From: Octopus vulgaris
Taxonomy: Eukaryota
Assembly (NCBI GenBank): GCA_951406725.2
Contig: OX597822.1
Location: 112,220,001 to 112,284,000, forward strand
Reading direction: 5' to 3'
Length of the DNA stretch: 64,000 bases
In this document: positions 1 through 64,000 of the stretch, in pieces
How positions within the stretch are numbered: position 1 is the first letter of the stretch
Layout: every line of letters starts with the position of its first letter
Position numbers and translations under genes: made by a program
Notes under the pieces: model-generated
Told to the model about the DNA's origin: nothing
Databases searched by the model: none
What the model saw: the letters and a program-made list of their open reading frames with translations, nothing else

Positions 1-2523
1 TCCTTCTAGGACATTGGGTGCTAGAGTGCTGGGTCCCACTGTATCCATTGACACTGGGGGGGAAAACCCTAATGTTTTCACCTAGTGATCCTTGTCTGTT
101 GAATCATGGATCCGTTGCACTATGAGCTATGCACTATGCTCCTGGTATTGGTGTTTTTCCACCTCTTGGTGCTGTAGTTGCCAAGTCCAAGTTGTCCTTG
201 GCTTACTACTCTGACAGTCTCCTGGTGTTTCCTGTTTGTCCCCACTTCTTTCACAGCTTCCTGGGGTTTTCATTTTCTGCTACATTTTGTTTCATAGTTT
301 AACATCTGTTGATGGGCTCCCTGAATTAAGATAAAATTTGGACTAAGCACAAAATCTATAGTGCATTGAGATATAGTGGAATATATTAAAACTACTAGCA
401 CGAGCCCCGTGCTAGTAGGGTATTAAGAGCACCATCCGTGCGTGATCATTGCCAGAGCGGCTATCTGGCCTCCATGCCGGTGGCACATAAAAAACACCAT
501 TCGAGCATGATCGTTACCAGCATCGCCTTACTGGCACCTGCGCCAGTGGCATGTGTAAAAGATTCGAGCGAGGTCGTTGCCAGTACTGCCTGACTGGCCC
601 CGTGCCAGTAGCACGTAAAAAGCACCCACTACACTCTCGGAGTGGTTGGCGTTAGGAAGGGCATCCAGCTGTAGAAACTCTGCCAGATCAAGATTGAAGC
701 CTGGTGCAGCCGTCTGGTTCGCCAGCCCTCAGTCATACGTCCAACCCATGCTAGCATGGAAAGCGGACGTTAAATGATGATGATGATGATGATGATAATA
801 TTAAAAGTTTTCTGGCTGTGCAATTGATGAGAGGTAAAGGTGAGTGAGTGATGAGTAATAGGGATATAGGTACTGGGAACAAAAGCAAGAAAGATAAAGG
901 TATAAGCAAAAGGGGGCATGATTGATGACAGTGGTATGGATAATAGATAGATATGTAATAGAGATGTGTGATACAAGGGACATGAGAAAGAGTCTTGAGT
1001 GATATGGCTATCACTGAAGGGGTCGATGATGTACACGGACAGTAGGCAGACATGCATGCAATATATATGTGCTCACCAGTACAGGCATAAATCTAGCAAT
1101 ACATACCAGTGTTATCATCATCATCATCGTTTAACGTCCGCTTTCCGTGCTAGCATGGGTTGGACGGTTCGACCGGGGTCTGGGAAGCCAGGAGGCTGCA
1201 CCAGGCCTAGTCTGATCTGGCAGTGTTTCTACAGCTGGATGCCCTTCCTAACGCCAACCACTCCGTGAGTGTAGTGGGTGCTTTTTACGTGCCACCGGCA
1301 CAGGGGCCAGGCGATGTTGGCAACGGCCACAATCGGTTGGTGCTTTTTACGTGCCACCGGCACAGGGGCCAGGTGAGGTTGGCAATGGCCATGATCGGTT
1401 GGTGCTTTTTACGTGCCACCAGCACGGAGGCCAGTTGAGGCGGCGCTGGCAACAGCCACATTCGGATGGTTCTTTTACGTGCTACTGGCACTGACAAATA
1501 TACCAACAATTTTAAAGATCATTTTGTCATGCCTGAGTGGGTAAGTAGATCTTTTCCCACATAGCATACTGCGAGTCATTGGAGCCCCTTGTCTCCCTCA
1601 TGAAGTGTAACAGCACTTGAGATCTGATTTCACTGTTTTGTCCCAAGTTTTCCTCAGTCTCTCTCTTCCACAGATTTCATTTACTTTGAGTGCTTGGCAA
1701 ACCTTTATACAACATTTCCTCCATATGTACCACATACCAATGCAGGCTTCTCTCTTGCACACCACAACTGGCTCTTCTTTGTTTTAGTTTTTCTCTCAGC
1801 TTATTTATGCTCCATCATTCACACACACTTATATTATATCCAGTGATGCATGCTTACCTCATTTCTTTCTAGGGTTGCCAGACCCTTTGCTTTCAAGGTT
1901 CACATCTCATTACAATGTAGCATCACACTTTACACATAATCTTCATAGAATCTTCCTTTTATTCTGAGGGAGAGGTTCCTTTGTTGCCAGTAGAGTTAAT
2001 TGCACACTAAACTTTATCCAACCAGCTCTTGTTCTGGCTATTCTATACTTTCAGAACACCCAACTCCACCATTAATTAGTTCTCCTACATAACAACCTAC
2101 CCCTTACTTCTAGAGAATCACCTGGGTACTGGTGGGAGTCTACATTGCAAGTGCTCTTAGTACTTACTGACTCTGTGCACTGCCACATGTGAAGTTTACC
2201 TTCTCTATTAGCCTGCTTGTGATCTCACTACACCTCTTCTGCACGCACATTTTACACTGGGTGTATCTTTTCAACGTATCAAGCATGGCCATTTTCCTGA
2301 TGAAAGCAGGGTCCTGTCATTACTAGATTCACATTGTGGCTCCTTGATTCCTGATTTTGTCTCCATACTTGGAATTTCTTTCCTAATTCTAGTACAGATT
2401 CAGCTATATGGTTATCAACATTTAGAAGCTCTTATAGGCAGCTGGTCATAAAACTCCTCTACTATGGCTTAGAACTCTATAATCAACAGAAAGGGGATGA
2501 ATTCATTGCTATACTTATCACTA

Positions 2524-2850
2524 GTAGGAGCACTCTGTCGGTTACGATGATGAGGGTCCCAGCTGATATGATCAACGGAACAGCTTCCTTGTGAAATTAA
2601 CGTGCAAGTGACTGAGCAATCCACAGACACGTGTACCCTTAACATAATTCTCAGAGAGATTCAGCGTGACACAGAATGTGACAAGGCTGGCCCTTTTTTG
2701 AAATACAGGTACTACTTCATTTTTGCCAGCTGAGTGGACTGGAGCAACATGAAATAAAGAGTCTTGCTCAAGGACACAACACACTGCCGGGAATTGAACT
2801 CACGACCTTACGATCATGAGCCAAATGCCCCTAACCACTAAGCCATGCAC
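2524..2850 (-). mobile_element. tRNA-derived SINE, head B (CORE-like) + tail X
   Basis: Minus strand has a tRNA head, then tgtgtccttgagcaagac...ccagtccactcagctggcaaaaatg, then the tail shared with 14898. TSD cttatcacta. Confidence 0.85.
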
Positions 2851-4920
2851 CTTATCACTAACCCTTACACTATTGACTACGTTTGTACATGGCCTGTACA
2901 GAGCTTTCACATGCATTTCACCCATTCCAGGCTTCCTCAAAGACTACCAGATCACAATAGGGTACTTTATTAAAGGCGTTCTCTAGATCAACAAAATCCA
3001 GGAATTGGGATTTATTCATGGCTTGATACATCTGCAATTGTTTCACTAGGAAAATGGCATCAGTAGTACTTCTCCCTGGCTCAGAACCAACCTGCATAGC
3101 ATTTGTGTTACCTCTCTCTGTAATCAATTGTGCTCTAACGTTTTCTACAATTTTCATAACTTGTACCGACAATTTAATCTATATATCATCATCATCATCG
3201 TTTAACGTCTGTTTTCCCTGCTAGCATGGGTTGGATGGTTTGACAGGGGATCTGGGAAGCCAGGAGGCTGCACCAGGCTCCAGTCTGATCTGGCAGTGTT
3301 TCTACAGCTGGGTGCCCTTCCTAACGCCAACCACTCCGTGAGTGTAATGGGTGCTTTTTACGTGCCACCGGCACAAGTGCCAGTCAACGCGGCACTGGCA
3401 TCGGTCACATTCGGATGGTGCTTTTCATGTGCCACTGGCACAGGTATCACAACTACAATTTCCATTTAATATTTATTTTGATGTTGATGTACTTGACTCA
3501 ACAGGTCTCCTCAAGCACAGCAGGTCATGTGCACCGGCACAGAAGCCAATATATATACACATACATATATACATCATTGGACCAGCTACCATTTACCTAT
3601 GTTTGTATAACACAAACTTTGCTGATTTCAGATGTATAATATATATGCATGCACGAACACACACACATACATACATGCCGAGAGAGGCTGTGCAGTTTTC
3701 CTTTTGACTTTGTGATGTTTCAGAGGCATACTTCAATGTGACAGTGAAGAAAAGGGTAAGGGCAAGCAGGCAGCCCTGTTTCACTATCCTATTAATGTTG
3801 AACGATTCCTAGGAAGAGTCATCAAACTGAATTATGCCTTTCATATCTGTGTTGCATGACCGAACAGTCCTGAATGATTTCGGAGGTACCCAATTTGGTC
3901 AAGGATTTTGAACAGCCCTCAGTCAAATCGTCCAACCTATGCTAGCATGGAAGGCGGACATTGAACGATGATGATGATGACTGCCAGTCATCCTACAGTA
4001 CCTTGCACACTGCTCAAAATATTTTCCATGGAGTTCAGATGAATGCTCTATTCATCTTCCCATCTGCTTGCCTTTGTCTTTGGTGGTCTCACCTGTTACA
4101 TGTTTTCAGTGGTACTGTCTTGTTCATGGTTATGCTGAGCCCCTCATACACTCCATAAATATCACCTGTGTCAGATGATGATTGTATACCTTTGCAAAGT
4201 TGTAGCCTTGCACTGCATCTAGCTGTTTTCTGGGCCTTGCATTTTGCTGTTCTTAGTGCTTGCCGGGTTGCTTGGGCAGGATACTTTACCTCAATAACAG
4301 TGGGGATAGCCTACTTGAACTTGCTTCAAATTGTTTCTAAGCAGAGATGTTCAATACGTTACTGTGGATGGTGTCTCCGAGAGAGTTCAATCTCATCTAT
4401 TTACCTCTTTCTGGTGGGTCTGCAGGGAAGGCATCCTCCAGTAACCTTCTGAACTCTGTTGCTTTGTTTGGCTGTTGTGCCGTACTAACATCAATGGGTA
4501 TAGCTGCAAAGCAGCAGAGATTTGAACTCAGAGTTCTTCCTCTCTCTTTGATGAACTATTTTCTCAGGTTGATGAGTTCTGGCTATTTGAAGTGCTAGTG
4601 TAGCATGTAGCCTTTTTCATATAGTAGCGCCAATTTGTGGTAGCTGGCAATAGGACGTAATGTTGTATTGCCAAAGAAATATGATTGTTGTTTTTCCATT
4701 GGTTAATATAACTGCTCATAGAGGAATTCTAAGATTTAGTTAAAGAATATTTTTATGTGAATTCCATTCTTTAAAGTCAAGTTGAGCAGTTATAAAAACC
4801 CTGGATTTTGGGAAAAACTTTAGTGTTTGTGGGATGTAACTAAACTCCACGACACTCACTCCTTTGAGACATTGTTTATTTTTTATGCCATGTCCATGAA
4901 AAATCCAACACTAGCTTTAA

Positions 4921-5960
4921 CCCTTTCGTTACCAAACCGCCCAAAGCCGCCCGAATTTACCTATTCATATTTAAATGAGAATATCAGAGCAAATCTCTTT
5001 AGTACATTTGTGAAAACACGTGATTATGCTTCGTAAACAGTTCATCTACAGTTTTGTACAACGATCGACGTGTAATTTTAATTCCCTGAATTTTGGGACA
5101 TTTTTTTCGGCATCGATTTTTCTTCAACTTTGAAAATGGATAGGAGTTTCATGTTATCAAGCATTGATTCTGAATTGGAAAATTTGTGAAACAAATACTG
5201 GGTACTGTTGTGGATTTAGTTTTTATACAGGGAAACTAATGTTAGTCAGCATGGCTTAGGGTATGATGTGGTCTGGAAGTTATTGTTTGAAGCGATCAAT
5301 GCGGAAACAAACACAAAATGGGGGTTCAAATTTCGGAAAATTTGTGAAGCAAATACTGGGTACTGCGTGGATTTAGTTTTTATACAGGGAAAATAATGTT
5401 AGTCAGCATGGCCTAGGGAACGATGTGGTCTGGAATTTATCACTTCCATACCATAACCAGGGCCGTATATTATTTTTTGACCGATTTCTTTAGTTCGGTC
5501 AAACTTACGGTGGATTCCAATGTTTTAGTTTATTCCACCTTTATGGTACACCTGTTGTGCATTAAATTCAACTGATGATATAGTGATGTGCACAATTCTT
5601 CTTTATCAAAATTTTGTTGCATACCCATCTGAATATTAGCTGATGATTCATTTTCTGTGTTGATGTTTAAACAAAATTTTAATATTTTTACCTTTTGCTC
5701 AATTTAAAATTTTAATATTTTTACCTTTTGCTCAATTTACCTGGATTTACCTGTAATTAAAGTCACTTTGAGACAAAAGTTATGCAATAGAATTGATTAA
5801 GAACCCTTTCTTTAATTATGTTCCAAATATCACATTAAAATGTTGATAAGTAAAAAAGTTACAGTTATTAAATGAAACAAGCCTAGATTCATGATTATTT
5901 TAGAATTTAATTGAAACTCATGAGGGGTGTATTTTGGTCAGAAATATAGTAACGAAAGGG
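4921..5960 (+). mobile_element. Internally deleted piggyBac element with transposase remnant
   Basis: TTAA TSD on both sides and TIR CCCTTTCGTTAC...GTAACGAAAGGG. Frameshifted KWGFKFRKICEANTGYC.GFSFYTG...GLGNDVVWNL...GRILFFDRF is the piggyBac DDD core, partly duplicated (5178 and 5335). Confidence 0.88.
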
Positions 5961-6201
5961 TTAAGGTACCAGCACCCACCTTTAACCCTTCTCTTGTTAC
6001 ATGCAGTTCTGCTAGACTTAGAGGCTAAGTTGTATGAAAAAACTAGGATTGGACTTGGTTGTTAGAAGCTATTTCAGATGCTTATCACAAGAAACATTTC
6101 TTAGTAATGGAAACTTACCCTCTTCACTATCACTCCTTGACTTAACTGCCTTAGGAATGCCTATCTATACATAGATACTTACATTACACATAAATACATA
6201 C

Positions 6202-6268
<67 letters not shown>

Positions 6269-6284
6269 TATACACACGTATATA

Positions 6285-6321
<37 letters not shown>

Positions 6322-6624
6322 TGGACTGACTCCTGTGCAGGTGGCATGTAAAATACACCATTTTCGAGTGTTGCCGTTGCCAGTACCGCCAGACTGGTTC
6401 TCGTGCCGGTGGCACTTTAAAAGCACCTACTACACTCTTGGAGTGGTTGGCATTAGGAAGGGCATCCAGCTGTAGAAACTCTGCCAGATTAAGATTGGAG
6501 CCTGGTGCAGCCATCTGGTTTTTCCAGTCCTCAGTCAAATCGTCCAACTCATGCTGGCATGGAAAGCGGACATTAAACAATGACGATGATCATGATGCTG
6601 ATATATATATATATATATCAGTTA

Positions 6625-6890
6625 AGACACATGGCCTAGTGGTTAGTCTGTTGCACTCATGATTGCCAGGTCATGGGTTCGATTCTCAAGCTGGGCAGTG
6701 CATTGTATTCTTCAGCAAAGCGCTTCATTTCACATTGCTTCAGTCCTCCTGCCTTTTGATCAGGGTGGGAGGATGTTGGCCTGCTTGCCTAGCCAGCAGG
6801 GTGGCGTGATTTGAAGGCTAAAGCAATGCATAGTATATTGTGGCCAGCAATGTGCAACAGCATTTGATAATCTGGTGGGTCACGTAATCA
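6625..6890 (+). mobile_element. tRNA-derived SINE, head B + a third tail (Z), older
   Basis: tggcctagtggttag...ggttcgattc, CORE-like centre, tail ggcctgcttgcctagccagcagggtggc. Tail Z also occurs reversed at about 18505-18590. Confidence 0.65.
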
Positions 6891-7159
6891 TACGATACAC
6901 ACACACACACAAGAAATTCCAGGTATAGAAACAAAACTTGGAATCAATGGGCCTTAAAGTTAACCTAGCAAAGACCAAAGTTGTTGTTAGTAAGAAAGAA
7001 GACAAAATTCTTTTTTCCGTCAGGTAAATGGCCCTGCTCAATATGTAAGAAAGGAGTTGGAAGAAATTCCTTTCACTGCACCCAGTGTAAACTATGGACG
7101 CATAAGAAATGCAGTGCTTTTTACATGCCACCAGTACAGGTGGCATGTCTTTGTACCAT

Positions 7160-7760
7160 GTACCATGTCTTAACTTGAGTCAACAGGTCTTCGCAAGTGC
7201 AGTTTATTGCCCAATGATTGAAGGGTACTCTTAAATGGATCAGTTATGCTGCACTGGCATGGGCCATGGTTATGGTCTCACTTGGCTTGCAGGGTCTTCT
7301 CAAGCACAGTATATCTCCGAAGGTCTCGGTCACCTCCGTGAGGCCCATTGTTCCAAGGTTGTGTTTCACCACCTCATCCCAGGTCTTCCTGGGTCTACCT
7401 CTTCCACAGGTTCCCTCTACTGCTAGGGTGTGATACTTTTTCACACAGCTGTCCTCATCCATATGCAACACATGACCATACCAGCACAATTGTTTCTCTT
7501 GCACACCATCTGATGCTTCTTATGTCCATCTTTTCTCTCAGGGTGCTTACACTCTGTCGTGTACACATCCATCAGAGCATACTGGCTTCATTCCTTGCGA
7601 GCTTACGCATGTCCTCAGCAGTCACAGCCCATGTTTTACTGCCATGTAGCATGGCTGTTCGCACACATGCATCATACAGTTTTACTACCTTTTACTCTGA
7701 GTGAGAGGCCCTTTGTCACCAGCAGAGGTAGGAGCTCTCTGAACTTTGCCCAGGCTATTC
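7160..7760 (-). mobile_element. RTE-clade LINE ORF C-terminal fragment
   Basis: QEKQLCWYGHVLHMDEDSCVKK...GTCGRGRPRKTWDEVVKHNL. Related decayed pieces at about 1500-2520(-), 2860-3180(-; GRSTTDAIFLVKQLQ..FVDLENAFNKVP), 6910-7110(+), 32510-32910(+) and 39240-39460(-). Confidence 0.85.
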
Positions 7761-9023
7761 TTATACCACAACAAACCAAACTACATCTCTATATCTCATC
7801 TCTTCCTTGCATTTCCACTTCATGCACCATGCTTACCTCCCACTCCCCAATTTTGTCCTCTTGGCCCTTTCTCACTGCGTCATATCATTGCTGTCAGCAA
7901 GCCCTCGACCTGTTTGTTCCATCTACATGCCCTGTCTTACTGTATCATTGCTATCCACTAGCCCCCAACCTGTGTGTTCCACCCACATATAACAAAACTT
8001 TTCACACACCCTACCCCAACAAACCAATCTACATCCCTTTATTTCTTCTCTTCCTCACATTTCCTCCTTCATACACTCTGCTTACCTTTCACTCCCCAAT
8101 CCTTTCCTCATGGCTCTGTTTCTCTGTATCATTGTTATCCGGTAGCCCACCCCATTCTGTATATACCCAGGTTTTCACCACTTACTTCCCCACTCCTCTA
8201 CACTCTCTAATCCTGCTTCTTTCGCAATATCCTGCCACTTATATTATGACCTTTGAACCTCAAGGGTATGCCCTGGCACTTACCACCATTTATATCACTC
8301 TCTTCTTTTACTCAACCATCCCATTTATATTCTGATCTCTGTCCTTGTGAGTTTGCCCGGCACTTTACCACCAATGCTATCCTGCTGTCTCCCACTCTCT
8401 TTCTCTCGCATTTCTCTCAGGTTGGGTAACCGTGTATCTTCTTTGCGGCAGCACACCTGTTTCTGTCTTCATTCTTGATCTCCCTCTCTCTCTCTCTCAT
8501 TCTCTCTCTGGCCAGGTAACCTTGTACCTCCTCTACTGCAAGACACCTGTTTCTGTCTCTCTGTCTCACTATAATCATTCACCATTTGACGCAAGACCAC
8601 CTCCTCCAATACCCTCGCCCCTCGCAAAATATTTTGTCTTGCAAAAGTTACTTGGTGACCCTGTCAGTGGAGGTTCCACTTAAAATGCGTCCAGTCCACA
8701 CTGCAAAGTGGTTGGCATTCGGAAGGGCATCCAGCTGTAAAAACCTTGCCAAAACTGATCTTGCCTGTACTTGTACCATGTAAAAAGTACTAAGTCCACT
8801 CTGCCGAGTGGTTGGTGTTAGGAAGGGCATCCAACCATAAAACCCCTGCCAAAACAGTTAGAGAAGTCTGGTGCAGGCTTCTGCCAGGTCAGCTCCTGTC
8901 AAACCATCCCACCCATGCCAGCATGGAAGGCAGATGTTTGATGATACACGCATGCACACACACATACACGTGTGTATATATTTGTTAATTAAGCCCTAAG
9001 GTAGCATGTTTCTGGATAAATAG

Positions 9024-9185
9024 GCATAGGAGTGGCTGTGTGGTAAGTAGCTTGCTTACCAACCACATGGTTCCGGGTCCAGTCCCATTGCATGGCACCT
9101 TGGGCAAGTGTCTTCTACTATAGCCTCGGGCCGACCAAAGCCTTGTGAGTGGATTTGGTAGATGGAAACTGAAAGAAGTCCGTCG

Positions 9186-9234
<49 letters not shown>

Positions 9235-9460
9235 CATATGTTTGTGTGTCTGTGTTTGTCCCCCACCACCACCAACATCGCTTGACAACTGATGCTGGTG
9301 TGTTTACGTCTCCGTAACTTAGTGGTTCGGCAAAAGAGACTGATAGAATAAGTACTAGGCTTACAAAGAATAAGTCCTGGGGCTGATTTGCTTGACTAAA
9401 GGCGGTGCTCCAGCATGGCCACAGTCAAATGACTGAAACAAGTAAAAGAATAAAAGAATA
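9024..9460 (+). mobile_element. tRNA-derived SINE with internal (TA)n(TG)n tract
   Basis: ggagtggctgtgtggtaag head, caccttgggcaagtgtcttc CORE-like block, (TAAAAGAA) tail. 3' fragments at about 9617-9760 and 17695-17830, 5' fragment at about 25155-25310. Confidence 0.88.
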
Positions 9461-9834
9461 TATTCAGATGATAAAATAGGGAGTTACTTAAATTATTATC
9501 TTAAAAAAATCTTAAGTCATGCTCACTGCAAATATTTCATTAAACCAGTTATGAAAAACTATTAGAACTTTTAAGAAAGTTGTCTTGTGATATGTCTCAT
9601 CTTTTAATTCTCAACTTAGCCATTCGGCAAAAGAGACCGATAGAATAAGTACTAGGCTTATAAAGATTAAGTCCTGGGGTTTATTTGCTTGACTAAAGGC
9701 TGTGCTCCAGCATGGCCACAGTCAAATGACTGAAACTAGTAAAAGAGTAAAGAGTAAATAAATGTGCAGCATTGGTTGAAGGAGCTTAACCAGGTTCACC
9801 TCATTCCCAACTCCTCAAGAATTCTAAGTGATAG

Positions 9835-9988
9835 TGTCGTTTCGGTGTTCATCTAGTGTTGTTTCAGTGTTCATCTAGTGTTGTTTCGGTGTTCATCTAG
9901 TGTTGTTTCAGTGTTCATCTAGTGTTGTTTCAGTGTTCATCTAGTGTTGTTTCAGTGTTCATCTAGTGTTGTTTCGGTGTTCATCTAG
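9835..9988. repeat. 22-bp minisatellite, 7 copies
   Basis: Unit tgttgtttc(a/g)gtgttcatctag. Confidence 0.95.
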
Positions 9989-10463
9989 TGTTGTTTGTTA
10001 CTGTCCTGCCTTACTGCGTCGTGTCTTTCAATAATTTATTTCAACTGTCTGTTGATCTAGTTCATATTGAAGTAAATAGTTGTTATTGGAGCACTGTGTA
10101 AGTTTTGACATTGAAAGCATCCGTTATACATTTTACATTAACAGAAGTATTTACAAAGAATGCAGTTATAGTCATTTGCATAGTTTGTTACCCGTACATG
10201 TTTGATTACATCTCTTATATTTTATAAACCTGGTATTTTGATAATCTCCACTACTATGCCAGAGTGATCTTGTCATTGCTATTTTTAGCTCTGTTTTGTA
10301 CCTCACTGACCATTCCCTGTATCATGTTTATTACAGACAATCGTTGACCTCTAGGACATTAGGGTGTGCTTTGTATGATTAACAATTGTTTTGTTAATTT
10401 GCAGTGCTGTATTTAAGTCCTCTGTTGGAAACTCTTGAAGTTCCCAACAAAGAACAGCTTTAA

Positions 10464-10684
10464 CCCTTTAGTGTTTAAACCGGCCAAATCCGGCCCAATA
10501 TATTCTACATGTTTTATAGTCAAACTGGCGATATCTAGCCTCTCACTCCTAACCTACAATGCCATTCTGAAAATAAACAATCACATCATTGAAACCTCAA
10601 AGCTATAAGATAATGCATGATTAATTCAAAACAATTTGAGTGAAAAAGTATTACATTTAACCGAGTATTCTGAACACTAAAGGG
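10464..10684. mobile_element. piggyBac-type MITE (TTAA TSD)
   Basis: TTAA-CCCTTTAGTGTT...AACACTAAAGGG-TTAA. Confidence 0.85.
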
Positions 10685-10879
10685 TTAAGTTACTCTTCTC
10701 AAGAGATCCTGAAAGTTATAGAAATCACCCATCATTCATTCTCTCCACAATATTCGGGACTCAGATTGTACGTACTTGTGCTGCAGTTAGTCATTTCAAG
10801 TACCTAATCTATCTACAGCTGATACGGTTTAACATTAGCAAGGTTGTTAATATCTGCTTAAGATTAGTTTATTTAGAGT

Positions 10880-11610
10880 TGTAGCCAGTACCGGCCGTAG
10901 CCAGTACCGCATAGACTGGCCTCCGTGCTTTGGGACGTAACAAACACCATCCGATCGTGGCCATCCGCCAGCCTCATCTGGCACCTGTGTCGGTGGCACA
11001 TAAAAACACCATCCGAGCGTGGCCGTCTGCCAGCCTCGTCTGGCACCTGTGTCGGTGGCACATAAAAAACACCATCCGAGCGTGGCCGTCTGCCAGCCTC
11101 GTCTGGCACCTGTGTCGGTGGCACATAAAAAACACCATCCGAGCGTGGCCGTCTGCCAGCCTCGTCTGGCACCTGTGTCGGTGGCACATAAAAACACCAT
11201 CCGAGCGTGGCCGTTCGCCAGCCTCGTCTGGCACCTGTGTCGGTGGCACATAAAAACACCATCCGAGCGTGGCCGTTCGCCAGCCTCGTCTGGCACCTGT
11301 GTCGGTGGCACATAAAAACACCATCCGAGCGTGGCCGTTCGCCAGCCTCGTCTGGCACCTGTGTCGGTGGCACATAAAAACACCATCCGAGCGTGGCCGT
11401 TCGCCAGCCTCGTCTGGCACCTGTGTCGGTGGCACATAAAATCACCCACTACACTCTCGGAGTGGTTGGCGTTAGGAAGGGCATCCAGCTGTAGAAACAC
11501 TGCCAGATCTGACTGGCCTGGTGCAGCCTTCGGGCTCCCCAGACCCCAGTTGAACCGTCCAACCCATGCTAGCATGGAAAGCGGACGTTAAATGATGATG
11601 ATGATGATGA
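10880..11610 (+). mobile_element. (GAT)n-tailed repeat copy with an internal 8 x about 61-bp tandem array
   Basis: Unit caccatccgagcgtggccgttcgccagcctcgtctggcacctgtgtcggtggcacataaaaa repeated over about 10945-11440. Confidence 0.92.
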
Positions 11611-11965
11611 TCTAATATGTAGCTACCTGCCTGTATCACTATCTTAACTGCCCCGCCCCCCACACACACACACCTTTCTTCTCTTTGCCATTTCATCCTT
11701 TCCTTTTTATTTCACTCAATGTTCTTGCATTTTTTTTTTCTGTTTATTCTTTTGCTTATTTTTCATCTTCTCTTTGTCTTTTTCTTTTCCATTCTCTTTA
11801 CTCACACTCTATTCATCTTGTTCTTTATACATGACTGTTGAAAAAACAGAACTCTGCCCATTTGTTATAAAGTGTCCTGTTATGAATCATTTCTGTGCAG
11901 TTGGTGACTGATTTGTCTATAAGTTCTAAACTTAGTTGAACTATTTGATTATACTATTTAGTTAA

Positions 11966-12186
11966 CCCTTTCATTACCAACCTGGCTGAAACCGGCTCTG
12001 GCTCTGAGTACAAATGGCTTGTTTTCATAAGTTTTGAATTAAAATCTTCCACCAAATCTTAGTCACAATTTATGCTCCTAACACTAGCTGAATGATAACT
12101 TAAGTTATTTTACTAAATTGTTTGTTATATTTAAAATAATTGAAAGAAGCACAGAGCATCTCAAAATAAATAGAGTAATGAAAGGG
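11966..12186. mobile_element. piggyBac-type MITE (TTAA TSD), second family
   Basis: TTAA-CCCTTTCATTAC...GTAATGAAAGGG-TTAA. The TIR is related to the 4921 element. Confidence 0.85.
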
Positions 12187-12616
12187 TTAAGTTCCCTTAC
12201 TTTTCTTGGTCTGTGTGACTGAGTAATGTATAATTATTGTCATTTTAGCTGTCTGAACTTTTCCTGACCTTTCCTTAACTCAGTTACACAGACAGGAACA
12301 AAATTTTTATCAAACATAAATCTCAAAAAGGGATTGTGACAATAAGTAAAAGCTGATTGACTCAATATGTTTTGTCATTGATACCATACCATATTTCTGG
12401 AATAAGATAAACAACATAAACTGGCCCAGTACATCAGAGTGACTCAAAAACATGTCAGGCAATGACTCAGCTCTCTACTATTAGCAATAGTGATACTTTA
12501 TACATGAAAAAAAAATCTTCCATTAATTTATAGACTCAGCTCAGCTATTCCTGTTTCCTATAGCACCAATGAAAAGCATCGTATCAGTAGTTCTGGTGTC
12601 CAAAACATGTCAATAA

Positions 12617-12887
12617 CATCATCATCATCATCATCATTTAACGTCCGCTTTCCATGCTAGCATGGGTTGGACGGTTCAACTGGGGTCTGGGGAGCCCGAA
12701 AGCTGCACCAGTCCAGTCAGATCTGGCAGTGTTTCTACAGCTGGATGCCCTTCCTAACGCCAACCACTCCGAGAGTGTAGTGGGTTATTTTATGTGCCAC
12801 CGACACAGGTACCAGACGAGGCTGGCAAACGGCCACGCTCGGATGGTGTTTTTTATGTGCCACCGACACAGGTGCCAGACGAGGCCT
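12617..12887 (-). mobile_element. Near-identical inverted copy of the 3' part of 10880-11610
   Basis: Reverse-complement match, also visible as twin ORFs MLAWVGRFNWGLGSPKAAP on opposite strands. Confidence 0.9.
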
Positions 12888-13377
12888 GGGGGTCTGTCAG
12901 TCAAACCTTTTAGCTACCACTAAAGCTACTAGCAATTAATGCAGTTTTTACTATTTATAAACAAGACATGTGTAAAATATTCACATTACCCAAGAATTGG
13001 TGGATTAAGTCAGTGTCAGTTTCTTCAATTGTATGAAACAAAACCAATTGCTTTGAGTTTATTTCTATCCTGGAATCCCTGAGCCATTGCAGTCACCAGG
13101 GGAGGGGATTGGAAGGGGATGAAATCTGTGGTAAGAAGGTGGAAGTGTGTGTGTTGGGAGGTGTAGATTAAAAAGTATGTGTACATTAAGAAGTGTGTGT
13201 GTTGGGAGAAGAAGTGTACATTAAAAAAACTGAACTGATAGCAGTTGTTAACTGGTTTCTGTTAATTCTAATATGACTTTATAAAAGCATCCTGTGTATT
13301 TATTTAATCAAGCCTACTTTATTAGCTTTATTTTCTGTTTTTCATCAGATATATCTTTTATCTGCTTTTATACAGTA

Positions 13378-13880
13378 ACTAGCAGAGGTACCCCGCATTG
13401 CTTGGTATAACTCTCAATGGAGCAGTCGTTCAAATGAACCAAAAGACTTCTGTCAAACATGACTATAGGAGTAACAATTTACAGGTGTTGGCCCTAAAGA
13501 GAGCCTTTGAACATTCACTATGCAATATCTCTGTGGCAGTGCTGCCATCAAAGATGAATCCGATGGTAGCAATTTAATCTTTCTGGACCTGAAAAGAGCC
13601 TTGGATCATTCATTCTTAAAAGTCTCAACTGTGGGGCTGTCAGCAAAGACAAATCCAGTGATAACAATTTATAGTTGGTGGCCCTGAAGCGGACCTTTTA
13701 AGGTTCACTTTGAATTATCTCAGTGGTAGTGCTGCCAGCAAAGATGAATCCAATGGTAACAATTAAAACTTGGTGGCCCTGAAGAGGGCCTTGGATTGTT
13801 CACTCATTAAAGTCCTAATGGCAGAGCTGTCAGCAAAGACAACTCTGATTAGAGGTGGTGGCCCTTAAGAAGTCCTTCAC
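13378..13880 (-). mobile_element. Old Helitron-like 3' end with internal 95-bp tandem repeats
   Basis: actagcagaggtaccccgcattgcttgg terminus resembles the other Helitrons. A caaa(g)a anchor recurs at 13454, 13549, 13644, 13739 and 13834. Confidence 0.55.
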
Positions 13881-14651
13881 ACCACTTTGGTGTGTTGTAT
13901 TTGCTTTGCTTGTTATTTGAGATTGTAACCTAGAAAAGCATGTAAAAGTCAGTGGCCACAAAAATGGCCTTGGCAAGATTACGTGGGAATGTCAAAAAAT
14001 GTGTAAATAAGATGTAGGGAAAAGTAGATAAAGTTAAAACCACAGAACATCGATAGCAAATTTTAAATTTTGTTTTTTATATCATTTGAAGAACAATCTG
14101 TTGGTTTTGATTCATGGATATTATTATTGACTGTCGCCAAATGTAGTTTGTACTAAGAAATGAATACATCATCATCGTTTAACATCCACTTTCCATGCTA
14201 GCATGGGTTGGACGATTTTGACTGAGGTCTGGCAAACCAGACGGCCACACCAGGCTCCAATCTTGATCTGGCAGAGTTTCTACAGATGGATGCCCTTCCT
14301 AACGCCAACCACTCCGAGAGTATAGTGGGTGCTTTTTATGTGCCAGTCAGGCGGTACTAGCAATGACCTCGCTCGAATCTTTTTACACATGCCACCGGCA
14401 CAGGTGCCAGTAAGGTGACGTTGGTAACGATCACGCTCGAATGGTGCCCTTTTACAGAACTATTTTTTTCTTTTTCTCCTCTTCTTAATTATAATAAATA
14501 AAATCTTTTCTGTTTGTTTGAGGTATGCCAATCATTTTACTAACATTAAAATTGTTTTTTAATTCTTTAATTTATAGATCTCTGTATTGTTAGCAAGAAT
14601 CTCACAATTACCCTATTGTTTTTTGTATAATGTTTTTTAGAATCCACAGTG

Positions 14652-14757
14652 ATGACCACTTATGAAACTGGCTATCAGGCTTTGGGATCCTTTCCTGAAG
14701 ATGATAACGATGATGAATCATCGCCAGCAATCCAGATCTTACCTGAAGGAGGTGGCA
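14652..14757 (+). CDS. ATG9: ATG9 coding exon 1 (start codon; exon begins 14641 after ttttttag)
   Basis: MTTYETGYQALGSFPEDDNDDESSPAIQILPEGGG resembles the ATG9A N-terminus (EYQRL...VAEGSK). Acceptor AG at 14639-40, donor gtaagt at 14758, phase 1 joins exon 2. Confidence 0.85.
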
Positions 14758-14897
14758 GTAAGTTGCTTCTTTTTTTTTTTAATCTAAGAAAGTCTATTTA
14801 GAAAGATGTTTCAAAACACTGTTGCTATGCAACTGAGACACTGAAAACCTAGAATTTTAAAGCAGTCAGTGTCTTAGTAAGGCTTAATTAAAACATT

Positions 14898-15288
14898 CGG
14901 AGGTGCAATGGCCCAGTGGTTAGGGCAGCGGACTCGCGGTCATAGGATCGCGGTTTCGATTCCCAGACCGGGTGTTGTGAGTGTTTATTGAGCGAAAACA
15001 CCTAAAGCTCCACGAGGCTCCGGCAGGGGATGGTGGTGATCCCTGCTGTACTCTTTCACCACAACTTTCTCTCACTCTTACTTCCTGTTTCTGTTGTACC
15101 TGTATTTCAAAGGGCCGGCCTTGTCACTCTCTGTGTCACGCTGAATATCCCTGAGAACTACGTTAAGGGTGCACGTGTCTGTGGAGTGCTCAGCCACTTA
15201 CACGTTAATTTCACGAGCAGGCTGTTCCGTTGATTCGGATCAACTGGAACCCTCATCGTCGTAACCGACAGAGTGCTTCCATCCATCC
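14898..15288 (+). mobile_element. tRNA-derived SINE, head A + tail X
   Basis: Pol III box A tggcccagtgg and box B ggtttcgattccc. (TCCA)n tail, TSD aattaaaacatt. Confidence 0.9.
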
Positions 15289-15409
15289 AATTAAAACATT
15301 AGGAAGATTATCTAATTAAATATTTTACAAGAATTTTCAATATAGTTTTAAAATGTTACCCTTTCTTCCTGTGATTTTTAACTGTTTAGCCTATTTAATT
15401 TCTATTCAT

Positions 15410-16108
15410 CAATTTTGGAAGACTTTTGGAAATGTGCTGTGCTTGAGAAGACTCAGCAAGCCAAATGAGACCTTAACCTTGTGGCCTATGCCAAGTGTGT
15501 AACCAGCCCACTTATGCGTACCTTTCCTTCTTTGGACACTAAACTCTGCTTGCAAAGACCTGTTGAGGCAAGCGAAATTGAAATCAAATTCGATGGCTGG
15601 CATCCATGCTAGTGGGGTGCAAAGAGTACCATATGAGCGTGATCGTTGACAGAGCGGCTAACTGGCTTCCGTGCCAGTGGCACGTAAAAGGCACCATTCG
15701 AGTGTGATCGTTACCAGTGTTGCCTTACTGGCACTTGTGCCCCGTGCTAGTGGGGTGCTAAGAGCACCATTTGAGTGTGATCATTGCCAGAGCGGCTAAC
15801 TGGCCTCTGTGCCAGTGGCACATAAAAGGCACCATTCGAGCGTGATTGTTACCAGCGTCGCCTTACTGGCACTTGTGCCGGTGACACGTGAAAAAACATT
15901 CGAGCGAGGTCATTGCCAGTACTACCTGCCAGTGGCATGTAAAAGCACCCACTACACTCCCGGAGTGGTTGGTGTTAGGAAGGGCATCCAGCTGTAGAAA
16001 CTCTGCCAGATCAAGATTGAAACCTGGTGCAGCCATCTGGTTCGCCAGTCCTCAGTCATTCGTCCAACCCATGCTAGCATTGGAAAGCGAATGTTAAACG
16101 ATGATGAT
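15410..16108 (+). mobile_element. Longest copy of the abundant RTE 3'-UTR / (GAT)n-tailed repeat
   Basis: Ends ...gttggcgttaggaagggcatccagctgtagaaac...catggaaagcggacgttaaacgatgatgat, with internal about 60-bp subrepeats. Other copies: + at about 405-797, 6319-6600, 8640-8945, 18055-18505, 32175-32470, 63170-63403; - at about 1113-1493, 3186-3545, 14167-14455, 27572-27800, 33057-33220, 35410-35687, 37760-38168, 55287-55780. Confidence 0.85.
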
Positions 16109-16479
16109 TAGTCTTGAAAGTACATCACATTAATCTAGTAATCATAGTTGTCGCTATACCATAAATTTTTAATAAAAACTCTTTTAATGAAGCCATGAAT
16201 AAAAGCAAAATTACATATTTTTATCCATCACACTGAGTATTTTTCTTGTCTAGCCAAATATATTTATAGTTCTTTTTAAAATTGCTTCGATTATGACATT
16301 GACTGTTTACGTACTTCTTTCACAAACCTTACACATACTTACACGTGTTGACACATGTCTTTTGCAATACCTTCATACCTTTAAAAATACTGAAAGGGAT
16401 ATAGATAAAGAAGGGAAGAAGTTCAAAAATTGTTATCTATTATAAATTTCTAATTATTTTCAACATATTTTTTTTTCAG

Positions 16480-16588
16480 ACTCATGGAACCATATCCAAA
16501 ATTTGGATGACTTCTTCACAAGAATTTATAACTATCATCAAAAAAATGGTTATAAATGTATGGTATTGGATAGCTTTTTACAGCTTCT
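16480..16588 (+). CDS. ATG9: ATG9 coding exon 2
   Basis: (N)SWNHIQNLDDFFTRIYNYHQKNGYKCMVLDSFLQL matches the ATG9 motif WHHIENLDLFFSRVYNLHQKNGFTCM. Splice sites tttcag / gtaaga. Confidence 0.95.
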
Positions 16589-17018
16589 GTAAGAACACTT
16601 TATGTTTCATTTTATTTTTCATATTTTAATTATATACACTGTTAAAATTTTATTGTTAAAATTTATTTGTAAAATTTTCTGCTGGTATAGCAGTATAAAA
16701 CATATATTTTCGATATTTGTGTAGTGTTTACATATATTTGTGTGGTGGGGAAAGTATAAAAAACAACTAGCTGCTGCAAAATTGGTAGTTTGTATTTCTT
16801 CACTCCAGTATTCATCCTTTGACCGTTTTCCAAGTGCACTGCAAGCTGTTGAATGGCGGGGTGTCATTGGTGAAGTGGAAAGCCAAAGATGCGCCAGAAA
16901 GCCTTGTTGCTACTTATGTACTGTCCCACCTGATAGAGTTCACAAAAAAACAAAAGACGAAGACAGGTGGTGTACAAAACAAACAGATGTATTAGTATAA
17001 CGCTCAGGAATTGAAAAA

Positions 17019-17060
17019 GTCTTTTATGTTTCGAGCCTACGCTCTTCTTCAGAAAGGGAC
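17019..17060 (-). ncRNA. Minimal hammerhead-like motif in a PLE-type terminal-repeat fragment (about 16948-17069)
   Basis: Minus strand reads cuuu-CUGAAGA-a-GAGC guag GCUC-GAAA-CAUA/aaag. It has a G-to-A change in the ACGU palindrome relative to the 31.3-kb copy. Confidence 0.6.
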
Positions 17061-17069
17061 ACAGAAAAA

Positions 17070-17610
17070 TCCACTGACATCGACAAGATAATCTCAGCAG
17101 GGCTTCCGGATCCAGCTTTAGACAAAGTACAATACGAAATAGTTAAGGCAAACATGGTCCATGTGGGCGTGGATTCAACATAAACTCACCATGCTTGAAA
17201 GGCAGTATATGTTCCAAAGGGTTTCCAAGGAGGTTCCTACAAGAAATTCAAACAAGTGCTGATGGCTATCCATCATACAGATGGAGAGAACCAGAAGATG
17301 GCAGTTTCACAGCAACTATCAGACAGCACGAGGTTGATAATAGATGGATTGTTCCCTACTGCCCACTCCTGTCAAAGACTTTCAATGCCCACATCAACGT
17401 TGAGTTTTGCAACTCTGTTAAGTCTATAAAGTGTGTTTATAAGTATGTGAACAAGGGTTCTGACACTGCAATGTTTGGACTTCAACAAGAATACTGCCAG
17501 GATGAGTTGATGCACTATCACGTGGGACAGTACATAAGTAGCAACGAGGCTTTCTGGCACATCTTTGGCTTCCCACTTCACCAACAACACCCTGCCATTC
17601 ACCAAATTGT
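17070..17610 (+). mobile_element. Helitron Rep (HUH) domain fragment
   Basis: DIDKIISA.LPD...CSKGFPR...DGYPSYR...VDNRWIVPYCPLLSKTFNAHINVEFCNSVKSIKCVYKYVNKGSD...YISSNEAFWHIFGFPLH is a typical RepHel segment. Confidence 0.92.
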
Positions 17611-19137
17611 AATTGCTGACCTGGAACAATCTGCCCATTACAAACCCATTACAGAAGATATAATGTAATTTACAAATGCACAGTCCTGGCATGTATACGC
17701 CCCCGTAACTTAGTGGTTCGGTAAAAGAGACCAATAGAATAAGTACTAGGCTTACAAAGAATAAGTCCTGGGGTCGATTTGTTCGACTAAAGGCGGTGCT
17801 CCAGCATGGCCACAGTAAGAAAACAAGAGTATGAGTGAGTGTATGCGTATATGTATGTATGTAGGTATGTATGAATGTGCGTATGCATGCAAGGTATATA
17901 TACCTGCGTATGCAGGGGCGATAATACATGCAGATGCACATATGTGGGTGTGCATGTGCATGTATACATGTGAATATGGGTTGCATGTGTAGATATTGAT
18001 ATGTATAAACATCTATATAAATATATTTGTACATGTCTAATGTATACATATGTATGGCCTATGCTAGGGGTGTAACCAGCCCACTTATGTGTGCCTTTTC
18101 TTCATTGGACACTAAACTCTGCTTGCGAAGACCAGTTGAGGCAAGTGAAATTGAAGTCGAAATCAAACTCGGTGACTGGCATCCGTTGCTAGTGGAGTGC
18201 TAAGAGTACCATACGAGTGAGATCGTTGCCAGAGCAACAAGCTGGCCTTTGTGCTGATGGCATGTTAAGCACACCATTTGAGCGTGATCATTACCGCGTC
18301 GCCTTACTAGCACTTGTGCTGGTGACACGTGAAACATTCAAGTGAGGTCGTCGCCAGTGCCGCTGGAATGGCTCCTGTGCAGGTGGCACGTAAAAAGCAC
18401 CATTTGGGTGTGGCCGTTGCCAGTACCATCAAACTGGCCCTCGTGCCAGTGACATGTAAAAGCACCCACTACACTCTCAGAGTGGTTGGCGTTAGGAAGG
18501 GCATCTCTGGTCACACTGCGCTTGGCATTGTTTTAGCTTTCAAATGATGCTACCCTGCTTGCTAGGTGAGCAGGCCAACATTCCCAACTGCTCGAAACCT
18601 TTAAAGGAATACAGTATTTGGTTTCCTCGTATGTTCTAAGTTCAAATCCTGTTTTATGCTACAATCAGTATTGAACTTGATAAAGTTGAGGTTTGTATGT
18701 TGTAAGAATTTGTTAAAATGAAGTGAGTTCTGTTGTGTCACAGTCCTTGGTATAGTTTATTGCTGCTTATTACCTACCATTTTTTTGTTGGTTGTTCTCC
18801 AAACACCATTCACATATCAGTATATATATTAATGTCTTGTTTTTGGTTTTGTGTCGGTCCTTCATGTTAAGAAACCTTAGATCTTAGTTTCTGTGATGAG
18901 GGCTGATGCTATCCACTTGGAAACTGAGGTTGTTATTAATCCACCTTAATCTTTCACTCACGGCACCCATATCAGAATTTAGAAATTTTAGGATAGGAAA
19001 AAAAATTACAAATTGAGAGATGACTTCAAAGACTAGAATTTAATTATATTAGCAATAGGAAGACAAAACTCATACACAATACATTGGACATTTGTGCACA
19101 GAGGAAGTGCACTATTCTGGATGTGAAAAAAATACCT

Positions 19138-20108
19138 ATTTCTTTACTACTCACAAGGGGCTAAACACAGAGAGGACAAACAAGGACAGACAAACGGATT
19201 AAGTTGATTACATCGACCCCAGTGCATAACTGGTACTTAATTTATCAACCCCGAAAGGATGAAAAGCAAAGTCGACCTCGGCGTAATTTGAACACAGAAC
19301 GTAACGGCAGACAAAATACCTATTTCTTTACAACCCATAAGGGGCTAAACACAGAGAGGACAAACAAGGACAGACAAACGGATTAAGTTGATTACATCGA
19401 CCCCAGTGCATAACTGGTACTTAATTTATCAACCCCCGAAAGGATGAAAAGCAAAGTCAACCTCGGCGTAATTTGAACACAGAACGTAACGGCAGACAAA
19501 ATACCTATTTCTTTACAACCCATAAGGGGCTAAACACAGAGAGGACAAACAAGGACAGACAAACGGATTAAGTTGATTACATCGACCCCAGTGCATAACT
19601 GGTACTTAATTTATCAACCCCCGAAAGGATGAAAAGCAAAGTCGACCTCGGCGTAATTTGAACACAGAACGTAACGGCAGACAAAATACCTATTTCTTTA
19701 CAACCCATAAGGGGCTAAACACAGAGAGGACAAACAAGGACAGACAAACGGATTAAGTTGATTACATCGACCCCAGTGCATAACTGGTACTTAATTTATC
19801 AACCCCGAAAGGATGAAAAGCAAAGTCGACCTCGGCGTAATTTGAACACAGAACGTAACGGCAGACAAAATACCTATTTCTTTACAACCCATAAGGGGCT
19901 AAACACAGAGAGGACAAACAAGGACAGACAAACGGATTAAGTTGATTACATCGACCCCAGTGCATAACTGGTACTTAATTTATCAACCCCCGAAAGGATG
20001 AAAAGCAAAGTCGACCTCGGCGTAATTTGAACTCAGATTGTAGCGGCAGACGAAATACCGCTAAGCATTTCGCCCAGCGTGCTAACGTTTCTGTCAGCTC
20101 ACCGTAGA
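19138..20108 (-). repeat. Tandem array (5 x about 185 bp) of a SINE with a Meta/MESC-like central domain, within one TSD
   Basis: Near-identical units, with the full head only at the right end. 17-bp TSD ATGTGAAAAAAATACCT at 19121-19137 and 20109-20125. Confidence 0.93.
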
Positions 20109-20309
20109 ATGTGAAAAAAATACCTTATACTGAAACTTGCAATGGGTCAGATGCTTTCTTAATCTTGCTTCTAAATGTGTGGATATTTAGCTTCTAAAAA
20201 TGTAAAATGGAAACCATTAAATTTTGTCTTGGGATAAACTTGTAATAAAAAGATCATGTAAAATTCATATACATTTACATCATAATTGAAATTGATTTCT
20301 TTGTTTTAG

Positions 20310-20444
20310 ATCTATCTTCATACTTGGAAGCTTGTTACTCTGTCTGCATTTTGTCAACTATCAATTATTGTTTAATTATCAACACACTGGACCAAAGTTA
20401 ACCATTCCTGATCTGATGATATCATTTCATCTTTGGTCCTCATA
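20310..20444 (+). CDS. ATG9: ATG9 coding exon 3
   Basis: SIFILGSLLLCLHFVNYQLLFNYQHTGPKLTIPDLMISFHLWSS: TM helix followed by VDY..LF and KVTLPD-like motifs. Phases 2/2 fit the neighbours. Confidence 0.85.
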
Positions 20445-21697
20445 GTAAGTTATATTTTTCAAAAGCATTGCTAGACTTTATTATTATTATTTTAATCCTC
20501 TCCAAGTCTTTGGAGATGGCCATTATAGTAGAAAGGCTGGGTTGATGATGGTATATAGTTCTTTAATTAATGTTGAAATTGACTTTGTCTTTGATTTTTC
20601 TGGGAATGAGAAGATAAAATGAACTCTAGTTAAAGTTGTGAAGCCAGTTTAGTTGCCTTTTGTGCCTCTTCACAAAATTACCCCCACTGACTCATCAAAA
20701 ACAATTATTTTAAATTAACAGAAATAAAATAGTAATTTTTCTGAATATGTTATATATTTTCTTATTTATAATCATACAGGAATTTGAGTTTACTGTTTGT
20801 AACTAAAATTGATCCATCTGTGAGAATTATTGCACAGCTTTTGTCTATAATAATGATTTCAAATTTTGATGCAAGGCCTGTAGATTTGAAGGAAGGGTGT
20901 TAATTGACACCATTGCCCCTAGCACGTGACTGGTATTTATTTTATAGACCCCAACAGGATGAAAAGCAAAGTTGATGTCAGTGAGATTTGAATGCACAGA
21001 GCTGGAACCAACAAATTCAAAGCATTCCAATGCTCCAACAATTCTGCCAGCTTACCATTTTGCTTTTCTCTTGTTTAATTACGTGATCTTTTAGATTGAT
21101 TTGATATAAAAAATGCAATCAGATGAAGTGGGTATATATCAATTAAATTTACCTACATATTCTAGGTAGACTGAGCCAGTGTGAGCTCTATCTTTTGACA
21201 GTGCTCATAAGGTCAGCCAAACAGGAAACTCTTTTGTTCATAGGAAGCTTCCTTAGTAACTAAAATACTTCCCTATAAGTTTTCCTATAAAAACTTATGT
21301 GTCACTTATAATCTTATTCATTAGATTCTATAACAATTTTTATAAGATTACATAATGAAAAGACATTTTTGATTTCAATTTTTAATTAAGTAAAACTGAG
21401 AGTTTTTTTAAAGTTTGGTATATTAATTTGAATGGTTTTTAAACTGTGTATAATAGAAAAATAAGTGAAAATATTTCACATTTTAAAATTTTAATCTTCC
21501 AACAACTAGAATGCACTAATGATTTGTAATGTTAAAAACATACTAATTTCTAACGTAATAGTAAACAATTAACACCTTTAGAAAAAGAAAAACTACATAA
21601 GGAATTATTTTAGACTTTTCGAATTTTTATAAATTTATAATTTTTGTGAACTGCTTATTGTATGAAGAAACTAATTTGATGATTTGTTTGATTTCAG

Positions 21698-21833
21698 CTT
21701 CAACTTTTGGCTGGTAGCATTGGTAATTCTCTTTGTTATAGTCTTTTTGGCTAATGTTTTCAAATTTTTATATAACATCCTCAAATCTTTGGAAACAAGG
21801 CGGTTCTTTATTGAAGCTCTCAAAATTCCTTCT
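21698..21833 (+). CDS. ATG9: ATG9 coding exon 4
   Basis: FNFWLVALVILFVIVFLANVFKFLYNILKSLETRRFFIEALKIPS resembles KFIYNICCYWEIHSFYLHALRIP. Splice sites tttcag / gtaagt. Confidence 0.92.
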
Positions 21834-22371
21834 GTAAGTATGATTAAAATATCTTGTAATATCTATAATCATATATCTATAAATATCTTTCGAAATATTT
21901 TAGATTTTTATTCACCAATCAGATTTAAAACTCTTTGAATAAAAATTGATTAGTTTTCTGTTAAAATTTGGCTTATTGCCAATGTCACAAACCCATCAAC
22001 ATTGGGACAAAGAAGTTGTAATTTAGTGTTCAGAGTTTCAAGCTCTGTAATGTTGTGTTTCTATATGACTATTTATCCATCCACAGTGTCTTGTCGACAG
22101 GTTTCACTGATTATTTGTGAAAATAAGCTGGCATGAAATAAACTTTGATGACCGTTCTTAGCTGAGGATATAATAACCTGCATATGCTTTATTTGTACTG
22201 TTATTAGTGATGTGGACAGCTTGTCTATGCTGTTTATTAATAATGTTGACAGCCTTCCTATGCTGTTAATAGTGTTGTTGAAAGCCTGAATATGCTGTTA
22301 CAAGAATTGTTGGTAGCCTGTCCAATGCTGTTGACAGTATATATATGCTGTTACTAGTACCGTTAACAGCT

Positions 22372-22377
<6 letters not shown>

Positions 22378-22409
<32 letters not shown>

Positions 22410-23310
22410 TATTGTGTACAGTGCTCAGGTGCACTACAACTCATCTAAAGTGTATGTATAGTACATAGGGTAATGTACAAGCGTCAGGAAAAGAACAGTA
22501 CATGAGTCATGACATACACATATGTGTATGAGTATGGAAGGGGGTACAATCAGGTGTAGTTTCGGCGGATTTTGGAAAGCATGAGGGCCTTAAAGGATGC
22601 AGTGACATGGCAGTCAACAACTGACGCAGGCAGTTTGTTCCATGCTTCAGCAACTCTGAGCGTGGAAAAATGTTTCCGAAAGTCATGGGAGCTGTGCTGT
22701 TTTCTGACTTTGTAGGCATGTCCACGTGTGTTGGACACATGGAGATCAAAAAGGTGTTCAGTGTTGTTGTTGGTGAGGTGGTTGATAACTTTGTGGGTGT
22801 TTACCAAGTCCATCGCCAGATGCCGGAGCTTCAGTGAATCCATGCCCAGGGAAACAAGGCGCTCAGAGTATGGTAGGTGTCTGATGGAGGGTATGCGTTT
22901 GGTTGCACGTCTCTAAACAGATTCCAGGAGGTCAATGTTCTGAGCAAGATAGGGGTTCCAAACTGATGATGCAAATTCCAAGTGTGGTCGTACAATAGCT
23001 GTATACAGCTTTAAATAGATGGCTGGAGAGCGGCTAACAAAAGTCTTGCTGAGTGATGCCAAGACACCCTCGGCCTTCTTGACAATTTTAGAGATATGCT
23101 TTGTCCAATGCAAATCACTGCTGACAGTGATGCCTAGGTCACACTCGCAAGAGGATTTCTTGATATCAGTGTTGTGGAGGGAGTATGTGGACGCAGGGTT
23201 TTCCCTCTCAAAATGCATGGTGGTACACTTGTCCACAGCCAGTTTCAGTTGCCAGTCTGTGATCCATTGCTGCATTGAGTCCAGGTCTGATTGCAGGAAA
23301 GAGTTGTAGA
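22378..23310 (-). mobile_element. CR1/L2-group LINE 3' fragment with (ATT)n tail
   Basis: WQLKLAVDKC...DLGITVSSDLHWTKHI...LYTAIVRPHLEFASSVWNPYL...NTRGHAYK...FSTLRVAEAWNKLP. A second 3' end lies at about 44615-44842(-). Confidence 0.9.
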
Positions 23311-24277
23311 CATTAGTACTGTTGACATCCTGTATATGCTGTTATTAGTGTTGTGCTGTTTCTAGCATACTAAAGGAACTTTTAATGACTCAATTCACCT
23401 GATTGTGAATATATACTTTGAGAAGAATAGTGCTGCTGTTGATTTTTATTTTCAGGTCAACATTAATTGAATAGACCCTTGTTCAAAGGCATTCCAGCCA
23501 TGTTCTGCCTTTTCTTTAGGGACATTTAGAACTACTCTAAGTGTTTCTCATTTTTTAAATGGTAGAGTGTGATTTCAGGGAGACCTGGCTGTTATTTCTA
23601 TCAGCCTGAACTGCCATGTGTTAGTTGACTAGTGCTACTAAGGACAGTACTAAGAACAAGATTGGTGAATGTTTTCTTTAGTTCTGTGACTAACTTTTAA
23701 TCTTCCTCCACATAATATTTTGTGATAGGTCGATATGCTTATCCATGGAGTAACATTCTCTAAATTATTTAATATTTTGAAATGCCTGGGATTGAACACC
23801 AGCACACCTTGTTCGTATGGTCCTTTCAGAAGCAGGCAAATAAATGAAGAAATCTGTGTTGCAAGATGTTGCTCAAATTAAGGTCTCTGAATGATTCCTG
23901 TCAAAGATTCCCGTCTTATTATACTAGTTTGTATGGAGGAATACCACAGAAAGTTTTTTCAAAATTTAACATTGTTTTCTACTATAAGCATAAGACCTAA
24001 AATGTTGGAGCGGGGATAGTTGATTGCATTGACCCCAGTGCTTGACTGGTACTTATTTTATCAGCCCCAAATGGATGAAACACAAAAACTGACCTTGGTG
24101 GAATTTGAACTCAAAATGTAAAGACAGAAGAAATGCCACTAAGCATTTTGTCCAGCATGCTAACCATCCTGCTGGCTTGCCACCTTTACAAAGTTTAATA
24201 TTATAGAGTAAAACACCAAACTTTTATAATTGTGAATGTATTTAAAAGAACTGGAAGTCTATATTTCTCCAAAAAAA

Positions 24278-24508
24278 GGCGGCGAGCTGGCAGAAACGTT
24301 AGCATGCTGGGCGAAATGCGTAGCTGTATTTCGTCTGTCGTCACGTTCCGAGTTCAAATTCCGCCGAGGTCGACTTTGCCTTTCATCCTTTCGGGGTCGA
24401 TAAATTAAGTACCAGTTACACACTGGGGTCGATATAATCGACTTAATCCGTTTGTCTGTCCTTGTTTGTCCCGTCTGTGTTTAGCCCCTTGTGGGTAGTA
24501 AAGAAATA
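24278..24508 (+). mobile_element. SINE monomer of the same family (ggcggcgagctggcagaa... head)
   Basis: Central gtcgactttgcctttcatcctttcggggtcgataaattaagtacc. TSD tatatttctccaa at 24260-24272 and 24509-24521. Confidence 0.88.
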
Positions 24509-24593
24509 TATATTTCTCCAACTGTTTTGACATTTTATTTAGAATCTATTTGGCTTTGAATAAATAATCATGATCCATAACATTGTATTGTAG

Positions 24594-24696
24594 GCTGAGC
24601 TAGGTAATTATACTTGGCATGATGTTCTTTGTCGGCTTCTAGAAGTTCAGAAAGAGCAGCAAATGTGCATCCATAAACAGGAGTTGACTGAGCTCG
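24594..24696 (+). CDS. ATG9: ATG9 coding exon 5
   Basis: AELGNYTWHDVLCRLLEVQKEQQMCIHKQELTEL resembles TWQEVQARIVQTQKEHQICIHKRELTEL. Splice sites tgtag / gtgagt. Confidence 0.96.
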
Positions 24697-24753
24697 GTGA
24701 GTATGACTCTAAAACTACACCTGTTGCATTACACCTGACTCTTACATTTATTA

Positions 24754-25149
24754 CTAGCAGTATCGCCCGGCGTTGCTCGGGTTTGTAAGGGAAATAACTA
24801 TATAAGCATTTTTAGAGAGTTATAGCCCAAAAATAGCAAAAAAATGCATTTAAAATGGAAAAAAAAATGATGGTAAATTTTTTTTTAAATCGTTGACTCA
24901 TCGTAGACATTTTTAGAGAGTTACTTCCCTTATATAATAGCGAAAAAAAAATGCATTAAAATGGGAAAAAATGATGATAAATGTTTTAAAAATTGTAGAC
25001 TCATCGTAGACGCGCTCTAATACCCAGAAGGGTATGAATCACGACTATAAGATACCCGGTTTTGGTTAAACTGCACTGCAAAATGTGGGAGTAGTTAGGA
25101 ATTTTAATCGTAGGAGACAGACACACAACTTGACTTTTATATATAAAGA
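24754..25149 (-). mobile_element. Non-autonomous Helitron
   Basis: Minus strand starts TC(tttatatata) and ends with the GC hairpin cccgagcaacgccggg followed by CTAG. Internal duplicated A-rich subrepeats. Confidence 0.75.
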
Positions 25150-26161
25150 CTAGGTGCTGGTGTGGCTGTATGGTTATGAAATTCTCTTCCTGGCCATATG
25201 GTTTCAGATTCAGTCCTATAGCATGGTACCTTGGGTGAGTGTCTTCTGCTCTAGTCTCAGGGTTACCAAAGTTTTGTTGGTGAATATGGGAGATGGGACT
25301 AAAAGAAACCCTTTGCTGACCACCAGCGGCCATAATCTTCTTTTGATGCTGTTTCAGTTTGAGAAAATGTTCACCTTGGTCCAGCCACTACATAGAACAT
25401 TGTTCGTTATAAAAATTTTCATTTTCCATCATATCACACACTACAATCAAGAAACAGACTGCATTTGTAAAGAAATGCAGAGCAGACATCATTACATCAT
25501 CATCGTTTAATGTCCGTTCTCCATGCTAGCATGGGTTATTTCCATTCAGGTCATAACTGTGCTTATTTGTTGAGCTTCTTTCACTTTCCAATGTGATGAA
25601 GATGTTGAACAACTGTGGAATGGGTGATGTTTAGTGCTGCAAACTTTTGAGTTGTTTGGTGAAAATCTTCAACAATGGCCTCAGTTGATCCTTGTCAATT
25701 GTAACCTTCCTCATTTTGAAGGTTCTTGTCTCCAAAATTATGGAATCCATGCTGAACTATATATTCACTGATGATCCCTTGACTAAATGCTAGCAGTTTA
25801 CACCAGTTTGCATTCCATTTTAAAGCCATACAATAAAATTGCTTGAATTTTTTTTTTTAGACAGTCTAAGATAAAATAACAACAATAAAGACTAAAAACA
25901 AAAGAGAAACAGCATAAATCGAACTGAAATCTGTGCTTCAGAACTGGTTTCTTACCTGAACATAGTTAAAAGTTTATTTTCTAAAAAGTTTATATCAAAA
26001 TAAATATATAACAAATACACAATTATTTTTGCACCAGCAGTTTATGTTTTGAAAACCCCTCTACTCTGGCTGAACATCAAAGACTGAATTCTTTGTTAGT
26101 CACGAGTATAGGCCTCTTTGTATTCTTACCCTGTATATTGTGTTTTCATTCTCTCTTACAG

Positions 26162-26261
26162 ACATCTATCATAGAATTTTGAGATTCAAAAACTACATGA
26201 TAGCAATGATCAATAAATCACTGTTGCCTCTCAGATTCCGACTTCCGTTTGTTGGAGAGTG
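26162..26261 (+). CDS. ATG9: ATG9 coding exon 6
   Basis: DIYHRILRFKNYMIAMINKSLLPLRFRLPFVGE is near-identical to the ATG9A core motif DIYHRILRFQNYMVALVNKSLLPLRFRLP. Confidence 0.97.
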
Positions 26262-26330
26262 GTAAGTGTCGGCTTTATTACATATGCTTCCGTCTTGTTG
26301 TTAAAAATAATAATAATAATAATAATAATA

Positions 26331-26927
26331 ATATGGAAGGAAAACAACATAAATATAGACTTGGATATAGCAATGAACCCTAACAAACTAGCAAATATAC
26401 GGAGATATATTCTCAACACAAAAAAAATATCAGAAATAGAAATAGAACATCTAAAAGAAAAAATACATCAGGAAAATGTAGATAGAAGCCAGACAACAAT
26501 GCCCAATAATATAAACACTGAAACAGTAAAACACGAAGATAAATGTAACACGACAAACAAACATACAAATAAGAAACAAAACGACACAAATCTAAAACCT
26601 GGAAACAATGAAGGGGAGCCCAATGAATATGATAATATAAAAAGTAGAATAATCAAAGAACTGAAAACCACAGAGCTCAAAATGGACCACCGACCATACC
26701 TCCCAAAAATCAAAATAGACGAAACAACAACACCAATTATAAAACACCAGGACTTACAAACACATATAACATACAGAAAATTACACTACTGGGCACTGCG
26801 CACATCCTACGCAGAACACTTTCCATACAATAACCATCAGAGCATCACAACAAATCACAGCACATACCCAAGGCACACAGAGCTGCGCTCGGTAGTGAAG
26901 TGAAAGCACGCTATTAAAATAAAACTA

Positions 26928-26931
<4 letters not shown>
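26331..26931 (+). mobile_element. Internally deleted R4/Dong-like (restriction-like endonuclease) non-LTR element in a TAA tract
   Basis: The 3' part reads ...NIQKITLLGTAHILRRTLSIQ*, a C-terminal motif typical of this group. It is fused out of frame to an N-terminal K/N/E-rich segment, with (AAT)n on both flanks. Confidence 0.7.
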
Positions 26932-26958
<27 letters not shown>

Positions 26959-27131
26959 TAATTAATAATAATATAATTAATAATAATAATAATATAATTA
27001 ATAATATAATTAATAATAATAATAATATAATTAATAATATAATTAATAATAATAATAATATAATTAATAATATAATTAATAATAATAATAATATAATTAA
27101 TAATATAATTAATAATAATAATAATAATAAT
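26931..27131. repeat. (AAT)n / AATATAATT compound satellite
   Basis: About 200 bp made only of A and T, with recurring aatataatt units. Confidence 0.95.
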
Positions 27132-28137
27132 GGTGAAGATGATGGTTATAGATTTTGGCTCAAGGCCAGCAGTTTTAGAGGAAGAGGGTTAGTGGATTAT
27201 ATTGACCCCAGTACGTGACTGGTACTTTGTGTTATTTACCCCTGAACTATAAAAAGCAAAGTTGACATTGGCATGGTTTGAGCTTAGAACCTAAAGGCTT
27301 GGAACTAGATACCACATAGCTTTTAATTTGTCTCCCATTCTGTCATATCGGTTAATCATTTCTACCAGAAGCACAAGACGAGAAATATGAAGGGAGAGAT
27401 TAGTCAATTAAATTGACTGCAGCATTTGACTGAGGTTTTATTTTATTGATTCCAGAAGGGTAAAAGGTAAGTTTGGCCTTAGTGTGATTTGACCTCAGAA
27501 TCTAAGGAACTAGAGCAAATACTTCAATGCTCTGACACACACTGTCAATCTACTGCCCTTATATTAATAATTCATCATCGTTTAACGTCCGCTTTCCATG
27601 CTAGCATGGGTTGGACGAACGACTGAGGGCTGGTGAACCAGATGGCTGCACCAGGCTCCAATCTTGATCTGGCAGAGTTTCTACAGCTGGATGCCCTTCC
27701 TAACGCCAATCACTCTGAGAGTGTAGTGGGTGCTTTTTACGTGCCACCGGCACGGGGCTGGTCAGGCGGTATTGGCAACGACCTCGCTTGAATCTTTTCC
27801 TATATAAAAACATTCTGTCCTCAGTATCAAGTCCCTTGATAATATACACCCAACTACTATGCGTGTGCAAATGCACGCACACACACATACACATGCACAT
27901 ACACACACACACATTATATGTGAAGCAGTCTTTTATGGATGTAGTCTTGAATGTCAACAAATATTGCAGAAGTACTGTCCAGTTGTGGGGAAAGTTCTCT
28001 ATTGTGAGTTTTATTTGAGTTTCATTAAGAATTAGCAATTGCTAATTAGCAAATTAGCAATAGTCAGGAGCTGAAGCCTTTTTAAAGCTTTGTTTTTGAT
28101 ATTTACATTAACCTAATGTGTCTTTGTTTTGTTTCAG

Positions 28138-28187
28138 TGTATTTTTGAGTACTGCTCTAAAGACAAATATTGAAATCATATTATTCT
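28138..28187 (+). CDS. ATG9: ATG9 coding exon 7
   Basis: (C)VFLSTALKTNIEIILF resembles VFFTRGLKYNFELILF. Splice sites tttcag / gtaagt, phases 2/1. Confidence 0.9.
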
Positions 28188-28629
28188 GTAAGTATTTATG
28201 TATTTCTCTTCAAACAAAATAAATAGTTCTGTGGTAACTTAAGAATTGTTCTGTATACTCTACTATTCTGTGTTTAGCTGTGTTGGGTACAGTTTGACAG
28301 CCAGGCCATATTGAGCCTGTTTTACCATACTATCTATTTGTTTGGAAGCCAGGCTATATTTGTTCCATTTCACTATATTCTCTGTTTTTATATTGGAAAA
28401 TGGTGACTGTTTGGTGACAAGCAATTGGAGATTATTTTGATGGCCATATAATGTCATAATCACTTTGGCTAATTGATTATAAAAATAAACATTCAAAACC
28501 CCCAAAACTCTTACCTCTATGTCACGTGGTTGTTTTTTATTTATTTTTTTTTTTTCCATTTTTTTGCTTTAGAAGGAGTACCAGGGTCAGTTTGATCCCC
28601 TAAACCGCTGCTCTTGCATCATATGATGT

Positions 28630-28930
28630 TCCTTCCTTCTCAAGTCATGCCTGGCTCATAAGGGCCGGTTTTCTGGTTTCCTCGGCGTATAGGTTCCCCA
28701 CTTGGACGGGACGCCGGTCTGTCGCAGGTGAGCTGCAAGATGCAGGAGGAAAGAGTGAGAGAAAGTTATGGCGAAAGAGTCAGCAGAAGTTCGCCATTAC
28801 CTTCTGCTGGAGCCATGTGGAGCTTAGGTGTTTTGCTCATAAACACACACATCGCCCGGTCTGGGATTCGAACCCACGACCCCTTGACCGAGAGTCTGCT
28901 GCTTTAACCACTAGGCCATGTGCCTCCACT
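28630..28930 (-). mobile_element. tRNA-derived SINE, head A + tail Y
   Basis: Head and centre like 14898, tail ...gaccggcgtcccgtcca...gaaaccagaaaaccggccc. TSD atcatatgatgt. Confidence 0.85.
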
Positions 28931-29455
28931 ATCATATGATGTACACTTTGTACAGTGAGAGAATTTCTTTTGGCATCAAGAAAATTGATGATTCTTGAAA
29001 ATTCTTCCATATTCTTTGCAACCTAATTATTTTGCTGCTGCTAGTACTAATTAGATGATTTGTTGGTAAATTAGGTCACTTGCTTGGAAACTAATTAGGT
29101 CATTTACTTGGTAAAACAATTACACTAAATAACATTTAGAGTCCTGTTTACCTCTGTATATATTACTAAATTACTTTGATGCGTTTATAAATTTCAAACT
29201 GTTTTCCAATTAGTAATTTGTATTTTACAGTTTTTCAACCACTAATTACTAGTTTTGAAATTGCACTACCACACTAGTAGGCTTTTATCCACTTGAATCT
29301 ATGCATTGGCTTTGATTTTTCTCTTTGAATGTCACTAAATTCATTGCGAATAACATAAATGTAATTTCACTTCCACTATAAAATGGAAGCCTTATCTTAA
29401 AAATCTTTTAATCCTTTATTAATAGAATACAGAGGTTATTGAGATGATAATAAAT

Positions 29456-29690
29456 GCGCCCTTTTAAAGCCTAGCCAGGCTCATGGGCCCGGTTTCTCGG
29501 TTTCTATGGTGTATATGTTCCCAAGCTGGACGGGACGCCAGTCCATCGCAGCGTTACTCATTTTTGCCAGCTGAGTGGACTGGAGCAATGTGAAATGAAG
29601 TGTTTTGCTCAGGAACACAATGCGTTGCCCGGTCCAGGAATCGAAACCACAATCTTACGATCATAGTGCTGACACCCTAACCAATAAGCC
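29456..29690 (-). mobile_element. tRNA-derived SINE, head B + tail Y
   Basis: Head and centre like 2524, tail like 28630. Confidence 0.85.
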
Positions 29691-29825
29691 AGCAGGATTC
29701 CTTTCTCATGTGGTACAATGCCAAGCCATTGGCAAGTTCTTTATAATTGTTAGACTTTATCTTAATTAAGGATAATACCAATGGTTTAAGTTGAAAATTA
29801 GCATTTTTGTTTTTGAATATTCCAG

Positions 29826-29907
29826 ACAGTCCTTGGGCACCATTTGACCATTGGCATCTTAAAAGTGAATATAAAAATATCCATAAACGAAAAGACTTAG
29901 CCAAAAG
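29826..29907 (+). CDS. ATG9: ATG9 coding exon 8
   Basis: (Y)SPWAPFDHWHLKSEYKNIHKRKDLAK resembles GPGSLFLNEWSLKAEYKRGGQRLELAQ. Splice sites tccag / gtgagt. Confidence 0.92.
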
Positions 29908-30013
29908 GTGAGTAGATAAAAAGATTGTTTCTATTACAGCTCTAAAGACTTTTCTTCTTCATCACCACCACCACCATCATTATTTTACATCTACTTTCTA
30001 TACTGGCATGGTC

Positions 30014-30239
30014 AGCATCAATGCTTCCTGTCAGCTTTGACACATTTCCTGTGTTTTTATGTGTACAAAGGGGAGACAAGCACCACCACCCAGCTAAGCC
30101 TACATCCAGAGACTAGTTTCTGAGTCTTGCTCGTCATCAGTCTGGTGTAGCATGGCCTGCTAGCTGAAGATACTTGTCTCCCCTTTGTAAACATAAGGAC
30201 ACACGAAATGTGTCAAAGCCGACAGGAAGCGTTGATGCT
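30014..30239 (-). mobile_element. 226-bp hairpin element with 67-bp inverted arms enclosing a hammerhead motif (probably Penelope-like-derived)
   Basis: Arms 30014-30080 and 30173-30239 are reverse complements with 6 mismatches. The HHR lies in the 92-bp spacer. Confidence 0.75.
30100..30151 (-). ncRNA. Minimal type I hammerhead ribozyme-like motif
   Basis: Minus strand reads gcuacaccaga-CUGAUGA-cgagcaagacuca-GAAA-cua-GUC/ucuggauguag. Helix I is ccaga:ucugg plus cuaca:uguag, helix II is GAG:CUC, and the helix III region is the palindrome ACUAGU. The helix II base pair is a C-A mismatch. Confidence 0.72.
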
Positions 30240-30437
30240 TCCTAGGGCTAAATAACGGTGGTGTGATTCCCTTTATGGGACTGTCACATTAAGTTGACAA
30301 TATACAACTGCTCTATCGTTCCACCACCGCTCATATCTCTCTGAGATATTTAGAAATTTAATATTTCTAATACAAATTATATGCTATAGATTTGCTGATG
30401 TTAAAAATGTTTTAATGTTGTTTTGATATCTTTTCAG

Positions 30438-30537
30438 ACTCAGTCGTCAGATCTTATGGATGGCCATTGGTAACTTTGTCCTATGTCCAATCATATTTGG
30501 ACTACAGATTATGTACACCTTTTTTAGATACACAGAG
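30438..30537 (+). CDS. ATG9: ATG9 coding exon 9
   Basis: RLSRQILWMAIGNFVLCPIIFGLQIMYTFFRYTE resembles RLSNRILWIGIANFLLCPLILIWQILYAFFSYAE. Donor gttcgt. Confidence 0.95.
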
Positions 30538-31325
30538 GTTCGTTCAATTCATTGCTATTTTATTGTTGTCGTTCTGTTCTCTACGAATCAGTTAAAGTTG
30601 AATCTCGCATCGTAATTATAGATTGTGATGAGATATGATCAAAACTGAAATGAGTGAGACCTTTAGTATATGTCTTGCAAACAACTTGCACATGCAAGTG
30701 CTACCAGTCAAAAACTCCGCATACCGGAAGCCAGCAAGCGTATGGGGTCATCAGGAGAGAATGCACGCTGTTTCGAAGCCTACCTCTCGACGTCATCAAT
30801 GCGCACCGGCCCCCCCTCACTGATATGAGGCCCCGCTTGCTAGATCAAATGGTTACTAAATATAGCTCAATATTCTTCTAGCCATCGCTCATCATCCCTT
30901 TGTAACCAAATCCAGTGGCTAGCCTTTTTCACTGTAGATTGGATATCAGTCATGGTGGTATTGACTTTATGATTAGTTAGCCCTAGCGATAACAACAGTC
31001 ATCTCACACTGTGTCCAATGAACCCTCTACATCCGACATCGATTGGAAAATGTTCTGCTTTCCAGCCTGCCTCTTCACATTCCTCTTTACCAAGTTGCCA
31101 TTACTTCCAGAGTTTATGAACAATATACTAAAAACATGTGATGGTCAATTCATTTATATACACCCCATTAAATTTGACCTGATATCTTAAAATATAGCAT
31201 TAGGGTTAATAATTAAATGCCAACTTTGAATTTACTTGGGGGAGTTTACGATATAAACAAAAGACGAAGACAGATGGTGTACAAAACAAACAGATGTATT
31301 AGTATAATGCTCAGGAATAGAAAAA

Positions 31326-31367
31326 GTCTTTTACGTTTCGAGCCTACGCTCTTCTACAGAAAGGGAC
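31326..31367 (-). ncRNA. Second copy of the same minimal hammerhead-like motif (element about 31256-31480)
   Basis: Minus strand reads cuuu-CUGUAGA-a-GAGC guag GCUC-GAAA-C-GUA/aaag. About 120 bp are shared with 16948-17069. Confidence 0.55.
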
Positions 31368-31913
31368 ACAGAAAAACAAGGAGAGAAAAAATGTGTGTAG
31401 TGGCTAACGATCTATCATGGCAACTGACTTTGGACAGGAGGGTCACACACTAGAAGGAAGAAGTAGGGGAGATAACAATGTCTATCTACCCTTTACAGAT
31501 TCTCGTTTGGATATTTACCCTCCGGCTGCACCTCTCCTACCTACGGATCACTGTGGACTCTACTTTTGAATTTACTTGCTTATTTTATTGAACAGTAAAT
31601 GTGACAGACTAAATATTTGTTGCTCTTTCAATGTTGATAAAACTGAATCAATACAATTAATAAATGAATTAAACAGCATTTTTGATCAACTATGGAATTC
31701 ATTCTTATGGATCCGAACGTTGCCCTTTTATTATATTGCTGTTCATATGGTAGACTGTGGCAGGGTGTATTCCCAAAAGAATGACTTCATGGAATCCCAT
31801 GCTTAAATGGTTCATTTAAAAGAAACACAGTTTTAAGGCTTTAATACACGAGATTTCTTTAGTGAGTTTCCCGAAAGTTAAATCTGTTCTTCATTTTCTG
31901 TTTAAAATTTCAG

Positions 31914-31954
31914 CTGGTGAAGCGGGATCCTGGTCAGTTGGGACTACGAAGATG
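31914..31954 (+). CDS. ATG9: ATG9 coding exon 10
   Basis: LVKRDPGQLGLRRW resembles VLKREPGALGARCW. Splice sites tttcag / gtaaga. Confidence 0.93.
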
Positions 31955-33329
31955 GTAAGAATTGGCATTTATATCTTTTCTGTTTTTCTTAAATTCAATA
32001 TATTCAGCATTTTTAGAAATATGTTAGGCTCTGTGTGTAGTTCATGCTTCAATGTAGCTCAGTAAAGGTGTAGCTAGCAGTCAGAACACTCATGGAATAA
32101 ATGATTTAAATACTCAAAGACTCCCTAAAAGTAGTTGGTAAATTTTCTTATCTAGGTAACTTAATTTGCAGGTGTTTACTAGCACTTGTGCTGGTGGCAC
32201 ATGAAACATTCGAGCGAGGTCGTCGCCATTGCCACTGGACTGGCTCCTGTGCAGGTGGCACATAAAAAGCACTATTTGGGCGTGGCCGTTGCCAGTACCG
32301 CCAGACTGGCCCTCGTGCTGGTGGCATATAAAAGCACCCACTACACTCTCGGAGTGGTTGGTGTTAGGAAGTGCATCCAGCTGTAGAAACTCTGCCAGAT
32401 CAGATTGAAGTCTGGTTCGCCAGACCTCAGTCAAATCGTCCACCCATGCTAGCATGGAAAGCGGACGTTCAAGTGTTCTGAAATCATTGTAGCCAGAGTA
32501 AAAATAGAGTGGAGAAACTTCAAGGAACGATGGCAACATGGGGATTCTCTCTTTGAGTGAAGAGTAGATTGCGTGATAGATGTGTATGTAGTGCAATGCT
32601 GCATGTTGGTGAAACATGGGACTGAATGTAGAGCATGCATGCTCTGCAGGATGTGAAATGTTATTCTGCGTAAATGATAGGACCCAAATGAGCAGAAAGA
32701 AAAACTAGGTGTAAGAAGCATCAGATGCAAAGAGAGAAGACTGAGCTGGTATGGACAATGGGTTTGTGAGAGTGGGAAAGAGCAGTGGGTCACCATTTGG
32801 TCTGGAAATGCTAGGCATTTCAAATAGAAAGAATTTGTGGAAGAGGAACACTGAGACATGGTAGATTGGGAAAAATAGTGAGATGCTGAGAGAAGATCTA
32901 TGCCATTCATACAAGCATGGAGAATAAGAAAAAAATAAAATGGTGTCAATGATGGTACCATCAATTGTCACAAACTGAACTTCCTGACTTACTTCCTGAA
33001 TGAAGATATTTTGGTTCATTATGGAAGAATATCACAAAATTTCAATTCTTCATATTCATCATCGTTTAACGTCCATTTTCCATGCTAGCATGGGTTGGAT
33101 GGTTCAACTGGGGTCTGGGAAGCCAGAAGGCTGTGCCAGGCCCAGTCTGATCTGGCTGTGTTTCTATAGCTGAATGCCCTTCCTAACGCCAACCACTCTG
33201 AGTGTAGTGGGTGCTTTTTACTTCTTGTACTGTGTAAGAAATCAATGACCTTTATTGGACATAATTTGTGAAACACATCAATACTAATGTCATTGTTAAC
33301 TCGTATCTGACTGACTAATTAATCTCTAG

Positions 33330-33920
33330 CAAATGATTGAGCCTCTTCATTGCGATGGGTGCTGGTATCTGAGGTAGCTGTTCAGGCCAAGGGCAGCATA
33401 GAAGGACCAGGTGCATTTATCACAGAAGAAGGTTGGCAGGGGACGAGGAAGTGCGAGCTACTCTTTGTGTCTTCAACATCTGATCTGCATCTTGACAACT
33501 GTTATTTTCCATCTGATCCGTTCCCTTGATAATGACATGCCACCACTTTGGGTGGTCCTTGGTGATTGTCTCCCAGGTATTTGGGTCAGTAGAGCAGTAG
33601 AGGAGAGTGGCCTTGAGCTGATCTTGGAAATGGAATTTAAGGGCTCTGCATGGTCTGGTGCCTGAGGTCAACTCTACAAAGAGGAGTTGACAATGGAGAC
33701 ACATTTAAGGTAACTGTATGGTGTTTCCCAACCAGCGGAGGTGGTATTGTTTCATGGTAGCTTCAATGCTGGGCAGTCCGGCCCAGAGCAGAACCTCTTC
33801 ATTAGTAATATAGTCCTTCCATCAAATCCTCATGAGTGTGTGAAGTTTGTGCTGTTGGAAATGTTCGGTTTTCTTCAAAATACATCAATACAACACCCAG
33901 CACTAAAGTACGTAGACACC
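33330..33920 (-). mobile_element. Decayed RTE-type LINE C-terminus (zinc-knuckle-ending subtype)
   Basis: ELTSGTRPCRALKFHFQDQLKATL...WETITKDHPKW. A better preserved 3' end lies on + at about 38495-38760 (WETLAADRSSW...CPTCGRGFLARIGLTSHL). Confidence 0.7.
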
Positions 33921-34090
33921 TAAACTGCATGTTGAGCTACACTAACATGAGATTGAGTTAAAATATAAGAAACTACTTCATGAGAATTTGAATTGTATGA
34001 TTTATACATAGAAGGTTAGTTATCTGATTTAGAGTTGTTTAATATCCGTTTTAGAATCACTGAATGTGTTCAATTTCCTTTCCTTTGTAG

Positions 34091-34153
34091 GTCTAATTAT
34101 GCTCGGTTGTATTTGCGTCATTTTAATGAATTAGATCATGAATTCCAAGTTCG
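34091..34153 (+). CDS. ATG9: ATG9 coding exon 11
   Basis: SNYARLYLRHFNELDHEFQVR contains the ATG9 signature YLRHFNEL.H. Confidence 0.97.
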
Positions 34154-34851
34154 GTAAGTTCTAAAGATATTTTGTATCTTTCAGTTTGTTTCTGTTTTTA
34201 GCATAAATGTAGTTGGCCATATTTTTGACTTGATTCTGTGTATCTTTTTGACCAGGAAGGACCAATATCACCCATCAATATTGATTTTGTCTATTAAGTC
34301 ATGATCTGAGATATTGGTTTCAAATTTTGGCACAAGGCCAGGAAGTTTGGAGGAGGGGCTAAGTTGTTTACATTGACCCAAGTCCTCAACTGGTTCTTAT
34401 TTTATTGACCTTGAGAGTATGGAAGGCAAAGTTGACCTCAGCAGCATTTAAATGCAAAAAGGCTACTAAGCATTTTTGCCTGGCATGCCAATGATTCTGT
34501 TTGCTCACTGCCTTAACGATCTGAGGATATTAATTATATTAAATGATACAAGGACATATTAAAGCAAGCATTCTTATTGATAACAACTACTGGTGTGGAT
34601 GGCCTTAAACTGTGCCTGACAGAGTTAAGGGAGTGCACTGAGATCAGACTGAAACATATTAACAAATGTCATGGACTTTTGTGTTGTTATTGAGGACTTG
34701 ATCAGCTCCGTGGGTCTGTTCATTCAGAACTGTCAAGAACTGCAAAATGGCAGTGGCAACTATTCTTGCAGTTATCTAATGTTGCAAAACTGGTCATGCT
34801 CATATTGAAAAATTACCAGCTCAAGTTGAAATATAAAATAAATTAAAGTGT

Positions 34852-35170
34852 TATTTCATTTTGGGATTTGGTTTGCAAGATTCTTTATATGAGTTCGTGT
34901 GTTGAAGCATATTCTGTTGTGTCTAGGGAGAGTCATTTTCTTTTTGTGCCTTATAATGTAACACACTCACCGGTAAAATTTCCATTTATTTTATTTTTAT
35001 TTTCCTAAAATTTTCGTTGCGTTTTGCAACCTTTTCAATAACTTTTGAAAAGGTTGCAAGATGCAACGAAAATTTTAGGAAAATAAAAATAAGAAAAAAA
35101 GGGGAAATTTTTCTGGTGAGTGTGTTACATAATAAGGCACAAAAAGAAAATGACACTCCCCAGACACAAT
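34852..35170. mobile_element. Palindromic MITE-like element (intron 11)
   Basis: ttgtgtctagggagagtcattttc...gaaaatgacactccccagacacaa, hairpin centred at about 35040. Same family as 43797. Confidence 0.85.
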
Positions 35171-35253
35171 AAAGTGTTATTTTTTACCTAAAATCTCATT
35201 GAAATATCATAACTCTTGGAGGGTTTTTTAGTTTGTGTTGTTTTCTGCTGCAG

Positions 35254-35328
35254 GTTGAGCCGAGGATATAAGCCTGCTGTTGCTTACATGAGTATCTTCA
35301 CTTCACCCATGTTTGTATTGTTTGCAAA
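35254..35328 (+). CDS. ATG9: ATG9 coding exon 12
   Basis: LSRGYKPAVAYMSIFTSPMFVLFAK resembles LNRGYKPASKYMNCFLSPLLTLLAK. Confidence 0.95.
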
Positions 35329-36271
35329 GTAAGTTAAAATTTTTCTCAATTTTGTAAACTTGTTAGACTAGTTTTTGCTCAGTGAATGTATTTGTGTATG
35401 TATGTATCTCATCATCATCAACATTTAACGTCCATTTTCCATGCGAGCATGGGTTGGACGGTTTTGACTGAGGGCTGGCAACCAGATGGCTGCACCAGGC
35501 TCCAGTCTTGATCTGGCAGAGTTTCTACAGCTGGTTGCCCTTCCTAACGCCAACCACTCGGAGAGTGTAGTGGGTGCTTTTTACGTGCCACCTGCACGGA
35601 GGCCAGTCAGGCGGTACTGGCAATGACCTTGCTCGAATCTTTTTACACGTGCCCACCGGCACAGGTGCCAGTGAAGTGACGTTGGTATCTATCTATCTAT
35701 CTATCTATATATATATATATATATATATATATGGGAATGTATGTCTATGTGTGTGAATCCATAAAACCACCCCCTGCCGGAACCTCATGGAGCTTTTAGG
35801 TGTTTTCGCTCAATAAACACACACAACACTCGGTCTGGGAATCGAAATGCAATCCACTGACCCCGAGTCCGCTGCCCTAACCACTGGGCCATTGTGTCTC
35901 CACATGTATTTATATTTGAGTAACTTTAACATTATAACCATATGTTTGTACTCTGAATTCTCTCTACTGATATCAGTAATCCTTACTGCATGGGTCCTCT
36001 GAGGTTTGTCAATATCCACCAGTTATTAACATAAAACAGCTGTGTGTCTACTGGTATTGTTAGTTTTATGTTTGTTTTTTGTTTTGGTAATGTGGATGGA
36101 ATATATTTTACCAAGTGATGATGATGATGGTAGGGCCATTGCTTCTATAGCTGGATGTTCTTTTCTATTTGCTAACAATTTGATCCTGTTATCAGCTGAA
36201 AAATAAAATCTTCTCTATATCTCTTGTCTCTGTATGATTTTGATTTTTGCTACCATCTTCATATATTTCAG

Positions 36272-36381
36272 GTATGGTTCTCTGTTGTGTGGTGCCTTTT
36301 TTGCGGTTCTCTTTGCTCTTACTCTCTGTGATTCAGATATTTTAGATGTTGAATATGTACTTGGTTTGTTAACGTTTTTTG
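36272..36381 (+). CDS. ATG9: ATG9 coding exon 13
   Basis: YGSLLCGAFFAVLFALTLCDSDILDVEYVLGLLTFF resembles GAFFAGSILAVLIALTIYDEDVLAVEHVL. Confidence 0.94.
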
Positions 36382-36754
36382 GTAAGTATTTTTTTATCAT
36401 CATTAATATCACTGCTACAGAGGTGGCGATCCAGTAGAATCATAAGAGCATTGGATAAAATCATCATCGTTTAGCATTTGTTTTCCATGCTGTTTGGCAG
36501 GAGCTGGTCAGCATGAGAGCTGTTCAGGCTCCGATTGCTTGTTTTGACATGGTTTCTGCAGCTGAATGCCCTTCATAGTTACGGAATGTGCTGGGTGCTT
36601 TTTACATGCTACCAGCATGGAGGTTACTATGTGGCGCTGACATGAGTCCATTTTACATGGGACTGGCATGAGTTCACTTTACTTGGCACCAGCAGGAGTG
36701 CATCTTATGTGGTACAAGTGCATTTCATGTGGCACTGGTATGATGTCATACCAG

Positions 36755-37415
36755 GGTGGCGAGCTGGCAGACACGTTAGCACGCCGCACGAAATGCTTAG
36801 CAGTATTTCGTCTGCCGCTATTTTCTGAGTTCAAATTCCGCCAAGGTCAACTTTGCCTTTCATCCTTTCAGGGTCAATTAAATAAGTACCAGTTACGCAC
36901 TGGGGTCAATGTAATCGACTTAATACCTATGTCTGTCCTTGTTTGTCCCCTCTATGTTTAGCCCCTTGTGGCCAATAAAGAAATAGAAATAGGTATGAGG
37001 TCATTTTACTTGGCACCAGTAGGAGTTCAATTTACTTGGCACCAGCACGAGTGCATTTTAACATGGTACTGGCATCTGCAAGACAAGATGCCTTGTGATA
37101 TTTGTTCTTGTTCTTTGTATTGCAGGTTCAATTCTTGCAAAGCCCAAGTTTTGCCTTTTATCCTTCCAAGGTTGATAAAGTAACCATCATGTATTGGCAG
37201 AATCGTTAGAGCGCCGGGCGAAATGCTTAGCGGTATTTCGTCTGCCATTACGTTCTGAGTTCAAATTCCGCCGAGGTCGACTTTGCCTTTCATCCTTTCG
37301 GGGTCGATTAAATAAGTACCAGTTACGCACTGGGGTCGATGTAATCGACTTAATACCTATGTCTGTTGTTGTTTGTCCCCTCTATGTTTAGCCCCTTGTC
37401 GGTAATAAAGAAAAA
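36755..37415 (+). mobile_element. Two SINE copies of the same family (about 36755-36990 and 37195-37415)
   Basis: Same head, centre and tail as 24278. The first copy has an imperfect TSD ggtatga(t/g)gtcat. The second sits inside an older relative. Confidence 0.85.
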
Positions 37416-38858
37416 GGTATCGACTAGTCCCACCTCCCCTCAAAATTGCTGGTCTATTACCTAAATCAGAAACAATTATTATTTCTACCACGAATATCAT
37501 CGTCCACATAACTTTTAAAATGCTGTTGTTTTATGTGGGATGGAATTGCACTGCAGTTAATGTATCTCAATCATAGTATTTTTCAACCTAAAGAATTTCC
37601 AGTGAAATTAATCTGATTTTTCTCTGACATTTTATCTCCCAGTCCATATTCCATAATTTTTCAACATCCTATGATACGGCTTATGTCTTTGTTAGGAAAT
37701 TAAAGAAATTAGTTTAACTACTTTTACTCTTTATAATTTATTTCTAAACTTTGTAGCCTTTTTATAATGATCATCATCTTCATCGCTGTCGTTTAACGTC
37801 CACTTTCCATGCTTTACAAATATCAGTAATATGTCCACTTTCCATGCTAGCATGGGTTGGACAGTTTGACTGAGGGCTAGCAAACCAGACGGCTGCACCA
37901 GGCTCCAATCTTGATCTGGCAGAGTTTCTACAGCTGGATGTCCTTCCTTACGCCAACCACTCCGAGAGTGTAGTGGGTGCTTTTTACGTGCCACCGGCAC
38001 AGGGGCCAGTCAGGCAGTACTGGCAATGACCACGCTCAAATCTTTTTACACATGCCACCGGCACACGTGCTAGTAAAGCGGCGTTGGTAACTATCCCACT
38101 CAAATGGTGCCCTTTTACGTGCCACCGGCACGGAGCCAGTTGGCTGCTCTGGCAATGATCACGCTCGAAGCAGAGCAACCATAAAAAGGATTAGCTGACA
38201 TGCTTGATACGTTTTACATGTAATATCTTCATATTTGAGAAGAACAATCTCTATTTTCACCATACACACTCCAACTACAATTTGAAATTTTTTCCAAGAA
38301 TGTGGTATAAGTGAATCCAAAATGCCAGGAACTGTATTGAAATGATGACGCTTACATATAATTGCAAAAAGCTTAAAATTGTTGATGCTTCTAGGGAAAT
38401 TTAGAAATATCTTTGGTGCTAGCATGATTGCAATGGTAACTGGATGGAATTTACTGAGCAACATCTAGTATCCCAATTTTAGTCAATCCCTGACATATTA
38501 CAGAGGCTTGGGAGACACTTGCTGCCGACCGCTCATCCTGGTGCAGCGCAATCACCACAGGAGCAAAGTCAGCAGAACAGAAACACCAGATGCGGAAAGC
38601 CAGAGCCACCTGCACCAATAGCACAGCCCCTACCCACTTCTGCCCCACCTGTGGGAGGGGCTTTCTTGCCCGGATTGGCCTCACCAGCCACCTCTGGTCT
38701 CATAGCAGCAATTCCACCAAATGATGTCAATGGTCATCTTCGAACCCGAAGGACGAACATTATTATTATTATTACTGATATTTGCAAAGTGTGAAAAGTT
38801 AATTTCATTGTTGTAGGATTCAGATTGTCATTTCATTCTCTCCTTTTTCTTCTAACAG

Positions 38859-38899
38859 GTTTTCTCACTGCCACCTTACACAGCATGATTCCACCTGAG
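38859..38899 (+). CDS. ATG9: ATG9 coding exon 14
   Basis: GFLTATLHSMIPPE resembles GVTVTVCRSFIPDQ. Splice sites ctaacag / gtaatg, phases 1/0 fit. Confidence 0.88.
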
Positions 38900-39626
38900 G
38901 TAATGTCTAGAATTATTCTATTTTGTTTTTCTTCTTGTCAATTTTATAATTTCAAAATTTCTACATTCTTAATAATATTTAAGCCAACTGGAGTTTCCAG
39001 ACTACAATTGTCTGTTATGGTGTGGTTTCTATGGCTAGATGCCCTTAACACTAACCACTTAAGCGAGTGTGCTGGGTGCTTTTCACGTGCCACTGGCATG
39101 TGTGCACATATGCACCACCAGCATAGGTGCTTTTTATGTGGCCCCAGCACCTGAAGGGACAAGCCCATATGTGTGGAAGACAGCAATTTTACTTAGCGTG
39201 CCCTGTCTTATCAAGTACAGCAAATCACCACATCTCTTGGTCCCTTGTCATTTCCTCAGTGAGGCCCAGCATCTGAAGATCCTTTCTCACCACTTTCCCC
39301 CACGTCTTCATGGGTCTACCCCTTCCACAGGTACCCTCCACAATTAGAGCTCAACACTTCTTTACGCTGCTGTCCTCATCTATACACATCACATGACCAA
39401 ACCAGCAAGGTCTTCTCTCTTGCACACAACATCTGATGCCTCTTAAACCCAGTTTTCCTCTTTTCCTACTTAGGTAAGGGGCCTAACTGTTGAAAATGTC
39501 CATAAGAACATAACAAGTCATTCACTGGATTGATGTCTACTTCATCTTCTGGATAAGATCAGCACATTCCTAGAAGTGACAATGGACCTATGAATTTATT
39601 TCATGATATTTTCTTATCTTTTACAG

Positions 39627-39761
39627 CATGAAGTATACAACCCAGAAGTGTTGATGCGAGCCATTCTTAGTCAGATCCATTATATGCCAGACAATTGGAA
39701 ATGTAATGCTCATACCAACTGGGTCAGAGACGAATTTGCTCAGTTGTTCCAGTACCGATTT
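39627..39761 (+). CDS. ATG9: ATG9 coding exon 15
   Basis: HEVYNPEVLMRAILSQIHYMPDNWKCNAHTNWVRDEFAQLFQYRF resembles PEQLLRVILAHIHYMPDHWQGNAHRSQTRDEFAQLFQYK. Confidence 0.97.
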
Positions 39762-40638
39762 GTAAGTTTCTTTTTGATTTTTTTGCTTTTCATATTATTA
39801 TTATTATACATGTGCACTAATTATATGTGTCATAGGAATGTTATATTTTATTAATACGTGAGTGAATTGCTACTATATCAAAGTTATGGAATGGAATCCA
39901 CAAAATGCATTTTGATATGTTTCCGACTCAAATTATGCAAAAACAAAGAGAAAGAAGTGTTTTTGTGGGATTTCTTTAATACTTTGATCCTTGAGTGAAC
40001 AATTTTGAGCAAAACAACAAATGGGGATTCCATGTGTAAACCAGCACAGCAATCTAAAATCACATTTGTGTGCTGAAAGATATGTTTTTTATAATGAAAT
40101 TAATGACATAGATAAAAAAAAAATTACTTTCTAAAATATAAAAAAAACTCCCAAAATAATCATTTATTTCTTTGTGAGAAACATTTTCCATCATGATGAA
40201 AAATGTTTTTCTATTTGTCATTAATTTCATTTTGTAAAAACACACCTTTTGAGTGTGTAATCTAATTGCACTGAATTATCCATCATAAAGACTATCTGTC
40301 AGTACACTGCATTGTGAGAATGGTAAAAATCAACATTTTGTCAGTGGTACATTGAAGCTTGTGAAAAGTCTTTTAGTTTGGAGTATTGTGTTAATTATAT
40401 ACCTTGTGGAATACTGAGATATTTCATAGATGTGAATTTTTTACTGAGGGAGTTTAAGATTTGAAACCCTCAACTTCTTAGTGTATTTGCTGAATATTGG
40501 TCATATTTCATTTTGTGGGAAACTTAACAGCTTACATACGACCGTATATATTGGGTAAAGAAAAAATAACATTCTACATTTTGTAATAGTTTGACTTGTA
40601 GTACTCCACCTTTTGGGTACATGCTTTATAAAGTTTAA

Positions 40639-40859
40639 CCCTTTCGTGTTCAGATTAATCTGCTAAATGTAATATTTTTTTCACTCAAATTATTTTCAAT
40701 TAATCATACATTATCTTACAGCTTTGAAGTTTCAATGGTGTGATAGTTTATTCTTAGAATTTCAATGTAGGTTAGGTGTGAGGGACTAGATATGGCCAGT
40801 TTGAATGTAAAACATGTAGGATATTTGGGCCAGATATGGCCGGCTTAAACACCAAAGGG
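40639..40859. mobile_element. piggyBac-type MITE, same family as 10464 in the opposite orientation
   Basis: TTAA-CCCTTT...AAAGGG-TTAA. The interior is similar to the reverse complement of 10464-10684. A further truncated copy lies at about 62023-62232. Confidence 0.8.
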
Positions 40860-41301
40860 TTAAAGGAAGAAATTTTCATTAGCAGTATTGAATTAAAATT
40901 AAAAGACTCGTGATATAAATGGTTACCACAAATTAATTAGTAAACTTTTCTAATACCTCTTGGGTAAGGAAAAGATTACCTAATTTTATTTATAGCCCAT
41001 AACTTACAGCCTATAACCATCTCTAAACTTTAGCTGTTAAACTTAAAATAAAGTGTGTTCGAAAATTAAAAATAAATATTTAATTTATAATTGACCTAAC
41101 ATTTTAACGAGCCAACTTTGAAACTTTTGATTCATTTATGCTACTAATCCTTTGCAGCTGGTGTCAACATGATACCATTCCCATTTCAAGCATACTTTGA
41201 ATCTACAAAATATTCTTCAGTATATTGATTATAACTCCCTTTTTAGCTTTTCTTATAATCATATATAATGTATCAAATTAGTTGTTTCTTTAATATATTT
41301 A

Positions 41302-41533
41302 GGGCGGCGAGCTGGCAGAATCGTTAGCACGCGGGGCAAAATGCTTAGCGGTTGTTCGTCTGCCATTATGTTCTGAGTTCAAATTCCACCGAGGTCGACT
41401 TTGCCTTTCATCCTTTCGGGGTCGATTAAATAAGTACCAGTTACGCACTGGGGTCGATGTAATCGACTTAATCCCTTTGTCTGTCCTTGTCTGTCTCCTC
41501 TATGTTTAGCCCCTTGTGGGCAATAAAGAAATA
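41302..41533 (+). mobile_element. SINE, same family
   Basis: Full-length match to the 24278 copy. Confidence 0.88.
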
Positions 41534-41625
41534 AATATATTCCAAATGATATTGGGGGATATGTTGTTTTGAGTAAATATCTGGTCAGTATGTATATTCT
41601 TCCCCATAATTCTTCCTTTTTTTAG

Positions 41626-41805
41626 GTTTATCTTATTGAAGAACTTCTCAGCCCGATTGTTACTCCCATCATCTTGTTTTTCTGGATACGACCAAAATCT
41701 CTTGAAATTGTTGACTTTATGCGTAACTTCACTGTTGATGTTGTTGGTGTTGGTGATGTCTGTTCATTTGCTCAAATGGATGTCAAGAAACATGGAAACA
41801 CTCAG
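41626..41805 (+). CDS. ATG9: ATG9 coding exon 16
   Basis: VYLIEELLSPIVTPIILFFWIRPKSLEIVDFMRNFTVDVVGVGDVCSFAQMDVKKHGNTQ is the highly conserved ATG9 block. Confidence 0.98.
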
Positions 41806-42235
41806 GTTCGGACAATTTCTCTCTCTCTCTCTCTCTCTCTGTCTTCGTAATGTTACTTCTTTTCATTGCATTACATAGAGCAGAATGACCGACTGACCAT
41901 ATATTACCATGTGTTCAAATTTTATTATAATCATTTTGTTCTGCTCTTGATGACGAAAAGGCACACACACATCCACTTGCTTCCATTTTGTTCCGAGTTT
42001 CCACTTTTACTTTTCAGGTGAGTGGTAAGAAAGGTATTCATCTGTAAAAACAATTGTTTCATCAGTGTTAAAGTGCTAACATTCATGAAATTCATCTCAC
42101 GGATGCTAGTATGGAAAAGTCACTTCCAAATATACTTAGATGAATAATTACTGTTCATTAGAAAGGAAAAGATTTCCTTTGTACTGGAAGTAGTGTGATG
42201 TGTCTCATCAGATCAGGGTTTATCATAACATCAGG

Positions 42236-42929
42236 TCTTCAGTTTTGCTCACAGATTTTTTAATTATTTTTTTTTTAACTAAACAGTTTGAAATCTTGTA
42301 TACTGGTGTAATTTCTCATGGTGAACATGATTTACTTTCAACATTTTTGATAAAATTTCGTATTTTAGAAGTTATTTCATGTTGTCATATTTGGGTAGTT
42401 GTCATATTTGGGTAGTTTTAACCAATCAACGGCATGTATTCAGCTGAAGAAAGCTACTGCTGTAATCAAAGAGCAACAACTTCCGGGTCATCTCTACTAA
42501 ATGTCACCACTCTGTTCTATTTTATTTTTGTTTACTTATTGTGTAGCTTATTAAACACTTTGTTTTTTTGCTTTTCAATTGCCTCTTTGTACATTTGCAT
42601 TTCAAAGAGGTGATCAAAAAGCAAAAACAAAAACAGTGTTTAATATGCTACACAGTCAGTAAACAAAAATAAAATAGAACAGAGTGGTGACATTTAGTTG
42701 TTGCTCTTTGATTACAGCAGTAGCTTTCTTCAGCTGAATACATGCCGTTGATTGGTTAAAATTACCCAAATATGACAACTTCAACATGAAATAACTTCTA
42801 AAATATGAAATTTTGTCAAAAATGTTGAAAGTAAGCCATGTTTAGCATGAGAAATTACACCAGTATACAAAGTTTCAAACTGTTTAGTTTAAAAAAAATA
42901 ATTAAAAAATCTGTGAGCAAAACTGAAGA
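42236..42929. mobile_element. About 695-bp foldback (palindromic) element in ATG9 intron 16
   Basis: The left arm tcttcagttttgctcacagatttt... is the near-perfect reverse complement of the right arm ...aaaatctgtgagcaaaactgaaga. Loop at about 42590-42602. Confidence 0.9.
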
Positions 42930-43201
42930 AATCTGAGATTATCAGTGTAATAGATCAGGGATTATCAGCTCATAGTTGTTTCAAGCATTTTGTTTTATCT
43001 TCAAACAGGATACTGTATTCAGTGTAAGTTACTCTACCTAGACTCATTGTCAGTTCTTGCAAGGTAGATTTGTGATTGAGTAGCATGCAATATTCAAGAG
43101 TGCTCTTCATTTATTATTTTTATTCTTCTTCAATTTCTTTCTAATATTTTCAAAAAATAATAATTTTTCTGAATATTTTGTCCATTTTTTTGGTTGTTCA
43201 G

Positions 43202-43288
43202 TTATTGAATACTGTCAAGAAAGTAGAAAGGACTCACTACCAACAAGCTGAAGATTCAAAGACAGAGCTGTCTCTCATTCATTTCAGG
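43202..43288 (+). CDS. ATG9: ATG9 coding exon 17
   Basis: LLNTVKKVERTHYQQAEDSKTELSLIHFR resembles YQQAEDGKTELSLMHFA. Splice sites gttcag / gtgagt. Confidence 0.92.
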
Positions 43289-43549
43289 GTGAGTATTTCC
43301 TGATTGAAGGATTTGTAAGTCCTGTCGACATTGGTTCTCTTCTTTAGATTTCATAAATTTAAAAATAAAAAGAACAACAAAATCACTGCTGTTATCTTTT
43401 AGAGAATCCTATTCTTCTCGTAATTCCGTCATCTTGAACCTAACGAAAATGCCATTAATTTACCAACACTGTTCTTTCTTGTACTAAATATGTATTGACT
43501 GAGTTCACAGATATTTTCAAAGTGTTGTCTCCTTACTAACTACTTTTAG

Positions 43550-43616
43550 ATGACAAATCCTGGCTGGAAAATTCCAGAGAATGGTAATTCCTTTTTGACA
43601 GGCTTCAGAGAGCAAG
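43550..43616 (+). CDS. ATG9: ATG9 coding exon 18
   Basis: MTNPGWKIPENGNSFLTGFREQ resembles ITNPGWQPPRESTAFLGFLKEQ. Confidence 0.94.
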
Positions 43617-43796
43617 GTAAGTTCTATAAATTTGCAGAATCGTGAGAGATGTTGAGTAAAGTAAGGACATCTTGCTGACCATTCTACTCGAATAAACTCC
43701 ACTCCGACTCGTGCAAACAGAGAGCCAACGTCACCTCTTACTCACCAAGTTGTCTCCTTTGTACTAAATGTTGATTTCTTTTAACTATACACAAAG

Positions 43797-44102
43797 TTCT
43801 ATTGTGTCTGGGGAGAGTCAATATTCTTTTTGTGCCTTATTATGTAACACACTCACAGGTAAAATTTCCACGTTTTTTCTTATTTTTATTGTCCTAAAAT
43901 TTTTGTTGTGTCTTACAACCTTTTCAATAGTTTTGACTCTCTTTTAGGACAATAAAAATAAGAAAAACGTGGAAATTTTACCGGTGAGTATGTAATATTA
44001 TAAGGCACAAAAAGAAAATGACTCTCCCCAGACACAATAGAATATACTTCAACACACGAACTCATATAAAGAATCTTGCAAACCAAATCCCAAAACGAAA
44101 TA
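43797..44102. mobile_element. Palindromic MITE-like element (intron 18), same family as 34852
   Basis: ttctattgtgtctggggagagtc...gactctccccagacacaatagaa. The unpaired extension is on the opposite side compared with the first copy. Confidence 0.85.
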
Positions 44103-45359
44103 TACACGAAGTTAGTTTTTAGGAAAAGTGGTATGGTTAAATGATTGAACCCTGGTACATAACTAGTACATATTTTATTGAGGCTAGTTTGAATTTGTGA
44201 ACAAAAGAAAGATATATGCAAATACTTTAATACATTTAGCCCGGTACTCCATTTGTTTTTGTTAACCCCTTCGCTCATTCCCTCATGGTTACTAATTATA
44301 AGACATCTTTCCTCAAACTGTTAGTACCTAATGTGGGTGATACTTTCTACTCCTGTGAGATTACCTAGGAGGAAGTACTAAGAGATAAGATGATGTGTGA
44401 AACTAGATATTTTTCAGAGGTATTTTCTTTTGCTGTGAAACTAGTAAACTATTTCCCTTAGTACACTATATCAGGAGACTGTCCTGATATATTCCACTGT
44501 CTGTAATGTAAAATGTATTGTCAGATTATGGTAATGAGAAAAAAATGCAAAACTTCTGGAAGCTGATGCAAATTATAGGAAGTAAAATATCTTGTGTTTT
44601 ATTATGATAATAAAAATAATAATAATGAAATTATTGTATACAGTGCTCAGGTGCACCACAATTTGTCAAAAGTGCGTATAAAGTATATGCAGTAATGTAC
44701 AAATGTCTGGAAAGTGAACAGTGTATGAGTCAGGTACATGCTTGCGTGTGTATGGAGGGAGAAAATCAGGTGTAGTGTTGGCGAATCTCAGGAAGCATGG
44801 AAGTTTTGAAGGATGCTGTTCTCCGACAACTAACAACTGATGTTTGGTAAAGACCAGTTTTGTCTGATATTTTATATTAATTTCTTATATTGGCATAATT
44901 TCTTATATTTTATGTGCATGAAGATGGCCACAGTCAGGTAAGTGAAACATTAGATATAAAAAAAATAAAGATGAGGTTAAAGAGCAGTTTCAAAACCTTT
45001 TGCTGTTGTACTTTTATTCTTCTGCGTACAAAGAGTGTCGCAATATGCATGTGAGACCTGTTTAAAAACTTTACAGTGGGACACCGAACACCATGGGTTG
45101 GTAACAATTTTAGAAATAGGTCAAGTTTTCTAATAGAGGCTGTATTGTGCTTAGAAGTTAATTAAAAACACAAGCATGTAGACACGTACTCACCACTCCT
45201 ATAGAGTGTATGTGAGTGTGCTTTTTACGTGCTTCCATTTCCTGAGCACGCCCCTATTAATAATAATACTGGCAATGTTCCATTGTTGTTGCTTTTTTTG
45301 TTTCCACCTGCACAGGAGCCAGTCCATACACTGGCGACGATATATATATATATATTATA

Positions 45360-46163
45360 CTAGCAGCATAGCCCGGCGTTGCCCGGGTATGTAAGAGCCC
45401 CTAGTAGGCAACGACTAATCCCAATCTAGTCCTTTCCCTCTAGGGAACGAAGGCGCATGTGTAGGTTGCAATGTCTTCTCTTCACTCCCAAATAACTATC
45501 AAACAGCTATCGATAATTCAACCCAACCAATTCCTATCAGGAAGAAATTACATTCGAGACTTTACCCCATTCGAGACTTTACCCACTTCTGCTAATAGCT
45601 GCTGCAGCCGCAAGTTATTCAAATACTTTTTTTGTTTACACTTTCTTTATAACTACCACCCCAAACGTTTTACCTTAAATTTTTGACGTACCCTAAGGGT
45701 CCTCGGACGCTACTTGCAAACTCTTGGTTTATTATAAACCGCTTTTGTCGTGTGCATCAAAAAACCTTTTCCATTCGTTTGTTCAGTTTGGTCACTTTTG
45801 ACTTTTTCGTTGTTGTCACTCACATTGCTGCTCGCTTTTTTGCCGTTTTTGTACATTTTTATACATTTTGGGATACTTACCCTACGTGTTCCGAGAGTTA
45901 AAAAGGTCGAGTTGCGTCCCCTAGACAGTCTGTAGAAAATGTGTTGCATATAAAAAGCTTAGATTCTCGACCCATGTCGAATTTATCAATATTTTTCAGA
46001 ACTGGGGGAACTTTTCAAAATTTTCGCTGTGTTAGTTTTGAATTATGACTTTGGGCTATGTGTGTGTCAAGTTTCATCAGAATCGGTTGAAAGCCGTGGT
46101 CAGGGTGAGGGTACAACCTGACAGACACACAGACAGACAAACTACCGTTTATATATAGAGAGA
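45360..46163 (-). mobile_element. Non-autonomous Helitron
   Basis: Minus strand A|TC(tctctatatata)...cccgggcaacgccggg hairpin...CTAG|T. Termini resemble the 24754 element. Confidence 0.78.
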
Positions 46164-46350
46164 TTCTGTTTGTTGTTTGCTTCATAGTCACATTCTATTT
46201 GAAGTTTGCTCTTTGGCATTTACCTTATGCTCAATATTATATACCATTGCATCCTATAAATGATCTTGCCTCTTTGTATCTGATATTTCCTGTCATTGTA
46301 GCTGTATCTTTATAATAATTTTTTTTATGTGATATTTTCTCTTACTGCAG

Positions 46351-46469
46351 CGATACGTGATATTGCCTCCCTGAGCATGACGCCTCTAGATAATCCACCT
46401 TTGAATCCATTCCATTATTTAGCCGGCACTGGTATTAGTAAAGACAGTGTTTTAGGAGGACTAGGCTAT
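46351..46469 (+). CDS. ATG9: ATG9 coding exon 19
   Basis: AIRDIASLSMTPLDNPPLNPFHYLAGTGISKDSVLGGLGY. Good splice sites (ctgcag / gtaagt), and phase 1/0 bridges exons 18 and 20. Homology is weak in this disordered region. Confidence 0.8.
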
Positions 46470-46838
46470 GTAAGTAACAATTTTTTCACTATATATTTCA
46501 CAATTTATGCAACATTAGTATTCTAGCATATTGTTGTAGTCCTGTATGACCAAGTAAATTTCATATTATCACTAAAATATAAGTAATACATATTAGGAAA
46601 ACATCTTAGAATATTGTCTCTTTTCCTTTATATCGTCATTTAATGTCTCTTTTCCATGCTGGCATGGATCGGATAGCTTGACAGGAGTTTGCAAGGCCAG
46701 GAGCTGCATTAGGTTCTAGTAATAAAAAAAATTTATTTAAAATACATACTTTTAGTAAGATATTCTTTATTCACAAATCAAAATTTATAAGATGCTCTTT
46801 GAAAATATATACTTAAAATATGTTTCTATTTTTTGCAG

Positions 46839-47543
46839 TATTCCAGTTTTGGACTAAACAGTATTCCATCTGGACAACCAGGACAGTCACTCGATCCTCT
46901 TCCTGGACAAGGAACTGGCCCCCAATTAGCCTTTCCTCCTGGCTCACAGTCTGGTTATTCCCCTGGTCCACAGTCTGGATTTCCCCCTGGTCCACAGTCT
47001 GGATTTTCCCCTGGTCCACAGTCTGGATTTTCCCCTGGTCCTCATGCTGGGTTTTCTCCTGGTCTGCAATCTGGCTTTTCTCTTGGACCTCTGTCTGGAT
47101 TTTCACCTGGACTTCAACCTGCCCTTTCAGTTGGTTATCCAAGCCATTTAGGAAATGCAAGTTTATCAATTAATTCTCTACGAGCCCGAGTAAAAGGGGC
47201 TGTTGCAAGTTGTGAGGGTCCCCTTTTCCCATGGTCAAGTAATGTGACAGGTTTCGCAAGCTCAGGAGTTAATTCTGACACATCAGTGGTACCTCATCTG
47301 CAAACAAACGGATTGGAGCAGGGCCTGGAAGTGGCTTCAGTGGAGATGGGGCTAAGTGCCCTGTACATTCATGATTTGAACCATCGACAAAGTATTAGAG
47401 GAATTGATAATGTTGATGAAGCACAGTCTCGCAGAATATGGCAGTCGTCACCAGAAGAGATGCGAGCATTTATGACTGACCAGGAAATAAATAAGCAGAA
47501 TGAAGAAATTTCTAAACAGAACAGTCAAAGCAAACCACTCTAG
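46839..47543 (+). CDS. ATG9: ATG9 last coding exon 20 (disordered C-terminal tail, stop TAG)
   Basis: Open 705 nt after ttttgcag. Contains EVASVEMGLSALYIHDLNHRQ, which resembles ATG9A EYASTEMSLHALYMHQLHKQQ. Total spliced CDS is 2544 nt = 847 aa. Confidence 0.92.
   Translation, partial: YSSFGLNSIPSGQPGQSLDPLPGQGTGPQLAFPPGSQSGYSPGPQSGFPPGPQSGFSPGPQSGFSPGPHAGFSPGLQSGFSLGPLSGFSPGLQPALSVGYPSHLGNASLSINSLRARVKGAVASCEGPLFPWSSNVTGFASSGVNSDTSVVPHLQTNGLEQGLEVASVEMGLSALYIHDLNHRQSIRGIDNVDEAQSRRIWQSSPEEMRAFMTDQEINKQNEEISKQNSQSKPL
46932..47123 (+). repeat. Coding 24-bp tandem repeat (8 units) encoding (F/Y)SPGPQSG
   Basis: In-frame TTT TCC CCT GGT CCA CAG TCT GGA-like units in ATG9 exon 20. Confidence 0.95.
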
Positions 47544-47981
47544 CAAGAAATGTGTGTAATAACTACTTTGCTCCATACACAGCTCTGCATATTCTGAATA
47601 CTGTCTGGCAATATTTACTTCCTATTTGAGACTGTTGATAGCTTGCTATCGTGATAAATGCTCTTTGAATCATCTCATGCTATCTTGAAAGAAAAACTTG
47701 TTAATTTTTTCCTCTCCCTATGGCATAGGATCTGTGCGTACATTATAACTGTTTTTATAACTTTATAACTGTACATTATTAAAACATGATTCTGACAGTG
47801 ACGTCCTTAATTCGGATCCTATATCTACGATTTTATATATTTTTTTTTATTTGTTAGAAACAGTTTGAAGAAGGGGAAAAAAAATAAGAAGAGAGAAAGA
47901 AACTGTACAAATATAATATTAATTGATCAAAGCGTAAATTTGTTAATTTTGAAATTGTTTTTTTTTATTTATTGTTTGCTT

Positions 47982-48102
47982 TTAATTTATGCTATGTTAA
48001 TGTATGTTAATTTATGCTATGTTAACATATGTTAATTTGTGCTATGTTAACGTATGTTAATTTATGCTATGTTAACATATGCTAATTTGTGCTATGTTAA
48101 CA
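47982..48102 (+). repeat. 25-bp minisatellite (about 4.8 copies) downstream of the ATG9 stop
   Basis: Unit ttaatttatgctatgttaacatatg in tandem. Confidence 0.9.
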
Positions 48103-48330
48103 CCATATTGTTCAGAAACTGACACAAACATTCACTGGCTGATTTGTATATTTATTGAAATATTATGTAAACTTCAAATTATGTGTGTTTGTGTGTATGT
48201 GCATGTGCTTTTGTGTGTGTGTGTGTGTACATATTTATTCAAAAACGGTGACAGTGTCTTCAAAGTTTTGCCAAAATTGACTTAAAATAGATTTAGTGAA
48301 ACTTCAAAGTCACTATCAATGTTTTTTTAC

Positions 48331-48336
48331 AATAAA
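48331..48336 (+). promoter_or_regulatory. Candidate ATG9 polyadenylation signal AATAAA
   Basis: First canonical hexamer I can see after the stop, followed by U-rich sequence. An ATTAAA near 47778 is an alternative. The background is AT-rich, so this is weak. Confidence 0.3.
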
Positions 48337-50859
48337 TATCTAATTCCACCTCATGTATTGAGTTCTTTTTTATCATATTGTTTTGTTGATTATATATATA
48401 TATATATATATAATACAAATAAGAAAATGGAGAAACAAATTTAGCTTGTTCATCAACTTTCGGATATTATAATGTTGGATCATTTATTCATTTTACAAAA
48501 TGAGAACCTTAATAGCATACATATATATCTTATAATTCAATACATATAAGATAAGAATACAAATTATAAAAATCATAATATATATATATATACACAGAGA
48601 GAGAGGTAGATAGAAAGGAAGAAAGAGAGCTTAGATATTTTCTCTATTGTGAAAAGTGTGTATTAGGAAACTCAAGAGAACTACATTAAATTTATCTTAA
48701 ATTTTCTGGTACACATTGTTTGTGAATGAAACTGTGTAATCATGTTGCCAACTAATGTCTAATATGCAAATTACTTCTAGCTGTTTCAGCTAAATACTAG
48801 TTTGTAACTGATATAAATAGTAACTGCTATGAAGTTCTCTTAGAAGGCAAAGACCTGAGAAGTGCTTGTTTTCTGGACACATGTCAACCAACATTGAAAT
48901 ATGCCAGGACAATTTACTTACTTTACTGTGTGAGAAAAGAATAACAAGATGAATGCTCATTTTTTTTTTATTTTACACAGTGTTAATGTTACACACAATT
49001 TCATATCACCAGTTTTGAGTGTAGGTGTTACAGATTATAGTTTGTTTGTGTGTGTATGTATCATCATCATCATACATCCATTTCCCATGCTGGCATTAAA
49101 TGATAATGGTCCTGTGCATGGATGCATCTCCTGTTAAAGTGCCCTATGATTTGAAGTTTGTACTTTCACTTCTCACCAACGGATAACTTTTTGCATCTTC
49201 ATCTTGTGTTTTATTCTTTTTTTTCTCTCTTTTATTTAAAAAAATATTTTCACAGTTACTAGGTCTTCATCAGACTTGTTGGATAAAATATCCTGTATAT
49301 ATACATGTGTCCATACATACATATGTATGTAAGTATGCATGTATGTATTGTTTATTTATATTATTAATACAAAAACCAGAAAAGTACTCAATACATGTTG
49401 GTGTTAGAGTTGTGTATAAAGTACTGCCGCATATGTATAACAGCTTTCTTTGCAAGCTGTCATAAATATGTGTCATGTATAGAATCTATTTATTCTCTTC
49501 CCATGTATGTTCTATGTGGTGCTGGCAATATTTGTGATTTATTTATTTTTCTAAACTGAATCTCTGTTTGATGATGTTTGTGTGTGTGTGTGTGAGTTCT
49601 GTCTTTAAGTCTTCTCCCAGTGACCAGTTCTTCTCTAAACATCATCTGTACTACGTGCTTAAAGCATTATTTCAATTAAACAAATCATTCTCTTATAATC
49701 ATTTCTTATTTTTAAAACATTCAATTTATTTAATTAATTCTTTTTTTTTTTCGTATCTGAAAAATAATAATGAACCATACAGATTCTAACACCAGTGTGG
49801 TTTCATACTGTAAACACTTACACATCTGATATTACTAACGCTTACCCTGAGGATGATGTGATTTCATGATAACATCAAATAACTGTTTTTTTGCTTCCTG
49901 GTACATTGGTTTGTGTTTGGAAGAGCATTTGGTTGGATATTTTTACTTAACACATCTCTCATTTTCTTGTTCCATCCATCATGTGTAAATATTATTGCAA
50001 AATGTTTTAAAATTTTGGTTTAAAGGAGACCAGAAAGCATTAAAATACAAAGGAAATGTAGAAGAAAAATTACCTCCAGAATGAATATCTTCTTTTGCTG
50101 CTTCCGTGGATTCCTATGACTGTTGCCATCCAATTCCATTATTATGAATTCGAATTGGGATCTTGACTCATAGTGAATTTTTCATTAGCTAGCTACACAA
50201 CCATGGCCTCCACTCCTATGGATGCGTTGCAGTTACTCTCTTGATGGTGTTTGGTAATCCTGACCATTGATCTTGGAAGATTCCTCTGCTCAGCATCAAT
50301 GGAAGAAGCACCATTGGCTCAGTTGAGCTCTTCTGCTACCTCTTCACAATCTGTCCATGCTGTAGTCCCATGACTTCGCTGTATCCCTGGCAGGGTGGCT
50401 GAACAGGTGCTGCTGTGCCTTGCCAAAGGGCAGCCCATAACTATGCAGGGCACGGTTCTCACGGTCGTGAGGTATTTTCAAAATACTTGCACGCTTGGGA
50501 TAAAGGAAATGTTCTTGAAGGTATATTCTTGTAAAACGAAAATAAAGTTTTGGTTAATATCCTTGAACTGAAATACCAGAAACATGGTGTAAGAAGATAG
50601 GGTCTGCGGCAGAGAAAGCTGGGTCACTAGATGACCGGATGCAGTGGTGTATGGTATCTAGTTCTAGTTCAGCATTCAAATATCGACTTAGCTAACTTTA
50701 TTTTTCTTCCTTTCTCTCCAGAAGTAGTTAAAACTGGAAGAAACTCAGAGTAAGGAATTAATCCAAAGTCTACAACAGAAACCCATTTGTAAAAATACAT
50801 ATCATATATATATATATATGTGTGTGTATGTGTAGTTTAAGACAATCAGTATGTTGTCA

Positions 50860-50925
50860 TGATAGTACTCAGAGTTTCAAATGCTGGAGCTATGAGTTAT
50901 GATGCATTCTCATCAGATATTAATT
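50860..50925 (-). ncRNA. Hammerhead-like motif in the left PLE arm
   Basis: Minus strand reads CUGAUGA (50916-50910)-GAAUGC...GCAUUU-GAAA-CUC U GA-GUA. Helix I is decayed. A more decayed mirror copy lies on + at about 53045-53115. Confidence 0.6.
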
Positions 50926-51238
50926 GCATTAGATGTTATGAAAAAAAACGTTGAATAAAAGGGAAGTTACTCTAATAGGTAGGAAAAAGTATAAAAGAAA
51001 AAATGCACGCAACCATATTCTCACAATACATAGGCATAAAACCTCCTGCATTCATAATGCCTACATACATATGTACTCATACATATCCACACACACACAT
51101 GTATATGTGCACGCAACTTCATCCTCATATACACATAGATCTATGCCTGCATACATATATATCTAGACATTTATACATACAAATATACATATATATATAT
51201 ATATACAGTCTTACTCACCTCATATGCGAATATATATC

Positions 51239-51272
<34 letters not shown>

Positions 51273-51674
51273 TATACATCCTCCTATCATACACAACCAG
51301 ATATACAAGCATATGCATATACGTATAAAAGAAGTGGATGTGTGCTCGAAAGTCGCACTTATGCACCAGACACAGTCCTACACTCATATACATAGACGCA
51401 TACACATATACACACACGCACACACATATACATTTAATATATATATACATATACTTACACATGTACACAATCACACAATTAAAAAGGAAAAAATGAAAAA
51501 AATATATATAAAACAATAGAAAATGTTGAGACATATGGAAAGCTTGTGCAGGAACATAATAAAAGTGCAAATTCTATCCAAGATCCAGGATCTTGGGGGA
51601 CCCAAAACTGTAACAGGTATTTTGTCATATGTAGACATGATCCAAAAAGTTCAGTTCTTGAATTTAGACATATA

Positions 51675-52077
51675 GGCACAGGAGTGGCTGTGTGGTAAGT
51701 AGCTTGCTAACCAACCACATGGTTCCGGGTTCAGTCCCACTGTGTGGCATCTTGGCCAAGTGTCTTCTGCTATAGCCCCGGGCCGACCAATGCCTTGTGA
51801 GTGGATTTGGTAGACGGAAACTGAAAGAAGCCTGTCGTATATATGTATATATATATAGGTGTGTGTGTATATGTTTGTGTGTCTGTGTTTGTCCCCCTAG
51901 CATTGCTTGACAACCGATGCTGGTGTGTTTACGTCTCCGTCGCTTAGCGATTCGGCAAAAAGAGACCGATAGAATAAGTACTGGGCTTACAAAGAATAAG
52001 TCCCGGGGTCGATTTGCTCGACTAAAGGCGGTGCACCAGCATGGCCGCAGTCAAATGACTGAAACAAGTAAAAGAGT
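51675..52077 (+). mobile_element. Same SINE family as 9024, inserted into the PLE endonuclease remnant
   Basis: Full-length match. The PLE peptide continues on both sides. Confidence 0.88.
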
Positions 52078-52426
52078 ATGTAGTGGGGTCCAAGGAACTT
52101 TTCAGATGAGCCATCTTTCCATATCACAAAGACCACACTTGCCATTACCGTTGGTATAAGGTTTACACTTGGCCAAGGTCTTCCAGTAAATCCTACAGCT
52201 GAGACCTTGTTCTTTTAACAACCATATCTGACTGGATAATTTGGTAGTTTTCCGTTTATCCCAGTGTCTAAAGCTTAAGGTGAACTTTAAAATTTCCCTC
52301 CATGAGACCCACATGTCTAATTGATGAAACTGTGTTATTAACGTTTGTAGAATTTACAGTGGCTTCATATGTGCATACGTGTATATTCGTATATGCAGTG
52401 AGTGTGAATGTATGCCTGTATGTATG

Positions 52427-52468
<42 letters not shown>

Positions 52469-52559
52469 TATATTTAGCTGCAAAATGTCTAGATATAGAT
52501 GTATGCAGGCATACACCTATGTGTATATAAGAATGAAGTTGCATGCACATATACATATA

Positions 52560-52780
52560 AGGTGGCGAGCTGGCAGAATCGTTAGGATGCTGGGCGAAAT
52601 GCTTAGCGGTATTTCGTCTGTCGCTATGTTCTGAGTTCAAATTCCGCTGAGGACGACTTTGCCTTTCATCCTCTTGGGGTCGATAAATAAAGTACCAGTT
52701 TCGCACTGGGTCGATGTAATCAACTTAATCCCTTTGTTTGTCCCCTCTATGTTTAGCCCCTTGTGGGTAGTAAAGAAATA
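52560..52780 (+). mobile_element. SINE, same family, inserted in the right PLE arm
   Basis: Full-length match. It is absent from the left arm, so it post-dates the inversion. Confidence 0.87.
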
Positions 52781-53209
52781 TATATATATATATAAATATA
52801 TGTATGTGTGTGTGGATATGTGTATGAGTACATACATGCACATATTTTTGTGTGTGTATGTGCATGTACATATACATGTTTGTGTGAGTGTGTATGTATG
52901 TAAACGTTATGAACGCAGGAGGTTTTTATGTCTATGTATTGTGAGAATATGGTTGCATGCATTTTTTAATCTTTTATACTTTTCTCCTACCTATTATAGT
53001 AACTTTCCTTTTATTCAACGGTTTTTTTTTATAGCTTCTATTGCCATTAATAACCAACGAGAATGCATCGAATGCTCTTAACTCCAGCATTTGAAACTCT
53101 CAGTACAATTATGACAACTCACTGATTGTCCTAAAATATATAAATATCCTCTATTTACCTAATATCGAGGTCTCATTCTTTTCTCGTCACTTTTTTATTA
53201 TTATTGTTA

Positions 53210-53252
<43 letters not shown>

Positions 53253-53712
53253 ATGTATATATACATGCTAAAGCTCAACGTCTGTCTGTACGTTTATAGC
53301 CTGAAAGGGAGTAGAAGGAAAATAAAAACAAGGTATGTGTTCTCATCTAAAATTTTATGAGAAAGACAATGAGCTACATAAAATTTAGCTTCCGTTGTAA
53401 TTAGGGGACTTAAAGGGGCACAAACAACCCCTGTGAAATTAGAAATAACTCAGATTTCAATGAAAATAACAACATAACTACTAGGTACTACATAGAGATG
53501 ATTTTCAAAATTTTACCATCATACAATATTGTTTAAACCCTCATCCCCCCAATGGGGTTTATAACATTGGGCAGAGCCCCTTTGAAAGTGCAGATACATC
53601 CAATTTTCAAGGAAGATACATAAAATTTAAGTATTTATTCTTGGAATAAGTGTACTACAAAACTTCAACATTGCATATCTCATGTATATATGTATATTTA
53701 CGTGTGCATATA

Positions 53713-53747
<35 letters not shown>

Positions 53748-53962
53748 GTAGGGGGTTTTTAAATCAAAGCTGAACCTCTTCCTGTCGATAGTCCCAGATG
53801 AACCTACCTCATGGCAAGAGGTGCAAATGAGGGTAGCTATATCAAACTCCATTCTTCACCAAGTGCCACATATTAGAGGAGGCTCTTAGTAATAACAGTG
53901 TAGCACAAAACGTCGGTGCATCAGCATGGCCACTGCTCAGAACTGAAACTAGAAAAGAAAAA

Positions 53963-54004
<42 letters not shown>

Positions 54005-54024
54005 ATCCATATATGTATATGTCT

Positions 54025-54099
<75 letters not shown>

Positions 54100-54271
54100 T
54101 AGATAGATATGTGCATAGACATATATGTAAGTATACATCTATATACACATACATGTATATTTATATATATACACATATATGTGCATATATATATATATGT
54201 ATATATACATGTAAGTATACATACATCTATGAATATTTAAATACATACATATATATATGTATATACATATA

Positions 54272-54311
<40 letters not shown>

Positions 54312-54313
<2 letters not shown>

Positions 54314-54700
54314 CCATCTTGCCATCGTATACTCGCTTCCTTCTTCCAGCATGTCTCGCACAGCCCTAACACGTCGCACCTGATCTTCTTCCTCTCCTCC
54401 ATTAGGTGGTTCAGTTCTTGCCACCCTGCCATAGACCTGCAGTTGTAGGTGCATATGGCAAGTTTAGTCCTGTTCCATGACGGCTTTCGGGAACCTGTGA
54501 TTCTTAGCAGCCTCTCGTCGCTCGAGTTGCACTCCGCCGTCATGGAGTGGCCCGATTGCCGTGCAGGGTACTGAGGCCCTTTTCCTTTTCTCTTCGTTCT
54601 TCGTGCTGTTTTAGCCATAAGATGACGCCATCCCACTGGCTGGGCGGGCAGGCCGGTATATTGTTGGTATTTCATCAGATGGAACTACAGGAGTAGTTGA
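54312..54700 (-). mobile_element. LINE 5' fragment with AP-endonuclease N-terminus
   Basis: [13 protein letters not shown]...[18 protein letters not shown] matches APE motifs I and II. Truncated at a (TA)n tract. Confidence 0.8.
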
Positions 54701-54787
54701 AAGCGCTAATATGAAATAATAATAATATATGATATATAAATAAATATATATTTTTACAACCATCCAGCATTCTGTGCATCTTTTTTC

Positions 54788-54829
<42 letters not shown>

Positions 54830-54837
<8 letters not shown>

Positions 54838-55075
54838 GTATATATATATTATATATACATATCATATATGTCTAATATGTATGTATATATATATATATAT
54901 ATATACATATCATATATGTCTAATATGTATGTATGTATATATATTATATATACATATCATATATGTCTAATATGTATGTATGTATATATATATATTATAT
55001 ATACATATCATATATGTCTAATATGTATGTATATATATATTATATATACATATCATATATGTCTAATATATATAT
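54830..55075. repeat. TA-rich minisatellite (about 5 units of 45-55 bp) in a microsatellite field
   Basis: Core atatacatatcatatatgtctaatat recurs with variable (TA)n spacers. Confidence 0.85.
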
Positions 55076-56599
55076 ATATAAATATATTGTATATATATTA
55101 TGTATATAAATATATTGTATATATATTATGTATATATATATATATTGTACATATATATATATAATGCCACAGAAACCGGGCCCATGAGCCTGTCTAGGCT
55201 TGAAAAGAGTGCATAAAAAAAATAAACTCACACACACACACATATATATATATATATTATATTTATTATATATATATATTATATTTATCATCATCATCAT
55301 TGTCTAATGTCCATTTTCCATGCTAGCATGGGTTGGATGGTTCGACTGGGGTCTGGGAAGCCAGAAGGCTGCACCAGGCCCAGTCTGATCTGACAATGTT
55401 TCTACAGCTGGATGCCCTTCCAAATGCCAACCACTCCCTGAGTGTAGTGGGTGTTCTTTAAGTGCCATCAGCACAGGGGCCAGGGGAGGCTGGCAAACGG
55501 CCACGATCTGTTGGTGCTTTTACGTGTCACCGACACGGACGCCAGTCAGGTGGTGCTGGCTTCTGCCATGTTTGGACAGTGCTTTTTACATGTCACCAAC
55601 ACGGGTACTTTAACTACAATTTCCATTTGATTTTTATTTTGATGTTGGTGTTGATGTACTTGACTCAATAGGTCTCCTCAAGAACAGCGGGTCACTCTAC
55701 GATCCAAGGTTAGCACAGCAGGCCGTCCTGCGACCCATGAACTCACTTCATTTGTTGGGTTTTCGAAGTCACAGCATATCTCATATATATATATATTATT
55801 CTTTTATTCTTTCAAATTGTTTCAGTCCAATGATGACTGTGGCCATGCTGGAGCACCTCCATTGTTGTCATCTTTCCACTTTCCACCTTTGTTGGAGCGG
55901 CTTTTGGTGAGGGATGGAGTTCAACGTTACTGCCCTCTTTTGAGCTTCTTGCCTAGATATTGGGTCATATATATATATATATATATATAATATGTATATA
56001 TAATATGTATATATTATTATTATATATTTATATATATATTTGATACTATTATTATTATTATTATTATTATTTTATATATATATAGAGAGAGATAGATAGA
56101 TATATGTATGATATATTTTATCTTGAATTCCAACTGTTCAAGAAATATACATTGTTATTAAAATGTACAGAAATATTGAGAGTGGAAAGAGATTAAAATA
56201 AGTGCTAGATAAGATGAACGTTAGAATTGAGTTAATCAACTTGAGAGGAGTTTGCAAACTAGTTTACATTCTCTGCAGGGCAATATTTATCTCACAGTAT
56301 TAATGTTTTGTGGAAGACACCATAGAATGTTCTGTATATGTGGGACTGTATTTCTGTGAGAAAAATGAATATTTTTAAACAACTTGGACACCAGTTCTGA
56401 TAGCTAGTTGAAGCCTGCCACTATTGCAGACATTTTTTAACTGATTATTTCCTCCTTTTGTTAGCATACTTACACACTTTCAAAGATTTCAAGTATGTAT
56501 TTTCTACCTATTATCTACGGTAGTGTGTAGGGTGTCCAAATGTGAAAATAATTGCACCAACGGAGCAGCATCATAGTCATGCAAACAGAAAACTTGATC

Positions 56600-57050
56600 A
56601 TAAATGTTTGGTTTTTCTGGTGATGAAAATTTTTCTGTTTGACCAGAAACTTCAAAAATACCTTGTTTGTGGTTCATATGAATGGACATAGTTGTGGCAA
56701 CGAGTCTTTAATGTGCTTCTGGGGGAGCCATGAAAGTGACATTAGTCAGGAACTGTTGAAGAGTAATTTGTTTTAGTAAAATAAAGTATTAATGGCAACT
56801 GGTATACCTATTGAGGGGTTATGGAGCTAGGTATCTTTCTAAACTTGTAGCCTTATAAGTAAAGAATTATGTGTTGGACATTACTCTAACCTGTTTGATG
56901 AGAAAATAGGTACTATATCACCTTATGATAGATGGCCTAAAGAAGTGCTTCCACTAATGAAATATAATTTTCAATGTGTCGTACAAATGTCTGAATTGGC
57001 AGACCCATCCAATCCTTAATCAGTATAGCTATATGATTGTTAAATGACTG
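56600..57050 (+). pseudogene. Heavily decayed piggyBac-like transposase remnant
   Basis: Frameshifted DIVV.NESLMCFWG (like DESLxxFKGR), then GYTY, then GYYIT..DRW (like GYxLYxDNW), in the expected order. Confidence 0.45.
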
Positions 57051-58852
57051 ATTGGAATAGATGGATGATCATATTTGGAAGGAAGGAAGCCAGGCAAGTC
57101 TATGAAGGGAATCAAATATTTCTTAAGTTTCATATTTTTATTCTCTTGAAATGTTACTGTGTGTTGGGTTTTTTTTTCCATTCCAAATCCAACACACAAG
57201 TATTATGAACAAGTACCATTGTTCATAATACTTCTGTAGAGAAGTAGAGGCCAAGATGGATAATACTGAAACCAAATGCTTTTCATTATTTAATTTTCTT
57301 TTTCTATTTCGTTTTTAAGTCATACCTAGACTGATCACGTTGTCATCTATCTGGATTTTAAATAAATACCTGTAATATACTGAGATTGATTTGGATGACC
57401 GTTACACATCTAGAAGAATAGGATCTTGTGACTTGCTACATGAAATCAGGAAGCTCAATGACGCAGAAGGCTAACAAAGTGCAATGTCAGAAAGCATATA
57501 ATTTTTGTGACTTGTTTGTTCCAAACTTATTCTGTATCTGAACCTTGTCAGAATCTGCTTTCATTTCTGTACCTGACAATAAAAAATTTACCACTGAAAC
57601 CAAGGGACTGTTTTATTCTTGCCTAGTGGGATGAAATCAAGAATACATTCTAGTATGGTGGTAGATATTGTGAAAACTGGGCTGTAGTATATGAAGGTCA
57701 ATATCTCTGTTCTGAGTTCAAATCCCGCTGGTTTTGATATTGTCTTTTTTCTTTGGCAGCACCAGTGTCAGAAGGGAAGTGATTTGTTTTATTTAAATAC
57801 AGTTCTTGCTAAAAAAAAATCGTTATCAATCATTACTTCAAGTCTGATTTGTCTAGCATGGGCTGAACAGATCTGCAGTTGTATTGCTACACCTGGAGTA
57901 AAAAGGAATGATTATGTTTCCCTGGAGACTAGTTATTATCATTGTAATTGAATGTAAATTAGTAAAATGCTCAGCACTCTGTCAGTGCCGTATGTCTGTC
58001 TGTTGGCAAAAACTCAGACATGTCATGGTGTATATATATATATTGTATGATATCAAAGACATCATATGCTGTATCAGTGTATAAATGTCCAGTTGTGTCC
58101 ACATCTACTTTATCAATTTATGTAGCAATTAGTCTGATATTAAAAGTTAGATTTTATAAGACAAATTAATTTATTTTTAGAAAATGATGATGATGATGAT
58201 GTTCTAAAAATATCAACTTGATCCAGATTGTCGACATTTTCCAAATGCAGCAGAATCTTCTTTTTATTCCAGTAGAACTAAAAGAAAAACACAAGAAAAG
58301 CCATTTCATGTTTACCTTGTGAACCTAACTGTGAATTGGAGAATGTCATAAAAATAACCAAACAAGTGAAAAGCTAGAATAAGCAAAAACAATATCTCAG
58401 AATTGGCACTTTGGTAATCAAAAAGTAAAAATAAAAACAAAAATAATTCTAATTTTAATTAAGTTGTTTTTTTTACAACTTCTGGTGATGTTTTTCTTAT
58501 TAGCAACAAAATTATTCGATTTTCTAAAAGTTTGTTGCTCTACTATTCTCTTCAAATATTCTTCTATTTTTCTGTAGCCTAACATGACTTCTTCAATGGT
58601 TATCTTCTTTCCTAGCTTCAGTGACCATTTTTTTTTTAATTAAGAAAAAAATTGGAGACTGTTACTATGCTTTCAGATACAGGAATATCTAAAAAGAAAC
58701 ATAAATACATTTGAAACTTTGTTTATTTTTCCAGTATCTACACTAATTTTTGCTTTTTACCAAACGTTGCATAAAATCATGTTAAATAGCAAATTGAAAG
58801 AAATAATGCAGAAGTATATTTAGTAGCACACCTTGAAGGTATACCTCTGTTT

Positions 58853-59084
58853 AAGGCGGAGAGCTGGCAGAATCGTTAGCATGCTGGGTGATATTCTTAG
58901 CAGTATTTCGTCTGCCGCTACGTTCTGAGTTCAAATTCCGCCAAGGTCGACTTTGCCTTTCATCCTTTCGGGGTTGATAAATTAAGTACCAGTGAAACAC
59001 TGGGGTCGATGTAATCGACTTAATCCCTTTGTCTGTCCTTGTTTATCCTCTCTGTGTTTAGCCCCTTGTGGGTAGTAAAGGAAT
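58853..59084 (+). mobile_element. SINE, same family
   Basis: Full-length. 16-bp TSD aggtatacctctgttt at 58837-58852 and 59085-59100. Confidence 0.9.
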
Positions 59085-59259
59085 AGGTATACCTCTGTTT
59101 CATTTCTCTTTAACCATTTTATTTCCATATTTCTGTTGAAATACATTGCCTTTATTACAATTCATTTTTTAAATGCAGAATTTTAGTAAAATAAGCTTGC
59201 CATTACGTTTATGTATTTGTTTTGCAAGATTCCTCATGTGGGAACATGTTGAAACAGAT

Positions 59260-59523
59260 ATCGTTATACTTGGAAACGGTCATTTTTTGCCAATTAAGCA
59301 TACATACAAATTATTTGATCTTCACTTTAGTTTTATTGGTTCAGGGCAAGAGGAAACGCATGGGACAGAGAGTCACTGAAGAGGTCACAGAATGTGTGAC
59401 CAAAGAACATTGACGAATGAATAAACAAAAAATAAATAACACTAATAAAATTAAAATTAAGATCAAATAAATAGCACGTGTGTTTGATTGGCAAAAAATG
59501 ACCATCTTCAAGTATAAAAAATC
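59260..59523. mobile_element. Old MITE with about 80-bp inverted arms
   Basis: ttatacttggaaacggtcattttttgccaat versus attggcaaaaaatgaccatcttcaagtataa. Confidence 0.7.
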
Positions 59524-60348
59524 TTTGTCATAATTGAACTGGTATTGAACCTAAATGAACATGAAATTTTGATAGAAACATTTAATTTAGATCGCTTTAA
59601 AATAAGAATTAACCTAGAACAAGGGGTGGCCTTAGATTGAGCAGGTATTAAAAGGATTAGAAGCATATTTATTAAGTAATTTAATCTATCAATCCTATTA
59701 ATTATCATAAAATAAGAGATTAATGAGTTAGTAATTATAGTAAAATTTCCTAAAGTTTGCTCTATATTTTGGGTTTAATTTCTCTGTGTTTATTTAAATA
59801 ACTTTTAATTACATAATGAGATAAGTTTAATTTATTATTGTTTCTTCTTTACAAAAACAGTTTTATGCTTAATTAAAAGAAATTATAATTAAAGTAAGGG
59901 TAATATTACGTGTTATTTCTGCTGTTTTAATCGCATCACTACATTCAAAGACAAAAATATCACCTTCTTGTCTGCATCGTATAATTAAAGCGTTTGATGG
60001 GAATTACTTTTTTAGATCTTAGTTTTGTTTATATTATATATAAAAAAAAATGTTAATTATTTTTCTGTTAATTTGTTTTGCTGTAATAATTACAAGTAAC
60101 ATTTGATTAATTTTAACTGAAATCCTTGCAGAATATGAAATAATTCCTCACACACCCAATGAATATATATTTAGACAGAAAAGAAGAAATGTAATCAATG
60201 ACCAACTGTGATGCAAAATCAGTTAATTTTTTTTTTTTAGATTTGTTACATTTAATCACATAAATGCTTCGTTTCCTACAGGAAATTTGTTTTAGTTTCA
60301 TATAATTAATTAACGAAAGCATTGGATGTCTTCTTCATGGTTTGTAAA

Positions 60349-60725
60349 TATGGCCCAGTGGTTAGGACAGCGGACTCGCGGTCATAGGATCGCGGTTTCA
60401 ATTCCCAGACCGGGCGTTGTGAGTGTTTATTGAGCGAAAGCACCTAAAAGCTCCACGAGGCTCCGGCAGGGGATGGTGGTGATCCCTGCTGTACTCTTTC
60501 ACCACAACTTTCTCTCACTCTTACTTCCTGTTTCTGTTGTACCTGTATTTCAAAGGGCTGGCCTTGTCACTCTCTGTGTCACGCTGAATATCCCCGAGAA
60601 CTACGTTAAGGGTACACGTGTCTGTGGAGTGCTCAGCCACTTACACGTTAATTTCACGAGCAGGCTGTTCCGTTGATTCGGATCAACCGGAACCCTCATC
60701 GGCGTAACCGACGGAGTGCTTCCAC
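60349..60725 (+). mobile_element. tRNA-derived SINE, head A + tail X (near-identical to 14898)
   Basis: Direct match over about 375 bp. Confidence 0.9.
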
Positions 60726-61097
60726 AAATATCTATCTTATTGCAGACATTCTGGTCAAGATTCTTAATTTTCTATTTCCTCAGCACTTCTGAAGAAAGTT
60801 ACCTCTAAAACACAAGTATTCTCTAGAGATACTCCACACATCTGCTTTAAGCATCATACTCATGAAAGGATTAACTTAATTTAAATCAGAAAGACCTTTC
60901 CTCATTTTTTAAAACAATTTTAAGCCTGTTGGTTGGCAGCGAGATTGCTTGAACGCAGCCAATGTGGCTGTCAATCAGCTGTAATCCAACCAGCTTTCAA
61001 TGGTCAAGGACCTCAAATCTAATTTGGCTGTGGAAAATTTTATGTGTGGCTGTGTTCAACTTCATTTTGGAGCCAAATAATTATTTTGCTTTTCTGC

Positions 61098-61157
<60 letters not shown>

Positions 61158-61449
61158 GTGAAAACTTCTCTTTTCTAAGGTTCATGATTTGAGTCTTTTC
61201 ATATTTATCTGCTGCTATTTCTGTGTTTATTGTCATTAATGAAAAACTTTTATATATTTTTTTTTTACATCTTTAAATCTTTGTATTAATGGACACCTTG
61301 TATGCTTGTGGGTTGTTCATCTGATATAATATTCAAACAACGTTTTGATGACACTGTAATCTATTTTAAACAAGATCCAAATAATTGTACAGAATTCACC
61401 AATTATTTTTTCCTGTTTGTGATATTTTATTTATTCCAGAACCGCACAA

Positions 61450-61480
<31 letters not shown>

Positions 61481-61569
61481 ATTGGATTAGATGTCATTTT
61501 TTAGTTATCTTCAAGGAGTGTTGATTTTAATTGATGTTTTTATTTCATTTCTTACTTAAATATTATTTA

Positions 61570-61609
<40 letters not shown>

Positions 61610-62959
61610 TGGTACACAGTTTCTTATTGTTGATATTAGCATCTCTTTTATTTAATTTAAAAAAAAAAAATTAATTATCTGTTTTATCAAAATTCTGAGA
61701 TTATTATAAAATAACTTCAAATTATTGTGAAGGAAAATCAAAATCCCATCCCAACAGGGAAACAACATCAACCTAAGGGTTTATGATGGTTATATTGGAA
61801 TGATATAACTGAACTGGTAACTCCTTTTAAGCTTCCCTCTAAAAAGCTGCTCTGTATAGGTGAAATCCGTTTCCTTTTTAAATGTAATATATGTACTGTG
61901 ATTAATGGTAAACATCTATCTCACTGTCTGCAAATAATAGAATTTTCAAATATGTTTTCAATAAAGTTTGCTGTTTATGCACTAAAATTATAAACTGTTT
62001 TCTTGACTGTTTTTTCTCTTAACCCTTTAATGTTCTGATTATTGTATCAAACATAATGCTTATTGATTCCCATTGATTTGAATTAATCCTGCATTATCTC
62101 ATATCTTCAAGATCTTGATGGTGTAATTACTTAATGTAGAATAACATTGTAGGGTAGGTGTGAGGGCCTGGATCTGGTCAGTTTGAACATAAAACAGATT
62201 AAATATTTTGGCCGGATATGGCTGGTTTAAATGAAATGACTTTAGTTGGTGTTCACTGTTGGAGACATTATTGCTGTTTTCTCTCTTCATTTCTTTTGAG
62301 AGGTTATCATTTCACTCACCTTCCTTCATCTAAATTTGACAGGTGTTGAATTCAAGTCAAAAGTTTGATAGGCCCAAACTGTTTTGTAGTCCCATGTCTT
62401 TTAATTCCTTCTATAAGTTAATGGTGTTTCTTCTAATTATTGAATTACAGTTTCTTACTTCTTAAGTTAGCAAAGGGTATTTGTGTTCAAAGTAGTTACC
62501 TGTGAAAGTGAAGTTAGACATTTTTATAATCTGTAAGACTTTGTCTTCATTTAGGTTTTGAAGTTAAGCAGATACTAACAGCAGTCTTGATCAAGGATAC
62601 ATTTTTATATGTGTACATGCAAAACGCCTCCCGTCCAATGGACGGTGCTGAGTTGTCAAACATTTAAACCAAATTTTCTCAAAACAACTCGTCCGACCAT
62701 CCCATAGACCCCCCCCCTTTGAGAAACACTGATTTAACCTAAATTTGAGACACCAGCAAAAGAAGAAATAAAGATAGATTTTTTTTTCTATTCCAAAGAA
62801 AAACGATTTTATTCACACAAATATGCAAGCGAAGAATTTAAAGTACCAGTAATGATAAGGCTGTTGACTGGGAGAACACAAACATGGTTTAAACGGTAAG
62901 CTTGGCAGGAAAGAAACGTGCCTTTAAGCAGTACAAAATCAACAAAAAATGGAAGGCAC

Positions 62960-63131
62960 AGTTATGCATTCTCACATGGAATCGATTTTTGTAATTTTGT
63001 CAAGACTTATACACGCCCTGATACCGTTGGTATCTACATATCAAATTTGAGCACAATCGGATGGAGGATGCCCAAGATCCTAGAAGACACACACACCACA
63101 CAGACAGACTGAACAAATTTTATATAATAGA
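62960..63131 (-). mobile_element. Helitron-like 5' end fragment
   Basis: ...tcaaatttgagcacaatcgg...acacagacagac...ttttatataatagat has the same layout as the right end of 45360-46163. Confidence 0.5.
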
Positions 63132-63699
63132 TGATGAATAAAACTGGTCCCTTCTCTGTTGTAACCCCACTGAGTCAAAGGGGATCTTAGTTTTGTGAAC
63201 CACATGACAATTTCACAAGTGCTGATGCCATGAAAAAAGCACCCAGTATACTGTAAAGTGGTTGGCACGAGGAATTTTATCCAACCGTAGAGACCATGCC
63301 AAAGCAGACATCGGAGTGTGCTGCAATCCTCAGACCTGTTGGATCTGGTCAAGCCATCCACCCATGCCAGCATGGAAGAAAGATATTAAATGGTGATGAT
63401 GATAATGCATGAGTCTGCTATTATATCTCAAGAGCCACAATTACTACATCTGCTGGATGGTAAAGTAAGCATGACAATTCATGAAAATTGTTGATGGGAA
63501 TATTTTACAGCTTCCCTACTGATTACTAATTAGCAGTAATCTAATCTTCCACTTGGTGTTAATTTTTTTCCTTTATAGCTTTAGAGTATAATCTCATTTA
63601 ATGATTTTATTAAGTTCCAACATCAGATTTATATTTGTGAAATAAGATTCCAAGGTTAAATAACTCTTAAGACAATGGCAATTGGACACAGTTTGAAGT

Positions 63700-63971
63700 A
63701 AAGAAAAATTAAATAAATATTATGATAATGCACAACTTTTCTTCTTATAAAGCATTTGAATTTTTATTGGTATAATAATAATAATAATAATAATAATAAT
63801 TAATTTTTACTATCAGCACAAGGCCTGAAAATTTGTGGGTAAAGAAAAATTAAATAAACATTATGATAATGCACAATTTTTCTTGTGATAAAGTATTTGA
63901 ATTTTTATTGGTATAATAATAATAATAATAATAATTTTTACTATTGGCACAAGGCCTGGAAATTTGTGGGT
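63700..63971. repeat. Tandem duplication (about 130-140 bp x 2)
   Basis: aaagaaaaattaaataaa...gcacaaggcctg.aaatttgtgggt occurs twice, differing mainly in (AAT)n length. Confidence 0.85.
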
Positions 63972-64000
63972 AGGAGCTAGTTGATTACATTGGCTCCACT

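What the first reader, a model, noticed from the sequence alone, without database searches (positions are those of the whole stretch)
30014..30239. Compact hairpin element with a hammerhead ribozyme at its apex, inside ATG9 intron 8
Seen: 67-bp inverted arms (6 mismatches, some at CpG sites) enclose a 92-bp spacer. On the minus strand the spacer has a complete type I hammerhead layout: helix I, CUGAUGA (30140-30134), helix II GAG/CUC, GAAA (30120-30117), palindromic ACUAGU and a GUC triplet, with a predicted cut between 30111 and 30110. Extra pairing (cagcta/tagctg) extends helix I toward the arms, so the whole 226 nt folds as one rod capped by the ribozyme. Known: minimal hammerheads with a palindromic, almost absent helix III occur in Penelope-like element terminal repeats and metazoan retrozymes, and cleave mainly as dimers. 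Inference: this is either a snapped-back PLE end or a distinct non-autonomous 'ribozyme-MITE' family. The C-A mismatch at the base of helix II may be a single CpG decay event. I see no TSD.
Basis: partly seen in the sequence, partly recalled or inferred. Interest (0 to 1): 0.78.

Follow-up and report, generated by a model that had tools for sequence, protein, structure and literature searches.

The report
Retrozyme family with Penelope-type insertions
The hairpin is one damaged, folded-back copy of an abundant 352-base repeat that carries a hammerhead motif predicted to cut its own RNA and was likely pasted around the genome by a Penelope-like retrotransposon enzyme, so it is a new member of a known kind of jumping element and not a new 'ribozyme-MITE'.

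Summary
The arms and the hammerhead layout are real, but the element is mis-bounded: it runs 30014-30369. It is a head-to-head pair of 5'-truncated copies of a ~352-nt tandem unit with a type I hammerhead (574 exact core matches; a sister family adds 891), which fits a non-LTR retrozyme. Copies end at two fixed points, about +175 and +230 from the predicted cut. 18 of 19 inverted pairs with two fixed ends carry one of each, and 9 of those 18 have 11-15 bp target duplications: the Penelope 'tail' signature. The hairpin forms only where the inversion joint falls in the ribozyme's own stem (8 of 40 top hits, several different joints). This copy has lost its left end and duplication. The C-A mismatch is the family state (1768 versus 17), not CpG decay. 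Helix III palindromes are kept across several sequence variants, which points to dimer cleavage. The motif is antisense to ATG9, and the intron is spliced out. No autonomous partner was found among five Penelope-like families; cleavage and circular RNA are untested. The scan noted similar Penelope-marked tandem units in other genomes.

The parts
30014..30369 (.). Whole insertion: head-to-head pair of 5'-truncated copies of the 352-nt unit
30014..30179 (-). Left arm: unit from about -69 to +97 around the predicted cut; holds the hammerhead; 3' part (to about +175) and TSD are missing; 153 of 166 identical to the subfamily consensus
30173..30369 (+). Right arm: unit from about +31 to the long fixed end (about +229); no hammerhead; 188 of 196 identical to consensus over 30173-30368
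30173..30179 (.). Inversion joint: 7 bases that fit both arms, inside the RNA stem that carries the ribozyme (read by eye from the match string; the script's own tie-break printed 1 base)
30105..30146 (-). Type I hammerhead: helix I (5 pairs here, 6 in the family), CUGAUGA 30140-30134, helix II GAG/CUC closed by C.A, GAAA 30120-30117, palindromic helix III, predicted cut 30111|30110
30310..30316 (+). Position of the short fixed 3' end of the family (about +175)
30317..30369 (+). 'Tail', about 53 bases between the two fixed 3' ends; closes with a 7-pair hairpin seen in the sequence
29960..30011 (+). Stub of a different, more diverged repeat (72-81% to other copies) cut off against the left arm; suggests a later deletion
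29906..30435 (+). ATG9 intron that holds the insertion (GT..AG)
29826..29905 (+). ATG9 exon upstream
30436..30537 (+). ATG9 exon downstream (Pfam ATG9 positions 232-265)

Best explanation
This is a damaged head-to-head insertion of a 352-nt tandem repeat with a hammerhead motif (a non-LTR retrozyme), likely copied into the intron by a borrowed Penelope-like reverse transcriptase. Shown: the unit, its tandem arrays, two fixed 3' ends, variable 5' ends, one-short-one-long inverted pairs, 11-15 bp duplications and AT-rich targets. Inferred: multimeric transcripts are cut by paired (dimeric) hammerheads and may be circularised; the enzyme nicks both target strands 11-15 bp apart and primes reverse transcription at two internal sites (about +175 and +230); the two cDNAs are joined at their truncated ends. 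Where the joint falls in the long stem that carries the ribozyme, complementary ends anneal and the copy becomes a hairpin with the ribozyme at its tip. This copy later lost its left end and duplication (inferred). It is antisense to ATG9 and is most likely inert.
For: 352-nt period; arrays with 3 cores at 355/354 nt and 2 cores at 350 nt and no ORF between. 110 of 134 segments in 88 loci end at +155-180 or +224-240; 37 of 48 in loci picked only by the core pattern. 18 of 19 pairs with two fixed ends are short+long, P 2e-5; either arm can be the longer (12 versus 6), which fits two primings better than simple snap-back. Direct repeats of 11-15 bp in 9 of 18 pairs versus 1 of 306 swapped controls. 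Flanks 77% AT versus 63%. A sister family, 219 of 367 columns identical, has the same length and ends at +173 and about +215-219. Two-site initiation explains the tail in a purified Penelope-like enzyme (PMC11167929). Helix I changes on both sides at 4 of 6 pairs between the two families; helix III stays palindromic in 27 of 30 and self-complementary in 25 of 30 loci.
Against: No autonomous partner with DNA similarity among five Penelope-like families examined. No cleavage test; one preprint found cleavage in only 1 of 9 tested retrozyme dimers. Within this family no covariation beyond shuffles (the outer helix was mis-registered there). Rfam gives no hammerhead match. The base of helix II is not the G10.1-C11.1 pair in its usual place. 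Single-arm copies show duplications in only 7 of 49 by the same test, at least two of them artefacts. 16 of 35 pairs have at least one end off the fixed sites. Loci are a small, partly score-biased sample.
Confidence: 0.85

Rival explanations
1. The unit is the pseudo-LTR of an autonomous Penelope-like element that I did not find, and this copy is an ordinary truncated, inverted end of it.
For: All end features are those of Penelope-like elements. Retrozymes are reported to be related to pLTRs. Searches score only the best candidates. Penelope protein fragments lie within 1.5 kb in 4 of 91 loci.
Against: Long copies run upstream into another lap of the unit, not into an ORF. The nearby fragment examined (L051) lies 265 bases off, behind a microsatellite, and belongs to a family with an unrelated terminal repeat; the other three were not dissected. 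The ribozyme has the 6/4/2 canonical shape, whereas the autonomous elements here carry other, minimal-type motifs.
Confidence: 0.1
2. The 226-nt hairpin is its own mobile family (ribozyme-MITE).
For: 8 of the 40 best hits, this copy included, are hairpins with the ribozyme at the apex; two of them share one joint.
Against: Joints differ between copies and 0 of 22 joints in loci L031-L120 are in register with the stem. The other hairpin copies extend to the family's fixed ends; the 30014 end was seen only here. No short MITE-type duplication.
Confidence: 0.02
3. The hairpin arose by snap-back of a single cDNA on itself at the ribozyme stem rather than by joining two primed cDNAs.
For: The joint lies exactly in register with the RNA stem and has replaced the stem's internal loop with perfect pairing.
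Against: In 6 of 18 intact pairs the short-ended arm reaches further 5' than the tailed arm, which one folded-back cDNA cannot give. Most joints have 0-3 shared bases, near chance. The variant shared by both arms here is common in the family (23 versus 41), so it does not prove one template.
Confidence: 0.2
4. The copy has been co-opted as a regulatory double-stranded RNA or ribozyme in ATG9.
For: A long inverted repeat would pair in the pre-mRNA as well and could be an A-to-I editing substrate (inference).
Against: The motif is antisense to ATG9; the copy is 4-8% diverged with private changes in helix I; it has no partner core nearby in the window; the intron is spliced out.
Confidence: 0.04

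Closest known systems
Metazoan non-LTR retrozymes (Cervera and de la Pena 2020, PMC7229834; Li, Clavereau and Pollet 2026 preprint 10.64898/2026.07.22.740005)
   Same: Non-coding tandem unit of 170-400 nt (mussel 350-390), one type I hammerhead per unit, GC-poor, strongly self-paired, monomers to multimers, duplications longer than 4 bp, co-occurs with Penelope-like elements. A U.U mismatch at the base of helix II is reported in one axolotl family.
   Different: Here the commonest state is C.A. The two fixed 3' ends and short+long inverted pairs are not described for retrozymes in the parts I read. No related pLTR found. Circular RNA and cleavage not shown. No cephalopod case in the main text.
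Penelope-like element insertions (Craig et al. 2021, PMC8557442; Frangieh et al. 2024, PMC11167929)
   Same: 5' truncation, partial tandems, adjacent inverted 5'-truncated copy, optional tail at one end, AT-rich targets, hammerhead upstream of the priming sites.
   Different: No ORF; tail about 55 nt rather than 30-40; unit closes on itself.
Canonical and minimal type I hammerheads of animals (Cervera and de la Pena 2014, PMC4209133)
   Same: Helix I 6 pairs, helix II 4 positions, helix III 1-2 pairs with a palindromic loop, expected to act as a dimer.
   Different: The base of helix II is a mismatch (or, read otherwise, G-C with an extra base on both sides). Not detected by Rfam models.

Membership tests
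Non-LTR retrozyme | Non-coding tandem unit of 150-450 nt with a type I hammerhead in each unit | tested here: met
   352-nt unit; arrays of 2-3 cores in this family, 9 in the sister family
Non-LTR retrozyme | Many dispersed copies, no LTR or ORF, highly self-paired unit | tested here: met
   574 exact cores, control 0; short stop-broken frames; z -8.0 for one unit
Non-LTR retrozyme | Target duplications longer than 4 bp when present | tested here: met
   11-15 bp in 9 of 18 intact pairs, 1 of 306 controls; absent at this copy
Non-LTR retrozyme | Self-cleavage and accumulation as linear and circular RNA | not testable with these tools
   Only assembled contigs were available; none on record as RNA
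Type I hammerhead | Conserved core CUGANGA / GAAA / UH with three helices | tested here: met
   Core exact in 64 of 74 motifs (partly selected by pattern); helix I of 5 or more pairs in 22 of 30 and 21 of 30 loci, not constrained by the patterns
Type I hammerhead | G10.1-C11.1 pair at the base of helix II | tested here: inconclusive
   Mismatch if helix II has 4 positions; met only if single extra bases flank a G-C pair. Y..A 1768 versus Y..G 17
Type I hammerhead | Match to Rfam hammerhead models | tested here: not met
   No hit at E up to 10 in 29500-30800; none at gathering score in 5 loci
Type I hammerhead | Palindromic helix III for dimer cleavage | tested here: met
   27 of 30 (pattern allowed 2 of 4 non-palindromes); sister set 15 of 30 strict, 25 of 30 with G.U, chance 6% and 14%
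Penelope-like element (autonomous) | RT plus GIY-YIG ORF between pLTRs | tested here: not met
   No ORF linked to the unit; no Penelope protein match in the window
Penelope-like element (autonomous) | Insertion signature: 5' truncation, inverted partner, tail from two priming sites | tested here: met
MITE | Copies share both terminal inverted ends and a short fixed duplication | tested here: not met

The most novel reading that the evidence does not exclude
This genome holds a clade of several undescribed 350-360 nt retrozyme families with a selected C.A-closed hammerhead that Rfam misses. Their ends record directly that retrozymes are inserted by two-site, two-strand Penelope priming, and since no Penelope element here shares sequence with them, the enzyme may recognise them by RNA shape alone. 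With young arrays and intact Penelope ORFs in the same genome, the open question of who mobilises retrozymes becomes testable in vitro.
Probability: 0.35. Interest if true: 0.6.

Novelty: new member of a known kind. Interest (0 to 1): 0.38.

Why it matters
The hairpin itself is a by-product. The family matters more: how animal retrozymes are mobilised is stated as open in the 2026 preprint, and here the ends carry the Penelope tail signature with statistics. The family also shows a hammerhead variant, kept in at least 1768 places, that current Rfam models miss, so ribozyme counts in such genomes are underestimates. No role in ATG9 is indicated.

Tried and rejected
Rfam scans: no hammerhead hit. 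Expression: no RNA holder listed on record; contigs cannot show ends, strand or circles, and the circular joint equals the tandem joint, so searches were used only for the splice joint and flanks. Empty site: none among the joints shown (15 of 28, 15 of 140); no conclusion. Partner search: a 781-aa family, a 574-aa fragment family, a 1008-aa family, a decayed Penelope-type family and a second decayed family gave no DNA similarity to the unit. A 40-nt hit in L088 was a third hammerhead repeat; a 55-nt hit in L210 lay outside the Penelope element. A 1008-aa element flanked by sister-family copies (L187) looked like a chimera but sits in TA runs, so I read it as nested insertion. Covariation: none above shuffles within the family, with the outer helix mis-registered; the cross-family MAFFT alignment was out of register and not used; pairs were read from parsed motifs instead. 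Shared arm variant as proof of one template: rejected. Three duplicate loci (L035, L092, L093) were dropped before the counts. The intron number was not determined. Earlier-findings search by sequence was blank.

Full report
Observation. The arms are as described: 67 bp, 6 mismatches, 2 at CpG sites, and the minus strand folds as a rod with z -19.4. The hammerhead boxes and the predicted cut at 30111|30110 are at the stated places. ATG9 exons lie on the + strand, so the motif is antisense to the gene. The intron is 29906-30435, and its spliced joint appears in four of five guessed-RNA runs. The intron number was not checked.

Boundaries. A search of the genome with the 226-mer gave 2913 candidates, 40 scored; 31 stop by query position 197, most at about 182. 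Their flanks share further sequence on both sides, and the same sequence continues in the window to 30369. The true unit is about 352 nt and repeats head to tail, with arrays of three cores at 355/354 nt and two at 350 nt and no ORF between. An exact core pattern occurs 574 times, reversed control 0. Two subfamily consensuses agree at 293 of 352 columns. One unit folds with z -8.0.

Ends. With the predicted cut as origin, 43 of 134 aligned segments in 88 loci end at +155-180 and 67 at +224-240; in loci picked by the core pattern alone, 20 and 17 of 48. The loci were picked for the long end and inflate that class. 5' ends are scattered. There are 35 head-to-head pairs; 19 have both ends at fixed sites and 18 of these are one short plus one long (P 2e-5). 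Nine of the 18 have 11-15 bp direct repeats outside, against 1 of 306 swapped flank pairs; single-arm copies show this in only 7 of 49. Flanks are 77% AT against 63%. Inverted truncated partners and a one-sided tail are described for Penelope-like elements (PMC8557442, passages), and a purified enzyme starts at two internal sites on either target strand, which makes the tail (PMC11167929, main text).

The hairpin. Of 35 joints, 32 share 0-3 bases, close to chance. Eight copies, this one included, have the joint in register with the long stem that carries the ribozyme, at several different points; all came from the hairpin query, and 0 of 22 joints in L031-L120 are of this kind by my reading. 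Here the joint is the 7 bases at 30173-30179, and the stem's internal loop has become perfectly paired. The right arm ends at the long site. The left arm stops near +97 against the stub of an unrelated, more diverged repeat; I infer a later deletion, which also explains the missing duplication. In 6 of 18 pairs the short-ended arm is the longer, which favours two primings and a join over snap-back of one cDNA.

The ribozyme. The shape is that of the canonical animal type I motif: helix I 6 pairs, helix II 4 positions, short palindromic helix III (PMC4209133, results and discussion). The C.A at the base of helix II is the family state: Y..A occurs 1768 times, Y..G 17 times across the related families; another subfamily has U.U, as reported for an axolotl retrozyme (PMC7229834, passages). 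A sister family gives 891 core matches, has a 352-nt unit with 219 of 367 columns identical, ends at +173 and about +215-219, and a nine-core array whose units differ by 0-4 bases. Between the families 4 of 6 helix I pairs change on both sides. Helix III loops are CUAG or CAUG here (27 of 30 palindromic) and CUCGAG, CUGCAG, CCCGGG or G.U variants there (25 of 30 self-complementary). This points to selection for dimer cleavage in the source elements. Against: no covariation above shuffles within the family, no Rfam match, no activity test, and only 1 of 9 frog retrozyme dimers cleaved in one study.

Partner. The genome has young intact Penelope-like elements with 781-aa and 1008-aa frames, a 574-aa fragment family and two decayed families. 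None shares DNA sequence with the unit. The searches score only the best candidates, so a rare partner is not excluded.

Comparison and novelty. The element meets the testable criteria of a non-LTR retrozyme (PMC7229834, passages and section 14; supplement unreadable) and inserts like a Penelope-like element without being an autonomous one. A 2026 preprint argues the same origin from phylogeny in vertebrates and leaves mobilisation open (introduction to discussion). Searches for hammerheads in octopus or cephalopods, for the helix II mismatch and for retrozyme end structure found no description of this family; a squid genome paper only counts 235 Rfam hammerhead matches (passages). A 2017 review was seen as passages. 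A 2017 paper on dimeric minimal hammerheads is recalled only. Most subscription journals and repeat databases were not searched, so the family may already be catalogued. Earlier notes of this scan describe similar Penelope-marked tandem units in other genomes; I did not test them.

Verdict. A new member of a known kind. The hairpin is a by-product of insertion; the family offers a clear end signature and an unusual but not unprecedented hammerhead. Interest 0.38.

Noticed in passing
L186 (G000:C2:14086528-14089376): Nine-core tandem array of a sister 352-nt hammerhead family, units differing by 0-4 bases; 891 exact core matches genome-wide.
   Followed up: partly
L088:613-987 (+ strand): A third, ~360-nt hammerhead repeat with its own long stem, sharing the 3'-end motif with this family.
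   Followed up: partly
L081-L087: Young Penelope-like family with intact 781-aa RT and GIY-YIG frame plus an upstream frame, bounded by TA microsatellites, with a minimal hammerhead whose first core base is U.
   Followed up: partly
L151-L155: Young Penelope-like family with a frame of up to about 1008 aa, 6164-bp tandem period, 98-100% identical copies, 3' end 99 nt after its hammerhead.
   Followed up: partly
L189-L218: Decayed Penelope-type family with a hammerhead in its terminal repeat and two 3' ends about 30 nt apart.
   Followed up: partly
G000:C1:9748864, 37155382, 71811767 and others: Further core variants with other loop 2 sequences, some 342 bp apart: probably more families of the same clade.
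   Followed up: no
unit position about -84 (L010, L012, L018, L033): A short TA run at the foot of the ribozyme stem often expands into a microsatellite, which can then receive TA-targeting elements (as read in L187 for the sister family).
   Followed up: partly
window 46948 from the minus-strand start; window 29440-29700 and 30670-31000: A hammerhead-like core on the minus strand resembling that of the 1008-aa family, and two very abundant unrelated repeats in neighbouring introns.
   Followed up: no
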